The notes under the pieces are model-generated. The model searched no databases. It saw only the letters and a list, made by a program, of their open reading frames with translations, and was not told the origin of the DNA. DNA of 64,000 nt from a virus (Duplodnaviria > Caudoviricetes), in IMG/VR virus record IMGVR_UViG_3300035499_000522, positions 32,001 through 96,000 of that record; one strand, 5' to 3'. Made by a program: the position numbers and the translations under genes. Of this stretch, positions 1-64,000 are shown piece after piece. Every line of letters begins with the position of its first letter. The first letter of the stretch is position 1.

Positions 1-2
1 CA

Positions 3-194
3 GCTAATTCCGATATATTCAACAATAGTACAGGTGAGGAAATTCCTCTTGAAGTTCTTGGTAAGAAGGATTTGCCTAATATCGAGAATGATTTTGATGT
101 TATTTACTTCTGCTTTTCGCCACAATGGACACCGTACAAATACAGACACCTGTATGAACTCATTATTGAAATGTGTAAAGGAGAACCCGTATGA
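3..194 (+). CDS. 3' end of a hypothetical protein (partial; ...FDVIYFCFSPQWTPYKYRHLYELIIEMCKGEPV)
   Basis: Open frame from the window edge to TGA at 192-194, overlapping the next ATG (ATGA). More plausible than the 34..237 ORF. Confidence 0.6.
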   Translation, partial: ANSDIFNNSTGEEIPLEVLGKKDLPNIENDFDVIYFCFSPQWTPYKYRHLYELIIEMCKGEPV

Positions 195-1003
195 ATATAT
201 TAATGGCTACGGATTCCAACACATATTGCGGATGTGAGCTTGTCGTTTATACGACACTCACCCACAACAAAAACGTAAATTTTTATATTCTTACCATGGA
301 TATTGAAATTGACAATGAGGAAACAGGAGAACATTTTGTTTATCGTGGACTGAACGACTGGCAGAAAAGCAAACTACGAAGAATAGTTAAGTATTTTGAC
401 AAAAACAGTCATATCACAATTATAGATGCAAAGGACTACTATCTGGAACATCTTAAGGACAGTCCTAACAAGTATTCCTGCTTTACACCTTATGCAACAC
501 TTAGGCTTATGGCTGATATAATTCTTCCCCATGTACACAATGTTTTGTATTTAGACTGTGATACCGCCGTAATGGGAGACATCACAGGAGTGTATGAGGA
601 ATACACACACAAAGATTGTAACTATGCTGCATGGATGGCGGAGGATGCTTGTGACGGTGAAGGTGAGATGGTTTCGGGTGTAATGATTATGAACCTTGAT
701 AAGATGCGTGAGACAGGTTTTCTCGCAACCGCAAGGCGAAACTATATGCAGAATAAGTACAGATACCCCGACCAAGATGCAATAAGAGATGCAGGAAAGC
801 CAGTACATTTACCGCAGTATTTCGGATTCTGCAATAACTTGGATGATTGCTTTGATATGCCACTGGTATTACATTTTACAAATCAGCTGTCACCCAAGAT
901 ATACACAGATAAAGGCAGGACGTACTTTTTTAAGAAGTTCCCGTTTTTGCAGTATGTCAAAGATGGTGTTGAACTGATTGACAGGATAAATTTTAAGGAT
1001 TAA
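191..1003 (+). CDS. Glycosyltransferase family 8 (GT-A fold)
   Basis: TLRLM...VLYLDCD (DxD), SGVMIMNL and YPDQD motifs, LHF near the C-terminus. Confidence 0.85.
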   Translation: MNILMATDSNTYCGCELVVYTTLTHNKNVNFYILTMDIEIDNEETGEHFVYRGLNDWQKSKLRRIVKYFDKNSHITIIDAKDYYLEHLKDSPNKYSCFTPYATLRLMADIILPHVHNVLYLDCDTAVMGDITGVYEEYTHKDCNYAAWMAEDACDGEGEMVSGVMIMNLDKMRETGFLATARRNYMQNKYRYPDQDAIRDAGKPVHLPQYFGFCNNLDDCFDMPLVLHFTNQLSPKIYTDKGRTYFFKKFPFLQYVKDGVELIDRINFKD

Positions 1004-1021
1004 CCGAAAGGAGAATGCTTT

Positions 1022-1336
1022 ATGAAAGCAAGAATAAACGAAAAGACTTACACCGTGGCAAAGGTAACAAAGACGTACTCAAAGGCAGAAGGTGCTTACA
1101 AGGTAGAACTTGTGTTTGAGAATACCGATGCCACAATCGAAGAACTTACACAGGCTTTTGTTGACGCAGGCAATGTAAATGTATCGGTTGAAAGAGAAGG
1201 ACTGGACGATATTGTTTTTGAAGGACTTACTCTGGATTACATTGCCGAGGATATTTACGAGGATGCTATTAAGGTTACTCTGATTACCAAGGTTGAGGGT
1301 GAGAAAGAGGAAACTGAGGAAGCAGTGCAGGAATAA
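1022..1336 (+). CDS. Acidic hypothetical protein
   Basis: AAGGAG RBS, 104 aa ORF. Confidence 0.75.
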   Translation: MKARINEKTYTVAKVTKTYSKAEGAYKVELVFENTDATIEELTQAFVDAGNVNVSVEREGLDDIVFEGLTLDYIAEDIYEDAIKVTLITKVEGEKEETEEAVQE

Positions 1337-1342
1337 TAAGTA

Positions 1343-1705
1343 ATGAAGAAAAGTAATATCGCTCTTTTCAGAATTGGTAATCATTATTTATACAGAGAAC
1401 AGAATCTTATTGAATGCGAAATTCCAATACTATTTGTGTGCATTGATGATGTTGACAATAGGTATCTGGTTCTTAATCTGGATTTTGAAATGGATGAATA
1501 TCTCGTAGCTAAGGTAACAAAAACCGACTTAACGGATATGCTTGAAAGCAAAATTACAATAAGAAAGCCATTTGAAAATTCAGAAAGCATTTATTTAATC
1601 CGTGCAGGAGAAAGCTTAGAAAAAGATATTATAGTCAAAAAAGATTTTTCTGATATAAATGAAGAAGATTTACCAAGAGAAAATTTGCATTTTATTATAA
1701 ATTAA
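1343..1705 (+). CDS. Hypothetical protein (DUF6575-like)
   Basis: PILFVC-D...RYL...EEDLP pattern. Family assignment is from memory and tentative. Confidence 0.55.
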   Translation: MKKSNIALFRIGNHYLYREQNLIECEIPILFVCIDDVDNRYLVLNLDFEMDEYLVAKVTKTDLTDMLESKITIRKPFENSESIYLIRAGESLEKDIIVKKDFSDINEEDLPRENLHFIIN

Positions 1706-1722
1706 ATAAGCTACAAAATATT

Positions 1723-1766
1723 AAAATAGAAATACTACATTCTATATTTGTAGTATTTCTATTTTT
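1723..1766 (+). terminator. 17-bp inverted repeat, probable terminator
   Basis: aaaatagaaatactaca / tgtagtatttctatttt. Confidence 0.55.
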
Positions 1767-1783
1767 AATAAGAGGAATAAATT

Positions 1784-2035
1784 ATGTATAAAATATTAAT
1801 TAAAAAGGCACAAATGCCTAAAAATACATATTCTTTATATACAGAAACAATAACAGAAGTAAATGAAGAAACAGAAGCAGTTACTAAAACAACTTCTATT
1901 TATGAAACAGATAGTTTAGATACTTTAGCTGAAAAATATAAAGAATTACTTAATACATATACAACAGGTTAGATATTAGTAGTAGATGAACTTGATGTTA
2001 ATTTGATAGCTAACATTACAGATACTACTGAATAA
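1784..2035 (+). CDS. Hypothetical protein (one in-frame TAG at 1970)
   Basis: GAGGA RBS. Readthrough adds 20 codons to TAA at 2033-2035, followed by a terminator hairpin. Confidence 0.7.
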
Positions 2036-2152
2036 GCGGCGACCCTTGGTTTGTGGTTTCCATGGACCAAGGGATTTCCGCATTTTTGTATTTTAATAAA
2101 TTTTATGATATAATAATTATAGAAAATAAAGAAAAGAAAGGAATTGATAGAT

Positions 2153-2326
2153 ATGGTTATAAGGTGTTTTAAATGTAATATTTGTAATCGTTATTTTGAT
2201 GAACCTATATGGAGTTCAGTCGACGGAAGTGAAGAATATTACACCCCCGCTTATGTTTTTGAAAAGGCTATTTGCCCCATATGCGGTAGCGAAAATTTTG
2301 AACTTACTGATATTGAAGAAAATTGA
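2153..2326 (+). CDS. Small zinc-ribbon protein
   Basis: CNIC...CPICGS motifs, upstream promoter and RBS. Confidence 0.65.
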   Translation: MVIRCFKCNICNRYFDEPIWSSVDGSEEYYTPAYVFEKAICPICGSENFELTDIEEN

Positions 2327-2375
2327 TTTTTTAAATTTTTTATGATATAATATTTATAGAAAGTGAGTGATAAAT

Positions 2376-3143
2376 ATGGAAAAAATTTGGGATAAGTTAA
2401 AAGATAGATATGAATTTTTGTGCGAAACCTATGGAGAAAATTCTGTTTTAGGAGTATTTCTTTATGGTTCACAGAATTATGGTATTGATAATAAAAATAG
2501 TGATGTTGATACTAAAGCTATATTAGTACCTTCTTTTGATGCTATAGCCAATAACGAAACTCCTATATCAGCAGGCTTTACATTTAACGATGAATTATTA
2601 GATGTAAAAGATATAAGATTAATGTGCAAAATGTACAAAAAGCAAGGTATTAATTTTATTGAAACCTTGTTTACTGATTATTATTGCCTTAATCCTATCT
2701 ATGCCCCAATATTTCATGAATATTTTATCAAAAATAATGAAACAATAGCACATTATAGTCATAAAGCAGCTGTTATAAGTGCAGCAGCAACTGGTTTAAA
2801 TACTTTAAAGAATAAATCAGATAAACCTATTTCTAATAAACAGGTTGCAACAGCATTAAGATTGCTTGATTTTATTAAAAAATTTGATATAGATTATATT
2901 CGTTATAGTTATCCAAAATCAATGGTTCCTTCTGGTGTTATTAAATCAAGAATTATGCTTTTGAAAGAAGAAGGAAATGAAGAATATCCTAAAAAAGATT
3001 TAATAGACGAATTTAAATCAACTTTTAATATGATATTAGAAGATTCGCTTTCATTAAAAGATGATAGAGATTTTGAAGTTGATAAAATCTTAACGCAAGG
3101 TACAAAAGCTTTAATCATGAAAAGATATGAACTTGAAAATTAA
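2376..3143 (+). CDS. Pol-beta superfamily nucleotidyltransferase
   Basis: LYGSQNYG...SDVDTK (GS...DxD) motif. The start may instead be GTG at 2367. Confidence 0.8.
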   Translation: MEKIWDKLKDRYEFLCETYGENSVLGVFLYGSQNYGIDNKNSDVDTKAILVPSFDAIANNETPISAGFTFNDELLDVKDIRLMCKMYKKQGINFIETLFTDYYCLNPIYAPIFHEYFIKNNETIAHYSHKAAVISAAATGLNTLKNKSDKPISNKQVATALRLLDFIKKFDIDYIRYSYPKSMVPSGVIKSRIMLLKEEGNEEYPKKDLIDEFKSTFNMILEDSLSLKDDRDFEVDKILTQGTKALIMKRYELEN

Positions 3144-3215
3144 AAAAATTTATGATATAATTATTATACAAAATAAAGAAAGAAGTAAAAAATATGGATA
3201 TTGACCATTAAAAAT

Positions 3216-3244
3216 TTGATTATTATAAAATTTTATGATATAAT
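3216..3244 (+). promoter_or_regulatory. sigmaA-type promoter driving the first tRNA/ncRNA transcript
   Basis: TTGATT-17 nt-TATAAT with extended -10 TG. Confidence 0.75.
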
Positions 3245-3266
3245 ATATATGTAATAATATTAAAGG

Positions 3267-3345
3267 TAAGCATTAACAGCAATTTTAATATAATTTTAAA
3301 GAAATTTTTAATAATAATAGAAAATATAGAATATTAAATGCTTAG
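3267..3345 (+). ncRNA. CAGCAA-stem RNA, copy 1 (Y-RNA-like candidate)
   Basis: TAAGCATT-aa-CAGCAA ... AATGCTTA-G terminal stem, same architecture as the other four copies. Confidence 0.65.
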
Positions 3346-3378
3346 AAAATCCAAAATTAATATTATTACATTATGTAT

Positions 3379-3455
<77 letters not shown>

Positions 3456-3460
3456 CTTTA

Positions 3461-3640
3461 AAGACACATGGGTATTGCAGCAAAAAATCAAATTATAATA
3501 GATAAGTAATACTAATGATAATTTGTTTCTTTGTTTAAAAGAAGATAGGTTATTATAAATGAAGCGTTTGATGGATTAAATACTCTTTGAAGTTTTTCGA
3601 TTAATCCAAATGCTTGCCAGAGGAAACTTCCGGTGTCTTG
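3461..3640 (+). ncRNA. CAGCAA-stem RNA, copy 2 (long, multi-hairpin)
   Basis: AAGACAC...gggtatt-g-CAGCAA ... aatgctt...GTGTCTT-G. Internal hairpins caaattat/ataatttg and ggattaa/ttaatcc. Confidence 0.65.
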
Positions 3641-3647
3641 TTTTTAT

Positions 3648-3723
3648 CGAGATGTAAGTCAATTGGTAGACGGCTAAGTTTGGGGCTTAGTAGCTGGAGG
3701 TTCGAGTCCTCTCATCTCGACCA
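3648..3723 (+). tRNA. tRNA-Pro(TGG)
   Basis: Cloverleaf, ctaag-ttTGGgg-cttag, CCA. Confidence 0.92.
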
Positions 3724-3726
3724 TAT

Positions 3727-3803
3727 GGGCGATTACCCGAATAGGCATAGGGGCTAGCCTTAGAAGCTAGTATGTTAGAGTTCAAATCTCTAATCGCCTA
3801 CCA
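3727..3803 (+). tRNA. tRNA-Leu(TAG anticodon) with short variable loop
   Basis: GGGCGAT/ATCGCCT acceptor, ctagc-ctTAGaa-gctag, A73, CCA. Confidence 0.85.
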
Positions 3804-3845
3804 TTGTATTATTTAGTAAATTGTATAATTTACAAAATCTTTACA

Positions 3846-4074
3846 TCGCTAGCTTAAAGTAGCGGATAGCTTTAAGACCCTACTATGAGGGGGATAGAAT
3901 AGTTGTGAAGCAGTTTGTACTTTTCTGTGTCTGTGAGCCAACAAACAGGCTTAACAAAAATTGAAAAGGGAGTTAGAAAGTTGGTTTTCTACTAAACGCC
4001 ATAAGTTGAAAAGAAACCACAAACGTTTGGGGCGGTAAGCTGCCTCTCCGATAAAATGGAGAAAGTGCTTACAA
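3846..4074 (+). ncRNA. Candidate structured ncRNA between tRNA-Leu and tRNA-Lys
   Basis: No ORF and locally GC-richer. Stems cttaaag/ctttaag, ttgtgaagca/tgcttacaa, tggttttct/agaaacca, ggggcgg/ctgcctc, tctcc/ggaga. Confidence 0.45.
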
Positions 4075-4078
4075 TTAT

Positions 4079-4154
4079 GCTCATGTAGTTCAGTTGGTAG
4101 AACAACTGACTTTTAATCAGTAGGTCGTGAGTTCGAGTCTCATCATGGGCACCA
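4079..4154 (+). tRNA. tRNA-Lys(TTT)
   Basis: Cloverleaf, actga-ctTTTaa-tcagt, CCA. Confidence 0.93.
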
Positions 4155-4160
4155 ATTTAA

Positions 4161-4263
4161 GGGGTTGTACTCAAGTGGTTGTACTCAAGTGGTTTAAGAG
4201 AGCTGTCTACTAAACAGCTAGTTCAGCAATGGAGCGTAAGTTCGAATCTTACCAATCCCGCCA
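4161..4263 (+). tRNA. tRNA-Ser with ACT anticodon and a 14-nt tandem duplication in the D-arm region
   Basis: GGGGTTG/CAATCCC acceptor, G73, long variable arm, gctgt-ctACTaa-acagc. ggttgtactcaagt is repeated at 4163-4176 and 4177-4190. Confidence 0.75.
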
Positions 4264-4264
4264 C

Positions 4265-4357
4265 GGAGAAGCATTATAGGGGCTATGACTGCTAGCCTTA
4301 GCCTTTGATAGCAGCAGTAAGGACGTCCACGCAATAACCAAAGGGTTCCGCTTCTCT
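4265..4357 (+). ncRNA. Candidate ~93-nt structured RNA directly after tRNA-Ser
   Basis: Closing stem ggagaagc/gcttctct, inner ggcta/tagcc and cctttg/caaagg, followed by a U-tract. Confidence 0.45.
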
Positions 4358-4363
4358 TTTTAT

Positions 4364-4392
4364 TTGTAAAATTTAAAAATTTATGTTATAAT
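4364..4392 (+). promoter_or_regulatory. sigmaA-type promoter for the suppressor-tRNA transcript
   Basis: TTGTAA-17 nt-TATAAT with extended TG. Confidence 0.7.
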
Positions 4393-4406
4393 TAATATGT
4401 AATCAA

Positions 4407-4472
4407 AAGGCATTTACAGCAAATTTTAAAGGAAATAATATAATAGCTTTAATTATTTATTAAAATGCCTTG
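4407..4472 (+). ncRNA. CAGCAA-stem RNA, copy 3
   Basis: AAGGCATTT-a-CAGCAA ... AAATGCCTT-G. Confidence 0.7.
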
Positions 4473-4479
4473 TTTATTT

Positions 4480-4570
4480 TGCGGAGTTGGCAAGCGGTTA
4501 AGCCTCAGGTCTCTAACACCTGCACCCCTTAGCGATAAGGTCCAGAGTTCGAATCTCTGCTCCGCAACCA
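4480..4570 (+). tRNA. Amber suppressor tRNA (anticodon CTA), probably Gln-accepting, with a long variable arm
   Basis: TGCGGAG/CTCCGCA acceptor (U1-A72), caggt-ctCTAac-acctg, variable hairpin cctta-gcga-taagg, TTCGAAT T-loop, CCA. Confidence 0.9.
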
Positions 4571-4578
4571 ATTTTTTA

Positions 4579-4667
4579 AAGATGCTAACAGCAAATTATT
4601 CTGGTTTAATAAAACTTATTTGAATGAAAACTTAATTTTCATATAATAAAAATATTTTGGCATCTTG
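4579..4667 (+). ncRNA. CAGCAA-stem RNA, copy 4
   Basis: AAGATGCT-aa-CAGCAA ... GGCATCTT-G. Confidence 0.7.
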
Positions 4668-4674
4668 TTAATAT

Positions 4675-4759
4675 GGGGGAATCGCATAGTGGCAATTGCG
4701 GCGGACTGTAAATTCGCTACCTTATGGTTTCCTTAGTTCGAGTCTAAGTTCCCCCACCA
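4675..4759 (+). tRNA. tRNA-Tyr(GTA)
   Basis: Cloverleaf with long variable arm, ctGTAaa loop, CCA. Confidence 0.92.
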
Positions 4760-4765
4760 ATATAT

Positions 4766-4841
4766 GAGGTTTGTAGTGTAATGGTTAGCACGTCAGTTCG
4801 TGGCACTGATAGAAAGAGTTCAAATCTCTTCATTCCTCCCA
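4766..4841 (+). tRNA. tRNA-His(GTG), atypical
   Basis: G-1:C73, tcagt-tcGTGgc-actga. Has C33 and two U-U mismatches in the acceptor stem. Confidence 0.75.
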
Positions 4842-4849
4842 CTAATTTA

Positions 4850-4978
4850 AAGGCACTTTCAGCAATATTAATTAGATATTTTAAGGAATTTTGTACATGG
4901 GTTCAATTCCCATTGCCGCTGCAATTAGTGGCGGTATAGCTTAGAGGTAAAGCAAAAATAATATACTAAAGTGTCTTG
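4850..4978 (+). ncRNA. CAGCAA-stem RNA, copy 5, with a circularly permuted tRNA-like module (YrlA-like Y RNA)
   Basis: AAGGCACTTT-CAGCAA ... AAAGTGTCTT-G. Inside: T-arm atggg-TTCAATT-cccat (4897-4913), loop-closed acceptor tgccgctgc/gtggcggta, D-arm ta-gctt-agaGGta-aagc. Confidence 0.85.
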
Positions 4979-4985
4979 TTTATTT

Positions 4986-5062
4986 GCTTGTGTAACTCAA
5001 ATGGCTAGAGTACTTCTTTCATAAGGAAGAGGTTGTAAGTTCAATTCTTACCACAAGTACCA
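4986..5062 (+). tRNA. tRNA with CAT anticodon (elongator Met or Ile2)
   Basis: cttct-ttCATaa-ggaag, CCA. Confidence 0.85.
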
Positions 5063-5065
5063 AAA

Positions 5066-5376
5066 CGGCTAGTAGCTGTGAATATAGGCGGAGTTAAATT
5101 AAGAAGAAAGGATTGAATTATCTCCTTTCTACCCAAATCTTCGTTAGGGTGATAACATGAGAGCTGCTCCTATGGCTGAAGGCTCTTTACTAGCTTCGTA
5201 ATTTTGAGGAATGAGAAACCTGCTCTCAATGGTTGAAATGATATATACCGAGAGCCGTGCTAATACGTATTAGACAAAATTATGACGTTACTTAAATAAG
5301 CGTGAATATTTAAGGTTTCTTATCTCAGTGCTTCATGGTGCGGCAGTCGCAGATAAGAATCAAAAAACCATGAAGC
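5066..5376 (+). ncRNA. Candidate structured ncRNA region with three folded domains
   Basis: Closing stems gctagta/tactagc (5068-5194), tgagaaacct/aggtttctta (5212-5322) and gcttcatggt/accatgaagc (5330-5376). No ORF. Confidence 0.5.
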
Positions 5377-5408
5377 TTTACATACAACTTTAATTATTTT
5401 ATATATAT

Positions 5409-5484
5409 TGGCATATAGCCAAGCGGCAAGGCAACGGATTTTGACTCCGCCATTACGAAGGTTCGAATCCTTCTATGCCAACCA
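5409..5484 (+). tRNA. tRNA-Gln(TTG)
   Basis: TGGCATA/TATGCCA acceptor, U1-A72, ttTTGac loop, CCA. Confidence 0.93.
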
Positions 5485-5507
5485 CTATATTCTTTATCCT
5501 TTCATAT

Positions 5508-5550
5508 AATGCGGGATGATGCACAATAGCTAATTCCCGCATTTTTATTT
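5508..5550 (+). terminator. Intrinsic terminator ending the tRNA cluster
   Basis: aatgcggga...tcccgcatt plus U-tract. Confidence 0.7.
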
Positions 5551-5607
5551 ATACCAATAAAGGTAAATTACTTTAGCGGTATACCAAAAAACTTTAAGGA
5601 GAAAATA

Positions 5608-6261
5608 ATGGAAAAACTTATAACAATGCTTGCCATGGTGTTAGCTCTAATAGCTTGCTCATTTACTACTATACCAACGCCCGCAAAGGATGAAGCTATT
5701 CCAATTATTCAAGAAGGAATTGAATATTAGTCTATTGATAATTTTAAATTAATAGAATACAAAGCTAAACAAGAGGTAAAAATAGAAACTCTTTCAATAG
5801 CTAAAGAATTAATAGAACTTCCAAATTGTGCTACTAATATGTATACTTTTATGGATTATAAAACTATTACAGATTCTACTTCTAATCAATGGAAACTTCA
5901 ATATGACAATAATGTATCTACTAATGAAAATGGTATTAGAATTTACACAAAAGACGAAATTGAATATTATATAGTGGCATTAGGTTCTGTGTGTGGGACT
6001 GATATAGGCGTCGCCTATAAAGTAACACTTGATAATGGCTCAGAATTTAATATTATTATGGGCGATTGTAAAGCGGGTGTTTATTATGGACACTCAACTA
6101 TTAACTACGATGGTTACTATTGTGTAAATATGATTGAATTTATAGTAAATGAAAATTATGTTCCTAATAGAATAAAAAATTTAGGTACATATTCTGGATT
6201 AGAATTTTTTAATGGTAATATTGCATCTATTGAAAAATTAGGTAAAATATGGGAAGCGTAA
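5608..6261 (+). CDS. Secreted or membrane-anchored hypothetical protein (one in-frame TAG)
   Basis: AAGGAG RBS and ATG at 5608 giving the signal peptide MEKLITMLAMVLALIACS, in frame with ORF 5839..6261. Confidence 0.75.
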
Positions 6262-6412
6262 TTAATAAGGCGGAAATAAATAAATAAAATATTTCCGCCT
6301 TATTTTTTTTGCATTTTTTAAAAATTAATGATATAATATATATAGAAAATGAAAAAGAAAAAAAAGAAACAAATGGTAATGCCAATTACCAAATCTTAAA
6401 GGAGATTAAATT

Positions 6413-7936
6413 ATGAATACTTTTATGAATGAACTTGAAAAGACTACTAATTTTACTACAACCACTAATGGTGCAACTGCTCATAAGTCTACCTTGAGCA
6501 AGGTATATGATTTGTTTGCTTTTGGCGGTGCATATCGTAATCGCAGCGAAGCAGATTGTATTAATTTGTTTAAGAATGCTTATGAGGAAGATTCCTCTAT
6601 GGCATTGAAGTGTCTGTTCTACTTGGTTGATGTACGCGGAGGTCAGGGGGAGCGTAGATTCTTCAGAGTGTGCTTCGCTTGGCTTTGTAATGAGCATCCT
6701 GAAGTTGCTTTCCGCCTTGTAGATAAGATTCCTTTCTTTTCGAGATGGGATAACATTCTTTATGCAATTCCTGATTCTGCTACTTATGTTAAGAACGAAG
6801 CTTATGAAGTAATTAAGACTCAGCTTGCTCTTGATATGGATTCAAAGACACCTAGCCTTATGGGTAAGTGGCTTCCTTCAGAGAATGCTTCCGCTCAGAA
6901 AACTAAGAATGAGGCTCATAAGCTTAGAAAGTATCTTGGTTATTCTCATAAGGAATATAGACAGATTCTCTCTGCTTTGAGAAAAAAGATTAATGTTCTT
7001 GAAAGACTTATGTCATCTAATCAGTGGGATAAGATTGAGTTTGATAAGATTCCTTCTAAAGCTGGTCTTATTTACAAGAACGCATTTGCAAGAAATGATA
7101 TAACATCAGAAAGATATAAGGCATTTGCTGCAAACAAAAATACAAAAGTTAATGCTTCTACACTTTATCCTTATGACGTTGTAAAAAAGGCAATTGACTT
7201 TAATTACAGTTATGGCTTTTATGGTAATTCAGAAACTGATAGAAATATGATTAATAAGTATTGGGAAAATCTTCCTGATTATTTGAACGGAGCAGATTGC
7301 AAGATGCTTTGTGTTTGTGATACAAGCGGAAGTATGCGTGGAGGTGCTGCCGCTGCCCCTATTAATGTTGCGATTGGATTATCCATGTATTGTGCAGAAC
7401 GTATAGGCGGTCCTTTCAAGAATCATTATATTAGTTTTTCATCTCGTCCTCAGCTTATTGAAACAAAAGGTGTAGACTTTGTAGATAAGGTCAAGAGAAT
7501 ATATGACACAAATCTTTGCGAAAATACTAACCTTGTGGCAGTATTTAACCTTTTAAAGGATACAGCATTGAAAGCTAATGTAAAGAAAGAAGATATGCCC
7601 GAAACAATAGTTGTAATCTCTGATATGGAAATTGATGCAGGTACAAGTCCTTGCTGCTGGCGTAAATACAACGATTTTAAACGCTGGACAACAAAATCAG
7701 CATCAACTGAAATGGAAAAGATAAGAGAAGAGTGGGCGGCAGCTGGCTTAACGCTTCCTAGAATCGTGTATTGGAACGTTAATGCAACTACCGACATAAT
7801 TCTTGATTCTGGTCCTGATGTAACCTTTGTGTCAGGTGCTTCCCCCATAATATTCAAGTCGGTCATTACAGGCAAAACTGGAATCGACATTATGCTTGAA
7901 GTTCTTTTGAATGACAGATACGCAAATATTTTTTAA
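6413..7936 (+). CDS. DUF2828-family TROVE-like plus vWA protein (Ro60-like RNA-binding protein)
   Basis: T.NGA...ST...LF N-terminus, D.RGG.GER, KWLPSE, LYPY, MIDAS motif DTSGSM and ISDME. Own promoter at 6309-6337, no TAG codons. Confidence 0.85.
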   Translation: MNTFMNELEKTTNFTTTTNGATAHKSTLSKVYDLFAFGGAYRNRSEADCINLFKNAYEEDSSMALKCLFYLVDVRGGQGERRFFRVCFAWLCNEHPEVAFRLVDKIPFFSRWDNILYAIPDSATYVKNEAYEVIKTQLALDMDSKTPSLMGKWLPSENASAQKTKNEAHKLRKYLGYSHKEYRQILSALRKKINVLERLMSSNQWDKIEFDKIPSKAGLIYKNAFARNDITSERYKAFAANKNTKVNASTLYPYDVVKKAIDFNYSYGFYGNSETDRNMINKYWENLPDYLNGADCKMLCVCDTSGSMRGGAAAAPINVAIGLSMYCAERIGGPFKNHYISFSSRPQLIETKGVDFVDKVKRIYDTNLCENTNLVAVFNLLKDTALKANVKKEDMPETIVVISDMEIDAGTSPCCWRKYNDFKRWTTKSASTEMEKIREEWAAAGLTLPRIVYWNVNATTDIILDSGPDVTFVSGASPIIFKSVITGKTGIDIMLEVLLNDRYANIF

Positions 7937-7976
7937 TCATTAAGATAGAGAGGAATAAATGTAATGTTTATTCCTC

Positions 7977-8020
7977 TTTTTGATTTTTAAAAATAAATAT
8001 GATATAATATATATAGAAAA
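7977..8020 (+). promoter_or_regulatory. sigmaA-type promoter, identical over 44 bp to 16567-16610
   Basis: TTGATT-17-TATAAT within tttttgatttttaaaaataaatatgatataatatatatagaaaa. Confidence 0.75.
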
Positions 8021-8044
8021 ATTAATAAAAGGAGAAAGATAACA

Positions 8045-8254
8045 ATGAGAAAAAGTAAAATTCCAAGCATTCTTAATATCGTAGAGTTTATTATTGCTTA
8101 TGGGTGGTTAGCTTACATACTTGCCGCAATAATTTTTAGTATTCCAGTTTCTAATATTATTGTATGTTTCTATTGTTTATCTTATGGTATTTGTCTTATT
8201 TTAAATAGCATTAAAGAAATGATTGCAAAGAGGGATAAGATATTTTATGAATGA
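8045..8254 (+). CDS. Small membrane protein with two TM segments
   Basis: RBS and hydrophobic stretches. Confidence 0.7.
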   Translation: MRKSKIPSILNIVEFIIAYGWLAYILAAIIFSIPVSNIIVCFYCLSYGICLILNSIKEMIAKRDKIFYE

Positions 8255-8687
8255 ATTTAATAATATGCAACTTATAAAAATAAATAGTATATCATTTGAA
8301 AAGAAAACTTTAGGTTCAACCTTGAAATTTGAAATTACTGAACCTAAAGACTTTACTTGTCAAAATGTTGAAGCTTCTATAATGAACTTTCATAATGAGA
8401 TAGGAAAATTTTCTAAAAGCTGGTTAGAATTGTTTGCTCCTGATACTAAAATTTTTATTAATGGTACTTTAAGAGTTTCATTTGAAGATAAAGATATTAA
8501 ACCTCTTAAAATGATATTAAGAGACAATAGTACTCTTATTATTCCTGCTTTAAGTTCTATAGAATTTGACGGTAAATTTGATTTGTTAAAATTACTTAAA
8601 GGAGAAATAATTAAGATAGAAAATGAAGAAGAAGTCTACATAAATAGCATAGAAGATTTAATAAAGAAGGTTAAACCAGTTGAGTGA
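8247..8687 (+). CDS. Hypothetical protein
   Basis: ORF overlapping its neighbours in an operon. Confidence 0.65.
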   Translation: MNEFNNMQLIKINSISFEKKTLGSTLKFEITEPKDFTCQNVEASIMNFHNEIGKFSKSWLELFAPDTKIFINGTLRVSFEDKDIKPLKMILRDNSTLIIPALSSIEFDGKFDLLKLLKGEIIKIENEEEVYINSIEDLIKKVKPVE

Positions 8688-9030
8688 ATATGGAATCAGA
8701 GAAATAGAATCTATAAAGATGTATCCTGTTGAAAGAATTTATACTAAGAAAAATATTCCAGAATACCAAAAGGTATCTCATACTAAATTTAAAAGTTTTC
8801 TTTATAATAAAAACGCCATTACCCGTCTTAATACTTCAATGGATACAGTATCATATAAAGATGAATATGATAATTGCATAGCATATGTAAATTTATATGG
8901 AACAGAAACTTATTACATTAATCCTGATTTATATGCTCTTGGACAAGAGAAAAAAAGTAAAATTGAAGATGAATATTATGAGTAGAAAACAGGAGAAGAA
9001 TTAAATCTGTATATTAAGGAAGAGGTTTAA
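8680..9030 (+). CDS. Hypothetical protein (TAG readthrough at 8983)
   Basis: Readthrough ends at TAA 9028-9030, 1 nt before the next ATG. Confidence 0.65.
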
Positions 9031-9031
9031 A

Positions 9032-9253
9032 ATGAAAACTTATCTTGTTTACTTTGAAAATAGCAGAGGTATTGAAAGAGAAATTGCGGCGGTTGGCAGC
9101 CGAGAAGCAGCGTTTGTCGCAATTGATAAGTTTCTTAATGAACATAAATATAAAAGCTATTATAAAAATATAAGTGAATATCCAGATGGTTCTCTAAGTG
9201 TAGATGTAGGTAGCTGGACAGAAAGATTTATTGTAAGAGAAGGTATAGAATGA
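9032..9253 (+). CDS. Conserved small phage protein
   Basis: GAGG RBS, ...DVGSWTERF C-terminus. Confidence 0.7.
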   Translation: MKTYLVYFENSRGIEREIAAVGSREAAFVAIDKFLNEHKYKSYYKNISEYPDGSLSVDVGSWTERFIVREGIE

Positions 9254-9591
9254 TAGATGTAAATGAAGTAAAAGAATATATTGAAAAGAAAAATAATATA
9301 ACTCTTACTCCTGCATAGCTTTTAATATTGAAAGCTATTATACGTGGTGATAATATATATACGCCAAGACATATAGGCAGAACCACATTGTATACTGGCT
9401 ATGCTAATTATATGATTGAAAAATTAGCTAAAAGTACTAACTATAATTTAATGCCAGATGAATTTGATAGTGTTTTTACTTATGAATTGTTTTTTAAAGA
9501 TAAAGAATGTAAAGCATTATTAGAAAAAGGTGTAGCAGAAGCGTTCAAAGAAGAATATGAATGTCATTGGACAACGAAAGGAGAGGATTAA
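9250..9591 (+). CDS. Hypothetical protein (one in-frame TAG)
   Basis: ATGA overlap with the previous stop, in frame with ORF 9328..9591. Confidence 0.65.
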
Positions 9592-10644
9592 ATGGATTAG
9601 TATTCTTAGGATAATAAAATACATGATAAGTAGAGATTAAAAGAATTACAAGCCTTACCTCTTGACAGAAAAATTCAAATTACACAAACACGCTTGATAG
9701 AATGGTATACATATTGGCAAGGTAACTGTTATATTTCTTTCAGCGGAGGCAAAGATTCTACTGTGCTTTCCGACTTAGCAGCAAGAGTGTGCAAAACGTT
9801 AGGATATAAACTTATTTTGTGGTTTTCAGATACCGGACTTGAATATCCAGAAATAAAATCAAATGTTGATTATGTTGGAGCATTTCTTAAAAATAAATAT
9901 GAAATTGAAGTAGAAATAATTAAAGATTATCCTAAAGATAAAAAAGGAAATCGTATTATATTTAAAGATGTCATAGAAGAATATGGTTATCCAATAATAA
10001 GTAAAACAGTAGCAAGAGATGTTGGTAGAGTTTAGAAAAGTGGAGCATATAATAAAAAAACAGGAGAATATTCGTATGCTTATAAGTTATTACATAACTT
10101 AGTAGTTTAGGAAGATGGCTCACCATCTCAATTTAATAAAGGTAAGTATTTATATCTTGTTGATGCACCATTTAAAATTAGTGAAAAGTGCTGCGATGTA
10201 ATGAAGAAACAACCCGCACATAAATTTGAGAAGCAAACAGGACTTAAACCTATTATAGCAACAATGGCTTGTGAAAGTGCTTTGCGTAAAAACGATTGGA
10301 TAAAAACAGGATGTAATGCTTTTTCCGCAAAACATCAGAAGTCTACTCCATTATCATTTTGGACTGAACAAGATGTATTAAAATATATACTAGATTATAA
10401 TTTACCTCTTGCTTCGCCTTATGGAGAAATTAAGCAAGACAATAAAGGAAAATATTATACAACAGGTTGTAATAGAACAGGTTGCGTATATTGTGGTTTT
10501 GGCTGTCATTTGGAAAAAGAGCCTAATAGGTTTCAATAGCTTAAAGAAACTCATCCTAAATTATATGAATATTGTATGAAGCCACAAGAAGAAGGCGGAT
10601 TAGGTTTAGATGAAGTATTAAATTACATTAATATAAAACATTAA
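9592..10644 (+). CDS. PAPS-reductase-family (PP-loop) protein with several in-frame TAGs
   Basis: SFSGGKDS, DTGLEYPE, KCC, RTGCVYCGFG. ORF fragments 9694 and 10201 are in one frame joined by TAGs. Confidence 0.85.
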
Positions 10645-10645
10645 A

Positions 10646-10680
10646 AAAATCCTCATAGATGTAATTTCTATGAGGATTTT
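10646..10680. terminator. Bidirectional terminator between convergent genes
   Basis: aaaatcctcataga / tctatgaggatttt. Confidence 0.75.
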
Positions 10681-10683
10681 TAT

Positions 10684-12168
10684 TTAAGTTATTCTTACTT
10701 CTATATAATCTTTTGATAATAGTATCTATTCTATTTCAGATTCTGTAAATTGCGTAGTAGTAAATTGGTCATACTCAGGTATATTTGTACTTGTATTTTG
10801 GTCATATACATAACTAATAATAGGCCTTCTTAAAGCAAAAATACCTTCTATAAAATCTTCTCCTTTAGAAATAGAATCTTTATATTGAGGAATTGATGAA
10901 TTATCACTAAGTCCTAAAGTAGATGTAATATGAGATAAAAATATATTGCTATTATAAATGCGATTTAATGCTGGAGTCTTTTTTAAAAATTCTTTTGTGT
11001 CTTTTTCATAATCTTCACTCGGCGTAGTTTTTATATAACGAGCAATATCATATTTTCTTTCATTAGTAAGTAAGCCAGATTTTCCACTTGTATTATGAAC
11101 ACTTATTTTTATATATTCATTCCAACCACTATCACTATTTCCAAATCTTTTATATAAAGCATATGGTATCGTAGTATATCTAGATAAAAATTTATAAGAC
11201 GAAAAAGGTCCATTTGTAACATCGGCATAACCGCCTACACCAACAGCCTAATCTTCGCAATAGGTATTAAAAGTTGTCTATGCTGATATATTATTAGTAT
11301 ATACATAATAATGTGAAGTATAATTTAAATTTTGTATTTCATTATCTATTCCAATAATGTCATAATATATTCTATATCTATTATCTAAACTTTCAGCAAA
11401 CTCATAATTTGCTTTTAAAGTTCTCCAAGTATAAATATCTTTATTAAATTCATCTTGTATAGCTAAAAAATTTTTATACTATGTTCTATCATAAGAAGGG
11501 GCATACCATGGTCCATTTGCATAACCAGTATACATTATATTATAATAAGCTTTTCCTTCTGTTATAATAAATTCCTAATTATTTTTATAAATATCTACTT
11601 GCCTAAACTTTAATAGTATATCAGAATATAAAGTACTAAAATTGGTCTATGCTAAATCTGTATTACTTGCTATTCTTATATCTTCTACACTTTCTCCGGA
11701 AGAATTTATTATAGTGGTTAAATATCCTAATTTGTAAGTATGGGTTCTAGTTATACATTCTTCTAAATTTTCATGAAATTTTAATTTAAAAAGATATGGA
11801 CTAACTTGAATATATCCAATAACATTAGAATTATCAATAATAACTTTTATTTTTTGTTTGATTGGTTTTGCACCAGAAATAAAAGATATAATAAAATAAT
11901 ATACTCCATTCTAAAGATTTTCATATATAGAATATGTATGTTCATTAAAAGAAATAAGTCTATTATTATTGTTATATACATAATAACTAATTAAACAGTT
12001 ACAATAATTATTACTTTTTATTGTAACTATATCTGATTCTCTATAAGGCATCTTAAGACTAATAGAAACTATATATTTTGTTTTATTTTTTATATTAGTA
12101 GGAAGTTTAAACAAATCTTTATTAATATAACTTAACATCCATCTTTTTTTAAATTGATTTTTATTCAA
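10684..12168 (-). CDS. Hypothetical protein, about 494 aa (TAG-recoded)
   Basis: TTG start with AGGAG RBS. The frame was read through several TAGs and closes in frame at TAA 10684-10686 beside the terminator. Confidence 0.7.
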
Positions 12169-12212
12169 AAATTATCACTCTCCTTTTATATAAATTATAT
12201 CATAAAAAAAGA

Positions 12213-12249
12213 AAAAAGGCAAATATAAATTTCTTATATTTGCCTTTTT
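12213..12249 (-). terminator. Terminator after the LRR gene
   Basis: aaaaaggcaaatataa / ttatatttgccttttt. Confidence 0.7.
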
Positions 12250-12250
12250 A

Positions 12251-14077
12251 TTATGCTATACTCCAGCCATTTTTAAATATACTAATATAGCTTTGTAAAT
12301 TTGCGGAAGTCAAATCATCAATTACCGCAATCTCATTATCTTCCATAAACTAAGTTAATCCATTATATTCTTCATTGGATATTCTTGCCTCTGCTTCATT
12401 ATCTAAAGATTCTAATTCTTCCAAATTATTTACATCCCAAGTATCAGGGTCAATAAAATCTTCTGTATGATTATTATACCCATCTTTGTAATATTGAAGT
12501 AAAGTAGCTAAGTTTGTTGCTCCAATAGTTAATGTTTGACTACTAACCCCCGCCTTTAAATTACATATAGTTCTATGTAATGAATTACCTGTTAAAGTAT
12601 TTGACCTAATATTTAATCTAGTAGATAAAGACCATCCTTTTCCTAAAATAATATTTCGTAAATTAGGACAATAATAAATAAAATTATTACTATTAGTAAG
12701 CGTTAAAGTATTATTCTATTGAGCCACAATAGTGCCCGGTATTCTAATATTCTAAACAGGTATATCAGGATAAAAAAGAAAATAACCAATTGTAGTTGCA
12801 CCATCTCCAAAATAAACACTTTTTAACGCTGGCAATCCATTGCTACTTCTAAATATCTATGATGTAATAGTCGGTGGAGTTTTAAGATATTCTACAGTTT
12901 TTAAAGAAGTACAATTATGAAAAACATAGCTTCCTGTTTCAGAAAAAGAATTATCATAAATTTGTATAGTCTATAAATTAGTGCAATTCTAAAACATATA
13001 AGACCAAGCATTTTTTACCTTTAAATTTTTTAAATTAGTGCAATTAGAAAAAGCATATGGATATACTGTATAAGAATGCTCTAAAATATCTGTTACAGTT
13101 TCGTCTCTTAAACTAGCACATCCATAAAATGCATATTCTCCTAATGAAAAACTTGCATCTTTTTCTATTGTTAAGTTATATAATCCAGAACAATTATAAA
13201 AAGCATACTAATCAATTTCTGTTAAAGTGGAAGGCAAAGTAATGTTATTTAAAGCTGTACATCCATAAAAAGCATAATTTCTTATTGTTGTTAATGTAGA
13301 AGGAATATTTATTTTTGATAAATTTGCATTATTCTAAAACATATAATGAGAAATTTCATAATATAAATAATTTTCTCTATTTTCTATATCTTCTGGTAAA
13401 ACCACTTCATTTAAATTTGTACAACCATTAAAGGCATAATTTCCAAAATATAATGTTGAACCATTTATATTAGGTTTCAATATAGTAACCTTTTTAAGAT
13501 TAGTACAATCTTTAAAATAATAATGTTTAACAAAATTTGTTGTTATATCTGTTATTTTAGTTAAACCAGCAAAAGAATAATCTACTGGTTCTTCAATTAG
13601 CTATGTTAATGTGGAAATTGTTTTATTATCAAGGGAAGAACAACCACTAAAAGCATAACCATTAACTTTTAATTTTTTTATATCTTCTGGAATAGTAATT
13701 ATAGATAAATTAGAGCAACCATTAAAGGCATACTATTCAATTTCTGATAAATTATTATCAAATTCTATTTTCATAAGTCCAGTATTATTATTAAAACAAT
13801 ATTCTGAAATAGAATTTAAATTTTTTGGAAGGATTACTTCTGATAAAGAATTACATCCTTCAAAGCAATAAGAATCAAATTTTTTTAAATTTTCTGGAAA
13901 GCTTATACTATTAACGTTAATATTATTTCTAAATAACATATTGCTAAGATTAATAGTCTTATCTATTATTATAACATTTCCTGCGGGGCGACCATCGGTA
14001 CCAGTAGGATAAATTCCTAACTACTCACTAGAACCGCCGCCAGTTTTCCCTCTTTTTGTAAGATAACATTGTCCCAT
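12251..14077 (-). CDS. BspA-type leucine-rich repeat (LRR_5) protein, about 608 aa, TAG-recoded; probable virion adhesin
   Basis: Repeated YAF.GC..L..I..P..L..I units, ATG 14077 with GAGG RBS, ends ...KNGWSIA-TAA. Confidence 0.8.
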
Positions 14078-14078
14078 A

Positions 14079-15431
14079 TTAAACTACCTCAATTATCACA
14101 TTTAAATCAATAGATGGCTTTGTTTCATAACAATATGCAGTTATACTATTAGTTCCTGTTGTAGCCCTTGTTATGTAACCAAAATTTTCTTCTTCTTTCA
14201 TACCAAGTACCACATTTTCAGAAATCACAACATCCATTCTTGGATTTAAATCTTCTGTAATGCCATTTACAGTAACTGTCTAAGTATATGGAATATTATT
14301 ACTCCAATCAGAAGCAGACAAAACAAAAGTTTTATCTATTTTATTTGTTGAGACAGTAACTGTTCCATCCTCTCCCTTTAGACTTTTAAGCCATTCTTCT
14401 TCAGTCCCACTAAAACCATTATTAACAGCAATTTGATATGCGGAAGCACCATTAGAACCATTTCTTAGTCCTACTGTTGGCTGTGTACCATTAATATCAT
14501 TTATAGTTAAATCATAGCCACCATTATCAGTAGTTATAGTAGTGACTTGAATAGTAGGCGAAATTCCATCGTTACCATCTGCTCCATTTTTTATAGTAAT
14601 AGTATTACTTTCTGTTTCGTTAGTAATTTCAATACTGTATCCATTATCTATTTCTTCTGTTTTTATAGTAGGAGTATAGCCATCTTTACCAGCTTCTCCC
14701 TTTTCTCCCTAAGAACCAGTTAATACTTTCCATTTATCTTCTTCAAAAGTATCAGATGATGTATGTGCGGAGATACATAGATATAGAGCAGAATTGTATA
14801 AAACTACTTGATTTTCTTTATATTCAGTTGCGGCAGTCCATACTAAGATACCATCTCCGCCATTTCCGCTACTTCCGCCAACTGTAATTTCTGTCCAATA
14901 AGAAGAATCAAATGCGGTTAATGTAGCAGGCTAAGCAGTTGTACAAACTAAAAGTTTAGAATTATACCAAATAATAGTACCTAAAGAATAAGCTGTTGTT
15001 GCATTCCATGAAAAGACTTGTGGAATAGCTGTACCATAACTGTATATATACTAGAAATTAGTTGAAATTGTACTCCAAGTTCCCTAAGTATTATCTACCA
15101 TACATACATATAGCATAGGTGGTAAAGAATCTTTCTAAACTAAAACTAAAGAACCTTTATAATATGTTATATTTTCATCAAATGTATTATATCCACTTAT
15201 ACTAGTCCAAGACATTGGAGCAATAGGAGAAGTTACTAACTATCCATTTGAATTTTTCTATATAGTTTTATTATCTATTTCAATGTCGCTGCCGCCAACA
15301 GAAATTCTATTAGTATCACTTTCATCAAGATAAATTTTCTATTCATCTGTTGTAAAAATAAGCTAGCCTTCTGATATAGGCTAAGCATCTTTTTGTGCGG
15401 CAGTCAATTTATAAGGTTTAAATTTTGCCAA
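14079..15431 (-). CDS. Tail-fibre-like protein, about 450 aa, TAG-recoded
   Basis: AAGGAGG RBS. N-terminal EG(Q)LIFTTDE(Q)KIYLD, W..T.Y carbohydrate-binding-like repeats, collagen-like G-x-x stretch, SAYQIAV..GF.GTEEEWL.SLKG motif. Confidence 0.75.
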
Positions 15432-15600
15432 AATTATTAATCCTCCTTATATATCTTTTTCTATTGAAAATAATTTTTAAATTATTAATATTATATTAAT
15501 TTACCCTTAACAAAATAACTTAAATTGATTTTTTAAATAAATTATATTATAATATATATGTAAATAAAAATAATAAAAATAATTAAAGGAGATTAAGATT

Positions 15601-15822
15601 ATGAATAATAAGGAGGCTAAAGCTATGAACGACTTTATGTATGATTATATGAAGAATCATTGTTCATTTAATGATATTGATAAGTATATTAATAAATATA
15701 AAGAAGATAATATAGATATTTCTCTTAAAGACTATCTTGGATTTAATGCTGATAACATTGCTTCATTTGGTGAAGATGCGGTAAATAGTCTGCTTAGAAA
15801 AGTAATTTCATATAAAATATAA
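15601..15822 (+). CDS. Hypothetical protein
   Basis: Promoter plus AAGGAG RBS. Confidence 0.65.
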   Translation: MNNKEAKAMNDFMYDYMKNHCSFNDIDKYINKYKEDNIDISLKDYLGFNADNIASFGEDAVNSLLRKVISYKI

Positions 15823-15841
15823 GTTGAGAAAGGAAAAACAA

Positions 15842-16519
15842 ATGACTGAACTTTACTACTCACTACTGGATTATCTTAACGGAATATTTAGTCACCAGCG
15901 TATTCTTGGTCTTTTTGCATTTTCAGAGAAATCTTATTATGCAATTTATTTACCAAGTTTTGAAGAACTTTGTTTTGAGACAAGGCAGGAGAAGAATTAC
16001 ATTTATTATGAAGATACGGAAATTCAAATCGTAGACATTAGAGACCTTGATTCTTCAGCAGTACATGAAATTGTAACAGATGATGATGGTTACTTTAATT
16101 ATTTAATCAACACGCAATACAAAGAAACAGCAGAAAAGCTTATTAAAATAATAATAGGCGGAAAGAAAGAATTTGGACTTAATTATAACATCAAATATAA
16201 GGCGGCAATCGTAGATATTATGATGCTTGCAATCAAAGATGATGACTTCCACTCGTTTGAAGAAGCTTTAACAGATTCTGAAAAATGTGCTATGTATAAT
16301 ATATATAGCAATATTGAAAATCCTAGACATGGAGACATTTGTATAGGCAATTTAATAAATATATATGGATATTCTCGTTCAACTTACAACAGTCTGCTCG
16401 CAAAGATGAAACAGTATAAAATTGCAGAAATCTCATCTGGAGGACCAAAAGGCACTTGCATCCGCACTAATGATATATACGTTAAAGACATTAAAAAATT
16501 CTTAAAAGAAATGGATTAA
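15842..16519 (+). CDS. Degenerate nucleotidyltransferase-like N-domain fused to a CodY-type winged HTH
   Basis: C-terminal LTDSE...GYSRSTYNSLLAKMK...ISSGGPKGTCIR matches the CodY HTH pattern (LSYSE...GITRSVIVNALRKLE...SLGMKGTYI). Confidence 0.7.
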   Translation: MTELYYSLLDYLNGIFSHQRILGLFAFSEKSYYAIYLPSFEELCFETRQEKNYIYYEDTEIQIVDIRDLDSSAVHEIVTDDDGYFNYLINTQYKETAEKLIKIIIGGKKEFGLNYNIKYKAAIVDIMMLAIKDDDFHSFEEALTDSEKCAMYNIYSNIENPRHGDICIGNLINIYGYSRSTYNSLLAKMKQYKIAEISSGGPKGTCIRTNDIYVKDIKKFLKEMD

Positions 16520-16631
16520 AAGATTAAACAAGAAGCAGAAATATTTCTTATTTAAATATTTCTGCTTTTTTGATTTTTAAAAATAAATATGATATAATAT
16601 ATATAGAAAAGATAAAAAAGGAGGAATTATA

Positions 16632-17048
16632 ATGGGTCTTGATAATGGTATAGTTCTTAAAACAAAAGCTAAGATTAGTCATATTTCTTTGCCAAAAGTT
16701 ATAAAAGAAGATTGGCTTAATAAGGATTATGATAAGTCAATTGAAGTTTGCTATTGGCGGAAATGTTGGGGCATAAGAAATGAAATTATATATGATATTT
16801 TGCAAATCAATGAAGAAGCATTATATGATTATTCATTGACAATTGAAAATATTAATGATATAATTGATATATTAAAAAAATATGCTTATAATAAAAAGTA
16901 TTATGAAGATAATGCTCGTTCAATATGGGAATTTGAAGAATATAATGATAAACTTAAAGAAGATATCAAAAGGATTAAATGGCTTAAAAGATATATGAAA
17001 TATCATAAAGGCAATATTGAAAAAGTAACTTTTTATGATAGCTATTAA
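16632..17048 (+). CDS. Conserved phage hypothetical protein
   Basis: MGLD...EVCYWRK...FYDSY pattern, strong RBS. Confidence 0.75.
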   Translation: MGLDNGIVLKTKAKISHISLPKVIKEDWLNKDYDKSIEVCYWRKCWGIRNEIIYDILQINEEALYDYSLTIENINDIIDILKKYAYNKKYYEDNARSIWEFEEYNDKLKEDIKRIKWLKRYMKYHKGNIEKVTFYDSY

Positions 17049-17059
17049 AGAAAGGAAAA

Positions 17060-18244
17060 GTGGTAGATATGCTTAATAAAGATAATGAGAGAATGCTTGC
17101 TTACACCGCAAGAGTAAGCTGGGTACAGCCTATCGAAGGTGCTGATAACATTGAACTAATAGGCATTAACGGTTGGACTTGTATTGCTAAGATTGGAGAG
17201 TTCAAAGAGGGAGACATATGCGTTTATTTTGAAATTGATTCTAAGCTTCCTGAAGCACCTTGGTCTGCGTTTATGGCATCTAAGCACTATAAAGTAAAGA
17301 CTATGAAGCTTGGTAAATTCAAGGTTATATCTCAGGGTCTTGCACTTCCTGCTGCCGCATTTGATATTGATATTCCTCTTGAAGAAAATGTTGATATGAC
17401 TAAAACACTTGGTGTTACTTATTCTATTGAGGAAGATAACAAGAGAAAAGCTAATTCTGCTGATAAGTATGCGGCAATGACTCGCCGCCATCCCAATATC
17501 TTTAAGCGTCCTATTGCACGTTGGCTGATGAAGCGGGAATGGGGCAAGAAGCTTATGTTCTTATTCTTTGGCAAGAAGAAAGAAAACAAGACTTCATTTC
17601 CTACACACTTTGAATACGTGAAGAAAACAGACGAAGAAAGAATTGAGTGCGTTCCACATCTACTCAAAAATAAAACAAAACTCATAGCCTCCGAGAAGCT
17701 CGATGGCACAAGTACAACATTTATTTTGGAACGTAAGGGCAAAAAGAAATTTGAATTTTATGTACTTTCTCGTAATGTAAGACAGCTTACGCCTGACCAG
17801 AAATGCTATCACGATGATAATATCTATTGGAATATGGCTTTTAAATATAATATTGAACAGCATTTGAAGAATTACCTTAATGAAAATCCTGAACTTAAGT
17901 ATGTATGTCTTCAGGGCGAATCTGTAGGAAGCGTACAAGGCAATCCGCTCAAACTTAAGGAAGATGATTTTTACGGCTTTAATTTTATTCGTTCAGATGT
18001 AGGAAGAATTTCATCTCTTGAAGGTAAGAAAATCTTGGAATCTTGGGGAATGAAGTGGGTTCCTATTATCTCAACAGAATGGGTTAATCCTGATACTATG
18101 GAAGAAATGAAGAAACTTGCTACTGGTAAGTCTTTGGTTAATCCAGAAGTATACAGAGAAGGAATTGTATATAGAAGTGAAGAAGATAATAAACTTAGCT
18201 TTAAATCGGTTTCAGCTGAATACCTTTTGAAGCACAATATCTAA
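17060..18244 (+). CDS. ATP-dependent RNA ligase (Rnl2/DRB0094-like, N-terminal OB domain)
   Basis: PIEGADNIE, SQGL, KTDEERI, motif I EKLDGTS, QGE, REGIV, SFKSVS. Confidence 0.9.
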   Translation: MVDMLNKDNERMLAYTARVSWVQPIEGADNIELIGINGWTCIAKIGEFKEGDICVYFEIDSKLPEAPWSAFMASKHYKVKTMKLGKFKVISQGLALPAAAFDIDIPLEENVDMTKTLGVTYSIEEDNKRKANSADKYAAMTRRHPNIFKRPIARWLMKREWGKKLMFLFFGKKKENKTSFPTHFEYVKKTDEERIECVPHLLKNKTKLIASEKLDGTSTTFILERKGKKKFEFYVLSRNVRQLTPDQKCYHDDNIYWNMAFKYNIEQHLKNYLNENPELKYVCLQGESVGSVQGNPLKLKEDDFYGFNFIRSDVGRISSLEGKKILESWGMKWVPIISTEWVNPDTMEEMKKLATGKSLVNPEVYREGIVYRSEEDNKLSFKSVSAEYLLKHNI

Positions 18245-18257
18245 GGAGGAATTAATA

Positions 18258-18482
18258 ATGAAGAGAACAATTTGTATTTCAGACATTCGAGATATAACAA
18301 GTCTTTGCCATCAGGCACAGTCTATTAAGGGTGCAGTAGATGTATCCAAGGGTAAGTACTGCGTTGATGCTTGCTCGCTTATGGGTCTTCTTTCTATTGA
18401 CTTGTCAACAGGTGCGGACATAGAATACCCTGATGATGCGGCTAGTTTTGATAGCTTTTGCTCACTGTATGAAGTTAAGTAA
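18258..18482 (+). CDS. HPr-like protein
   Basis: VDACSLMGLLSIDL (Ser46 region). No recognisable His15 motif. Confidence 0.75.
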   Translation: MKRTICISDIRDITSLCHQAQSIKGAVDVSKGKYCVDACSLMGLLSIDLSTGADIEYPDDAASFDSFCSLYEVK

Positions 18483-18630
18483 TATAATATAGGACTAACC
18501 ACCCTATATTAACATATATTTTCACTCTTAAAAATAAAGTTACTATAAAGCAGTAACTTTATTTTTTTTATTTTTTATGTTATAATATATATGTAATAAA
18601 AAATAAGAAATATGAAAGAGGTTGATTAGA

Positions 18631-18984
18631 ATGAAAAAGAAAGAATATATTATTTCAGAATTTTATTGTACTCATTGCGGAGCCAAGGGCATGAGCCTCC
18701 CTCGAAATAGAGGTAAGCAGAGAGCCCCCGGTCATCTGAAGAATCTGTTTTGCTGCAATTGCCAGTGTCAGAGAAATCATGTTGAAATTAGACCCAATTG
18801 CCGCTACACAAAAGAAGATTTTGACTTAGAGTTTGAACTTGGAAGATATGTAGATGGCAATATTACCCCCATAGGTCAGTTGCCGCTTTGCAAAGAGGAT
18901 TGCCCTTATAATGTTAATGGAAGATGTTGGAACACAAATCATTCTTATGATTGTGATAAGAGAAAGGAAGATAGCAATGACTAA
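18631..18984 (+). CDS. Cys-rich zinc-binding protein
   Basis: CTHC, GHLKNLFCCNC...HVE. Confidence 0.7.
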   Translation: MKKKEYIISEFYCTHCGAKGMSLPRNRGKQRAPGHLKNLFCCNCQCQRNHVEIRPNCRYTKEDFDLEFELGRYVDGNITPIGQLPLCKEDCPYNVNGRCWNTNHSYDCDKRKEDSND

Positions 18985-19495
18985 GAAATTTCGTTATCCT
19001 AATGAATTAATTTTCGTAGTAGGGGCACCCGGTTCTGGTAAGTCTACATATTTAAAAGAACACGCAAATGAGTATTCTTCAAATTATAAAATTATTTCAA
19101 GAGATAAAATAAGATTTTCAATGCTTGACAAAAATGATGATTACTTTAATAAGGAAGATGCAGTATTTAAGGAATTTATTAAGCAGATTTATGAAGCATT
19201 ACTTGATGGATATGATGTATTTGTAGATGCCACTAATTTAAATAAAAAATCAAGAAGAAAAACATTAAAAGCTTTATTAAACTACAATTCTGAACATTTA
19301 GAAAATGGAATAATGCTGGTATCCCTTTCCGCAATTTATTTTGATACTTCTCTTGAAACTTGCTTATATAGAAACAATAAAAGAACAGGAAGAGAATTTG
19401 TACCTAAGTCTATTGTAAAACGTATGTATTTTTCTTTAGAAAAGCCTACAAAAGAAGAAGGGTTTGATATAGTATGGAAAGCGAAGGAGGATTAA
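18977..19495 (+). CDS. P-loop polynucleotide kinase (AAA_33)
   Basis: GAPGSGKST, SRD.IR, DATN, RN..R.GR..VP. Confidence 0.85.
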   Translation: MTKKFRYPNELIFVVGAPGSGKSTYLKEHANEYSSNYKIISRDKIRFSMLDKNDDYFNKEDAVFKEFIKQIYEALLDGYDVFVDATNLNKKSRRKTLKALLNYNSEHLENGIMLVSLSAIYFDTSLETCLYRNNKRTGREFVPKSIVKRMYFSLEKPTKEEGFDIVWKAKED

Positions 19496-19496
19496 G

Positions 19497-20075
19497 ATGT
19501 CAGATATCTGGTTTACAAGTGATTTACATTTAAACCATAATAAAGATTTTATTTATAAAGCAAGAGGATATAATTCAGTAGAAGAAATGAATGAAGCCTT
19601 AATTGAAAATTGGAATAAAGTAGTAAAAAAGACTGATATAGTTTATGCTTTAGGCGATATAATGCTTGGTGATAAACTTGCGGGAATGAGATATTTATAT
19701 AGGCTTAATGGTAAAATTATCGTCATCATTGGCAACCACGATACTGATGCCCGCATTAGAATTTATGAAATTGTACATAATATAATAGATGTAAAATATG
19801 CAGATAGAATAAAAATTGACAAATACAATTTTTGGCTTTCTCACTATCCTACTAATACAATTAATTTTGATTATGATGCAAATAAGCCTCTATCTTATTT
19901 AGTGTTGAATCTTCATGGGCATACTCATCAAACTACTAACTTTATAAATGATAATTATACTCAATATCATGTAGGAGTAGATTCACACAACAATACACCT
20001 GTTGCCGCAGAAGATATTATTAAAGAAATTAAGGAATGTAGAGATAGGGCAAATATTAATAAAATTATTACTTAA
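19497..20075 (+). CDS. Calcineurin-like metallophosphoesterase
   Basis: SDLH, LGD, GNHD, SHYP, HGHTH. Confidence 0.9.
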   Translation: MSDIWFTSDLHLNHNKDFIYKARGYNSVEEMNEALIENWNKVVKKTDIVYALGDIMLGDKLAGMRYLYRLNGKIIVIIGNHDTDARIRIYEIVHNIIDVKYADRIKIDKYNFWLSHYPTNTINFDYDANKPLSYLVLNLHGHTHQTTNFINDNYTQYHVGVDSHNNTPVAAEDIIKEIKECRDRANINKIIT

Positions 20076-20123
20076 TTTATCATTTATATTAAGAAATAAT
20101 TTCTAAGCAAAGGAGATAAAAAT

Positions 20124-21335
20124 TTGAGTAAATTTTTTCTTGATACAAATATTTTGCTTGATAATAATGTAGAATCTATTGTTGAAAATAATGAATTTTA
20201 TGTTAGTATTATCACATTACAAGAATTAGAGCATATCAAAACTTCTTTTAATAAAGACGAAAGTACAAAAGAAAAAGCAAGAAAAGCGTTGCATTTTTTA
20301 AAAAACAATGAAAATAGACTTCATATAGCAAGTCCATTTGCTGTAGATTCTAATGAATTAAATCATAATAATGATGAATTGATTATTAGTTCAATATTAA
20401 ACTTAGATAAAAAAGATATAACTTTTGTAACAAAAGATTTAGCTTGCTATATGATAGCAAAAAACTATAATATAAATGTATTATATCCTGAAAAGAAAAT
20501 AGAAGAATATCACGGATATAAAGAAATGCGGCTATCACAGGAAGAGGCTGCCGAATTCTATGCTAATGGATATGAAGAAAACAAATATAAACTCTTGAAT
20601 AATGAATATTTAATAATTGCAGATGAATTTGGAAATATATTTGACCATTATAAATATTCAGACAATCAACTTATAAAAGTACCATATACAAAATTTAATT
20701 CTAAAATGTTTGGTAAAATTGTACCTAAAGATGTTTACCAAGAATGTCTTTTGGATAGCTTTAATACAAATAAAGTAACATTAGTAGGCGGACCTGCGGG
20801 CTCAGGTAAAACATTCATGTCACTCGGCTATTTATTCTACTTGCTTGAAAAAGGTGAAATAGATAGAATAGTTATTTTCTGCAATCCAGTTGTCGCTAAA
20901 AATGCCGCAAAGCTCGGATTTTATCCGGGAACCGTGTTGGAGAAGCTACTATCGACGCAAGTTGGAGCCGTACTGTCAAGTAAGCTTGGTGATATTACAG
21001 AAGTTGAAAGATTGGTAAATCAAGGTTCATTGGTTCTTATGCCAGCTGGAGATTCACGCGGCTACGAGGTTCCCGCACATTCTGGTGTATATATTATGGA
21101 AAGTCAAAATCTTGATATTGTACTTTTGAGAATGATACTTCAAAGAATAGGCGAAGATTGTATCACAATAGTAGATGGTGATAGAGAAGAGCAAACCGAT
21201 ATGGAAATTTATGCTAATGATAATAATGGTATGGCTAGAATGTCAGAAGTATTCAAAGGTTCAAAAATATTTGGTCAAGTAGATTTAAAATATATTTATC
21301 GTTCTGAAATTGCATCTATTGCAGATTATATGTGA
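20124..21335 (+). CDS. phoH: PIN-PhoH family protein
   Basis: LDTNIL PIN N-terminus, GPAGSGKT, LGFYPG, ESQN, GD..Q.D. Confidence 0.85.
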   Translation: MSKFFLDTNILLDNNVESIVENNEFYVSIITLQELEHIKTSFNKDESTKEKARKALHFLKNNENRLHIASPFAVDSNELNHNNDELIISSILNLDKKDITFVTKDLACYMIAKNYNINVLYPEKKIEEYHGYKEMRLSQEEAAEFYANGYEENKYKLLNNEYLIIADEFGNIFDHYKYSDNQLIKVPYTKFNSKMFGKIVPKDVYQECLLDSFNTNKVTLVGGPAGSGKTFMSLGYLFYLLEKGEIDRIVIFCNPVVAKNAAKLGFYPGTVLEKLLSTQVGAVLSSKLGDITEVERLVNQGSLVLMPAGDSRGYEVPAHSGVYIMESQNLDIVLLRMILQRIGEDCITIVDGDREEQTDMEIYANDNNGMARMSEVFKGSKIFGQVDLKYIYRSEIASIADYM

Positions 21336-21395
21336 AAATAAGGAAGCTTAAATTAATAAGCTTCCTTTTATTATATATAGAAAGGACTGATTTAT

Positions 21396-21818
21396 TTGTC
21401 TTGGGAACATAAACGCACAAAAGCAGTTAAAAGAATTGAGCGTAAAGAACAAGAATGGCAAATTGAAAAAGACCTTTTACAAAGAGAAAGTAAAATTAAA
21501 CAAGAGAAGTAGGAATTTGCAAAATCTAATAAAATGTCTACTTCAAAAAAATTAATATTGTTTTTATTCATTAATTGTACAATTATTGAATTATTTACAA
21601 TATTCGTAACTTTAAAAAGCTTCACATTGGCGGCAGCTACTGGATTAGCAGTTGATTTTACCCCTTTGGTTACCTTAATAGGTGCAATAGTTGGAGAGGT
21701 AATAGGATTTGCTATATATTCACTCAAAGCTGTAAGAGAAAATTGCTAGGGCGGAATCATATATGACCAAGCTATGTAGCAATATATAGAAGATAATGAT
21801 GAAGAACCTAAAGGATAA
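21396..21818 (+). CDS. Two-TM membrane protein in the lysis module (3 TAGs)
   Basis: TTG start with RBS, TM helices, ENC(Q)GGIIYD, ends at TAA 21816-21818. Confidence 0.7.
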
Positions 21819-21830
21819 GGAGAATGAAAT

Positions 21831-22181
21831 ATGATAGAATTTTTAGCTAGTTATTGGTTTATTTTAGTTGCGGCGTTGGCTGTCGGCGCAGTAGCAGGTG
21901 CCGCAATTTTTTATTTTGTTAAACTTCCTTCAAAGGAACAGCTTAATAAGGTAGAGGAATGGCTTTTATATGCAGTAACAGAGGCAGAGAAACAATTAGG
22001 TTCAGGTACTGGTTAGATTAAACTTAGATATGTATATGACCTTTTTATGACCAAATTCCCGGCTGTTGCGAAGTTCATTTCCTTCGACACATTTAGCTCT
22101 CTTGTTGATAACGCATTGACAAAATTTAAAGCCCAATTGGAACAAAATTCTGCTTTACAGGATTATGTTTCATCTAATTAA
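21831..22181 (+). CDS. Holin-like protein (one TAG)
   Basis: N-terminal TM, WLLYAVTEAEK.LGSGTG(Q)IKLRYVYD, directly upstream of the endolysin. Confidence 0.8.
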
Positions 22182-22195
22182 AAGGTGAATTAAAA

Positions 22196-23797
22196 ATGGC
22201 TAACAATAGCTTAGTTAATGAATAGCAAATTTGGGATTATTTCAAACAAAAAATTAATAATGATTTTGGTGTTGCTGCATTAATGGGTAACTTAAAAGCT
22301 GAATCAGGTCTGCAATCAAATATATTGCAGACCTCTTTTGTTTCTAAATTGTCTTTAACAAGTGAAGAATACACTAAACACGTTGATAACAAAAGTTATA
22401 CAAACTTCACTAATGATGGGGCGGGGTATGGGTTGGCACAATGGACTTATCATACACGCAAATAGGCTTTATTAGATTATGCTATTTCAAAAAATAAATC
22501 AATAGGCGATTTAGAAATGCAAATGGAATTTTTATACAAAGAATTACAAGAATCATTTCCCAAAGTATTAAATAGTTTAAAAAATGCTTCTACTATTTTT
22601 ACTACTTCTAATATAGTACTAACAGAATTTGAAAACCCAAAAGATTAGAGTATTGCTGTTCAGATAAAAAGAAGTACATATGCTCAAGAAATATATGATA
22701 AATATTCAAGAGTAAATGTAAATGGAGGTAAAGAAATGGCAGATTCAATTAAGATTATATAGAAATTTAATACGAGAAATACAACTCCATTAGCTAATAG
22801 AAAAATTGAGTGGATTGTATTTCATTATACCGCTGGAACAAGTTCTAAAAAAGGAAGTGCAGAAAGCCTTGCTAATGGCTATGCAACTAATATGGTTGCT
22901 TCCTCTGATTTTACTGTTGACGATGAAACTATTGTATAGTATAATCAAGATATTAAAAATAGATACACTTGGGGAGTTGGAGGAGCTAAATATACCACAA
23001 TGACAACTTCTCTTGGCGGTTAGTATTATGGCAAATGCACCAATAGCAACTGCATAAATGTTGAAGTATGTAGCAATAAAACTAATAAAAGTTCTTTATA
23101 GGCTACTGATACAGATTGGTATTTTACAGATGCGGAAATAGAATTGTCAATATTATTGATTAGATATTTAATGAAACAATATAGTATTGATATAAATCAT
23201 GTTATAATGCATCACTAGGTAACTGGTAAGATATGTCCTAATCCTTGGACAGTAAATGAAAGTAGACTTAGTAATTGGTATAATTTTATAGCAAAAATAA
23301 AAGCAGCTAGCGTGCCAACGGTAACATATACAAGTGCGGCAACTACGTCTACTACTTCTAGTACCTCGACCAATACTTCCAATACCAGTTTTCCCGCAGT
23401 TCCATTTACAGTTAGCGTAATTGTATCAGATTTAAATTATAGAAGTCAACCTTCTATGTCAGGTACAATTAAAGGATAGACTGGTAAAGGTACATTTACA
23501 ATTACACAGGTATCTAATGGATGGGGAAAACTTAAATCTAATGGTTATTGGATTTATTTAGAAAACAAAAACTATTGCACTATTGGTAAAACAGTAAGTA
23601 CAACTACAAGTACAGAATATAAAGTAAAAGTTACTGCTAATGTTTTAAATGTAAGAGCGGGTGCGGCAACTACATATAAGGTTACTGCATAGATTAAAAA
23701 AGGTGAGATTTATACAATAGTAGAAGAGAAGAATGGCTGGGGTAAATTAAAATCTGGTATAGGCTGGATTTCATTAAATTACACTGAAAAAGTTTAA
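22196..23797 (+). CDS. Modular endolysin: phage-tail lysozyme, amidase_2 and two SH3b domains; about 10 in-frame TAGs
   Basis: MGNLKAES...GYGLAQWT, IVFHYTAG...HH(Q)VTGKICP, two LN.R..P/A...GWGKLKS repeats. Confidence 0.88.
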
Positions 23798-23802
23798 TAT
23801 AT

Positions 23803-23842
23803 AGGCAAGTATATAGAATTTATATACTTGCCTTTTTCTTTT
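23803..23842 (+). terminator. Terminator after the endolysin
   Basis: aggcaagtatata / tatatacttgcct plus U-tract. Confidence 0.75.
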
Positions 23843-23938
23843 TCCTTTAAGGAAGAAATCATTTGACTTCAAAAAAATTTTTTGTTATAATTATAAAGGG
23901 ATTTGAAATTAAGGCAAAGAAAGGTCAGAGGTATAAAG

Positions 23939-24172
23939 ATGCTTATAAATAAAGATAATATTAATAAATATATATTAGATATTAAAGAAAATAATAATAT
24001 TGATTTAAAAGAATTAAGAGAAGATGATATAGTTATATTTCATTTTAATTACTTTGATTATACTCCACAAGAACTTCAACATATGTTTGATATTGTTCGT
24101 AGAGATTTAAATTGTAAAGTAGTTTTTATACCAAATAATATAGATATTGAAATCAAGAATGAAAAAAATTAA
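23939..24172 (+). CDS. Hypothetical protein
   Basis: GAGG RBS and upstream promoter. Confidence 0.6.
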   Translation: MLINKDNINKYILDIKENNNIDLKELREDDIVIFHFNYFDYTPQELQHMFDIVRRDLNCKVVFIPNNIDIEIKNEKN

Positions 24173-24265
24173 TATAACATTGAATAACATATCTTTTAAT
24201 TGAAAAATATTAAAAGATATGTTATAATTATTATATAAGAAAAATAAGAAAGGAAATAAAGATTA

Positions 24266-27200
24266 ATGGAAAGATATGATATTAATTCAATTGAATCTTT
24301 AACGACCTTGGAAGGATTTAGGCTACGTCCGCAAATGTATCTTGGAAGTAATGATATTGAAGGTACATATCAAGCGTTCAAAGAAATCCTTAATAACTCA
24401 ACAGATGAAAGTCTTGAAGGTTATGGTACTAATATTTATGTTACAGTAAATGAAAAAACAAATGAAGTAAGTGTTCTTGATGAAGGTAGAGGCGTTCCAT
24501 TTGGCATAAGAGAAGATGGCGAAAATGTCTTAGTTTCAGTTTATACTAAACTTCACGTTGGCGGCAAGTTTAATCATAAGAATTATTCCAATAGTGCAGG
24601 TATGAATGGTTGCGGCGGCAGTGCAGTTTGTGCAACCTCTTCTAAGTTTACTGTTGTTAGTTATAAAGATGGCAAAATGGCAACTGCGGAATTTGTAGAA
24701 GGAGTAAATACCTCTTATAAGGAAGAAAAGACCGACCATATAAATGGTACATATGTACGATTCACGCCAGATAAAAAGGTTTTTTCACTTGAAGAAATTC
24801 AGTATTCTTTTGATAGAATTTGTAAGGAAGTAGAAAATTCAAGTTTCTTTAATAAAAAGGTTAATTTCTATGTAACTAATGAAGAAACAAATGAAAAGAA
24901 ACATTATTATTCTGAGAATGGCATTGCAGACTTTATTAAAGACAAAGTTAAAAAGCCTTTAATGAAGAAGCCCATTATTTGTACGGCTAAAGATGAAGAA
25001 GATGAAATTGAAATAGCATTTATTTGGTCAAGCGATATTTCGCAGTCTTATGTTTTTGTCAACGGGCTCTTTTGTGTCGAGGGTGGAAGCCCTATAACGG
25101 GAGCTAAAACCGCCATCACAACTCAGTTTAAGAAGCTAAGCGGTAAGGAATTTGACCCAGAGTTGATAAGAAAAGGTCTTGTATATGCAATTAATTGTAA
25201 GGTTAAAAATCCTTCATTTGCAAATCAGACTAAATCAAAAATTAACAATCCTAATTTGAGAACTTTAGCTTCACAAGCATTTAAAGATGGTTTGACAATG
25301 TTTTCAAAGACACCAGATTTTAATGCTATTGTTGAAATGCTTAACAAGGTTCAGAAAGCGGAAGATGCCGCAGACCGGGCAAGAAAGCAAATTCTTGAAA
25401 CCGGTAAAGAAATTGAAAGAAATCAACATAAGAAGGTTTTTAATTCAGATAAATTAAAAGATGCGAAGAACTTAGGCAAAGATTCTGTACTCTTGATTGT
25501 AGAGGGAAATTCGGCTGCAGGAGGCATCGCTAATGCAAGAGATTATAAGAAGTACGGTATCTTGGCAGTAAGAGGTAAAATGCTTAATTGTATCCGTAAT
25601 AATGATGAAAAAATTGCACAAAATGAAGAGATTACGCTTCTTTTAAAAGCTATGAATATAGTGCCCGGTAAGTATGATAGTAAGAAGCTTCGATACGGGA
25701 AAATTGGCATCTGCACAGATGCAGATAGTGACGGTCAAAGAATAATGATGGCCGATGAAAAACTTTTCGCCTAACATCAAGGCGGGTAATATCTAAGAGA
25801 TATTGCTAACGGGGAAGCCTAAACTAAAATAGCATGGTAATCCCGTGGCAAACTTTTATTCTTTATATCTGTTTAATATATAAAGAATAATTGAAGCTGT
25901 ATCGACTATTCCCTAAGTCTTATGGGCAGGGAAGTAGGGCTGCTATTGATACGCAGCAGCATTTTAGGAAACGAATTGCTTTAAATGCCGAAATGGTTTC
26001 CTTTCTCATAAAGAGAAAGTAAAAGTTAGTCAGTGCTAATAGAAATATTAGATAAAACGTATCACATTGGGTTACTGGTGATGTCAGTTCTACGGTATTT
26101 AGCTCCTCAATTCTTGGAAGAGGGCAGATTATGCTGGCTCCGCTCACCACTTTATATAGTAAAAAATGGTAAGAAAGAAAGTTATTATTTCACAGATGAA
26201 GAAATGAATGCAGCAAGAAGTTCAATAACTGGTGAGGTGCAAAGAAATAAAGGGTAAGAGATAGTCTGGCCCTCAGATGTTTTTCCGCTTATCGGCGGGG
26301 TTAAAAGAATAAAATCTTTTAGCTAACGAGGTAGTCTAAATTTTTATTTTCTATTAAAAAATCTTGGTTAATTTAGGTTAACCTAATTTTAATAAAATTT
26401 TTATATAATAGAAAATAAAAACACGATAATCTCGTGGGAAGAAGGAGATTTTATTCAATGAGTATTGGAATTTATAAATTTGAGAACAAAATTAATGGTC
26501 ATATCTACATTGGACAAAGTTTAGATATTGAAAGAAGATATAAATAGCATATATACGATTCTAATAATTTAGATTCAAGGAATGGCTGCGGTGTAGATTA
26601 TGCAATTAATAAATATGGAATAAACAATTTTAATTTTTCTATTGTTGAATTATGTGAAGTAGAAAAGCTTGATGAAAAAGAGAAATATTGGATTTCTTTT
26701 TACAATTCTTTTGAAGAAGGATATAATAGAACTATTGGAGGAAAATCCCTTAGAGGAGAAGACCATCCTAGAGCACTCTTATCAGAAAAAGAAGTATGGG
26801 ATATTCGTGAAGAATATGCAAAAGGAACTCTTAGGAGTAAAGCAATAGCACCTTATATTGAAAAAGGATTTAGCGAAAGAAGTTTAATAAAAGTATGGAA
26901 TAATGAAACATGGATTGGCGTTCATAGTGATGTATATAATAAAGAAAATAAAGAAAAACATAAAAATCAATCTATACCCTCTAATTTTGTAGGAATAAAT
27001 AATGAACAAAGAGGATATTCAAAAGAAGAAGTAAATTTAATGTTAAATGATTATAAATCTGGAATGACTATTAATGCTATAGCTAAAAAATACCATCACG
27101 ATAATAATACAGTAAAAAAGTATTTATTAAATCCTAATTTTAAGCCAACAAATTCTTCAAATCAAGGTAGAAAAGTTAAAAATATTGAAACTCAATTAAC

Positions 27201-27670
27201 CTTTAACTCCATATCTGCTGCGGCAAGATGGGCAAAATGTGGAGCAACAACTTTATCAAATCATTTAGCTAGCGATGGAGCGGCTGGAAAAATTCCAAAT
27301 ACAAATGAAATAGCTCATTGGATAGAATTGAATTAACCTGTATCGACCATTCCCGTTGTTGGGAAGTACCGCTACTATTGATACGTAGTTTGATTTTAGG
27401 AAACGAAGTCAATTAAATGGGGAAACGGCATCCTCTTTTAATAAAGAGAAGAAATGGTCAGTATCTTTAGAAATAAAGAAATAATACGTAGGCGCCCTGT
27501 CACCAGAGCAAGCGAGAAGGTCAATGTTCACTCCTGAATTTCAGAGAATGGATACTTTAGTTTACTCGCAAGAAGCTATTGAATTATTGGATTATTTAAT
27601 GGGCGAAGAAGTTGACTTTAGAAAAGATTTTATCTTTAATAATGTTGATTTTAGTGAAATAAAAGAATAA
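24266..27670 (+). CDS. gyrB: Type IIA topoisomerase subunit B; exons 24266-25735, 26060-26255 and 27489-27670
   Basis: LRPQMYLG, DEGRGVP, VEGNSA, RGK. Splicing restores DADSDG|YHI and NKG-T|TA-GAL (KGLG). Confidence 0.92.
25736..26059 (+). mobile_element. Group I intron without ORF in gyrB
   Basis: Exon ends in U, P1 cggtca/tggccg with U-G at the junction, intron ends in G, core elements shared with the other two introns. Confidence 0.88.
26256..27488 (+). mobile_element. Group I intron in gyrB carrying a GIY-YIG homing endonuclease
   Basis: P1 agggt/gccct, terminal G, splicing restores KGLG. Confidence 0.88.
26458..27336 (+). CDS. Intron-encoded GIY-YIG homing endonuclease (one TAG at 26545)
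   Basis: GIYKFENKINGHIYIGQS, RY K(Q)H, GYN, AAGGAG RBS. Confidence 0.88.
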
Positions 27671-27734
27671 TCTTTATTTACTTTAAAAATTATGATATAA
27701 TTAATATATAATAAAAAAGAAAGGAATATTGTAA

Positions 27735-30086
27735 ATGGCAAATGTAGATTTAAAAGATGTCATTGAAGAAAGCTTTATACAATATAGTGGTGCAGTTCTC
27801 CAGTCAAGAGCATTGCTTGATGTAAGAGATTGTTTGAAGCCTTCCGCAAGACAAATTTTCTATTGCTTGTATACAGACAATTTTCTTCCATCTAAACCTT
27901 TCAAAAAGACGTTGAAGGCGATAGGCGCGATAGCTCGGTTATACATCCACGGAGATGCTTCCGCAGAAGGCGTAATAATGAGGGCTGGGCAGCCCTTTGC
28001 CATGCGTTACCCCCTTATGGAGATTGAAGGTAATGCGGGAAACCTTATTGAAACTGGTAACTGGGGTGCTCCAAGATATACTTCTTCAAGATTGTCAGAA
28101 GTATCAACTCAGCTATTTGAGGATGTAAATAAAAATACAATAGATGAATGGCGTGATAATTATGATGATACTGAAAAGTATCCATCAGTTCTCCCATCAA
28201 AAGGCTTCTATAACATTGTAAATGGTACACTGGGTATAGGCATTGGTGTAAGTAGTTCTATACCTCAGTTTAATTTACGTGAAGTTAATAATGCATTAGC
28301 AACATTACTTAAGCATCCAGATTGTGATTTTAATGATATTTATTGTATTCCAGATTTTGCAACAGGCGGATTCCTAATAAACGAACCTGAGGTAAAGGAA
28401 TCCTTGAAGAAAGGTACTGGTGCTGCCTGTGCACTTAGAGCAAAAATAGATTATGATAAAGGCGAACATACATTAAAAATTACAGAAATACCATATGGAG
28501 TATATACAAACACAATATGCGAAGAACTTGAAGCGATAATTGAAGATGGCTCTTGTCCTGATATAGACAAATTTATAGATTTAACAGGTGAGCAGCCGCT
28601 TATTGAAATATATTTAACACCTAACGCAAAAATAAACAAAGTAATTAGCTTCTTATATAAGAATACTTCATTGCAGTATTATTATGGCATTAATATGACA
28701 ATGCTTGATAATGGTAGATTCCCTAAAGTATATGGATGGCGGGAAGCCCTCCAAGCCCACATTAATCACGAAAAGAGCGTATATAGAAAAGGATTTGAAT
28801 TTGATTTAAACAAAATTAAAGAGAGAATCCATATTCTTGATGGTCTTTTGATTTGTTTGAATAATATTGATGCTGTTGTTAAGATTATTAAAGAATCAGT
28901 TTCAACAACAGAAGCTAAGATAGCATTACAGAATAAATTTAAATTGGATAGACCCCAAGTAGATGCTATCTTAAATATGAAACTTTCAAGATTGGCTCAT
29001 CTGGAAACTGAAAAGCTTATTAAGGAAAAGGAAGAGTTAGATAAAGAAGCTAAAAGGATTGAAGCTATTTTATCAAGTGAATCCGCTCTTAATAATGTAC
29101 TCATTCAAGGTTGGGAAGACGTAGCTAATAAGTATGGCGATGAAAGACGTACAAAAGTAATCACGATTGAAAAAGAGAAGGAAGAGGAAGAACTACCTGA
29201 ACCAGCAAAGGTAGTAGTAATACTTGAAGAATCAGGAAATATTAAGAGAGTTCCTTTAGTATCCTTTAAAATTAGCAAGAGAAATTCAAAGGGCATTAAG
29301 ACAAAAGAGGATACAATTATATCAACAATTTCTACTAATACTATTGACACATTAACACTGTTTACGGACAAAGGTAAGATGTATAGATATTCAGTAAATG
29401 ATATACCAGACGATACAAAAGGCGTTTCAATATATAATTTAATAGATTTTGCGGAAAATGAAAAAGTAATTGCGGCAACATCGCTTTATAGAAACTCTAA
29501 AGCTAAGTATGTAGTATTTATAACCAAAAATGGAATGATTAAGAAAACAGCTATTGAAGAATATGGTAATGGTAAAATGGGAAAAGGTATTACCGCCCTT
29601 AAATTATCATCAGGAGATAGTTTAGCAAATGTAACTTTCATAGATGATGAACAAATGATTGTTGTAAGTAAAAAGGGATACGCTATTAGATTTGAAACTA
29701 AAGGCATTGCACCTGTTGGTAGAGCTGCTCTTGGAGTAAAGGCAATAGGCTTAGTTGATAATGATGAAGTCCTTATAGGTATTCCTATCCATAAAGAAAG
29801 TGATGATTTAGCAACATTTACAGATAATGGTATAGCAAAGAAAACAGCATTAAGTGAGTTCCCAATTCAGCAAAGGGCGGGAAGAGGATTATTAACGTAT
29901 AAGGCTTCTGAATCAACAGGCAATCTTATAGGTGCGGCAACTGTAGATGCGGAAGACCATATAATCATTACTGGACAGCCAAATTCAACCTGCGTCGCCG
30001 CAAAAGAAATTCCATCTCTTGGAAGAGTTAGTATTGGCGTTAAAATGATTAAAGATAGCAAAGTATTATCAATCACTAAGATATAA
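27735..30086 (+). CDS. gyrA: Type IIA topoisomerase subunit A
   Basis: RALLDVRDCLKP, HGD, APRYT catalytic Tyr, C-terminal beta-pinwheel repeats. Confidence 0.92.
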   Translation: MANVDLKDVIEESFIQYSGAVLQSRALLDVRDCLKPSARQIFYCLYTDNFLPSKPFKKTLKAIGAIARLYIHGDASAEGVIMRAGQPFAMRYPLMEIEGNAGNLIETGNWGAPRYTSSRLSEVSTQLFEDVNKNTIDEWRDNYDDTEKYPSVLPSKGFYNIVNGTLGIGIGVSSSIPQFNLREVNNALATLLKHPDCDFNDIYCIPDFATGGFLINEPEVKESLKKGTGAACALRAKIDYDKGEHTLKITEIPYGVYTNTICEELEAIIEDGSCPDIDKFIDLTGEQPLIEIYLTPNAKINKVISFLYKNTSLQYYYGINMTMLDNGRFPKVYGWREALQAHINHEKSVYRKGFEFDLNKIKERIHILDGLLICLNNIDAVVKIIKESVSTTEAKIALQNKFKLDRPQVDAILNMKLSRLAHLETEKLIKEKEELDKEAKRIEAILSSESALNNVLIQGWEDVANKYGDERRTKVITIEKEKEEEELPEPAKVVVILEESGNIKRVPLVSFKISKRNSKGIKTKEDTIISTISTNTIDTLTLFTDKGKMYRYSVNDIPDDTKGVSIYNLIDFAENEKVIAATSLYRNSKAKYVVFITKNGMIKKTAIEEYGNGKMGKGITALKLSSGDSLANVTFIDDEQMIVVSKKGYAIRFETKGIAPVGRAALGVKAIGLVDNDEVLIGIPIHKESDDLATFTDNGIAKKTALSEFPIQQRAGRGLLTYKASESTGNLIGAATVDAEDHIIITGQPNSTCVAAKEIPSLGRVSIGVKMIKDSKVLSITKI

Positions 30087-30168
30087 CAATTTAATAAGGA
30101 GGGATAAATTCCCTCTTTATTTTTTAAAAAAATTATGATATAATAATTATAGAAAATAAAGAAAGGGA

Positions 30169-30582
30169 TTGATTGATATGGATAAATTAGCTATACAGAT
30201 TGGCGAATACCTTAAAGCTAAGGATGGAAAAGAAAATGTTATTGTAACTGATTTAATGTTAATTACTGGAAAAGAAAAAAGAGAAATAAATACAGTATTA
30301 GACTATATGCAATATGAAAAGAATTTTATTATAAGAAATACAGATTATATAGAAATTGGTAAAGATGTTAAGAATGGAATAACAACTTATAATGAAATAA
30401 AATATGTTTCTCTTACAGAAAAAGGTAGAAAATATTTTAAAGTTAAGAAAAATAAGAATAAGCAAACAGAATTTATTTCTTCTAATCGCAAGCCTATTTC
30501 TGAATTAGAAGAAGAGTTTAATAAATGTAATGGTTTTCGTATGCTAAGCGTTGATGGAAAAGGTTTTATGGAAAGGGATTGA
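30169..30582 (+). CDS. Putative winged-helix protein
   Basis: ...VSLTEKGRKYF wing motif. Confidence 0.55.
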   Translation: MIDMDKLAIQIGEYLKAKDGKENVIVTDLMLITGKEKREINTVLDYMQYEKNFIIRNTDYIEIGKDVKNGITTYNEIKYVSLTEKGRKYFKVKKNKNKQTEFISSNRKPISELEEEFNKCNGFRMLSVDGKGFMERD

Positions 30583-30587
30583 TTATT

Positions 30588-32531
30588 ATGGAAGAAAAAA
30601 TGAAACAACTTATTAATGAACTTAACAATTATACAGAACTATATGATAAAGGTACTCCTATAATTTCAGATAAAGAATATGATGAAAAATATTTTGAATT
30701 GAAAGAATTAGAAGAGAGTACAGGAATCGCCTTACCAAATTCCCCCACTCAAAAAATTTCTTATACTGTTGTAAACGAACTTACAAAAGTAAAACATGGT
30801 CATAAGATGCTCTCACTCGACAAGACAAAAAATATAGAGGATTTAAGCAAGTTTATAAATCATAAAGATGTTATTTTCATGGCTAAAATGGACGGTTTAA
30901 CTTGTAGTCTTTTGTATCAGAATGGAAAGTTAGTAAGAGCGGAAACTCGTGGTAATGGAGAAGTGGGAGAAGATATTACACATAATGCCATGATTATACC
31001 TTCTATTCCTAAAACTATTAGCAACAAAGAAAAAACTATTGTAGATGGTGAAATAATTTGTACTTATAAAAATTTTGAACCTTTTTCTTCCCAGTATAAA
31101 CATCCTCGTAATTTTGCATCTGGTTCTATTAGACTGCTTGATTCTAAAGAATGTGCTAATAGAAATCTTACTTTTGTAGCTTGGGATTTAATAACTAATA
31201 TACCAAATGATGTAGAACAAACTTTATCAAACAAATTGATGTATTTATACGCATTAAATTTTGTAACTGTACCATTTATTTATCTTAAAGATATTGATAC
31301 TATTGATAACATAATTACTCATATTACAGATACTTGCAAAGAACTTTCTTATCCAATAGATGGAATTGTAATTAAGTATAATGATTGTGAATATTACAAA
31401 TCTTTGGGTGAAACAAATCATCATAGCCGTGGCGGAATTGCTTACAAATTTTATGATGAAGAATATGAAACTCGTTTGTTAGACATAGAATGGAGCATGG
31501 GAAGAACAGGTATTCTTACTCCAGTAGCTATATTTGAGCCTGTTGAAATTGATGGCACAATTGTACAGAGAGCGAGTCTCCATAACATTAGTGTTATGAA
31601 AAATATATATCCCGAAGAATGGAATGATGCACTTGCAGTAACGGTTTATAAATCAAATCAAATAATACCTCAAATAAGCAGTGCTTTTCATAAGTATGAT
31701 TGTTGTGCAAAAAGATTTACTATTCCTCATTTTTGTCCAATTTGCAGAAAAGAAACAGAGATAACGCAAGATAATGATAGCGAAGTATTATACTGTATAA
31801 ATCCTCATTGCGATGGAAAATTTATCAATATACTCGACCATTTCTTTGGAAAGAGCGGACTTGATGTAAAAGGTTTATCAAAGGCAACATTTGAAAAGCT
31901 TATTGATTGGGGATACATTGGAAATATAAAAGAAGTATTTAGTCTTTCTACCTTTAAAGTTGAATGGATTTCAAAAGCAGGATTTGGAGAAAAATCTGTA
32001 AATAAGATTTTGGATTCAATAGAAGCAGCAAGACATACAACATTAGACAAAGTAATATCTGCGGCAGGTATCCCCCTTATTGGTAAGTCAGTAGCAAAAG
32101 ATTTAGCAAATTATTTTAAAACTTATGAAGCATTTAGAGAAGCAAAGGATTTCACACATTTGCCCAATTTTGGATATGAGATGAACAAAAGTTTAACTAC
32201 ATATAACTACACAGAATTAGATGATATTGTAAAAAACTATTTAATACTTGATTATAATGAAGGCACTCAGGAACCCACACCCGCAATTGATTTAACTGAT
32301 TATACCTTTTGTGTTACAGGCAAACTTGTAAGTATCAAAAGAGAAGAGTTAAAAAATAGAATTGAAGCGGCAGGTGGTAAAGTTACTGGCTCTGTGTCTT
32401 CAAAAACGGACTACTTAATTAATAATGATATTAATAGCACTTCATCAAAAAACGTAACAGCTCAGCGACTTGGCGTTCCTATAATTACTGAAAGCGAATT
32501 TGCTAATATGTTTCCCAATTTGATTAATTGA
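30588..32531 (+). CDS. ligA: NAD-dependent DNA ligase
   Basis: MLSLDK, KMDG, TRGNG, DGIVIK, Zn finger, BRCT. Confidence 0.95.
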   Translation: MEEKMKQLINELNNYTELYDKGTPIISDKEYDEKYFELKELEESTGIALPNSPTQKISYTVVNELTKVKHGHKMLSLDKTKNIEDLSKFINHKDVIFMAKMDGLTCSLLYQNGKLVRAETRGNGEVGEDITHNAMIIPSIPKTISNKEKTIVDGEIICTYKNFEPFSSQYKHPRNFASGSIRLLDSKECANRNLTFVAWDLITNIPNDVEQTLSNKLMYLYALNFVTVPFIYLKDIDTIDNIITHITDTCKELSYPIDGIVIKYNDCEYYKSLGETNHHSRGGIAYKFYDEEYETRLLDIEWSMGRTGILTPVAIFEPVEIDGTIVQRASLHNISVMKNIYPEEWNDALAVTVYKSNQIIPQISSAFHKYDCCAKRFTIPHFCPICRKETEITQDNDSEVLYCINPHCDGKFINILDHFFGKSGLDVKGLSKATFEKLIDWGYIGNIKEVFSLSTFKVEWISKAGFGEKSVNKILDSIEAARHTTLDKVISAAGIPLIGKSVAKDLANYFKTYEAFREAKDFTHLPNFGYEMNKSLTTYNYTELDDIVKNYLILDYNEGTQEPTPAIDLTDYTFCVTGKLVSIKREELKNRIEAAGGKVTGSVSSKTDYLINNDINSTSSKNVTAQRLGVPIITESEFANMFPNLIN

Positions 32532-32570
32532 AAAATTTTTGATATAATATATATACAGAAAGGTTAATAA

Positions 32571-32771
32571 ATGAACAATAAAAAGCTTAAAGTAGTTGCT
32601 GAAAGAATAGCGGAACTTGAATATAAATATTCAATATCTGCTTCACAAGAGGAAAAAGACAAGATTGAAAGAAATATTGCTAGTATAGTAGGAAACTATA
32701 GTATGGCGGATATGCTTGAATTAGATGATTATATACAAAGCAATTATATTGACAAAATAAAAAATATTTGA
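32571..32771 (+). CDS. Hypothetical protein
   Basis: Promoter plus RBS. Confidence 0.6.
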   Translation: MNNKKLKVVAERIAELEYKYSISASQEEKDKIERNIASIVGNYSMADMLELDDYIQSNYIDKIKNI

Positions 32772-32861
32772 TATAATATATATGTAATAAAAAAGATGAA
32801 AAAATTACATCTTTTAAAATAAAAACAAATTATATAAAATTAAAAGGAGAAATTATTTATT

Positions 32862-33140
32862 ATGCTTAAGGATAATGCAAAGACAGTATTTAATTATGTA
32901 AAGGATATGGATGGTAAGAACATCACAGCAACAGATATTTCTGAGGCTACAGGTCTTGAGGTAAGAAGTGTAAATGGTATTGTTACTTCTGCTTTTTAGA
33001 AGAAGGGCTTGATGGAGAGAATCCCAGCTGAGATTGAACTTGATGATGGTTCTCATAAGGCTGTAAAGTTTATTAGACTTACAGAAGCTGGTAAGTCTTT
33101 CGATCCTGATGCAGAAGACGTTCCCGCAAAGGACGAGTAA
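32862..33140 (+). CDS. Winged-helix DNA-binding protein (one TAG), missed by the ORF track
   Basis: AAGGAG RBS, ITATDISEATGLEVRSVNGIVTSAF(Q)KKGL...RLTEAGK. Confidence 0.8.
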
Positions 33141-33213
33141 TAGCTGTTACTTAATATAGATTTTAGGGAATAGGTTACATAATCTATTCCCTTTTTCTTA
33201 GAGGAATAAATGT

Positions 33214-34098
33214 ATGAGTAATTTTTTAATAACAATAATAATAGTTGATATATTGGTATTTACTGTTACATATGGTATATATACTTATTTGTTTTTAAAA
33301 CAACGAAAAAAGCAGAGAGAAATATATAGTAAATTAGAAATAGATATTGATATATTAGAACATAAAAAAGAAAATTTAAATCAAGAAATAGAAGAAAGAC
33401 AAGAATAGCTTAATGCGGCAATTGAAGAATTAACAATATAGAGAGAGCAAAAGAAACAAGAATTTAAAGAAAAATGTGAACAAGATTATTAGGATATAAA
33501 GGATAATTATGATTATAGTGTTGCGAAAATAAATGAATAGATATCTGCGGCAGAGAATAAACTACGGAAGATATAGGATACACTTAATGCAGCAACCGCC
33601 GCACAAACTAGGGCTTAGGAAATAAAAGATAATAAAAGTTTTTATTGCTTACCTTTATCTATTGAGGATTAGAATGATATTCAAGTATTAGAAAGAGTTA
33701 AGAAGCAATTAAATAAGCCAAGAATTCTAAGTATGTTAATTTGGTCTACTTATTTTCAAAAGCCAATGAATACATTATGTAATAATATTTTAGGAACTAA
33801 AGAAGTAACTGGTATATATAAAATTACTAATTAGTTAAATAATAAATGCTATATAGGTTAGAGTGTTGATATAAGTACTCGTTTTAAAAATCACGCAAAG
33901 TGCGGCTTGGGTATAGACACGCCGCCCGGCAATAAACTTTATCAAGCTATACAGGAAGATGGCATATAGAATTTCTCTTGGGAACTTTTGGAAGAGTGCA
34001 GTAAAGACGAATTAAATGAAAAAGAAATGTTTTATATAGAATTATATTAGGCAAAAGAATTTGGTTATAATACTTTGAAAGGTGTGAATAGTAAATGA
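33214..34098 (+). CDS. TM plus coiled-coil plus C-terminal GIY-YIG protein with many TAGs
   Basis: N-terminal hydrophobic helix, GIYKITN(Q)LNNKCYIG(Q)SVDI, GYN. TGA overlaps the next ATG. Confidence 0.8.
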
Positions 34099-34931
34099 AA
34101 TTTGAAAGAACTCTTGTATCTGGGTTTGAGGGAGCAATAAGAGGTATGCGGAATCCGCTTGAAAGCTGGTCCCGCTCTGATAGCAGATTTGGATTTATAG
34201 ATAATAATTATGATACTAAAGCAGTTAATTATAGATTAAAAGATGCAGCAGAAGCTTGGTTTACTTATAATGAATCATTAAGAGAAAATATTAAAAACTT
34301 TAAAGAAAAATCTATATCAGATTATGAATCTTGGCTTTCTTATAATAATGAAGTTGGATTTGATTTTGATAATAATATAGAATAGTTTGTATATATTGGG
34401 CCGCATGATATGCGGCTTATGCAAAGACTTATAAAAGCTGGCGGAGAACATCGTAAATTCATGCGGCAGATACAAGTTTCTGTCGATATTACCGCCCCAT
34501 TGTATTGGTGGAAGGAAGCTGATACCTATCGCGTTGGGGTAACAACAAACTCAACTTCTACAATGCACAAACTTGCAACTACTCCCATTACTATTGATTG
34601 CTTTGAAACAGATGATTATACAGGAAAATGTCTCTATTTAGGATATATAGAAGAATCTAATTCTGTTGATTTTTCTATAACATCTTATATTAGTTTTTTA
34701 GAAAGACTTCGTCTTGAATATCTTAAAACTAAAGATAAAAAATATTGGAAAGAATTAATAAGATGGCTTCCGGAATCTTGGCTTCAAACTCGTACTGTAA
34801 CTATGAACTATGAAAATATATATTCTATGGTTAAACAAAGAAAAAATCATAAACTCACTGAATGGAGCGAAAGCTTTATGGATTGGGTAGAATTACTTCC
34901 TTATGCTAATGAACTTTTGTTTTTAGAATAA
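34095..34931 (+). CDS. ThyX-like protein (one TAG at 34383)
   Basis: AIRGMRNP..SW, HRKFMRQI.V.VDITAPLYWWKE.DTY, STMHKL, R.NHKL.EW. Confidence 0.65.
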
Positions 34932-34996
34932 TTATTGAATTTTATAAAAAATAATGATATAATTATTATAGAAAATAAAAAAAGAGGTAATTTAAT

Positions 34997-35347
34997 ATGA
35001 CTAACAAAGATAAGTTTATTGAAGAAGTAGAAAACCTGATAACAGAAAGCGGAAAGAACCTTTCTGATGAAGCTTACTCTTATTTTGAATCTATAAAGCA
35101 TAAAGTTGGTACTGAAAAGCTTACAGAAAATGGAACAAAAGTTTTAAAGTATATGGCGGAGAACAAAGACAATTTCAGTAATGTATTTAAAGCTATTGAC
35201 ATTGGAGATGGAATTACAATGACTGGTAGAGCAGTATCTGGTGCTATGAGAAAGCTTATTGAATCTGGATATGTGAAGAAAGATGCAACCACCGCACCAG
35301 TTACTTATAGTATTACAGATTTTGGAGTAGAAAAAGCATTGAGTTGA
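34997..35347 (+). CDS. Winged-helix DNA-binding protein
   Basis: GRAVSGAMRKLIESGYV...YSITDFG. Confidence 0.75.
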   Translation: MTNKDKFIEEVENLITESGKNLSDEAYSYFESIKHKVGTEKLTENGTKVLKYMAENKDNFSNVFKAIDIGDGITMTGRAVSGAMRKLIESGYVKKDATTAPVTYSITDFGVEKALS

Positions 35348-35424
35348 AACAATAAAAATTTTATGTTATAATATTTATATAGTGTTTTTGATTTTTTAAA
35401 AAAAATTTAAGGAGAAAATTATTT

Positions 35425-36378
35425 ATGAAGAAAATGGTAAATGAAGCAACTTATGAAGGTAGAGTTTTTCAGCACAAGCTTGTAAAGAAGACAGTATCAA
35501 ATCAGTCTTCTAAAAATTTTGGTAAGGAATTTATTTCTGGTACTCTTGATATTGCAACTGATGATGCAGGACTTAATGTAGTACAGGTTCATTATACTTA
35601 TGTAACTGCTACAACTAATGCAGGTAGCGAAAATAGAACATTCACTGCACTTTCAAAGATTATGGATGGTCCTACTTGGGTAGAGAATGGTAAGGACGAA
35701 GCAATGAAAATAAAGGCAACAACCGCTATTGGTCTTAACGAATTTTATTCTTCAAGAGACAATCAGATTGTTTCTCAGATGATTAATGAAGGCGGTTTCA
35801 TTAATATTATTAATTCTCTTTCTGAGGAAAAGGAAAATAAGAGAAATAAGTTTATTGTTGATATGCTTATCACAAAGGCAACAAGAGTTGAAGCAGACCC
35901 CGAGAAGAATATTGATAAGGATTATCTTAATCTTCGTGGTGTAATCTTTAACTTTAGAAATGCAATTCTTCCTATTACTCTTAAAGTAACTAATGAAAAG
36001 GGTATTGAAGATTTTGAAAGTCTTGATGTTTCTTCTTCTAATCCTTATTTCATTAAGGTATGGGGTAAAAATGTAAATACAACAGTTACAATTACTAAGG
36101 AAGTTGATGCTTCTGATTGGGGCGAAGCTTATGTAGATACTCAGGAAAGAAATGTTAGAGATTGGGTAATCTCAGGTAGAGCGGCAGTTCCTTATGAGTT
36201 TGGTGAAGAGGGAGTTCTTACAACAGATGAACTTACAAAGGCTCAGCAGGACAGAGAGCTTGTTCTTGCGGAAATCAAGAAGAGAAATGAAGAATACAAT
36301 GCTTCTAAGGGCGAAACGGTAGCACCTGCTCCAGCAAAGGCAATTGCCCCTAAAGCAACAAGCGAATTTAATTTCTAA
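35425..36378 (+). CDS. Probable ssDNA-binding protein
   Basis: Beta-rich, flexible tail ending in F, directly upstream of the Sak4-like ATPase (context-based). Confidence 0.55.
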   Translation: MKKMVNEATYEGRVFQHKLVKKTVSNQSSKNFGKEFISGTLDIATDDAGLNVVQVHYTYVTATTNAGSENRTFTALSKIMDGPTWVENGKDEAMKIKATTAIGLNEFYSSRDNQIVSQMINEGGFINIINSLSEEKENKRNKFIVDMLITKATRVEADPEKNIDKDYLNLRGVIFNFRNAILPITLKVTNEKGIEDFESLDVSSSNPYFIKVWGKNVNTTVTITKEVDASDWGEAYVDTQERNVRDWVISGRAAVPYEFGEEGVLTTDELTKAQQDRELVLAEIKKRNEEYNASKGETVAPAPAKAIAPKATSEFNF

Positions 36379-36399
36379 TTAAGATAGGAGGACAAATAA

Positions 36400-37416
36400 A
36401 TGGGAATTAATCTTATGGCTCTTGAGCCTCATAAAGTATCCCGTGATTTAAGCGGCTACATAACTTATGTGTACGGTCCTCCAAAGGTAGGAAAGACAAC
36501 GCTTGGCTCTCAGATGCCAAGCCCTCTTCTCCTAGCTTGTGAGAAGGGATATAATGCAATACCGGGAATTATTGCGTAGGATATAACTTCTTGGAGAGAT
36601 ATTAGAGATGTTTTAAGAGAACTCAAGAAACCCGAAGTTAAAGAAAAGTTTGCTACAATTATCATTGATACAGTAGATATCGCAGCGGTTTATTGCGAAA
36701 AATATGTATGTGCTCAAGCAGAAGTTGATTCCATTTCACAGATTCCTTATGGACAGGGATGGAACAAACTTAAAAAGGAATTTGAAGAAGTTTTCCGTAC
36801 TATGACGCAGCTTGGGTATGCAGTATATTTTATTTCACATTCTAAAGAAGGTACTTTCAAAAGACAGGATGGTACAGAATATACACAGATTAAGCCTTCT
36901 GTAACTACTACGTATAATAGTATTATAGAGAATATGGCTGACCTGTATGGATATATGCATCCAGTATATGAAGATGGACAGTCAAAAGTAAAAATGACTT
37001 TACGTTCACTGGATGGTTCAATTGCGGCAGGCGGTAGATTTAAATATATTGCCCCAGAAATTGATTCAAGCTATGATTCACTTGTTAAGGCATTAAATGA
37101 TGCAATAGATGAAGAAGCTAAACTTACAAATAATGCTTATGTAACAGATGAAAGAGAAAAAGCTCCAAACATTACAGTTCTTGATTTTGATGAACTATTA
37201 AACAAATTTAATTCTATTCTTAGCAATATTGTTAATACACATTCAGAAGAAGAATTCAATTCATATTACGCTCCACGAATTACACAAATTACAGATAAAT
37301 ACCTTGGTAAAGGAAAGAAAGTTAGCGGCTGCTCCCGTGACCAAGTTGAGATGCTTAGTTTGATAGTTTCTGACCTCGAAGAACTTGAAGAAAAATCTAA
37401 AGTAAGTGCTCAGTAA
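36400..37416 (+). CDS. AAA_24/Sak4-like ATPase (one TAG at 36577)
   Basis: YGPPKVGKTT, TIIIDTVD, FISHS. Confidence 0.85.
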
Positions 37417-37514
37417 TAAAGAGTTAAGAGTCAAGAGGAAGAATTATCTTTCTCTTGATTTTTTTAATAAAATATGTTATAATAAATATATAATAAAGAA
37501 AAAGGTGTTATAAG

Positions 37515-38039
37515 ATGGCGGCAAAGCATATAGTTAAATGTAAAATATGCGGAAAAGAGTTTGATTTAAATTCTGAACAAGGCGTAAAATGTGGGGCAAG
37601 GAGATATGCTCATCAAGCTTGTTATCCAGAAGGAGAATTAGTTGAAATGGCTTCTCAAAAAGACCCAGATTTAGTAGCACTTGAACAATATATAATGAAG
37701 CTATTTGACGATGATTATATAAGCCCAAGAGTTAGAAAACAAATAGAAACTTACAGAAAAGAATATAACTATACATATAGTGGAATATTAAAAAGCTTAA
37801 TATGGTTTTATGAAATAAAAGGCAATTCAAAAGAAGAAGCAAATCACGGCATAGGTATTGTACCATATATTTATTAGGAATCATACAACTATTATTATAA
37901 TATATTCTTAGCACAAAAGGCAAACGAAGATAAAGATGTAAACTACTTTAAGTCAACGATAAGAAGCATCATTATTCCATCGCCGCACGCAGAAACTAAA
38001 AAACCTAAAATGTTTAATATTGATAGTATGGAGGATTAA
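37515..38039 (+). CDS. Zn-finger protein preceding the helicase (one TAG)
   Basis: CKIC...H..C, GIGIVPYIY(Q)E, ends 2 nt before the helicase ATG. Confidence 0.75.
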
Positions 38040-38041
38040 TA

Positions 38042-39571
38042 ATGGCTAAAGAAAAATATATTGATATTCCTGCTATTGTACAGTTAATTGGCGGAGTTTA
38101 TTTAAATAATTCAGTATTAGATAATTCTCATTATTTTTTTGATGAGGATGATTTTACAGAAAGATTTCATAAGATTCTTTTTGGTACTATCTATAATTTG
38201 CATAATTTAGGTGTCACTAAAATAGATATAATAGCAATTGAAGATTATTTACAGCAAAGACCAGAAGCATATGGCGTTTATCAGTCTAATAAAGGTAGAG
38301 AATACATTCAGAAGTTGGAAGAGAATACACAGGTCGCCGCATTTGATTATTACTATGGCAGAGTTAAAAAAATGACTTTGTTTAGAATGTACGAAAAAGC
38401 TGGAATTAATTTGTCTTGGCTTTATGATATAGATAATATATTAGACACAAAAAAGAAACAAGCACAAGAAGATTGGTTAGATAGTCATTCTCTTGAAGAA
38501 ATAGCAGATATAATAGATAGTAGAATTTCTTAGGTTAGAAGTAAATACGTTGATAATTCTATTGAAAATGCTGGTCAGGCGGGAGACGACATATTTGAAT
38601 TAATTGAAGATTTTAAAGCCAAGCCTGAATTTGGTATTCCTCTTTATGGTAAATATATAAATACTATAACAAGAGGTGCAAGGCTTTCCAAAGTATATAT
38701 GCGGTCTGCCGCTACAGGACTCGGTAAAACTCGTACAATGATTGCTGATGCTTGTACTTTTGCTTGCGATACAATATTTGATTTAACTGAATATAAATGG
38801 GTATCAAATGGTACAAAAGAACCAACAGTTTATATAACAACAGAACAAGATAAAAAAGAAATTCAATCAATGATGTTAGCTTTTGTTTCCGCAGTAGATG
38901 AAGAACATATTCTCACTGGTAAATATGAAAATGATGAATATGAAAGAGTAAAATATGCGGCAAAGATACTACAAGATTCTCCACTTTATATAGAAATGCT
39001 TCCAGACTTTTCAATGCAAGATATTGAAAATTGCATTAAAAGAAATATTCAACTTAAAAATGTAAAATATATTTGTTATGACTATATTCACACTTCTATG
39101 AAAATTCTTAGCGAAATATCTTCTAAAACTGGCGTTAAAGGATTGCGAGAAGATAATATCTTATTTATGATAGGAGTAAGATTAAAAGATATAGCAATGC
39201 AATATGGAGTATTTATTATCACATCAACTCAGCTAAATGGCGGCTATGTCGAAGCTAAAGTATTTGACCAAAATCTTTTGAGAGGTGCAAAGAGTCTTGG
39301 AGATAAAATTGATGTGGGAATGATTATGCTTAGAGTCGAAGAAGAGGAAAAAGAAGCTCTGGGTCCAATAATCAGAAAAGGTGGATTTGAGATGCCAGAT
39401 ATAAAGATTTCAGTGTATAAAAACCGTAGAAGTAGATATGAACATATTTTAATATGGTGTAAAAGTAACAGAGGAATTTGTAGAATTGACCCACTCTTTG
39501 TAACTGGTTATAATTATGACTTTATTCCTATTGAAGATACACAAATAAAAGTTGTAGAAAGTAGTAATTAA
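38042..39571 (+). CDS. dnaB: DnaB-like replicative helicase (one TAG at 38531)
   Basis: RGAR...SAATGLGKTR, DYIH, TQLN. The two ORF fragments are in frame. Confidence 0.88.
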
Positions 39572-39573
39572 TT

Positions 39574-40647
39574 ATGTCATTTTCTTATAATAAAGATGAA
39601 ATAAAAGAAAACCTGACAATAGAGCAAATATATGATTTATTAGCAGAATTAGGAGCAGAACCTATTCTTAAAAATAATTTGATAGTTTCACGTACAATAT
39701 GTCACGGTGGCTCAAGTCATAAACTTTATTATTATGGAAATACCAACTTATTTCGTTGTTATACAGAATGTGATGAAGTATTTGATGTGTTTCAATTAAT
39801 TCAAAAGGTTAAGAAAGTGACGTTGCCGCAAGCTATTAAATTTATAGCAAATTTCTTTGGGATACAAACTCAAGATTTAGATTTTGATGAAGAACAAAGA
39901 TTAAAAGATTGGGAAGTATTCAATAATTATGAAAGAATAAAAACAATAGATGAACATAAACAAATAGTTGAATTTAAAATATTTGATAAGAGTATTTTAA
40001 ATAATTTACCTCAGCCGCATATTTTAAACTGGGAAAGAGAAGGAATATCATATGATGTTATGAAAAATGCGGGAATCGCCTATGACCCCTCAAACCAAGG
40101 TATTGTAATCCCGCATTATGATATAAATGGAAATCTTATAGGAATAAGAGAAAGAACATTAATACAAGAGGAAGAGCAATATGGTAAATATAAACCCGCA
40201 ATATTTAATGGCATAATGTATAATCATCCTCTTGGTTTTTCATTGTATAATTTGAACAATAGTAAAGACAATATAAAGATAATGAAAAAAGCTATTATAT
40301 TTGAATCGGAGAAAGCCACATTACAATATGCTAGTTATTATGGAATTGAAAATGATATTAGTTGTGCGTGCTGTGGCAGCTCAATAATTAATTATCAAAT
40401 TCAGTTGTTGCTTTCTCTTGGCGTTCAAGAAGTAGTTATTGCTCTTGATAGACAATATAAAGAGATTGGCGATGACGAATTTAAGCATTGGACTAAAAAG
40501 TTAGAAGGCTTTAATAAGAAATTTAAAAGCTTAGTAAATATATCTTTTATATTTGACAAAGAACATAACTTAGAATATAAGATGAGCCCAGTTGACGCAG
40601 GAAAAGATACTTTTTTACATTTATTTAAAGAAAGAGTGATTTTATAA
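39574..40647 (+). CDS. DNA primase
   Basis: TICHGG...CYTEC Zn domain, IPH, GIR.R, TOPRIM FESEK and ALD. Confidence 0.85.
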   Translation: MSFSYNKDEIKENLTIEQIYDLLAELGAEPILKNNLIVSRTICHGGSSHKLYYYGNTNLFRCYTECDEVFDVFQLIQKVKKVTLPQAIKFIANFFGIQTQDLDFDEEQRLKDWEVFNNYERIKTIDEHKQIVEFKIFDKSILNNLPQPHILNWEREGISYDVMKNAGIAYDPSNQGIVIPHYDINGNLIGIRERTLIQEEEQYGKYKPAIFNGIMYNHPLGFSLYNLNNSKDNIKIMKKAIIFESEKATLQYASYYGIENDISCACCGSSIINYQIQLLLSLGVQEVVIALDRQYKEIGDDEFKHWTKKLEGFNKKFKSLVNISFIFDKEHNLEYKMSPVDAGKDTFLHLFKERVIL

Positions 40648-41030
40648 TGTATACAAGTTATTTTGCTCAATTAAAGAATCTTCCAGAAAACTTCATACCT
40701 ATTTCTATATGCGGAAAAGCACCAGAATGGTACACTGGACTTCAATATAAGAAATTCGCACCAAAGTATACTTTTTTTATGTAGTGGGAAAAAACACACG
40801 ATAATGATTATTATATAAGATGTTTTAATGAGCAAGTATTAAATAAGCTTAATATTGAAATAGTAAAACAAGATTTATTAAAATTAATTTCTACTATTGA
40901 CAATTATCAAGAGAAAGAGATATGTCTATTATGCTATGAAAAACCATCTGATTTTTGTCATAGGCATTTGGTTGCGAAATGGCTAAATGACAATGGAATT
41001 GAATGTAAAGAATGGGAGAAAAATAAATGA
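40647..41030 (+). CDS. DUF488-like protein (one TAG), missed by the ORF track
   Basis: MYTSYF...AP...LLCYEKPSDFCHRHLVA.WL. Confidence 0.8.
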
Positions 41031-42823
41031 AATATTAGCTAATTAATTAGTATGACAACTAGCCATCTACTCTTGAATTGATTTTTATGAATAGAGGAAT
41101 AAAGTAGAATGAAATTTAGGATTATATAAATACAACAGATGAAGATATAAATTCACCTTTATTATTGGGTGAAGAAAATCTAAAAAGTGCGGTAGCTATT
41201 TTATTCAAAGCAGTAAAGAATAGTGAGCAAGCTATAATCATTGTTGACCCAGATGCAGATGGATTCACAGCTTCCGCTACTTTAATTAATTATCTTCATA
41301 ACATATGTCCTTCTTGGATAGAAAATAATCTTTAGCTTTATTTTCATACAGGAAAATAGCATGGACTAGATGATTGTATAGATTATATTCTTGAAAATAA
41401 TTTTTCTTTGGTTTTAATTCCAGATGCGGGAAGTAATGACTATGAGCAGCATAAACTCTTAAAAGAAAGAGGAATCCCCGCAATAGTATTTGACCATCAC
41501 GAAGCTGAAAAAATTAGTGAGGATGCTATAATAATTAATAATTAGTTAAGTGATTATCCTAATAAATTTTTATCAGGTGTTGGAATAACATGGTAGTTCT
41601 GCCGCTATGTAGATAAAATAATCAATAAAAGCTATGCAGATTAGTATTTAGACCTTGTGGCACTTGGTAACTGTGCAGATATGATGAGCCTTACTTCAAA
41701 AGAAACAAAACATATTATTAATAAAGGATTTAAACAAATTAATAATCCTTTCATTAAATATATGGCAGACAAAAATAGCTATTCATTAGGTGATAAAGTA
41801 ACGTCAATGGGTGCCGCCTTTTATATTGTCCCTTTTATCAATGCTATTGTAAGAAGTGGAACATAGGAAGAAAAAATCTTAATATTCAATTCAATGCTTG
41901 AATACAAAGCTTATAATAAAATTCCTTCAAATAAGAGAGGACATAAACTTGGTGAAGAAGAAGAATTAGTTGTACAAGCTATTAGAACTGCTATTAATGT
42001 AAAAAATAGATAGACAAAAGAACAAGATGCAAGTATGGAATTTATTGAAAGCAGAATAGAAAAAGATAATATGCTTGAACATAAAGTGTTATTATTTTTA
42101 TTAGAAGGCGGAGAAGTGAAGAAGAATTTAGCTGGGTTAGTAGCTAATAAAATTATGGCTAAATATTAGCATCCTTGTTGTATTCTTACTAAAGCTGCTT
42201 CTGTTCCTGATGAATCAATTCCGCCTTGGGAAGATTAGCCAACTACTATTTCTTATTAGGGTTCTGCAAGAGGATGCGATATTGCGGGAGTTTCTGAATT
42301 TAAAGATATATGTGAAAATACTGGATGTATATCTTGGGCTTTTGGTCACTAGGGAGCTTTTGGTTTATCTCTTCCCGCTGATAATATTGATAAATTTGTT
42401 GCCGCAACTGATGAAGCTTTAAAAGATATGTCCTCTTAGCCTATATATTATGTTGATTGTATTTATGATGGCGATAATATAAATCCAAATGATATATTAG
42501 AAATTGCTTAGCTTGATGACTTTTGGGGAAAAGATTTTGATGAACCTTATATAGCAATAAAAGATTTAAAGATAACAGCAAATATGGTTACAATTTATAG
42601 AAAAACTACTAATACAATAAAGATTAGTTTATCAAACAATATAGATTTAATAATGTTTAAAGCATCAGAAGATGATTGCGATATTTTTCAAACAACTAAT
42701 ACAGGATACACAAAAGTGGATATAATAGGTTAGTGTAGAATAAATGAATGGAATGGCAACGTGTCACCGCAAATAGAAATAATTGATTATAATATAGTCA
42801 CTTCAAGTAAATATGACTTCTAA
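41027..42823 (+). CDS. recJ: RecJ-like DHH ssDNA exonuclease with about 19 in-frame TAGs
   Basis: DPDADG, PDAG, DHH, LSGVG, ADMM, GSARG, GH(Q)GAFG. Confidence 0.9.
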
Positions 42824-42963
42824 TATGCAGCAGGTGGCAGGGCTGCAAACCAACGTTTCTGGGAATAAAAAGAGGATTTTGAATTTTTTTATTCCCATTT
42901 TTCTTTGTTGAAAAATTCTATAATTTATGTTATAATTATTATAGAAATAAAAGGAGAAAAATA

Positions 42964-43203
42964 ATGGACAGTGCTGAATTATCTAATTTTGAATTTTTAG
43001 ATGCTATTACTATTGTTGGCTTCTTGGCTCAACTTGATAATATGGACAAAGATGAGAAAGAAACAGATTACATTCACAAAGTAATTGATTCAATAGCTAA
43101 CGAAATAGAAAAATTACATAAAGAAAATGAAATAATAATTGAATAGAATAATAAAATATTGAAGTTATTAGGAAGAAGTGAGGAATATGGAGCTAACGAA
43201 TAA
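42964..43203 (+). CDS. Small coiled-coil protein (one TAG)
   Basis: AAGGAG RBS, readthrough to TAA 43201. Confidence 0.65.
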
Positions 43204-44365
43204 GCAAGAGCAAGGACTAAAAGCGGTATTAACCAAGTATAAAAATCATTGTAAATATGCAGTGGTATCTGGCTATGCAGGTGCAGGTAAGTCGACATTA
43301 GTACGTTTCATCGTAGAAGCTTTGGATGTGGATGAAGATAAGGTAGCTTATGGCTGCTATACAGGTAAAGCCGCAGAAGTTTTGCGTAAAAAAGGAAATA
43401 AAAATGCTATGACTTTACATAAGCTATTGTATGATAGTATTCCAAAGGCGGGCGGTGGCTTCTTCCGCAAACCAAAAGTATCTTTGGAATATAACATAGT
43501 AATTGTAGATGAGGTTTCTATGGTACCTAAATCTATGGTAGACCTATTGCTAAGTTATAGGGTTTTTGTTATTTTCTTAGGTGACCCCTTTCAGCTGAGC
43601 CAGCTTGATAGAAACGACGCACATCAGCTTTTGGATACCCCTGATATATTCTTGGATGAAGTAATGCGTCAAGCTAAAGAATCTGAAATTATACGTTTAA
43701 CTATGAAAATAAGAAATATGGAAAAATTTAATTCTACTGACCAAGAAGAAGTAATGATTATTCCAAAAGAAGATTTATCAACTGGACATATGAAGTGGGC
43801 AGATATAATTCTTTGTGCTACTAATAATACAAGACATATGATGAATACTCAAATGCGAGAAATACTTGGATATAGTGGAGATATTCAAACAGGAGAAAGA
43901 ATAATTATAAAACGAAACTATTGGGAAGAGTGTAACCTAGATGGAGATGCCCTTGTTAATGGTTCTATTGGTACAATAGAAAATCCATTTGAAAGCTTTG
44001 TTCAACTTCCAAGAACCATAAAAAATGACAGACGTAATTTGCCTTTGTATTGTTGCAACTTTATTCCAGATGGCGGCAGCCCCTTTAATAATTTGGATAT
44101 TGATAAAGATTTTCTTTTAACAGGGCAGCCTTGCGTTGACTGGAGAGTATCTTATCAACTGGGAAGAATGAAGCCAAGTATGAGTGACATTCTCCCAAAG
44201 CAAGCTACTTACGGCTATGCACTTACCGTGCATTCCGCTCAAGGTAGTTAGTGGGATAAAGTTCTAGTAATAGAAGAAAGTTTTCCTTTTGATAAAAAAG
44301 AGCACGCCAGATGGCTTTATACAGCTTGTACAAGAGCAGTTTCTCGTCTTGTTCTTGTAAGATAA
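43187..44365 (+). CDS. RecD/Dda-like SF1B helicase (one TAG at 44249)
   Basis: GYAGAGKST, DEVSM, GDPFQL, HSAQGS(Q)W, WLYTACTRA. Confidence 0.9.
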
Positions 44366-44381
44366 GAATTGGAGAAATATT

Positions 44382-44648
44382 ATGACTAACAATGAAATTT
44401 TAGATAAATATAATTCTAAAGAAATAAATTGTATTTATGGATTTATGTATGGACATAAATATATTAATACTTTTGATAAAGGATTAATTCCTGATAAAAT
44501 TATTAAAATTAATAAAAAAGATTTACAATTAGGTATAAAAAATGATTGCTTTGTTTATGTTTGGGGATACCCGGGTCCAGATGCAAATATTTATAAATTT
44601 GAAGATTATGGAGAAACTTGGGCTTTTACAAAAAAGGAGCTAATATGA
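44382..44648 (+). CDS. Hypothetical protein
   Basis: GGAG RBS, ...DYGETWAFTK. Confidence 0.65.
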   Translation: MTNNEILDKYNSKEINCIYGFMYGHKYINTFDKGLIPDKIIKINKKDLQLGIKNDCFVYVWGYPGPDANIYKFEDYGETWAFTKKELI

Positions 44649-44869
44649 CTGAATTAGAAAATTTTATATATGATATAATGCGAATGAATGAAATAAAAGA
44701 AATGCCTATGCACATAAAACGTAAGGTATATAAAATTTATAAATCAAGATTATTTGATAAATTGGAAAATGAAATGTCTAAAATACTTGAAGATAATTAT
44801 AATAATTACTTTAATAGTTTTGCTAATGTAAATGATATATCTTTAGGTATTCCTGCGACTTTTAATTGA
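44645..44869 (+). CDS. Hypothetical protein
   Basis: AAGGAG RBS, ATGA overlap. Confidence 0.55.
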   Translation: MTELENFIYDIMRMNEIKEMPMHIKRKVYKIYKSRLFDKLENEMSKILEDNYNNYFNSFANVNDISLGIPATFN

Positions 44870-44947
44870 AAAATAATATAAAAAATGTTATAATTATAAT
44901 ATAAGAAATGTAATTATAACATTTTTAATTTGAAGAAGGTGAAGCTT

Positions 44948-47900
44948 ATGACCTACCCCGGTAGTATCCATAATCATACTCAAATGTCGAACTTTCGCTT
45001 GAGAGATTGCATCATAAAGGAAGAAGATTTAATCAATAGGGCAATTGAATTAAATCATTCTGTGTTGGCTATCACTGACCATGAATCAATAGCTGCCGCA
45101 GTTAGAGTAGAAAAGTTATATAAGAAAGTTAAAGAAAAAAATATCCCATTGAAAATAATTATGGGAAACGAGATTTATTTATGTAGAGATGGCTTAAATA
45201 ATGAAACTTATGTCCATGGAGAAGATAGGTATTATCATTTTATTCTTTTGAGTAAAGACTTAATTGGTTTTCAACAAATATGTGAACTTTCTACTCGTGC
45301 GTGGATGCGTAGCTATAAAAGTAGAGGTATTAGAAGAGTTCCTACATATTATCAAGATATTGTAGAAGTGATTGGGGCGAATCCCGGTCATGTTATTGGA
45401 ACAACCGCCTGTTTAGGTGGAATGTTGGCAACTCAGCTTCTTAAATATAGGGAAACAGAAGATGAAGTTTTGTGGAAAAAAATTCTTAATTGGTGTAATT
45501 TAATGAAGAATACATTTGGCGGCAAAGATTATTTCTATCTTGAATTACAGCCTTCTGAATCAAAAGAGCAAAGTTACGTCAATAGAAAATTAATTGAAAT
45601 TTCTTCAATATTAGACATAGATTATATTATAACAACGGATACACATTATTTAACCAAAGAAGATAGACCTATCCATAAAGCTTATTTAAATTCACAAGAT
45701 GGCGATAGAGAAGTCGATTCTTTTTATGCAACAACTTATCTTATGGATACAGAAGAACTTGAATCTCATTTAGAGCTTTCAAGAGAAGAATTAGATAAGG
45801 CTTATAATAACATTTTAAAAATTCAAAATCTTTGTGAAGATTATTCAATATTAAAGCCTTTAAAAATTCCAAGCTTAAAATGGAATGATTATAGTTACAT
45901 TGACGTTACAGAAGATTGGTTTGAAAAAATTCCTTATTTAAGAACTTTTTACAATTCAGATTTTATTGGAGATAGAGTCTTAGTAAAAGCAACAATAGAT
46001 GGAATTAATAAGCATTATGATTTGCAGAATAAAGAAGCATATAATGAAATAAATAGCAATCTTGAAATGACTTGGATTTCATCTAATGTAAACAAAGCAC
46101 ATTGGTCAGCTTATTATCTTAATCTTCAAAAAATAATTGATTTGTGTTGGGAAGCAGATTCAATCGTAGGTCCGGGACGTGGCTCTGGCGTTGGTTTTAT
46201 TCTTCTTTATGCTTTAGGAATTACGCAAATTAATCCTTTGCGGGAAACTACAAAGACATTCTCTTGGAGATTCCTTAACCCAGAGCGTGTATCAGTATTG
46301 GATATAGATTTTGATATTGAAGGTTCTAAGAGAGATGCTGTTCTTCATAAGTTTAGAGAATTTTACGGTGAAGATAGAGTAGCAAATGTTACAACATTCA
46401 GAACAGAAAAATCAAAATCAGCAATACTTACTGCCGCAAGAGGATTAGGAATTGATAACGATACGGCTCAGTATCTTGCAAGTTTAATTCCCTCAGATAG
46501 AGGACAGTTAAGAACTTTAAAAGAAGTTTATTATGGAGATGTCGAAAAAGATTTCAAACCTGTTTCAGCTTTTGTTAATGCTATGAATAATGAGTATCAA
46601 GATTTATGGCAAGTAGCACAAAAGATTGAAGGATTAATATGCGGAACTGGTGTACACGCAGGTGGAGTAATTTTTGTAGATGAGCCTTTTACATTATCTA
46701 CTGCATTAATGAGGGCACCAGATGGTACTATTTGTACACAGTTTGACCTCCACGATGCAGAAGATGTGAGCCTTATTAAGTATGACGCACTTTCAGTCGA
46801 GGCTATGGATAAAATACACGCTTGCTTAGATTTGCTTTGTGAACATAATTATATAGCAAAAGAAAAAACATTAAAAGAAACTTATGAAAAAGCTATTGGA
46901 ATATATAAGTTGGATAGAGATTCCGAAGATATGTGGGAAATGATTTGGAATCATAAAGTGCTTGACTTGTTCCAAATGGAAAAACAAAGCGGCGTTCAAG
47001 GTATCGCATTGGCTAAGCCAAAAAGTGTAAATGATTTAAGTGTACTTAATTCAGTTATTCGATTAATGGCACCTGATAAAGATAGTGATACTCCTTTGGT
47101 AACTTGGTCTAAGTACAGAGAGAATATTAATCTTTGGATAGCTGAAATGAGAAGATATGGATTATCAGAAGACGAAATAGATTGGCTTAGTCATCATTCT
47201 GCTGTAACACAAGGCATCTGTGAATCACAAGAAGGACTGATGCAACTCGTACAAGAGCCAAGATTAGGCGGCAATTCATTGAATTTTGCTGACCGTTGCC
47301 GCAAAGGCATAGCTAAAAAACAAGGCAAATTATTTCAAGAATGTGAAGATGAATTTTACGAGAATATAAAAAAGAATAATTGTTCTGAGAAACTTGCACA
47401 TTATGTTTGGGATGAATTACTCAAGGTACAGCGTGGCTACTCGTTTAACAGGTTGTTGTGGCCTGTACAAGCTTAACCGTTTATCAACGGGGTTAGAAAT
47501 AATTAGGTATTGGTAGTACCTGTTTCTAGCTAACGAGGGTAAAATCTCGTGTCAAATGAAAAGTAAATTAAATAAATAAGAAAGGAGGAATTTTATGGTT
47601 ATTTATAAGATGACTAATAAAATTAATGGAAAATGTTATATTGGTCAAACTAAGAATTTTAAAATTAGAATGAATGGACATAAATCAGAAGCTTTCAATC
47701 CTAATGCAGTAGGATATAAATATCCATTATCTAATGCAATTAGAAAATATGGGTGGGAAAATTTTGAGAATACTATTATTGAAGAAATTGACCCAACAGA
47801 ATCTTACGAATATGTAGATGAAAGGGAAAGATTTTATATATCTTATTATAAGTCTTTATCTAATGAAAATGGATATAATATTACTCTTGGAGGACAAGGA

Positions 47901-50012
47901 TGTCCAAAAAAACCCTTAACATATGAAGAACGCCTTCAATTAAGTAATATATTTAAAGCTGATGAAATTAAAGATATTCAACAAATGCTTAAAAATGGAG
48001 AACAAACAACCACTATTCGAGAAAAATATTATCCAAGACTTTCTGTAAGTTTTCTTGATAATATTAACAAAGGATTAAATTTTAGAAATAAAGAATGGAC
48101 ATATCCACTTCGTGCAGAAGATATATCTCGTTCTAATTATTTTACTTCTCAAGAAATAAAAGATATTAAACAAGATATTAAAGACAATATGACTTATAAA
48201 GAAATTTCTGAGAAATGGAATATAAGTTTAGGAATGCTTTCTGGTATTAATAATGGTTCTATTTGGCATGATAATAATGAAAAATATCCTTTATGTATAA
48301 AGAGTCATTCTAGAAAACAAAATCTTGAAACTTGGGTTAAATCAGTTCAATATGATTTAATGAATAGTAATTTACCTATGACAGAAATTGCTAAAAAATA
48401 TGATAAAGCATATAGCACAATTAAAAAAATAAATTATGGTCAATCGCACCATAATCCTGAATATCTTTATCCTTTAACTAAAAATAGAAAAAACTAATTT
48501 ACTTTTCAAAATGATGTATCGACTATCTGGGGTTAGACCCAGAGTACTGGAACTATTGATACGTTCTGGGAAATAGCTTGCGGCCCACGAGCCAAACTAC
48601 CAAATTGACTCGTCATAGAAAGGCTGTAAAAAATAGTCAGTTTTTAACAAAATGCACACTGCCTCGCTTACTCTCTGGTTGGTCTGCAAGAAATGAATTT
48701 AGCTTATAAAAATCCAACTTTATTTTGGAATTGTGCGTGTCTAATATCTAATAGTGGTTCTCTTGAAGATAAAGGAACTACTGATTATAATAAAATGGCT
48801 AAGGCATTGGGCAATATTATTTCCGCAGGAATTAACATATCTTTGATAGATATTAATAAATCAAAAGCAAGTTTTGAACCAAATGTTGAAGATAATAAAA
48901 TTCTTTTTGGTTTAAAAGCATTAAGTGGAATTAACTCTGAAACTATTGAAAAAATAGAACAAGGTCGTCCATATAGTGGAATAGTAGATTTTATGCGACG
49001 TTGCCCCCTTACAAAGACAACTATGATTTCCCTTATTAAAGCAGGAGCTTTTGATGAATTAGATAATCATTGGGCTTCTGAAATTAACAAAAAAGAACCA
49101 AGAAAAGTTATTATGGCTTATTATATTTCAAAAGTAAGTGAGCCAAAAACAAGAATAACATTACAAAATTTCAATGGATTGATTCAAAGAGGACTTATCC
49201 CAGAAGAATTGTCACCAGTAGTTAAAGTATTTAGTTTCAATAAATTTTTAAAAGAACATATGAAGTATAAAACTTATTATATATTCAATAGCACTTGTCT
49301 TAAATATTATTCAGATAATTTCAGTCAAGAGAAAATAGAAATTGTAAATGGCAATCCTTGTATTCTTCAAACTGAATGGGATAAAATATATCAGAATGAA
49401 ATGAACAAAGCAAGAGAATGGATAAGTAATAATCAAGCAGAAATACTTAAAAATCTTAATATGTCTTTGTTCAAAGAATCTTGGGATAAATATGCTTCAG
49501 GAAGCATTTCACATTGGGAAATGGAATCTGTATGTTTCTATTATCACGAGCACGAACTCATTAATGTAAATAATAAAAAATATGGTATAGTAGATTTTTC
49601 AAGTCTTTCCGCAGATTCAGAAGTAGAAAAAACATTTAGAAAAAATGGCAGAAGTATTCCTATTTTTAAACTTTCTAAAATAGCAGGTACAGTTATTAGT
49701 AAAGATGATAATCATTCCACAGTAACTTTATTAACAACAACAGGAGTAGTTGATGTAAAATTTTCAAAAGAATATTATGCAAATTACAATAAACAAATTT
49801 CAGAAAAAAATGATGACGGTACTAAATCAGTAGTTGAAAAAAGTTGGTTTAAACGTGGTGAAAAACTTTTGATTACAGGATTTAGAAGAGATGAGCAATT
49901 TGTAGCAAAAACATATGCGGCAACTATTGGACATCAGCTTTATAAAATAACAGACATTAATGAAGAAACTGGCGATATTACAGTAATACATGAAAGGGCG
50001 GAAGTAGCTTAA
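44948..50012 (+). CDS. dnaE: DNA polymerase III alpha; exons 44948-47453 and 48655-50012
   Basis: PHP domain HNHT, TDHE, GPGRGSG, DIDFD, HAGG. Splicing restores YSFNR-T|CA-HCLAYS. Confidence 0.93.
47454..48654 (+). mobile_element. Group I intron in dnaE with a GIY-YIG endonuclease
   Basis: P1 acaggt/gcctgt with U-G, P10 tgtg/caca, terminal G. Confidence 0.88.
47595..48497 (+). CDS. Intron-encoded GIY-YIG homing endonuclease
   Basis: VIYKMTNKINGKCYIGQT, GYNIT.GG, repeated HTH-like C-terminal units. Confidence 0.9.
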   Translation: MVIYKMTNKINGKCYIGQTKNFKIRMNGHKSEAFNPNAVGYKYPLSNAIRKYGWENFENTIIEEIDPTESYEYVDERERFYISYYKSLSNENGYNITLGGQGCPKKPLTYEERLQLSNIFKADEIKDIQQMLKNGEQTTTIREKYYPRLSVSFLDNINKGLNFRNKEWTYPLRAEDISRSNYFTSQEIKDIKQDIKDNMTYKEISEKWNISLGMLSGINNGSIWHDNNEKYPLCIKSHSRKQNLETWVKSVQYDLMNSNLPMTEIAKKYDKAYSTIKKINYGQSHHNPEYLYPLTKNRKN

Positions 50013-50566
50013 TGGAGGAATGTAAACTTATAGCTTTATTTGGTGAAAGTGGCTCTGGCAAGGATACTATTCTTAAAAAAGTTATGGATTATGACGAAGA
50101 AACTGGACTTCATAAATTCCATAAAATAGTTAAATATACATCAAGACCCAAAAGACTTGGAGAGATAGATGGAGAGGACTACATATTCCGTAGTCCCAAT
50201 ATCTTTCCTTTTGAACAAATGGTAGCAACTTCAACTTTTAATAAAGATTGGTATTATGGAGTTAATAATAATAGCTTTAAAAATGATAAAATAAATATTG
50301 GAGTATTTGATATTACAACTATTGAACAACTTATAGAAAATACTAATTATAAAATCTCACCAGTAAGAATTAAATGTAAAGATGAAATAAGATTAACAAG
50401 AGCCATTAAAAGAGAAGAACATCCAAATTGTGTAGAAATATGCAGAAGATTTTTGGCAGATAAAGAAGATTTTAACAATTTAACTTTTAATTATTGGACA
50501 ATGTATAATAATAATACTCAAGATTTAAAGCTAACAGTAACAGATTTATATAATTTCTTTGATTAA
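50012..50566 (+). CDS. gmk: Guanylate kinase-like protein
   Basis: GESGSGKD, TSRPKR.GE.DG.DY.F, WYYG. Confidence 0.8.
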   Translation: MEECKLIALFGESGSGKDTILKKVMDYDEETGLHKFHKIVKYTSRPKRLGEIDGEDYIFRSPNIFPFEQMVATSTFNKDWYYGVNNNSFKNDKINIGVFDITTIEQLIENTNYKISPVRIKCKDEIRLTRAIKREEHPNCVEICRRFLADKEDFNNLTFNYWTMYNNNTQDLKLTVTDLYNFFD

Positions 50567-50650
50567 AAAGTTATTTATAATATAAACCTATTTTGGAGGA
50601 AGTAACTCTCCTTCACTGGTTAATCCAAAACAAACAAGGAGTTAAAAATT

Positions 50651-52813
50651 ATGTATTTTATTAAAGAAAATGGAACAAAAGTAAAATTTGACAAAAGCAA
50701 AATCAAAAAAGCCATAATTGCGGCAATGCGTGATGGCGGTGTTTATCTGCCTGATATTGCTCGTATCATAGCTAATGATTCGGAAGCTTATTTTCAGAAG
50801 AACTATCCAATAGATAATGATGGAAGTATTTCAGTAACAAGAGAACAAGTTGATAAGTATATTTTTGATAGACTTATTCATTATGGGCAAAATTTGACAG
50901 CAAAATCTTATGAGGACTTTAAGACATTAAGAAAATATCAAAAGCAAGTAATGGATACTGATGAATCTATTATTAGCTTAATTGAAAATAAAAATGAATT
51001 AGTTCAAGATGAAAATTCTAATAAAGATGCTAAAGTCAATTCAACAGTAAGAGATTTAGTTGCAGGAGAAATTTCTAAATCTATTTCTCGTAGAAAAATG
51101 ATTCCCGCCCATCTTATTCACGCACACGATGAAGGTATTATTCATATTCATGACCTTGACTATTATCTTCAGCCAATGTCTAATTGCTGTCTTGTAAACA
51201 TAAAAGATATGTTGAATAACGGAACAGTAATTAATGGAGTTAAAGTAGAAAGACCTCATAGTATAAGAGTTGCTGCAACAGTAGCTACACAAATAATGGC
51301 GGCAGTTGCTTCCTCGCAGTTTGGAGGTCAGACAGTTTCCACTGCACATCTTGCTCCTTTTGTTAGAGAAAGCTATGTTAGATATCTTGAAGAAGCAAAA
51401 AAAGAATTAAATGATTTAAAAGATTATCCAGAATTTGAAAATACAGTAAAGAAAATTGCAGAATCACGTACAAAGAAAGCTGTATCAGATGCAGTACAAA
51501 CTTTACAATATCAAATTAATACACTTTGTACTTCCAATGGTCAAACACCTTTTGTTTCTATATATATGGAAATTAATGAAGAACCTGAATACGTAAAAGA
51601 AAATGCTATGCTAATTGAAGAAATTATTAAGCAGCGTTATCAAGGTTTAAAAGATAGAGAAGGTCACTGGATTACTGCTAGCTTTCCCAAGCTTTTATAC
51701 GTCCTCGACGACTATAATACATATGAAGGTTCTGAATATTTTTATATTACAGAAGCAGCCGCAAAATGTAGTGCAAAAAGATTAGTTCCAGACTATATTA
51801 GTGCTAAGCAAATGAGAAAAAATACTGGCGGTTATGTGTACCCTTGTATGGGCTGCCGCAGCTTCTTATCACCTTGGTTTGATGAAAATGGCAATGCCAA
51901 ATTCTACGGAAGATGGAACGGTGGAGTTGTAACAGTAAACTTAGTAGACGCTGCGTTATCAGCAGAAGGTGATTTAGACGAGTTCTGGAGAATCCTTAAA
52001 GATAGATGCCAGCTTTGTAAAGAATCTTTACTTTTGAGAATTCAAAAGCTTGAAAAAGCAACTCCAGATGTTGCTCCTATTCTTTGGAGAGATGGAGCAT
52101 TGGCTAGACTTAAAAAGGGAGAAACAATAGATTCAATGACACAGAATGGCTATTGTTCTTTAAGTTTAGGATATATAGGAATTGCAGAAGCTTGCTATGC
52201 CCTTATTGGTGAAAGTAATACATCAGAAGAAGGTAGTAAGTTGGCTTTGGATATAATTAAATTTTTAAATAATTTATGTGCAGAGTGGAAAAAAGATACA
52301 GGATATGGATTCTCGTTATATGGCTCTCCTGCAGAATCTACTACATATACTTTTGCTAAAACAACTAAGAATCGCTTTGGCGAAATCCCTAATGTTACAG
52401 ATAAATTATATCTTACCAATAGCTATCATGTAAAGGTTACTGAACCTATTGATGCTTTTTCTAAACTTAAATTTGAATCGCAATTTCAGAAATACTCTAA
52501 TGGCGGTTGCATTTCATATGTAGAAATACCTAATATGCAGAACAATATTCCTGCTGTTATTCAATTAATTCAGTATATTTATGAAAATATTCAATATGCA
52601 GAATTAAATTGTAAATCTGATAAATGCGAAAACTGCGGCTATGAGGGAGAAATAATTACAGATGAAAATCTTGAATGGTATTGCCCACAGTGTGGATGCA
52701 AAGACCATGACTTAATCCACGTTGCACGACGGACTTGTGGCTACTTGGGGTCAAATTTCTGGAATAAAGGTAGGACGCAGGAAATAACCGAGAGAGTTGT
52801 CCACTTAGACTGA
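50651..52813 (+). CDS. nrdD: Anaerobic ribonucleoside-triphosphate reductase
   Basis: ATP cone, HIHDLD, NCC, MGCRS, RRTCGYLG. Confidence 0.95.
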   Translation: MYFIKENGTKVKFDKSKIKKAIIAAMRDGGVYLPDIARIIANDSEAYFQKNYPIDNDGSISVTREQVDKYIFDRLIHYGQNLTAKSYEDFKTLRKYQKQVMDTDESIISLIENKNELVQDENSNKDAKVNSTVRDLVAGEISKSISRRKMIPAHLIHAHDEGIIHIHDLDYYLQPMSNCCLVNIKDMLNNGTVINGVKVERPHSIRVAATVATQIMAAVASSQFGGQTVSTAHLAPFVRESYVRYLEEAKKELNDLKDYPEFENTVKKIAESRTKKAVSDAVQTLQYQINTLCTSNGQTPFVSIYMEINEEPEYVKENAMLIEEIIKQRYQGLKDREGHWITASFPKLLYVLDDYNTYEGSEYFYITEAAAKCSAKRLVPDYISAKQMRKNTGGYVYPCMGCRSFLSPWFDENGNAKFYGRWNGGVVTVNLVDAALSAEGDLDEFWRILKDRCQLCKESLLLRIQKLEKATPDVAPILWRDGALARLKKGETIDSMTQNGYCSLSLGYIGIAEACYALIGESNTSEEGSKLALDIIKFLNNLCAEWKKDTGYGFSLYGSPAESTTYTFAKTTKNRFGEIPNVTDKLYLTNSYHVKVTEPIDAFSKLKFESQFQKYSNGGCISYVEIPNMQNNIPAVIQLIQYIYENIQYAELNCKSDKCENCGYEGEIITDENLEWYCPQCGCKDHDLIHVARRTCGYLGSNFWNKGRTQEITERVVHLD

Positions 52814-52832
52814 GGTACAGGAGATATTATCA

Positions 52833-53306
52833 ATGAGAATTGCAGGAATTAAATATAACGATATAGTAGATGGCGAAGGAGTATGTGTTTCACTTTGGAC
52901 ACAAGGCTGTGTCTTTCATTGCAAAGGATGCCATAACCCAGAAACTTGGGATTTTAATGGTGGAAAAGAAATAGATAAAGAAATTTTAATCAACAATATA
53001 ATTACTGCAATATCAATTAATAATGTTCAGCGTAACTTTTCAATATTGGGCGGAGAACCCCTCTGCCCGCAAAACGCTGAAAATGTTATTGATATTATAA
53101 CTGCTGTAAGAGAAAAATATCCAGATATAAAAATCTTCATATGGACTGGCTATAAATATGAAAATCTTCCTTCCGCAATTAAAGAAGGAATATCTAAAGT
53201 TGATTATATAATAGATGGACAGTATGAAGAAGATAAAAGAGATATTGCTCTTTATCTCAGAGGAAGCACTAATCAACGCATATTAAAAAGAAATATTGAT
53301 TTTTAA
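52833..53306 (+). CDS. nrdG: Anaerobic RNR activase (radical SAM)
   Basis: C..HCKGCHN, LGGEP, RGSTNQR. Confidence 0.93.
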   Translation: MRIAGIKYNDIVDGEGVCVSLWTQGCVFHCKGCHNPETWDFNGGKEIDKEILINNIITAISINNVQRNFSILGGEPLCPQNAENVIDIITAVREKYPDIKIFIWTGYKYENLPSAIKEGISKVDYIIDGQYEEDKRDIALYLRGSTNQRILKRNIDF

Positions 53307-53357
53307 AAATATTTATGTTATAATATATATAGAAAAGATAAAAAAGGAGAAAAGAGA

Positions 53358-53729
53358 ATGGCTGATATTAGCACAGGTACTCTTTATGAAATTAATAAAA
53401 GCATAATGGCTAAAGAGCCAATATTGACTGCAAAGCAAATAATAGAAAAAGAAAAATTGCTTGTAGAATATTTTAATGATACTTCAAAAACTTATTATAT
53501 GCTTTTGAATAAAGAATTAAGTGATTATACAGTACTTCGCTTAGCAGATAAGAATTTTATTCATTCAGGTTTTGCCGCCAAAGAAATTATTGGTTGTGCA
53601 AACAATAGAGGAAAAATTCAGGCTATTGATAAGAATGAAAACAATGCTATTGAAATATGGATTATGATAAATAAAGAATCTTATGTATATTATTTGTTCC
53701 CATATGATGAAGGAGTAATTGAATGTTAA
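53358..53729 (+). CDS. Conserved phage hypothetical protein
   Basis: RBS, YYMLL...DYT...YYLFPYD. Confidence 0.7.
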   Translation: MADISTGTLYEINKSIMAKEPILTAKQIIEKEKLLVEYFNDTSKTYYMLLNKELSDYTVLRLADKNFIHSGFAAKEIIGCANNRGKIQAIDKNENNAIEIWIMINKESYVYYLFPYDEGVIEC

Positions 53730-54007
53730 AAGCAGTATGTAATATAAAAACATCTACTATTAAAGATAAATTTTATATAGTTAATGAAGATAATAATGAA
53801 ATTATATTTTCACAAGAATATAATTTATTAGATATTCTTGAATATACTGACTTTTTAGATATGATTCATTTGTATAATTGCAAAGAAATAAATCTATATG
53901 GAAATATGAAATATATAAAGCATCATAAACAAAGAATACAGAGTGATTTAGATGATAGATATGGTAAAAATTCTATTGTTGTAACCGCAAGTGAGGTAAA
54001 TAAATGA
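53723..54007 (+). CDS. Hypothetical protein
   Basis: Overlapping operon ORF with RBS. Confidence 0.6.
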   Translation: MLKAVCNIKTSTIKDKFYIVNEDNNEIIFSQEYNLLDILEYTDFLDMIHLYNCKEINLYGNMKYIKHHKQRIQSDLDDRYGKNSIVVTASEVNK

Positions 54008-54252
54008 TTAAGCATTTGATTAAAACAACTGAAACATATAGAATAGATAATGATGAAAATGTAAAAAGCTTTTTGGAAGAGCTTAAACGTGACCCCAATT
54101 TTGAATTGGCTAAATATAGTAGTACAAAAAAAGTAGCCAAAGAAAAGGGTGAAATTGTGGATGAATGGATTCATCTTGAAGTAACCAAGATATTTGATGA
54201 TGAAAAAATGCCTATGAACGATATTGAAATTTCATATAATGCAGGAGAATAA
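54004..54252 (+). CDS. Hypothetical protein
   Basis: GAGGT RBS. Confidence 0.7.
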   Translation: MIKHLIKTTETYRIDNDENVKSFLEELKRDPNFELAKYSSTKKVAKEKGEIVDEWIHLEVTKIFDDEKMPMNDIEISYNAGE

Positions 54253-54254
54253 AA

Positions 54255-54686
54255 ATGACTGTAAAATTTATAAAAAATCTTTCTAATGCAAAAACACCAA
54301 CAAGAGGAAGTGAATATGCGGCAGGATATGACCTTTATTCAGCTGAATCTGGTTTTGTTCCTCCTCATTCTACTAAAACCTTTAATACTGGTATTGCTAT
54401 TGAATTGCCTGAGAATACTTTTGGTGGAATATTCGCAAGAAGCGGATTAGCAACAAAGGAAGGGCTTCGTCCAGCTAACTGTGTAGGCGTCATTGACCAA
54501 GATTATAGGGGAAATATAATCGTTGCACTTCATAATGATAGTGATGAAGTTAAGGAAGTCACAGATGGAGAAAGAATTGCTCAATTGGTAATTTTACCAT
54601 ATATTTCAGTAGAATTTGAAGAGGTGGATAAGCTTGAAGAAACAGCGAGAGCAGCTGGTGGATTCGGAAGCACAGGTAAAAACTAA
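54255..54686 (+). CDS. dut: dUTPase
   Basis: AGYDL, RSG, GVID.DYRG, RIAQ, R..GGFGSTG. Confidence 0.95.
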   Translation: MTVKFIKNLSNAKTPTRGSEYAAGYDLYSAESGFVPPHSTKTFNTGIAIELPENTFGGIFARSGLATKEGLRPANCVGVIDQDYRGNIIVALHNDSDEVKEVTDGERIAQLVILPYISVEFEEVDKLEETARAAGGFGSTGKN

Positions 54687-54978
54687 AATTAAAAGTAAAT
54701 GGGAAATTAATTGCGATGGATATTATCCTTATTGTAGAAATTGCAATTATGAACCTGATGCTTATAGAAAGCCTCTTCCCAATATTTGTCCCAAGTGTAA
54801 AGCAGAAATGACTAATGCTAGGGAATTAAATAAAAGTTTTTAATTGAATAGTCATACACAAAATCATTCATAAATAAAAAATGCAGAATAGTAGGTCAGC
54901 TATTCTGCATTTTTTCGTCTAATAATTGACTTCCTAAAATTTTTATGTTATAATACAAATATAGGAGGAAGATATTAG

Positions 54979-55476
54979 ATGATTATTTTAGCGGTAGACG
55001 CGAGTACCAAGAGTTCAGGATTTTCCGTCTTTGATAATAATAAATTAATACATTATGAATGTACAACAGCATCAAGCACTGATGTTATAAAAAGAATATA
55101 TAAAATGGTAGATACTTTATCTAATTTAATTCAATAGTATAAAGTTGAAACAGTAATAATAGAAGAAGTAAGACCAGACGCGGGCGGTAGCAACCCAAAA
55201 ACTATGAAAGCTTTAATGTGGCTTTAGGCGGCAATCGCATTTAAAATACATGATGACTTTCCTAAAGTTAAAATAGAATATACATATCCAAGTGAATGGA
55301 GAAGTGCTTGTGGTATTCATACTGGCAGAGGAATAGTCAGAAGTACATTAAAAGAAGCTGATATATAGTTTGTTAAAGATATATACAATATAGAAGTAAA
55401 CGATGATATAGCTGATAGTATTTGTATAGGTTATGCTTATATAAATAAATTAAATAATGAAATTAATTATGAATAA
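54979..55476 (+). CDS. RuvC-like Holliday junction resolvase (3 TAGs), missed by the ORF track
   Basis: ILAVDASTKSSG, IIEE, P.EWR, NDDIADSI. AGGAGG RBS and promoter at 54926-54954. Confidence 0.85.
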
Positions 55477-55483
55477 AAAAAAG

Positions 55484-55512
55484 AGGGGAAATACTATTTA
55501 AGTATTTCCCCT
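55484..55512. terminator. Bidirectional terminator at the junction of the replication and late arms
   Basis: aggggaaatact / agtatttcccct. Confidence 0.75.
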
Positions 55513-55517
55513 TATTA

Positions 55518-55913
55518 TTATTTAAGCTTACTCATTAAAGAAGATAATTTAGATTGCATCATAATTTTTTCTTCTTGAGTAGCCATTCCCGCCATTTCTT
55601 CAACTTCTTGGCATAAATTAGATAAGTAATTATCTAAATCTTTCATCTAAATAGCTATATCTTTATGTCCTTCTTTTGATGTCACATAAGCCTTTTTAGA
55701 TGCTGCTAATTCAGTGTTATGAATATGTGCAGTAGCTACAGCTGGTTCCTCTTCCATAGCTTTAACTATTGAATGATAATACATTGCTTCATCAATATCT
55801 TTAATCATATCAATAACTTCACCCATTTCTGCAGTATTAACACATTGTGGGTGCTGCATTTCTATCATTACACTATTAATTAAAGTATTTTTTATTTCTT
55901 TTAATCTTTCCAT
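55518..55913 (-). CDS. Hypothetical protein (one TAG)
   Basis: EMGEVIDMIKD...YY...AM, readthrough to TAA 55518. Confidence 0.75.
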
Positions 55914-56335
55914 TATGCTACCCTCTCAACAATAAGATTAGCATTTTGTACATTGATTGTCTAAGTGCTAATATTTTTTATGCTTACTTGTACGCAACAA
56001 CCTTTTGGTACTTCAATAAAAATAGAACTTCCAACATGGTTATATAAGCTAACAGCACCGGGTGTAGAAATTGCAATAGTAGAATTAACTGCTTCTCCAT
56101 TTAAAGCAATAGCCACAGAAATGGCACCAGCAGTACCCGTGCTAGGTACTGCTATATTGCCATCAAAAGTGACTTTATATCTAGCTTTGCTTTGATTAGT
56201 AAGACCTCTGAGAGTTACTAAACCACTGCCCGAACGATGAAGAATAGAACAATTACCTTCAACAACAGCATTAGAAAATTGTACATCTTGATTTGCGGCA
56301 ACTGGTTGAACCGCAACTGCTGTATATTCAGCCAT
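55913..56335 (-). CDS. Beta-sandwich protein, BclA C-terminal-like (one TAG)
   Basis: H..GSG.VTLRG, Y.V.F.GNI, ends NANLIVERVA. Confidence 0.7.
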
Positions 56336-56354
56336 TATAAAGCCCCCTTCTTAA

Positions 56355-57122
56355 TTAGCATCCACAGCCGCAATTACCATACTGATATGGTGCAGCAACC
56401 TGAAATGCAGGAACTGGAGAAGGACGAAGTGCATTAACTAAGTAAGCATTCTGCTCCTACTGTGAATTAATAAGTCTAAGACTTTGATTCTCTTGCTGCA
56501 ATGTAGTAAGTTTATCCTGTACAAGGAAGTCAAGGATACTTCTTGTGTTGCAGTTATTTGCTTCGATAATATCTCTTGTAGAATTAGAAATGCCATTCTG
56601 AATAGCACAAGTATCAGTAGCCATATCATAACGAACCTGAGCAATATTCTCTCTATTATCGCAGCAACACTGAGCAAGCTGAGCCTACAGAGCATTAGCA
56701 TTCTGCATATTAGCAATGTTCATTGTATTTAAATCTTGCTGTAAAGTATTAACACTCTACTGCATACCATTATTTACGCTATTGAATCCTTGACAAAGTG
56801 AGCCTTGAATACCATTAAATCCCTAAAGAAGATTTGTATTCTGAGAATAGAAACCATCACAAATGCCAGACTGAACTCCTCTTACACTATTTTCTAATGC
56901 TTGGAAATTCATGTCCTGACACAAATCAGCTCTTGTCAAAGCACCTTGAGTAGCAGCGTTATTTCCGTTGTTACCCCAGCCATTTCCGCCCCAGCCCATG
57001 AAAACGAATAAGAACAAGATAATAATCCACCATGCACCAGAACCTGAACCAAAGCCATCATTGTTTCTACCAGAAGCAGTAGCGATATCACTCAAACTAT
57101 AACCTTCGCTTGTATTAAACAT
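56355..57122 (-). CDS. Gln/Asn/Cys-rich TM plus coiled-coil protein (4 TAGs)
   Basis: WWIIILFLF TM, QCCC, C-terminal CGCGC. Confidence 0.8.
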
Positions 57123-57162
57123 ATATTTTCCTCCTAAATAAAATAAAGCTTATTATATTATA

Positions 57163-57402
57163 TTAAAGTCCAAGAGTATTCTTGAAACTATTAAATTCTT
57201 TGTCAAAATCTAAGCCCTTTTCTTTCATCATATTTTTAGCTATATTTTCAATACTTTTTCCGTCACCTTGTTTAGCTAATGACAAAAGATTACTCATAAA
57301 AGGATTAGATGATGCTTGCTATTCTAGCATTTGTATAACCATCTATTGCGGGTTGCCGCAACTCCTAATCATACTAATTAATTGCATAAGATTAGTAGGC
57401 AT
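57163..57402 (-). CDS. Small helical protein (2 TAGs)
   Basis: GNPQ(Q)M...NPFMSNL...KEKGLD. Confidence 0.75.
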
Positions 57403-57856
57403 TTAAGTCAACCTCTTTTCGTGCGGGAACTGATTGTTCCTAAGCAACATTAACCACTTGTTGCTATTGAGTTCCCAATAAACTATTTAATTTTGTTTCT
57501 AAATTATCAATCTTCTATAAAATTTGATTATTTATATTATCATTCATTGTATTTGAATCTAATACTGGGGCTACAGGCTTAAATGTAACAATACTTGTAG
57601 TGCCATTATTATTCCAAGTTTTTATGTATATTTCACTTAAATCAGCTTTTGGAAAGACTCCATAAGCACCTATGGGAACTTCCGCAACCTTAACCATATC
57701 TGCACTATCTACAATTTTACCATTAATAGTTTGCTATTGCTATTGTATCTATTGCATTATAGGGCTGATTTGCTACTATACCTAAGGCTATTGCGTCATA
57801 TAATTATTATAAGGTGAATAATTAGGGTAATAGCCAGTAGGATTATAATAAGGCAT
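57392..57856 (-). CDS. Protein with a Tyr/Pro/Gln-rich N-terminus (many TAGs)
   Basis: Poly-Gln tract mixing CAA and TAG, then INGKIV...IYIK.W. Confidence 0.8.
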
Positions 57857-58005
57857 TATTTTTCTCTCCTTTTTTCTCTTAATATTTTTGTCATAAACTA
57901 TTAAAAATTTATTCATACAATTTTCATAACTCAGTCCAAATTTTCATAAAAATTATTTAAGATATAAAAAAAGAAGGTCGCATCCATTAGGATACGACCT
58001 TTTTA

Positions 58006-58227
58006 TTATATGTAATCTATAATTATATCTTTTGTATCTTCTTTAAAATATAAAGATTCTATATTGATATCTGACAATTCTAAAATACCATTATAGCTTA
58101 ATTTTATTTCTTGTCCGTTTAAAAAAATTACATCTCCAAATTTTGCCTAAATGCCTAAATGTTCACAATAGGTAGGAGATGAAAAAATTTCCGCCTTAGC
58201 TTTAAAATCTCCTGTAATCTATTGCAT
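58006..58227 (-). CDS. Small virion-region protein (TAG-recoded)
   Basis: GGAGG RBS, LGI(Q)A..G...LNG...GILEL...IIIDY, similar to the C-terminus of 59795-60385. Confidence 0.65.
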
Positions 58228-58228
58228 A

Positions 58229-59779
58229 TTATTCCTCCGTAATAAACCATACACTGCCAATAGGCATAGACTAAAATTGTGTAGTAATATTATCAGAATC
58301 ATCAGGACCTACTAAAACTCCACTTGAAGAACTAGGAGAACCTACATAATACCATCCCACATATGCACCATTCTTCAAAGTATAATCAAAAGCATAAAGT
58401 GATTTAGTAGAAGATTCATCTCCTATTGAAATAATTTTTCCATCTATTCCATTAGGATATTCTGTATTAAGATAAGATATTATTCCTGCATTAGTATTTA
58501 ATTGTCCATTATAATCATTAGGATTAAGATTATACTAAATATATAAACCACTATTATCTTTGATGGAACCCATATCTTCCCAATCAGAATATCCATCAAT
58601 CTCTTTAGGATATGCTTTACCAGAATTAACTACTTCTGTTCTTCTTGCTGGGTCACTATATAAAAATAATAAATGATTATCATCTGTTACTTTTGTTTTC
58701 ATTATATAATTAATAGGAGTACTTATAGTTTCAGTTGTCCCATCGTTATACGCAACTTTAAATGTCTAATCTCCATTTCCTTCTTTATCACCACTATCAA
58801 AAGTAACTTTAGTAGGATATAACATTTTCTAAGTAAATTTAGTTCCATCGTTATAAGTAATTTCAAAATTGCCATCATCTTTAATCTAAACTTTATCTAT
58901 CCATTTAAGTTTATATGTTACAGTATCTTCATAAGTATATTTAATAGTTAAAGTTCCGTCATTAGCCAAAGTGATACCACTATTAGGATTTATCATATTA
59001 TATGGACCTAGGTATATAGTTTTTTTATCTCCACCCGCCGCATAATCATAATAATCATATACTAATACTTCTCTTGAATTTAGAATATCATCCTACTAAT
59101 CTTCATAATATTCAATATTATTATCTGCTACTATTACTCTTAAATTCTAAATAGAATTACCTCTTGAGCCTTTCGGAATTTTCAGATTCCATTTTTCATA
59201 AAAGGGACGGCTATTTGTATTATCTCTTTTAAAAACATTTTCTTCTTCTACAGAATCAACTAATTCAGCATTAAATTCAAATACCGTATATGGAATAGTA
59301 AAACCTATATAAGCAATAGAGTTATTATTATCTGTATCTTTTACTGTACAATAAGACCATTTTATCTAATCATTATATATTATTTTACCTGAATTATCTT
59401 CTGTTTTTCCTGCTACTAAACTATTATTATCAAGAGAATAACTTCCACTACCAGAATCTGTTATATCAGAAGAAGAAAATTTATTTATATTATCAATAGT
59501 AGTAAGTTTTATATGAGACGCAGAACCACTTGGACCTACTATCTAGCCAATATAAATAGCACCATTAAGAGAATTACTTGAATATCCACGTCTGTATAAT
59601 TTACCATTATCAGTATCATTAGTATTACTTGGACTAATCATAACATATTCATCATAACCTACTGAACAATTATCTGTACCAAAATCAGCTATCATTGCGG
59701 CAATAGATTCATATGATTTAGCTATGATAAAAGAAGCTCCACGTCTGCCGCCATAAAAGCTTGTATCTATTTCTGCCAT
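58229..59779 (-). CDS. Tail/baseplate-region protein, about 516 aa (TAG-recoded)
   Basis: MAEIDTSFYGGRRG..., YIG(Q)IVGP.G, frame closes at TAA 58229. Confidence 0.7.
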
Positions 59780-59794
59780 TTAATTCACCTCTTA

Positions 59795-60385
59795 TTAATA
59801 TTGATAATCTAAAATAAAATTATTCTCTGTTGGAATAAAACCAATAAAGTTAATATCTATATTATTCAATTCATATAAACCACTTTTATTAACTCTAATA
59901 GGCTATCCATTAATACACATAAGCTGCCCCGGTTTTGCTTGCACGCCTATTTTATTTAATGTAGAAATACTTAAAGCGTTTAAAACATTATATATTTCAT
60001 ATATTTCAATTTCTATATCAGAAGTAGATAAAGTAGAATCAGATGAACAAACAATATAATTATAAGAACTTAATGTAGGTTTTAAAATATTCTCATAAAT
60101 AACATATTCATCATTTGTAGATTGTTTAGCAACTTTATACCCGCCTATTTTCTAGACATTAGAACTTGAATTTTCAATAGTCTATTGTAACATTACTGTT
60201 ATTGACTATGTACTATTTTGTTTTTTAATTTTTATTTTAAAATAATAAGGTTTAGAAATATTAAGAAAAGTAGAAAATTTAAAAGCTATTTTGCTTCCTT
60301 CCTAATAAGGTTCTTCTAATATATTCTGCTTGGTAATATAAGAAAAGCTATTCTGTTTTCTATATTGTTCTATTTTTATACCCAT
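59795..60385 (-). CDS. Virion-region hypothetical protein (TAG-recoded)
   Basis: RBS, ...IGVQAKPG.LMCING..IRV.KSGLYEL...FILDYQY. Confidence 0.7.
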
Positions 60386-60407
60386 AATATACTCCTTTTA
60401 TTCCTAA

Positions 60408-62306
60408 TTAGATTTTATCTAAAGCTTTAGTTGCGGAAATTGACATTGTATTATTTATATCAAGAGGCAAAGATATGGAATTAATCATATAATCTCCATA
60501 TATATTACTTTTAACATCCTATATACCAATTCTTGTGTTTGGTTCAAGATGATAAATAGGAATGCTCTAAATAGTAACTGTTTCATTATAATTAGTGTAC
60601 TAATATAATAAATCTTTTATCATATTAAAAGCACTATTGAATGAACCACCAAGAGCAATTAAAGAATAAATATCTGAAGGCACCTATACATAATCTTGCC
60701 CTTTTTTTATACATTCTTCTCTATCTTCCGCCTATGTTTCAGAACCAATTTCTATTAATACAAGGTCTGGAATTTCTGGTTCAAATACACAATTAATACT
60801 ATCATCAACAACAACCTTTGAGCGGCGACCTATATTACTTACGCTAAATTGTCCAACAGCCGCAGAAGAATCAATAAAGTCTAAAAAGAAATCTATATCA
60901 TATGGATATTGCTTTACTTCATCTAAAAAGTCACCTTTTTCTAAATCATATAGCTTAGGCCACTCATTAGCAAGTTCTGTATAATAATAATTAGAGTCGG
61001 TACCAAATGGGTCAGCCATTACTCCACCTAAATACAATTCACTTCGCCAATCAGTAGTAGTAATATTAGTACCTTTTCCGCTTTCTGATACTTTAGCTTT
61101 TGTTAATCCATCATCTTCATCTTCATAAAATTCTACATTATATGTATTTCCAGCTTTTGGTTTAGAATCAATAGCTAAATGATAACGAATTGGCAAACTT
61201 ACGCCATCAGCTGTTTCTCTTGTACCCCATACAACAAAATCATTTTTTATCATATTAAATTGTGGTGAATTAGAATATGAAGTTATAAGATTACTATTAT
61301 CAAAAGAATAAACAGTTTTTCCTTTGGTCATATCTACCAAATAATTATTATTATTTATAGCTTTTAAATCTAAAGTAGCCTAAGTTGTATTTAAATAGTT
61401 TTTAATTTCTTGAAATACAAAATTTCCGTCTATATCATAAAAATACTCATAATTTCCTAAAGTGCTTTTAATTGTATCTAAAATATCGCAAACAGTATCT
61501 CCTGCGTCTCCTATAAGCTCGCCCGGATAAGTAAAATCTGTATAGATATATCCTATATCCATTCCTGTTGAATACATTTGATATTCTACCTCTGTGCCCG
61601 CAGGGTCATTTAATGTTGGCGTAAATTGCTCTACTCCATCTTTTACCTATCTAATAATATATAAAGGGTCTGAACCTGTCCATTTCATAACCTATTTAGA
61701 ACGAGTATCTACATCACTAATAATAATTTTACCTAACTATTCATTACCAAAATGATTTACTAATTCCTAAATAATCTAATATATAGTAGGATTATTAATT
61801 ACAGAGTTTCCATCTTCATCAATATCTTCTATTTCATGAAAAGTAACAGATGCGGGAATCACACCACCGCATTCCCCATTTAATAAACACATTTTATCTT
61901 TTAACTATAAAGAAATTGTAGTGCCAGAAGTTTCGTGAGAAATAGATTCACTAATTAAAACAAATACACCTTGCGGAAACCATATAATTGGATAATCTGT
62001 ATAAAGCTAAGTGGTATTTGTAAAACCTATTTCCAAATTAGCTTTTTTATTGATTGAAATAATCTAATTTATATCATCATAATTAGTTTCATTATCTTCA
62101 ACATACATAGTAAGATTACAGGTACGACGAATAGAAGAACTACCATCAAGATTTAAACTACCACTTGTTACTTTTCCCTAAATATCTTGGACTGGATTTT
62201 CGTTCCAATCCAAGATAGTGATTTTTACAAATTGTTCTTTGATTTGCAATTCATCTATTGTTTTTAAGAAAGAAGAATCATTTAAATAAGGATAATTATA
62301 TCTCAT
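60408..62306 (-). CDS. Tail protein, about 632 aa (TAG-recoded)
   Basis: G.LNLDGSSSIRRTCNL, L.DKMCLLNG, YEYFYD.DGNFVFQE, PIYHLEPNTRI. The 60732 and 61380 fragments share this frame. Confidence 0.75.
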
Positions 62307-64000
62307 TATTTTTCTCCTTTCTATACTTCAATACCATATTCAATAGTAGATTCAAGTTCTTCAATATTAAGGTCAATAGCTTCAATTGAATTTATATTAA
62401 CTGATGCTGTATTAGTAATTCTTGTTAATAATCCATTAGAATTAAATGAATATAAAGTAATATCTTTATTATCATATTTCCAAACATCATCAGAAGTGGT
62501 AAATTTATTTAAATCTAATTCAGATTTTCTTAAAAATGTTCCATAAAAATAAAATTCATAAACATTTTCTTGAATTAATAAGCTACCTGTAGGTCCTATT
62601 ATTGTACGTTCTGGCTTTGTATCTTCTCCAGACTAAATGTATAATACAGTACCCGGGTCTGCCTCTATCTCTAATCTTGTAATATTTATAATAGATGAAT
62701 ATCTTTCATCATTATCATAATTATAAGTATCATTATCTTTTATCATCTCAACAATAGAATCTAAAGTAGTAAAAATATTTGTCCACTAAATAGGATAAAT
62801 AGTTTCATAAATTACTGCTATTGCAGTAGCTTTATTTTTGCTTGGTGCGGGGGAAGCATTACTATATACTTCTACTGTAGCTTTATAATATATATTAACA
62901 TCTTCCTATTGAGCAAATGTAATAGAATTAATTTCTATTTCATCTCCACTTATTTGATAGATACCATCTTCATTAATTACAAAAGGAATTTTATCTATAT
63001 AAATAATATATCCTAAATAAGTATTAGAATCAGAAGCAGAAGCAATTGTAGGAGTTCCATTATTATCTTTAATAAGATAAGGTTTACTATTAAATGAAAA
63101 TTTAATATTCTAAAAATTCTTAATAGCTGCTGTGTAACCTTCTTCAAGATTATTTTGTTCCTATTCTGTAATTAAATTAATAATATTCGTTCCTGCATTA
63201 AATATTGTAGTTCCATTATAAAATACCTAACTATAATTTTCATAGGTATCTTCTAATTCTCCATCACTTCCGCCAGTCTAAGTGTCTGTATCTGCCATAT
63301 ATTCACCAAGTGACTAAATATTATAATAATTATAATTTTCAATAGTATTATCAGCAACTTCATATGCAGTACAAGAAAAATTATAAATGTATCTATTTAA
63401 ACCCTATTCAGGAGATAAACTAACATTCATTAGTTTAACTAAGAAATTACCTTCGGTTGTAGATTTAAACAACTTAACATTATTATCATATAAGAAATCC
63501 ATAACTTTTTCTCTAAATTTCTTTTCATATAGATAATCATTATAGTTGTTTATATTTCTTTCTTCATTATATTTTACATAGTAATCTATATAATCTCCAC
63601 CGAATAATTCTTCTTTAGAAGTAAAAATTTCTTCTTCATCCATCCAAAAGGAAATCAATCCGGATATTGGAAGTTCTACGTAATTAACATTACCATTTTT
63701 ATTAATAAATGGATATTGAGAACCTATAGTATCAGTTTTACTTTCTGATACCGTTCTCTTATAAGAAGAAATACTTGGATTATATTTTATTTTAAGCTAA
63801 GTATTTCCACTTACCAAAAACATATCATTAAATACGCCTAATAAAGGTTCTTCATTTAGGATTGCGGCAATACCCCTGCTGCCATTAGAATATCCCTTTT
63901 GAATAGAATACTTATATAATACGCCACTTTCTATTGTATAATCATACCAAATTCTTTCAAATTCTTCTACTTCATCAATAGGCTCAATATGTACGTCTTC
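62306..64000 (-). CDS. Large tail/baseplate protein, C-terminal part (starts beyond the window; TAG-recoded)
   Basis: WYDYTIESGVLYKYSIQ, DTIGSQYPFI, KLFKSTTEGNFLVKLM. TAA overlaps the next ATG. Confidence 0.7.

What the first reader, a model, noticed from the sequence alone, without database searches (positions are those of the whole stretch)
4850..4978. Circularly permuted tRNA mimic inside CAGCAA RNA copy 5 (YrlA-type architecture)
Seen, 5' to 3': atttt, a variable gtac segment, T-arm atggg-TTCAATT-cccat, acceptor 3' strand tgccgctgc, AATTA loop, acceptor 5' strand gtggcggta, U8-A9, D-arm gctt-agaGGta-aagc, then aaaat pairing back to atttt. There is no anticodon loop and no CCA; the CAGCAA stem occupies the anticodon-arm position. 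Known: bacterial YrlA Y RNAs have this T-arm, closed acceptor, D-arm order attached to the Ro-binding stem. This independently supports calling the whole CAGCAA family Y-like RNAs, although it lacks the canonical Ro-binding sequence.
Basis: partly seen in the sequence, partly recalled or inferred. Interest (0 to 1): 0.86.

Follow-up and report, generated by a model that had tools for sequence, protein, structure and literature searches.

The report
Phage tRNA-shaped Y-like RNA
This stretch encodes a small phage RNA that folds like a tRNA with its ends swapped. It belongs to a large, undescribed RNA family that travels with a Ro60-like phage protein, so it is probably that protein's RNA partner.

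Summary
Window 4850-4977 (+) has a 10-bp terminal stem and a CAGCAA motif. Inside are a 5-bp anticodon-stem analogue, a 4-nt variable loop, a T-arm, a closed acceptor hairpin, U8-A9 and a D-arm. All tRNA elbow nucleotides are present. Chance expects 0.013 such cores per window.

It is not an isolated oddity. A covariance model built here finds more than 100 homologs in viral contigs. It also finds them in the cultured phages Bacillus PK-3, Mycobacterium LeBron and Escherichia wV8. All four helices covary, and the Levitt pair switches G15:C48 to A15:U48 with 0/29 exceptions.

The neighbouring gene (6413-7936, Pfam DUF2828+DUF7788) models as a Ro60/TROVE-vWA ring. When contigs were chosen by the RNA alone, 40/48 carried this gene. 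In 20/20 loci holding both, they lie on the same strand.

The architecture is that of YrlA. It is not a member by Rfam's test (27.7 bits; threshold 69). It carries ACAGCAA where YrlA has GNCGAA.

Best reading: a YrlA-like Y RNA of a divergent phage Ro60 clade, a new variant of a known kind. Protein binding, RNA processing and the biological role were not tested. A note from this scan on the same window had already proposed the Ro60-like/Y-RNA reading.

The parts
4850..4859 (+). 5' strand of the terminal stem (AAGGCACTTT)
   Evidence: Pairs with 4968-4977. This helix covaries in 29 and in 78 homologs.
4860..4865 (+). CAGCAA motif, the proposed protein-recognition element
   Evidence: Each position is conserved in 28-29 of 29 aligned homologs. 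CAGCAA followed by a stem occurs 277 times on the + strand and 89 on the - strand of DUF2828 loci.
4866..4887 (+). AT-rich 5' side of the internal loop; weak V-arm-like hairpin
   Evidence: Variable in length and sequence among homologs. The hairpin is above null in close relatives only.
4888..4896 (+). Anticodon-stem analogue 3' strand (ATTTT, 4888-4892) and variable loop (GTAC); C4896 is nt 48
   Evidence: The 5-bp pairing with 4955-4959 is conserved. Mean length is 3.69 bp against a null of 1.46 (sd 0.25), and 2.68 against 1.09 (sd 0.12) in an independent set. The Levitt partner covaries.
4897..4913 (+). T-arm: ATGGG / TTCAATT / CCCAT
   Evidence: Paired in 100% of cells across 29 homologs, with 4 of 5 pairs showing double changes. 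The loop TTCRA is invariant.
4914..4936 (+). Closed acceptor-like hairpin. The 7-bp core is 4914-4920 with 4930-4936. G73-C74 (4921-4922) pair with GT (4928-4929) to give 9 bp. Loop AATTA
   Evidence: All 7 pairs covary. Homologs carry N-CCA here in 10/29 and 14/78 cases.
4937..4953 (+). U8-A9 and D-arm GCTT / AGAGGTA / AAGC (A14, G15, G18, G19, A21)
   Evidence: U8 and A14 are 29/29, G18 is 28/29, and the D stem covaries.
4954..4967 (+). nt 26, the anticodon-stem analogue 5' strand (AAAAT, 4955-4959) and the 3' side of the internal loop
4968..4978 (+). 3' strand of the terminal stem (AAAGTGTCTT) plus the invariant G
   Evidence: The G after the stem is present in 29/29 homologs.
6413..7936 (+). 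Gene for a 507-aa DUF2828+DUF7788 protein, a Ro60-like TROVE-vWA ring; the proposed protein partner
   Evidence: Pfam E 6e-29 and 9e-37. AlphaFold model pLDDT 77. The top 13 Foldseek PDB matches are all Ro60/Rsr/TROVE at full length, E down to 3e-7.
3267..3344 (+). CAGCAA-stem RNA copy 1 (no tRNA-like module)
3461..3640 (+). CAGCAA-stem RNA copy 2 (large structured interior)
4407..4471 (+). CAGCAA-stem RNA copy 3
   Evidence: R1 scores 40.8 bits
4579..4666 (+). CAGCAA-stem RNA copy 4
4364..4392 (+). Sigma-70-like promoter with extended -10, likely driving the unit that holds copies 3-5 and the tRNAs between them
   Evidence: consensus match only
4767..4841 (+). tRNA-His directly upstream; its 3' processing would define the RNA's 5' end
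4986..5062 (+). tRNA-Met(CAT) 8 nt downstream; RNase P cleavage would define the RNA's 3' end

Best explanation
Window 4850-4978 encodes a non-coding RNA of about 130 nt. It is one member of a large phage RNA family that works like the bacterial Y RNA YrlA.

**Proposed steps**
- The RNA is transcribed with the phage tRNA array. Processing of the flanking tRNA-His and tRNA-Met releases it (inferred).
- Its two ends pair into a semi-conserved stem (AAGRC...GYCUU). A near-invariant ACAGCAA follows the 5' strand and an invariant G follows the 3' strand. Together these form the proposed docking site for the phage's Ro60-like ring protein, the DUF2828/DUF7788 gene 1.4 kb downstream on the same strand (inferred from co-occurrence).
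- The interior folds into a circularly permuted tRNA body: anticodon-stem analogue, variable loop, T-arm, closed acceptor stem, U8-N9, D-arm. It has a canonical D/T-loop elbow (shown by conservation and covariation).
- As proposed for YrlA, this module would stabilise the RNA or recruit a tRNA-recognising factor or nuclease to the Ro-like ring.
- In about a third of relatives the acceptor 3' strand is followed by an encoded N-CCA. This suggests RNase P cleavage into a two-piece, CCA-ended RNA.
- The window's copy has a 9-bp closed hairpin and only G73-C74, so it may stay closed.

The biological role is most likely RNA surveillance or counter-defence during infection. It was not tested here.
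For: **Structure**
- All elements are present, and the fold is better than every shuffle.
- Chance expectation is 0.013 per window.

**Family**
- A motif-free scan for permuted tRNA cores in 85 DUF2828 loci gives 31 on the gene's strand and 2 on the other. Nearly all lie inside a CAGCAA stem.
- Model R1 finds 29 hits above 60 bits, with the window at 82.3 bits.
- It finds 78 more hits at E <= 1e-6 (47-101 bits): 75 in contigs chosen only by an RNA pattern, plus the three hits in cultured phages PK-3 and LeBron.

**Covariation**
- 91.8% of cells are paired against 65.0% in shuffles. The covariation score is 0.725 against 0.205, and 24/26 pairs show double changes.
- The second set gives 90.7% against 59.3%, and 0.829 against 0.214.
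- The Levitt pair is not modelled as a pair. It is A:T in 16 and G:C in 13, with 0 violations. In the second set 73/78 are Watson-Crick.

**Protein**
- DUF2828+DUF7788.
- The model's best PDB matches are all Ro60, Rsr or phage Ro60, over the full length.

**Linkage**
- 40/48 RNA-selected contigs carry the gene, and 19/20 of those at least 90% complete do. The base rate in GenBank phage records is 703/50,697.
- In 20/20 loci holding both, RNA and gene are on the same strand, 190-5,700 nt apart. Protein identity to the window's falls as low as 22%.
- Full tRNA-like members lie beside the gene in Bacillus phage PK-3 and Mycobacterium phage LeBron, and about 1 kb downstream of it in Escherichia phage wV8.
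- Simple CAGCAA stems lie beside the gene in Staphylococcus phage 6ec and Enterococcus phage VRE9_3.

**YrlA likeness**
- RF02553 aligns over its full length: 27.7 bits in the window, 39.8 bits in LeBron.
- Like known Ro systems (Chen 2014, PMC4201824), the locus holds several stem RNAs, of which one carries a tRNA module.

**Functional lead**
- In the Felixounavirus Bas63, a Ro60-like gp130 upstream of the tRNA genes counters the Ppl defence system. The authors guessed that some of the 'tRNAs' are Y RNAs (bioRxiv 10.1101/2024.10.10.617714).
Against: - No binding, expression or processing data exist for any member.
- The YrlA score is far below Rfam's threshold, and the GNCGAAN0-1G Ro-binding motif is absent.
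- The protein matches Pfam DUF2828, not TROVE, and no PDB sequence match was found.
- In many phages the gene sits next to tRNA arrays, so part of the linkage could be shared synteny.
- One complete RNA-bearing contig (G045) shows no DUF2828 match.
- Listeria phage LP-124 has the gene but no R1 hit within 5 kb.
- Alignments A4 and A6 are fitted to the model, so their pair counts lean towards it.
Confidence: 0.75

Rival explanations
1. A free-standing tRNA mimic that acts without the Ro-like protein. It could be a decoy or sink for host enzymes or defence toxins that recognise the tRNA elbow or acceptor/CCA end. It could also be a stable processing or insulator module in the polycistronic tRNA transcript. 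On this reading the gene linkage only reflects both being parked at tRNA arrays.
For: - The RNA sits between tRNAs and would be released by their processing.
- Other CAGCAA stems in relatives enclose normal-order tRNA-like sequences.
- The encoded CCA in 10/29 members points to tRNA-enzyme recognition.
- The DUF2828 gene borders tRNA arrays in many unrelated phages.
Against: - In Mycobacterium phage LeBron and Staphylococcus phage 6ec the RNAs lie immediately after the gene, with no tRNA array between or around them.
- In L089 and L090 CAGCAA stems flank the gene directly.
- Motif and stem sequences are conserved across phages of Firmicutes, Actinobacteria and Proteobacteria. This argues for a phage-encoded reader rather than host factors.
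Confidence: 0.15
2. A circularly permuted translation RNA. It would be either a permuted tRNA gene rejoined into a working tRNA, or the tRNA-like half of a two-piece tmRNA that is charged and acts on ribosomes.
For: - The gene order (T-arm, acceptor 3' strand, linker, acceptor 5' strand, D-arm) is that of permuted tRNA and two-piece tmRNA genes.
- There are weak hits to permuted tmRNA models at 14-16 bits.
- Some relatives encode CCA, and some related phages carry tmRNA genes.
Against: - There is no anticodon loop, tag reading frame or pseudoknots.
- ARAGORN finds no tmRNA, and the tmRNA scores are far below threshold (47-70).
- A real D stem is present, unlike tmRNA.
- No G3:U70 is conserved, and acceptor sequences vary freely, so no conserved charging identity exists.
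- The window copy lacks CCA.
Confidence: 0.05
3. A decaying relic of a tandem tRNA duplication (3' half of one copy plus 5' half of the next) with no function.
For: Permuted order is what such a deletion would leave. In close relatives the strand after the D-arm repeats the 5' strand of the upstream hairpin.
Against: More than 100 homologs keep every helix through compensatory changes. They also keep all tertiary nucleotides, in phages of very different G+C content and hosts.
Confidence: 0.02

Closest known systems
YrlA (Rfam RF02553), the tRNA-like bacterial Y RNA bound by Ro60/Rsr (Chen et al. 2014, PMC4201824; bioRxiv 10.1101/312249)
   Same: - A terminal stem formed by the 5' and 3' ends.
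- The same interior order: variable region, T-arm, closed acceptor-like stem, UA, D-arm, closed by an anticodon-stem analogue.
- tRNA tertiary nucleotides and Levitt-pair covariation.
- Encoded within 4 kb of a Ro60-like gene, on the same strand.
- Accompanied by simpler stem RNAs (like YrlB), and co-transcribed with tRNAs in some species.
- A CCA-ended two-piece form is plausible, as in M. smegmatis YrlA.
   Different: - ACAGCAA plus a 3' G instead of GNCGAAN0-1G.
- 27.7-39.8 bits against the 69-bit threshold.
- The partner is a DUF2828/DUF7788 protein, not a Pfam TROVE protein.
- D and T stem sequences are not invariant.
- Often multi-copy and interleaved in phage tRNA arrays.
- N-CCA is genomically encoded in about a third of members.
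Yrl1/Yrl2 of Thermus phage phiLo with phage Ro60 (PMC12135203; PDB 9KOP, 9L5Y)
   Same: Phage-encoded Ro60-like ring with phage-encoded stem-bulge RNAs next to the gene. The phiLo structure is among the top fold matches of the window's protein.
   Different: The phiLo RNAs were identified by a CGAA motif, and no tRNA-like module is reported for them. The protein is a canonical Ro60 homolog.
Two-piece (circularly permuted) tmRNA genes (Rfam RF04321, RF01851)
   Same: Permuted order of the tRNA-like domain, with the acceptor 3' strand (followed by CCA in some relatives of the window's RNA) lying upstream of the 5' strand across a short linker that RNase P would remove.
   Different: No mRNA-like domain, pseudoknots or G3:U70. 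A true D stem is present. Scores are 14-16 bits.
Permuted tRNA genes of algae and archaea
   Same: The 3' half lies upstream of the 5' half.
   Different: Those encode a full anticodon arm and need splicing-type circularisation. Here the anticodon loop is replaced by the CAGCAA stem.

Membership tests
YrlA (RF02553) | Score at or above Rfam's gathering threshold (69 bits) | tested here: not met
   27.7 bits in the window and 39.8 bits in LeBron. No YrlA hit at the gathering threshold in 13 loci that hold members.
YrlA (RF02553) | GNCGAAN0-1G motif near the 5' end (Chen 2014) | tested here: not met
   Absent from 4848-4979. A near-invariant ACAGCAA takes its place.
YrlA (RF02553) | tRNA-like domain in the order V, T, closed acceptor-like stem, D, with tRNA tertiary nucleotides and a covarying Levitt pair | tested here: met
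YrlA (RF02553) | Encoded within about 4 kb of, and on the same strand as, a Ro60 ortholog | tested here: met
   The RNA ends at 4978 and the gene starts at 6413, both on the + strand. The protein is Ro60-like by fold but matches Pfam DUF2828, not TROVE.
YrlA (RF02553) | Bound by Ro60/Rsr in vivo; carries Psi55 and dihydrouridine | not testable with these tools
   Needs immunoprecipitation and modification mapping.
Ro60 / TROVE-vWA proteins (the neighbouring gene) | HEAT-repeat ring followed by a vWA domain | tested here: met
   Foldseek's top 13 matches are Ro60, Rsr or phage Ro60. Alignments span 540-600 columns, probability 1.0, TM about 0.5. Invariant D303, S305 and S307 are consistent with a MIDAS-type motif; this last point is inference.
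Two-piece tmRNA | Tag reading frame, pseudoknots, G3:U70, CCA end | tested here: not met
   ARAGORN finds none. tmRNA_permuted scores 14 bits against 47. No G3:U70 in the 7-bp register and no CCA.
Permuted tRNA gene | Complete anticodon arm split or retained, so that rejoining gives a decoding tRNA | tested here: not met
   No 7-nt anticodon loop. The position is taken by the internal loop and terminal stem.

The most novel reading that the evidence does not exclude
The CAGCAA-stem RNAs, including this permuted tRNA mimic, are the dedicated RNA subunits of a very widespread phage Ro60-like RNP. This RNP has not been described as such. It occurs in phages of Firmicutes, Actinobacteria and Proteobacteria, including Felix O1-like phages. 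It would act in counter-defence or RNA surveillance. Its tRNA module would be cut by RNase P into a two-piece, CCA-ended RNA that recruits a host tRNA-recognising enzyme or nuclease to the ring.
Probability: 0.35. Interest if true: 0.8.

Novelty: new variant of a known kind. Interest (0 to 1): 0.68.

Why it matters
**Scale.** DUF2828 'RNA-binding' proteins occur in about 1.4% of GenBank phage records and in thousands of gut and rumen phage contigs. In the papers searched here, no RNA partner has been identified for them.

**What this gives.**
- A concrete, searchable RNA family: model R1, with the ACAGCAA-stem signature.
- Exact candidate genes in culturable phages (wV8, LeBron, PK-3, 6ec).
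- A direct way to test the published guess that a Ro60-like anti-defence protein of Felix O1-like phages works with tRNA-like Y RNAs.

**Wider points.**
- Y-RNA tRNA mimicry now extends to a second, divergent Ro clade with a different recognition motif.
- Several small 'hypothetical protein' CDSs in phage records are probably these RNA genes mis-annotated.

Tried and rejected
**Searches that found nothing useful**
- blastn of the array and of the core against GenBank phages gave only ordinary tRNA hits.
- An exact T-arm/acceptor pattern in IMG/VR gave 0 hits.
- A PDB sequence search with the protein profile found nothing relevant.
- No RtcB is encoded in the phage record.
- The Chen 2014 supplements and two Wolin reviews are not held.

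**Leads dropped**
- An Rfam cow-rumen-4 hit in one locus is an unrelated 5'-UTR hairpin.
- The upstream hairpin 'X' looked like a conserved alternative partner for the anticodon-stem strand in close relatives: 4.38 bp against a null of 3.38. In the independent set it is only marginal, 3.48 against 3.22, so no switch is claimed.

**Readings rejected**
- Permuted tRNA, two-piece tmRNA and pseudogene, for the reasons given under the rival explanations.

**Scope check**
- In prokaryote genomes the pattern mostly hits chance sites. Only about 10 of 80 loci hold true members, mainly on gut Clostridia MAG contigs.

Full report
**Context**

The window is part of a 136.7-kb IMG/VR virus record. It is AT-rich and has in-frame TAG codons. 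A + strand array of ten tRNAs lies at 3379-5484. The finding sits between tRNA-His (4767-4841) and tRNA-Met (4986-5062).

**1.

Reading 4840-4985 shows, in 5' to 3' order:
- Terminal stem: AAGGCACTTT (4850-4859) with AAAGTGTCTT (4968-4977).
- CAGCAA: 4860-4865.
- Anticodon-stem analogue, 5 bp: ATTTT (4888-4892) with AAAAT (4955-4959).
- Variable loop: GTAC.
- T-arm: ATGGG/TTCAATT/CCCAT.
- Hairpin starting with no gap after the T-arm: TGCCGCTGC/AATTA/GTGGCGGTA.
- TA.
- D-arm: GCTT/AGAGGTA/AAGC.

U8, A14, G15 with C48, G18-G19, A21, G53:C61, T54-T55-C56 and A58 are all in place.

The unconstrained MFE fold returns the outer stem and the three hairpins. Energy is -36 kcal/mol, z = -4.3, and 0/200 shuffles fold as well. 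A strict scan for T-arm, closed stem, 2 nt and a D-arm with GG finds this site alone in the window. It expects 0.013 per shuffled window.

**2. It is one member of a conserved family**

The 507-aa ORF at 6413-7936 matches Pfam DUF2828 and DUF7788. I fetched 85 viral loci that encode its relatives.
- CAGCAA followed by a stem occurs 277 times on the gene's strand and 89 on the other. Composition-matched hexamers show no such bias.
- A scan for permuted tRNA cores that ignores CAGCAA, excluding annotated tRNAs, finds 31 on the gene's strand and 2 on the other.
- Nearly all of these lie inside a CAGCAA stem that closes 10-30 nt after the D-arm.

A covariance model (R1) finds 29 hits above 60 bits in these loci, all on the + strand. 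The window scores 82.3 bits.

On that alignment:
- 91.8% of cells pair, against 65.0% in shuffles.
- The covariation score is 0.725, against 0.205.
- 24/26 pairs show changes on both sides.
- The T-arm is 100% paired.

The alignment is fitted to the model, so these counts lean towards it. The Levitt pair is not modelled as a pair, yet it is A15:T48 in 16 sequences and G15:C48 in 13, with no exception.

The anticodon-stem analogue is also unmodelled. It averages 3.69 bp against a null of 1.46 (sd 0.25). In an independent set it averages 2.68 against 1.09 (sd 0.12).

Each CAGCAA position is conserved in 28-29 of 29 sequences, and the G after the 3' strand in 29/29.

**3. Independent selection confirms the gene link**

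I scanned IMG/VR with an RNA-only pattern: ACAGCAA, a gap, GGTTCRANTCC, a gap, TAG.
- The 80 loci returned hold 79 R1 hits of at least 44 bits.
- The set aligned at E <= 1e-6 has 78 hits: 75 from these loci plus three from the cultured phages PK-3 and LeBron.
- These 78 sequences repeat the covariation: 90.7% against 59.3% paired, score 0.829 against 0.214, and Levitt pair Watson-Crick in 73/78.
- Of 48 source contigs, 40 encode a DUF2828 relative. Of the 20 that are at least 90% complete, 19 do.
- For comparison, 703 of 50,697 GenBank phage records carry the gene.
- In all 20 loci that hold both, RNA and gene are on the same strand, 190-5,700 nt apart. Protein identity to the window's protein falls as low as 22-38%.

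Cultured phages show the same pairing:
- Bacillus phage PK-3 has two full members upstream of its DUF2828 gene (66 and 57 bits).
- Escherichia phage wV8 (Felixounavirus) has one (47.8 bits) about 1 kb downstream of gp47.
- Staphylococcus phage 6ec has three tandem simple CAGCAA stems right after its gene.
- Enterococcus phage VRE9_3 has one just before its gene.
- Listeria phage LP-124 has the gene but no R1 hit nearby.

**4. The protein is Ro60-like**

An AlphaFold model (pLDDT 77, pTM 0.72) has 13 PDB matches at E <= 0.001. All are Ro60, D. radiodurans Rsr, or the Thermus phage phiLo Ro60/TROVE structures. They align over the full length with probability 1.0. A sequence-only PDB search found nothing.

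**5. Comparison with known families**

Rfam at its gathering thresholds reports only tRNAs here. In a narrow search the best family is YrlA (RF02553). It scores 27.7 bits, E 2e-4, with model positions 1-114 aligned so that T, acceptor-like, D and the inner 4-bp stem match. LeBron's copy scores 39.8 bits. Both are under the 69-bit threshold. No member in 13 loci reaches it.

Chen et al. 2014 (PMC4201824) define YrlA by these features:
- a GNCGAAN0-1G motif;
- the V/T/AS/D order with a covarying Levitt pair;
- location within 4 kb of Ro60, on the same strand.

The second and third are met here. The first is not.

Hits to permuted tmRNA models are 14-16 bits. There is no tag frame, no pseudoknot and no G3:U70.

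I found no paper in the held library that links DUF2828 to Y RNAs. A preprint on phage Bas63 reports that its Ro60-like gp130, upstream of the tRNA genes, counters the Ppl defence system. The authors guess that some of the 'tRNAs' may be Y RNAs. The LeBron overexpression screen reports gp53 as toxic and mentions no RNA.

**6. Mechanism**

Shown here:
- the fold-defining conservation;
- the RNA-gene linkage;
- the Ro60-like fold of the protein.

Inferred:
- The stem, ACAGCAA and the 3' G form the docking site for the Ro-like ring.
- The tRNA module protects the RNA or recruits an effector, as proposed for YrlA.
- Release from the transcript comes from processing of the flanking tRNAs. A sigma-70-like promoter lies at 4364-4392.

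In 10/29 and 14/78 members an N-CCA follows the 7-bp acceptor 3' strand. That is far above chance. It parallels the RNase P cleavage and CCA tail reported for M. smegmatis YrlA. The window's copy has only G73-C74 and a 9-bp closed stem, so it may stay uncut, as reported for Salmonella YrlA.

**7. Verdict**

The RNA is best filed as a new, widespread variant of the Y RNA/YrlA kind, attached to a divergent Ro60 clade, and not as a member of RF02553. Binding and function remain to be tested.

Noticed in passing
L001:141-253, L004:~3920-4035, L015:2157-2268, L023:3938-4051 and 14 more: Eighteen CAGCAA stems in related phages enclose a normal-order tRNA-like sequence; the two checked, L001 and L004, score about 51-52 bits on Rfam tRNA. 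These have AU-rich acceptor stems and no CCA. Apparent homologs have changeable anticodons (GCG, TCA, TCT). They look like a second, unpermuted way of placing a tRNA body inside this RNA family.
   Followed up: partly
A4 alignment; e.g. L023:2922-3040, L062:6824-6943, L085:312-451: About a third of the permuted members encode N-CCA directly after the 7-bp acceptor 3' strand, followed by a 1-6 nt linker. This suggests RNase P cleavage into a two-piece, CCA-ended RNA.
   Followed up: partly
window 4480-4570: A tRNA with a CTA (amber-reading) anticodon and a long variable arm. In-frame TAG codons occur nearby, for example at 5729-5731 in ORF 5609-6261. The phage therefore appears to reassign TAG.
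   Followed up: no
window 4163-4190: A perfect 14-nt tandem duplication (GGTTGTACTCAAGT twice) lies at the 5' end of the tRNA-Ser-like gene with anticodon ACT (called at 4175-4263). The insertion would fall in or before its D-arm.
   Followed up: no
window 3820-4075, 4264-4360, 5063-5400: ORF-free, GC-richer segments inside the tRNA array that look structured. They have no Rfam match even at E <= 10.
   Followed up: no
L026:2485-2739, L030:4448-4792, L032:5859-6209, L039:1032-1307, L042:3238-3518, L056:1380-1679, L070:3949-4258: ARAGORN calls tmRNA genes, with tag peptides, inside the tRNA arrays of several related phages. None is called in this window.
   Followed up: no
L216:6339-6468 (wV8), L214:3888-3955 (VRE9_3): In GenBank records these RNAs are overlapped by short 'hypothetical protein' CDSs: wV8 gp048 on the opposite strand, and a 39-aa ORF in VRE9_3. 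These are probably mis-annotations.
   Followed up: partly
L094 (Listeria phage LP-124) 5001-11509: This phage's DUF2828 gene lies between a tRNA array and genes for an RtcB-like ligase and a putative RNA ligase. This echoes the bacterial rsr-yrlBA-rtcBA operon. Model R1 finds no CAGCAA RNA there.
   Followed up: partly
A4 alignment, region between CAGCAA and the T-arm: In close relatives, the strand just 5' of the variable loop can pair with either of two segments. One is the segment after the D-arm, giving the anticodon-stem analogue. The other is an upstream near-copy of that segment, giving a hairpin. The second pairing is only marginal in the wider family.
   Followed up: yes
L238 (Promethearchaeota MAG contig), L294 (Ruminococcus MAG, 182-kb contig): True R1 hits occur on a few contigs binned into prokaryote MAGs, mostly gut Clostridia. 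These are probably phage contigs and hint at the host range.
   Followed up: no
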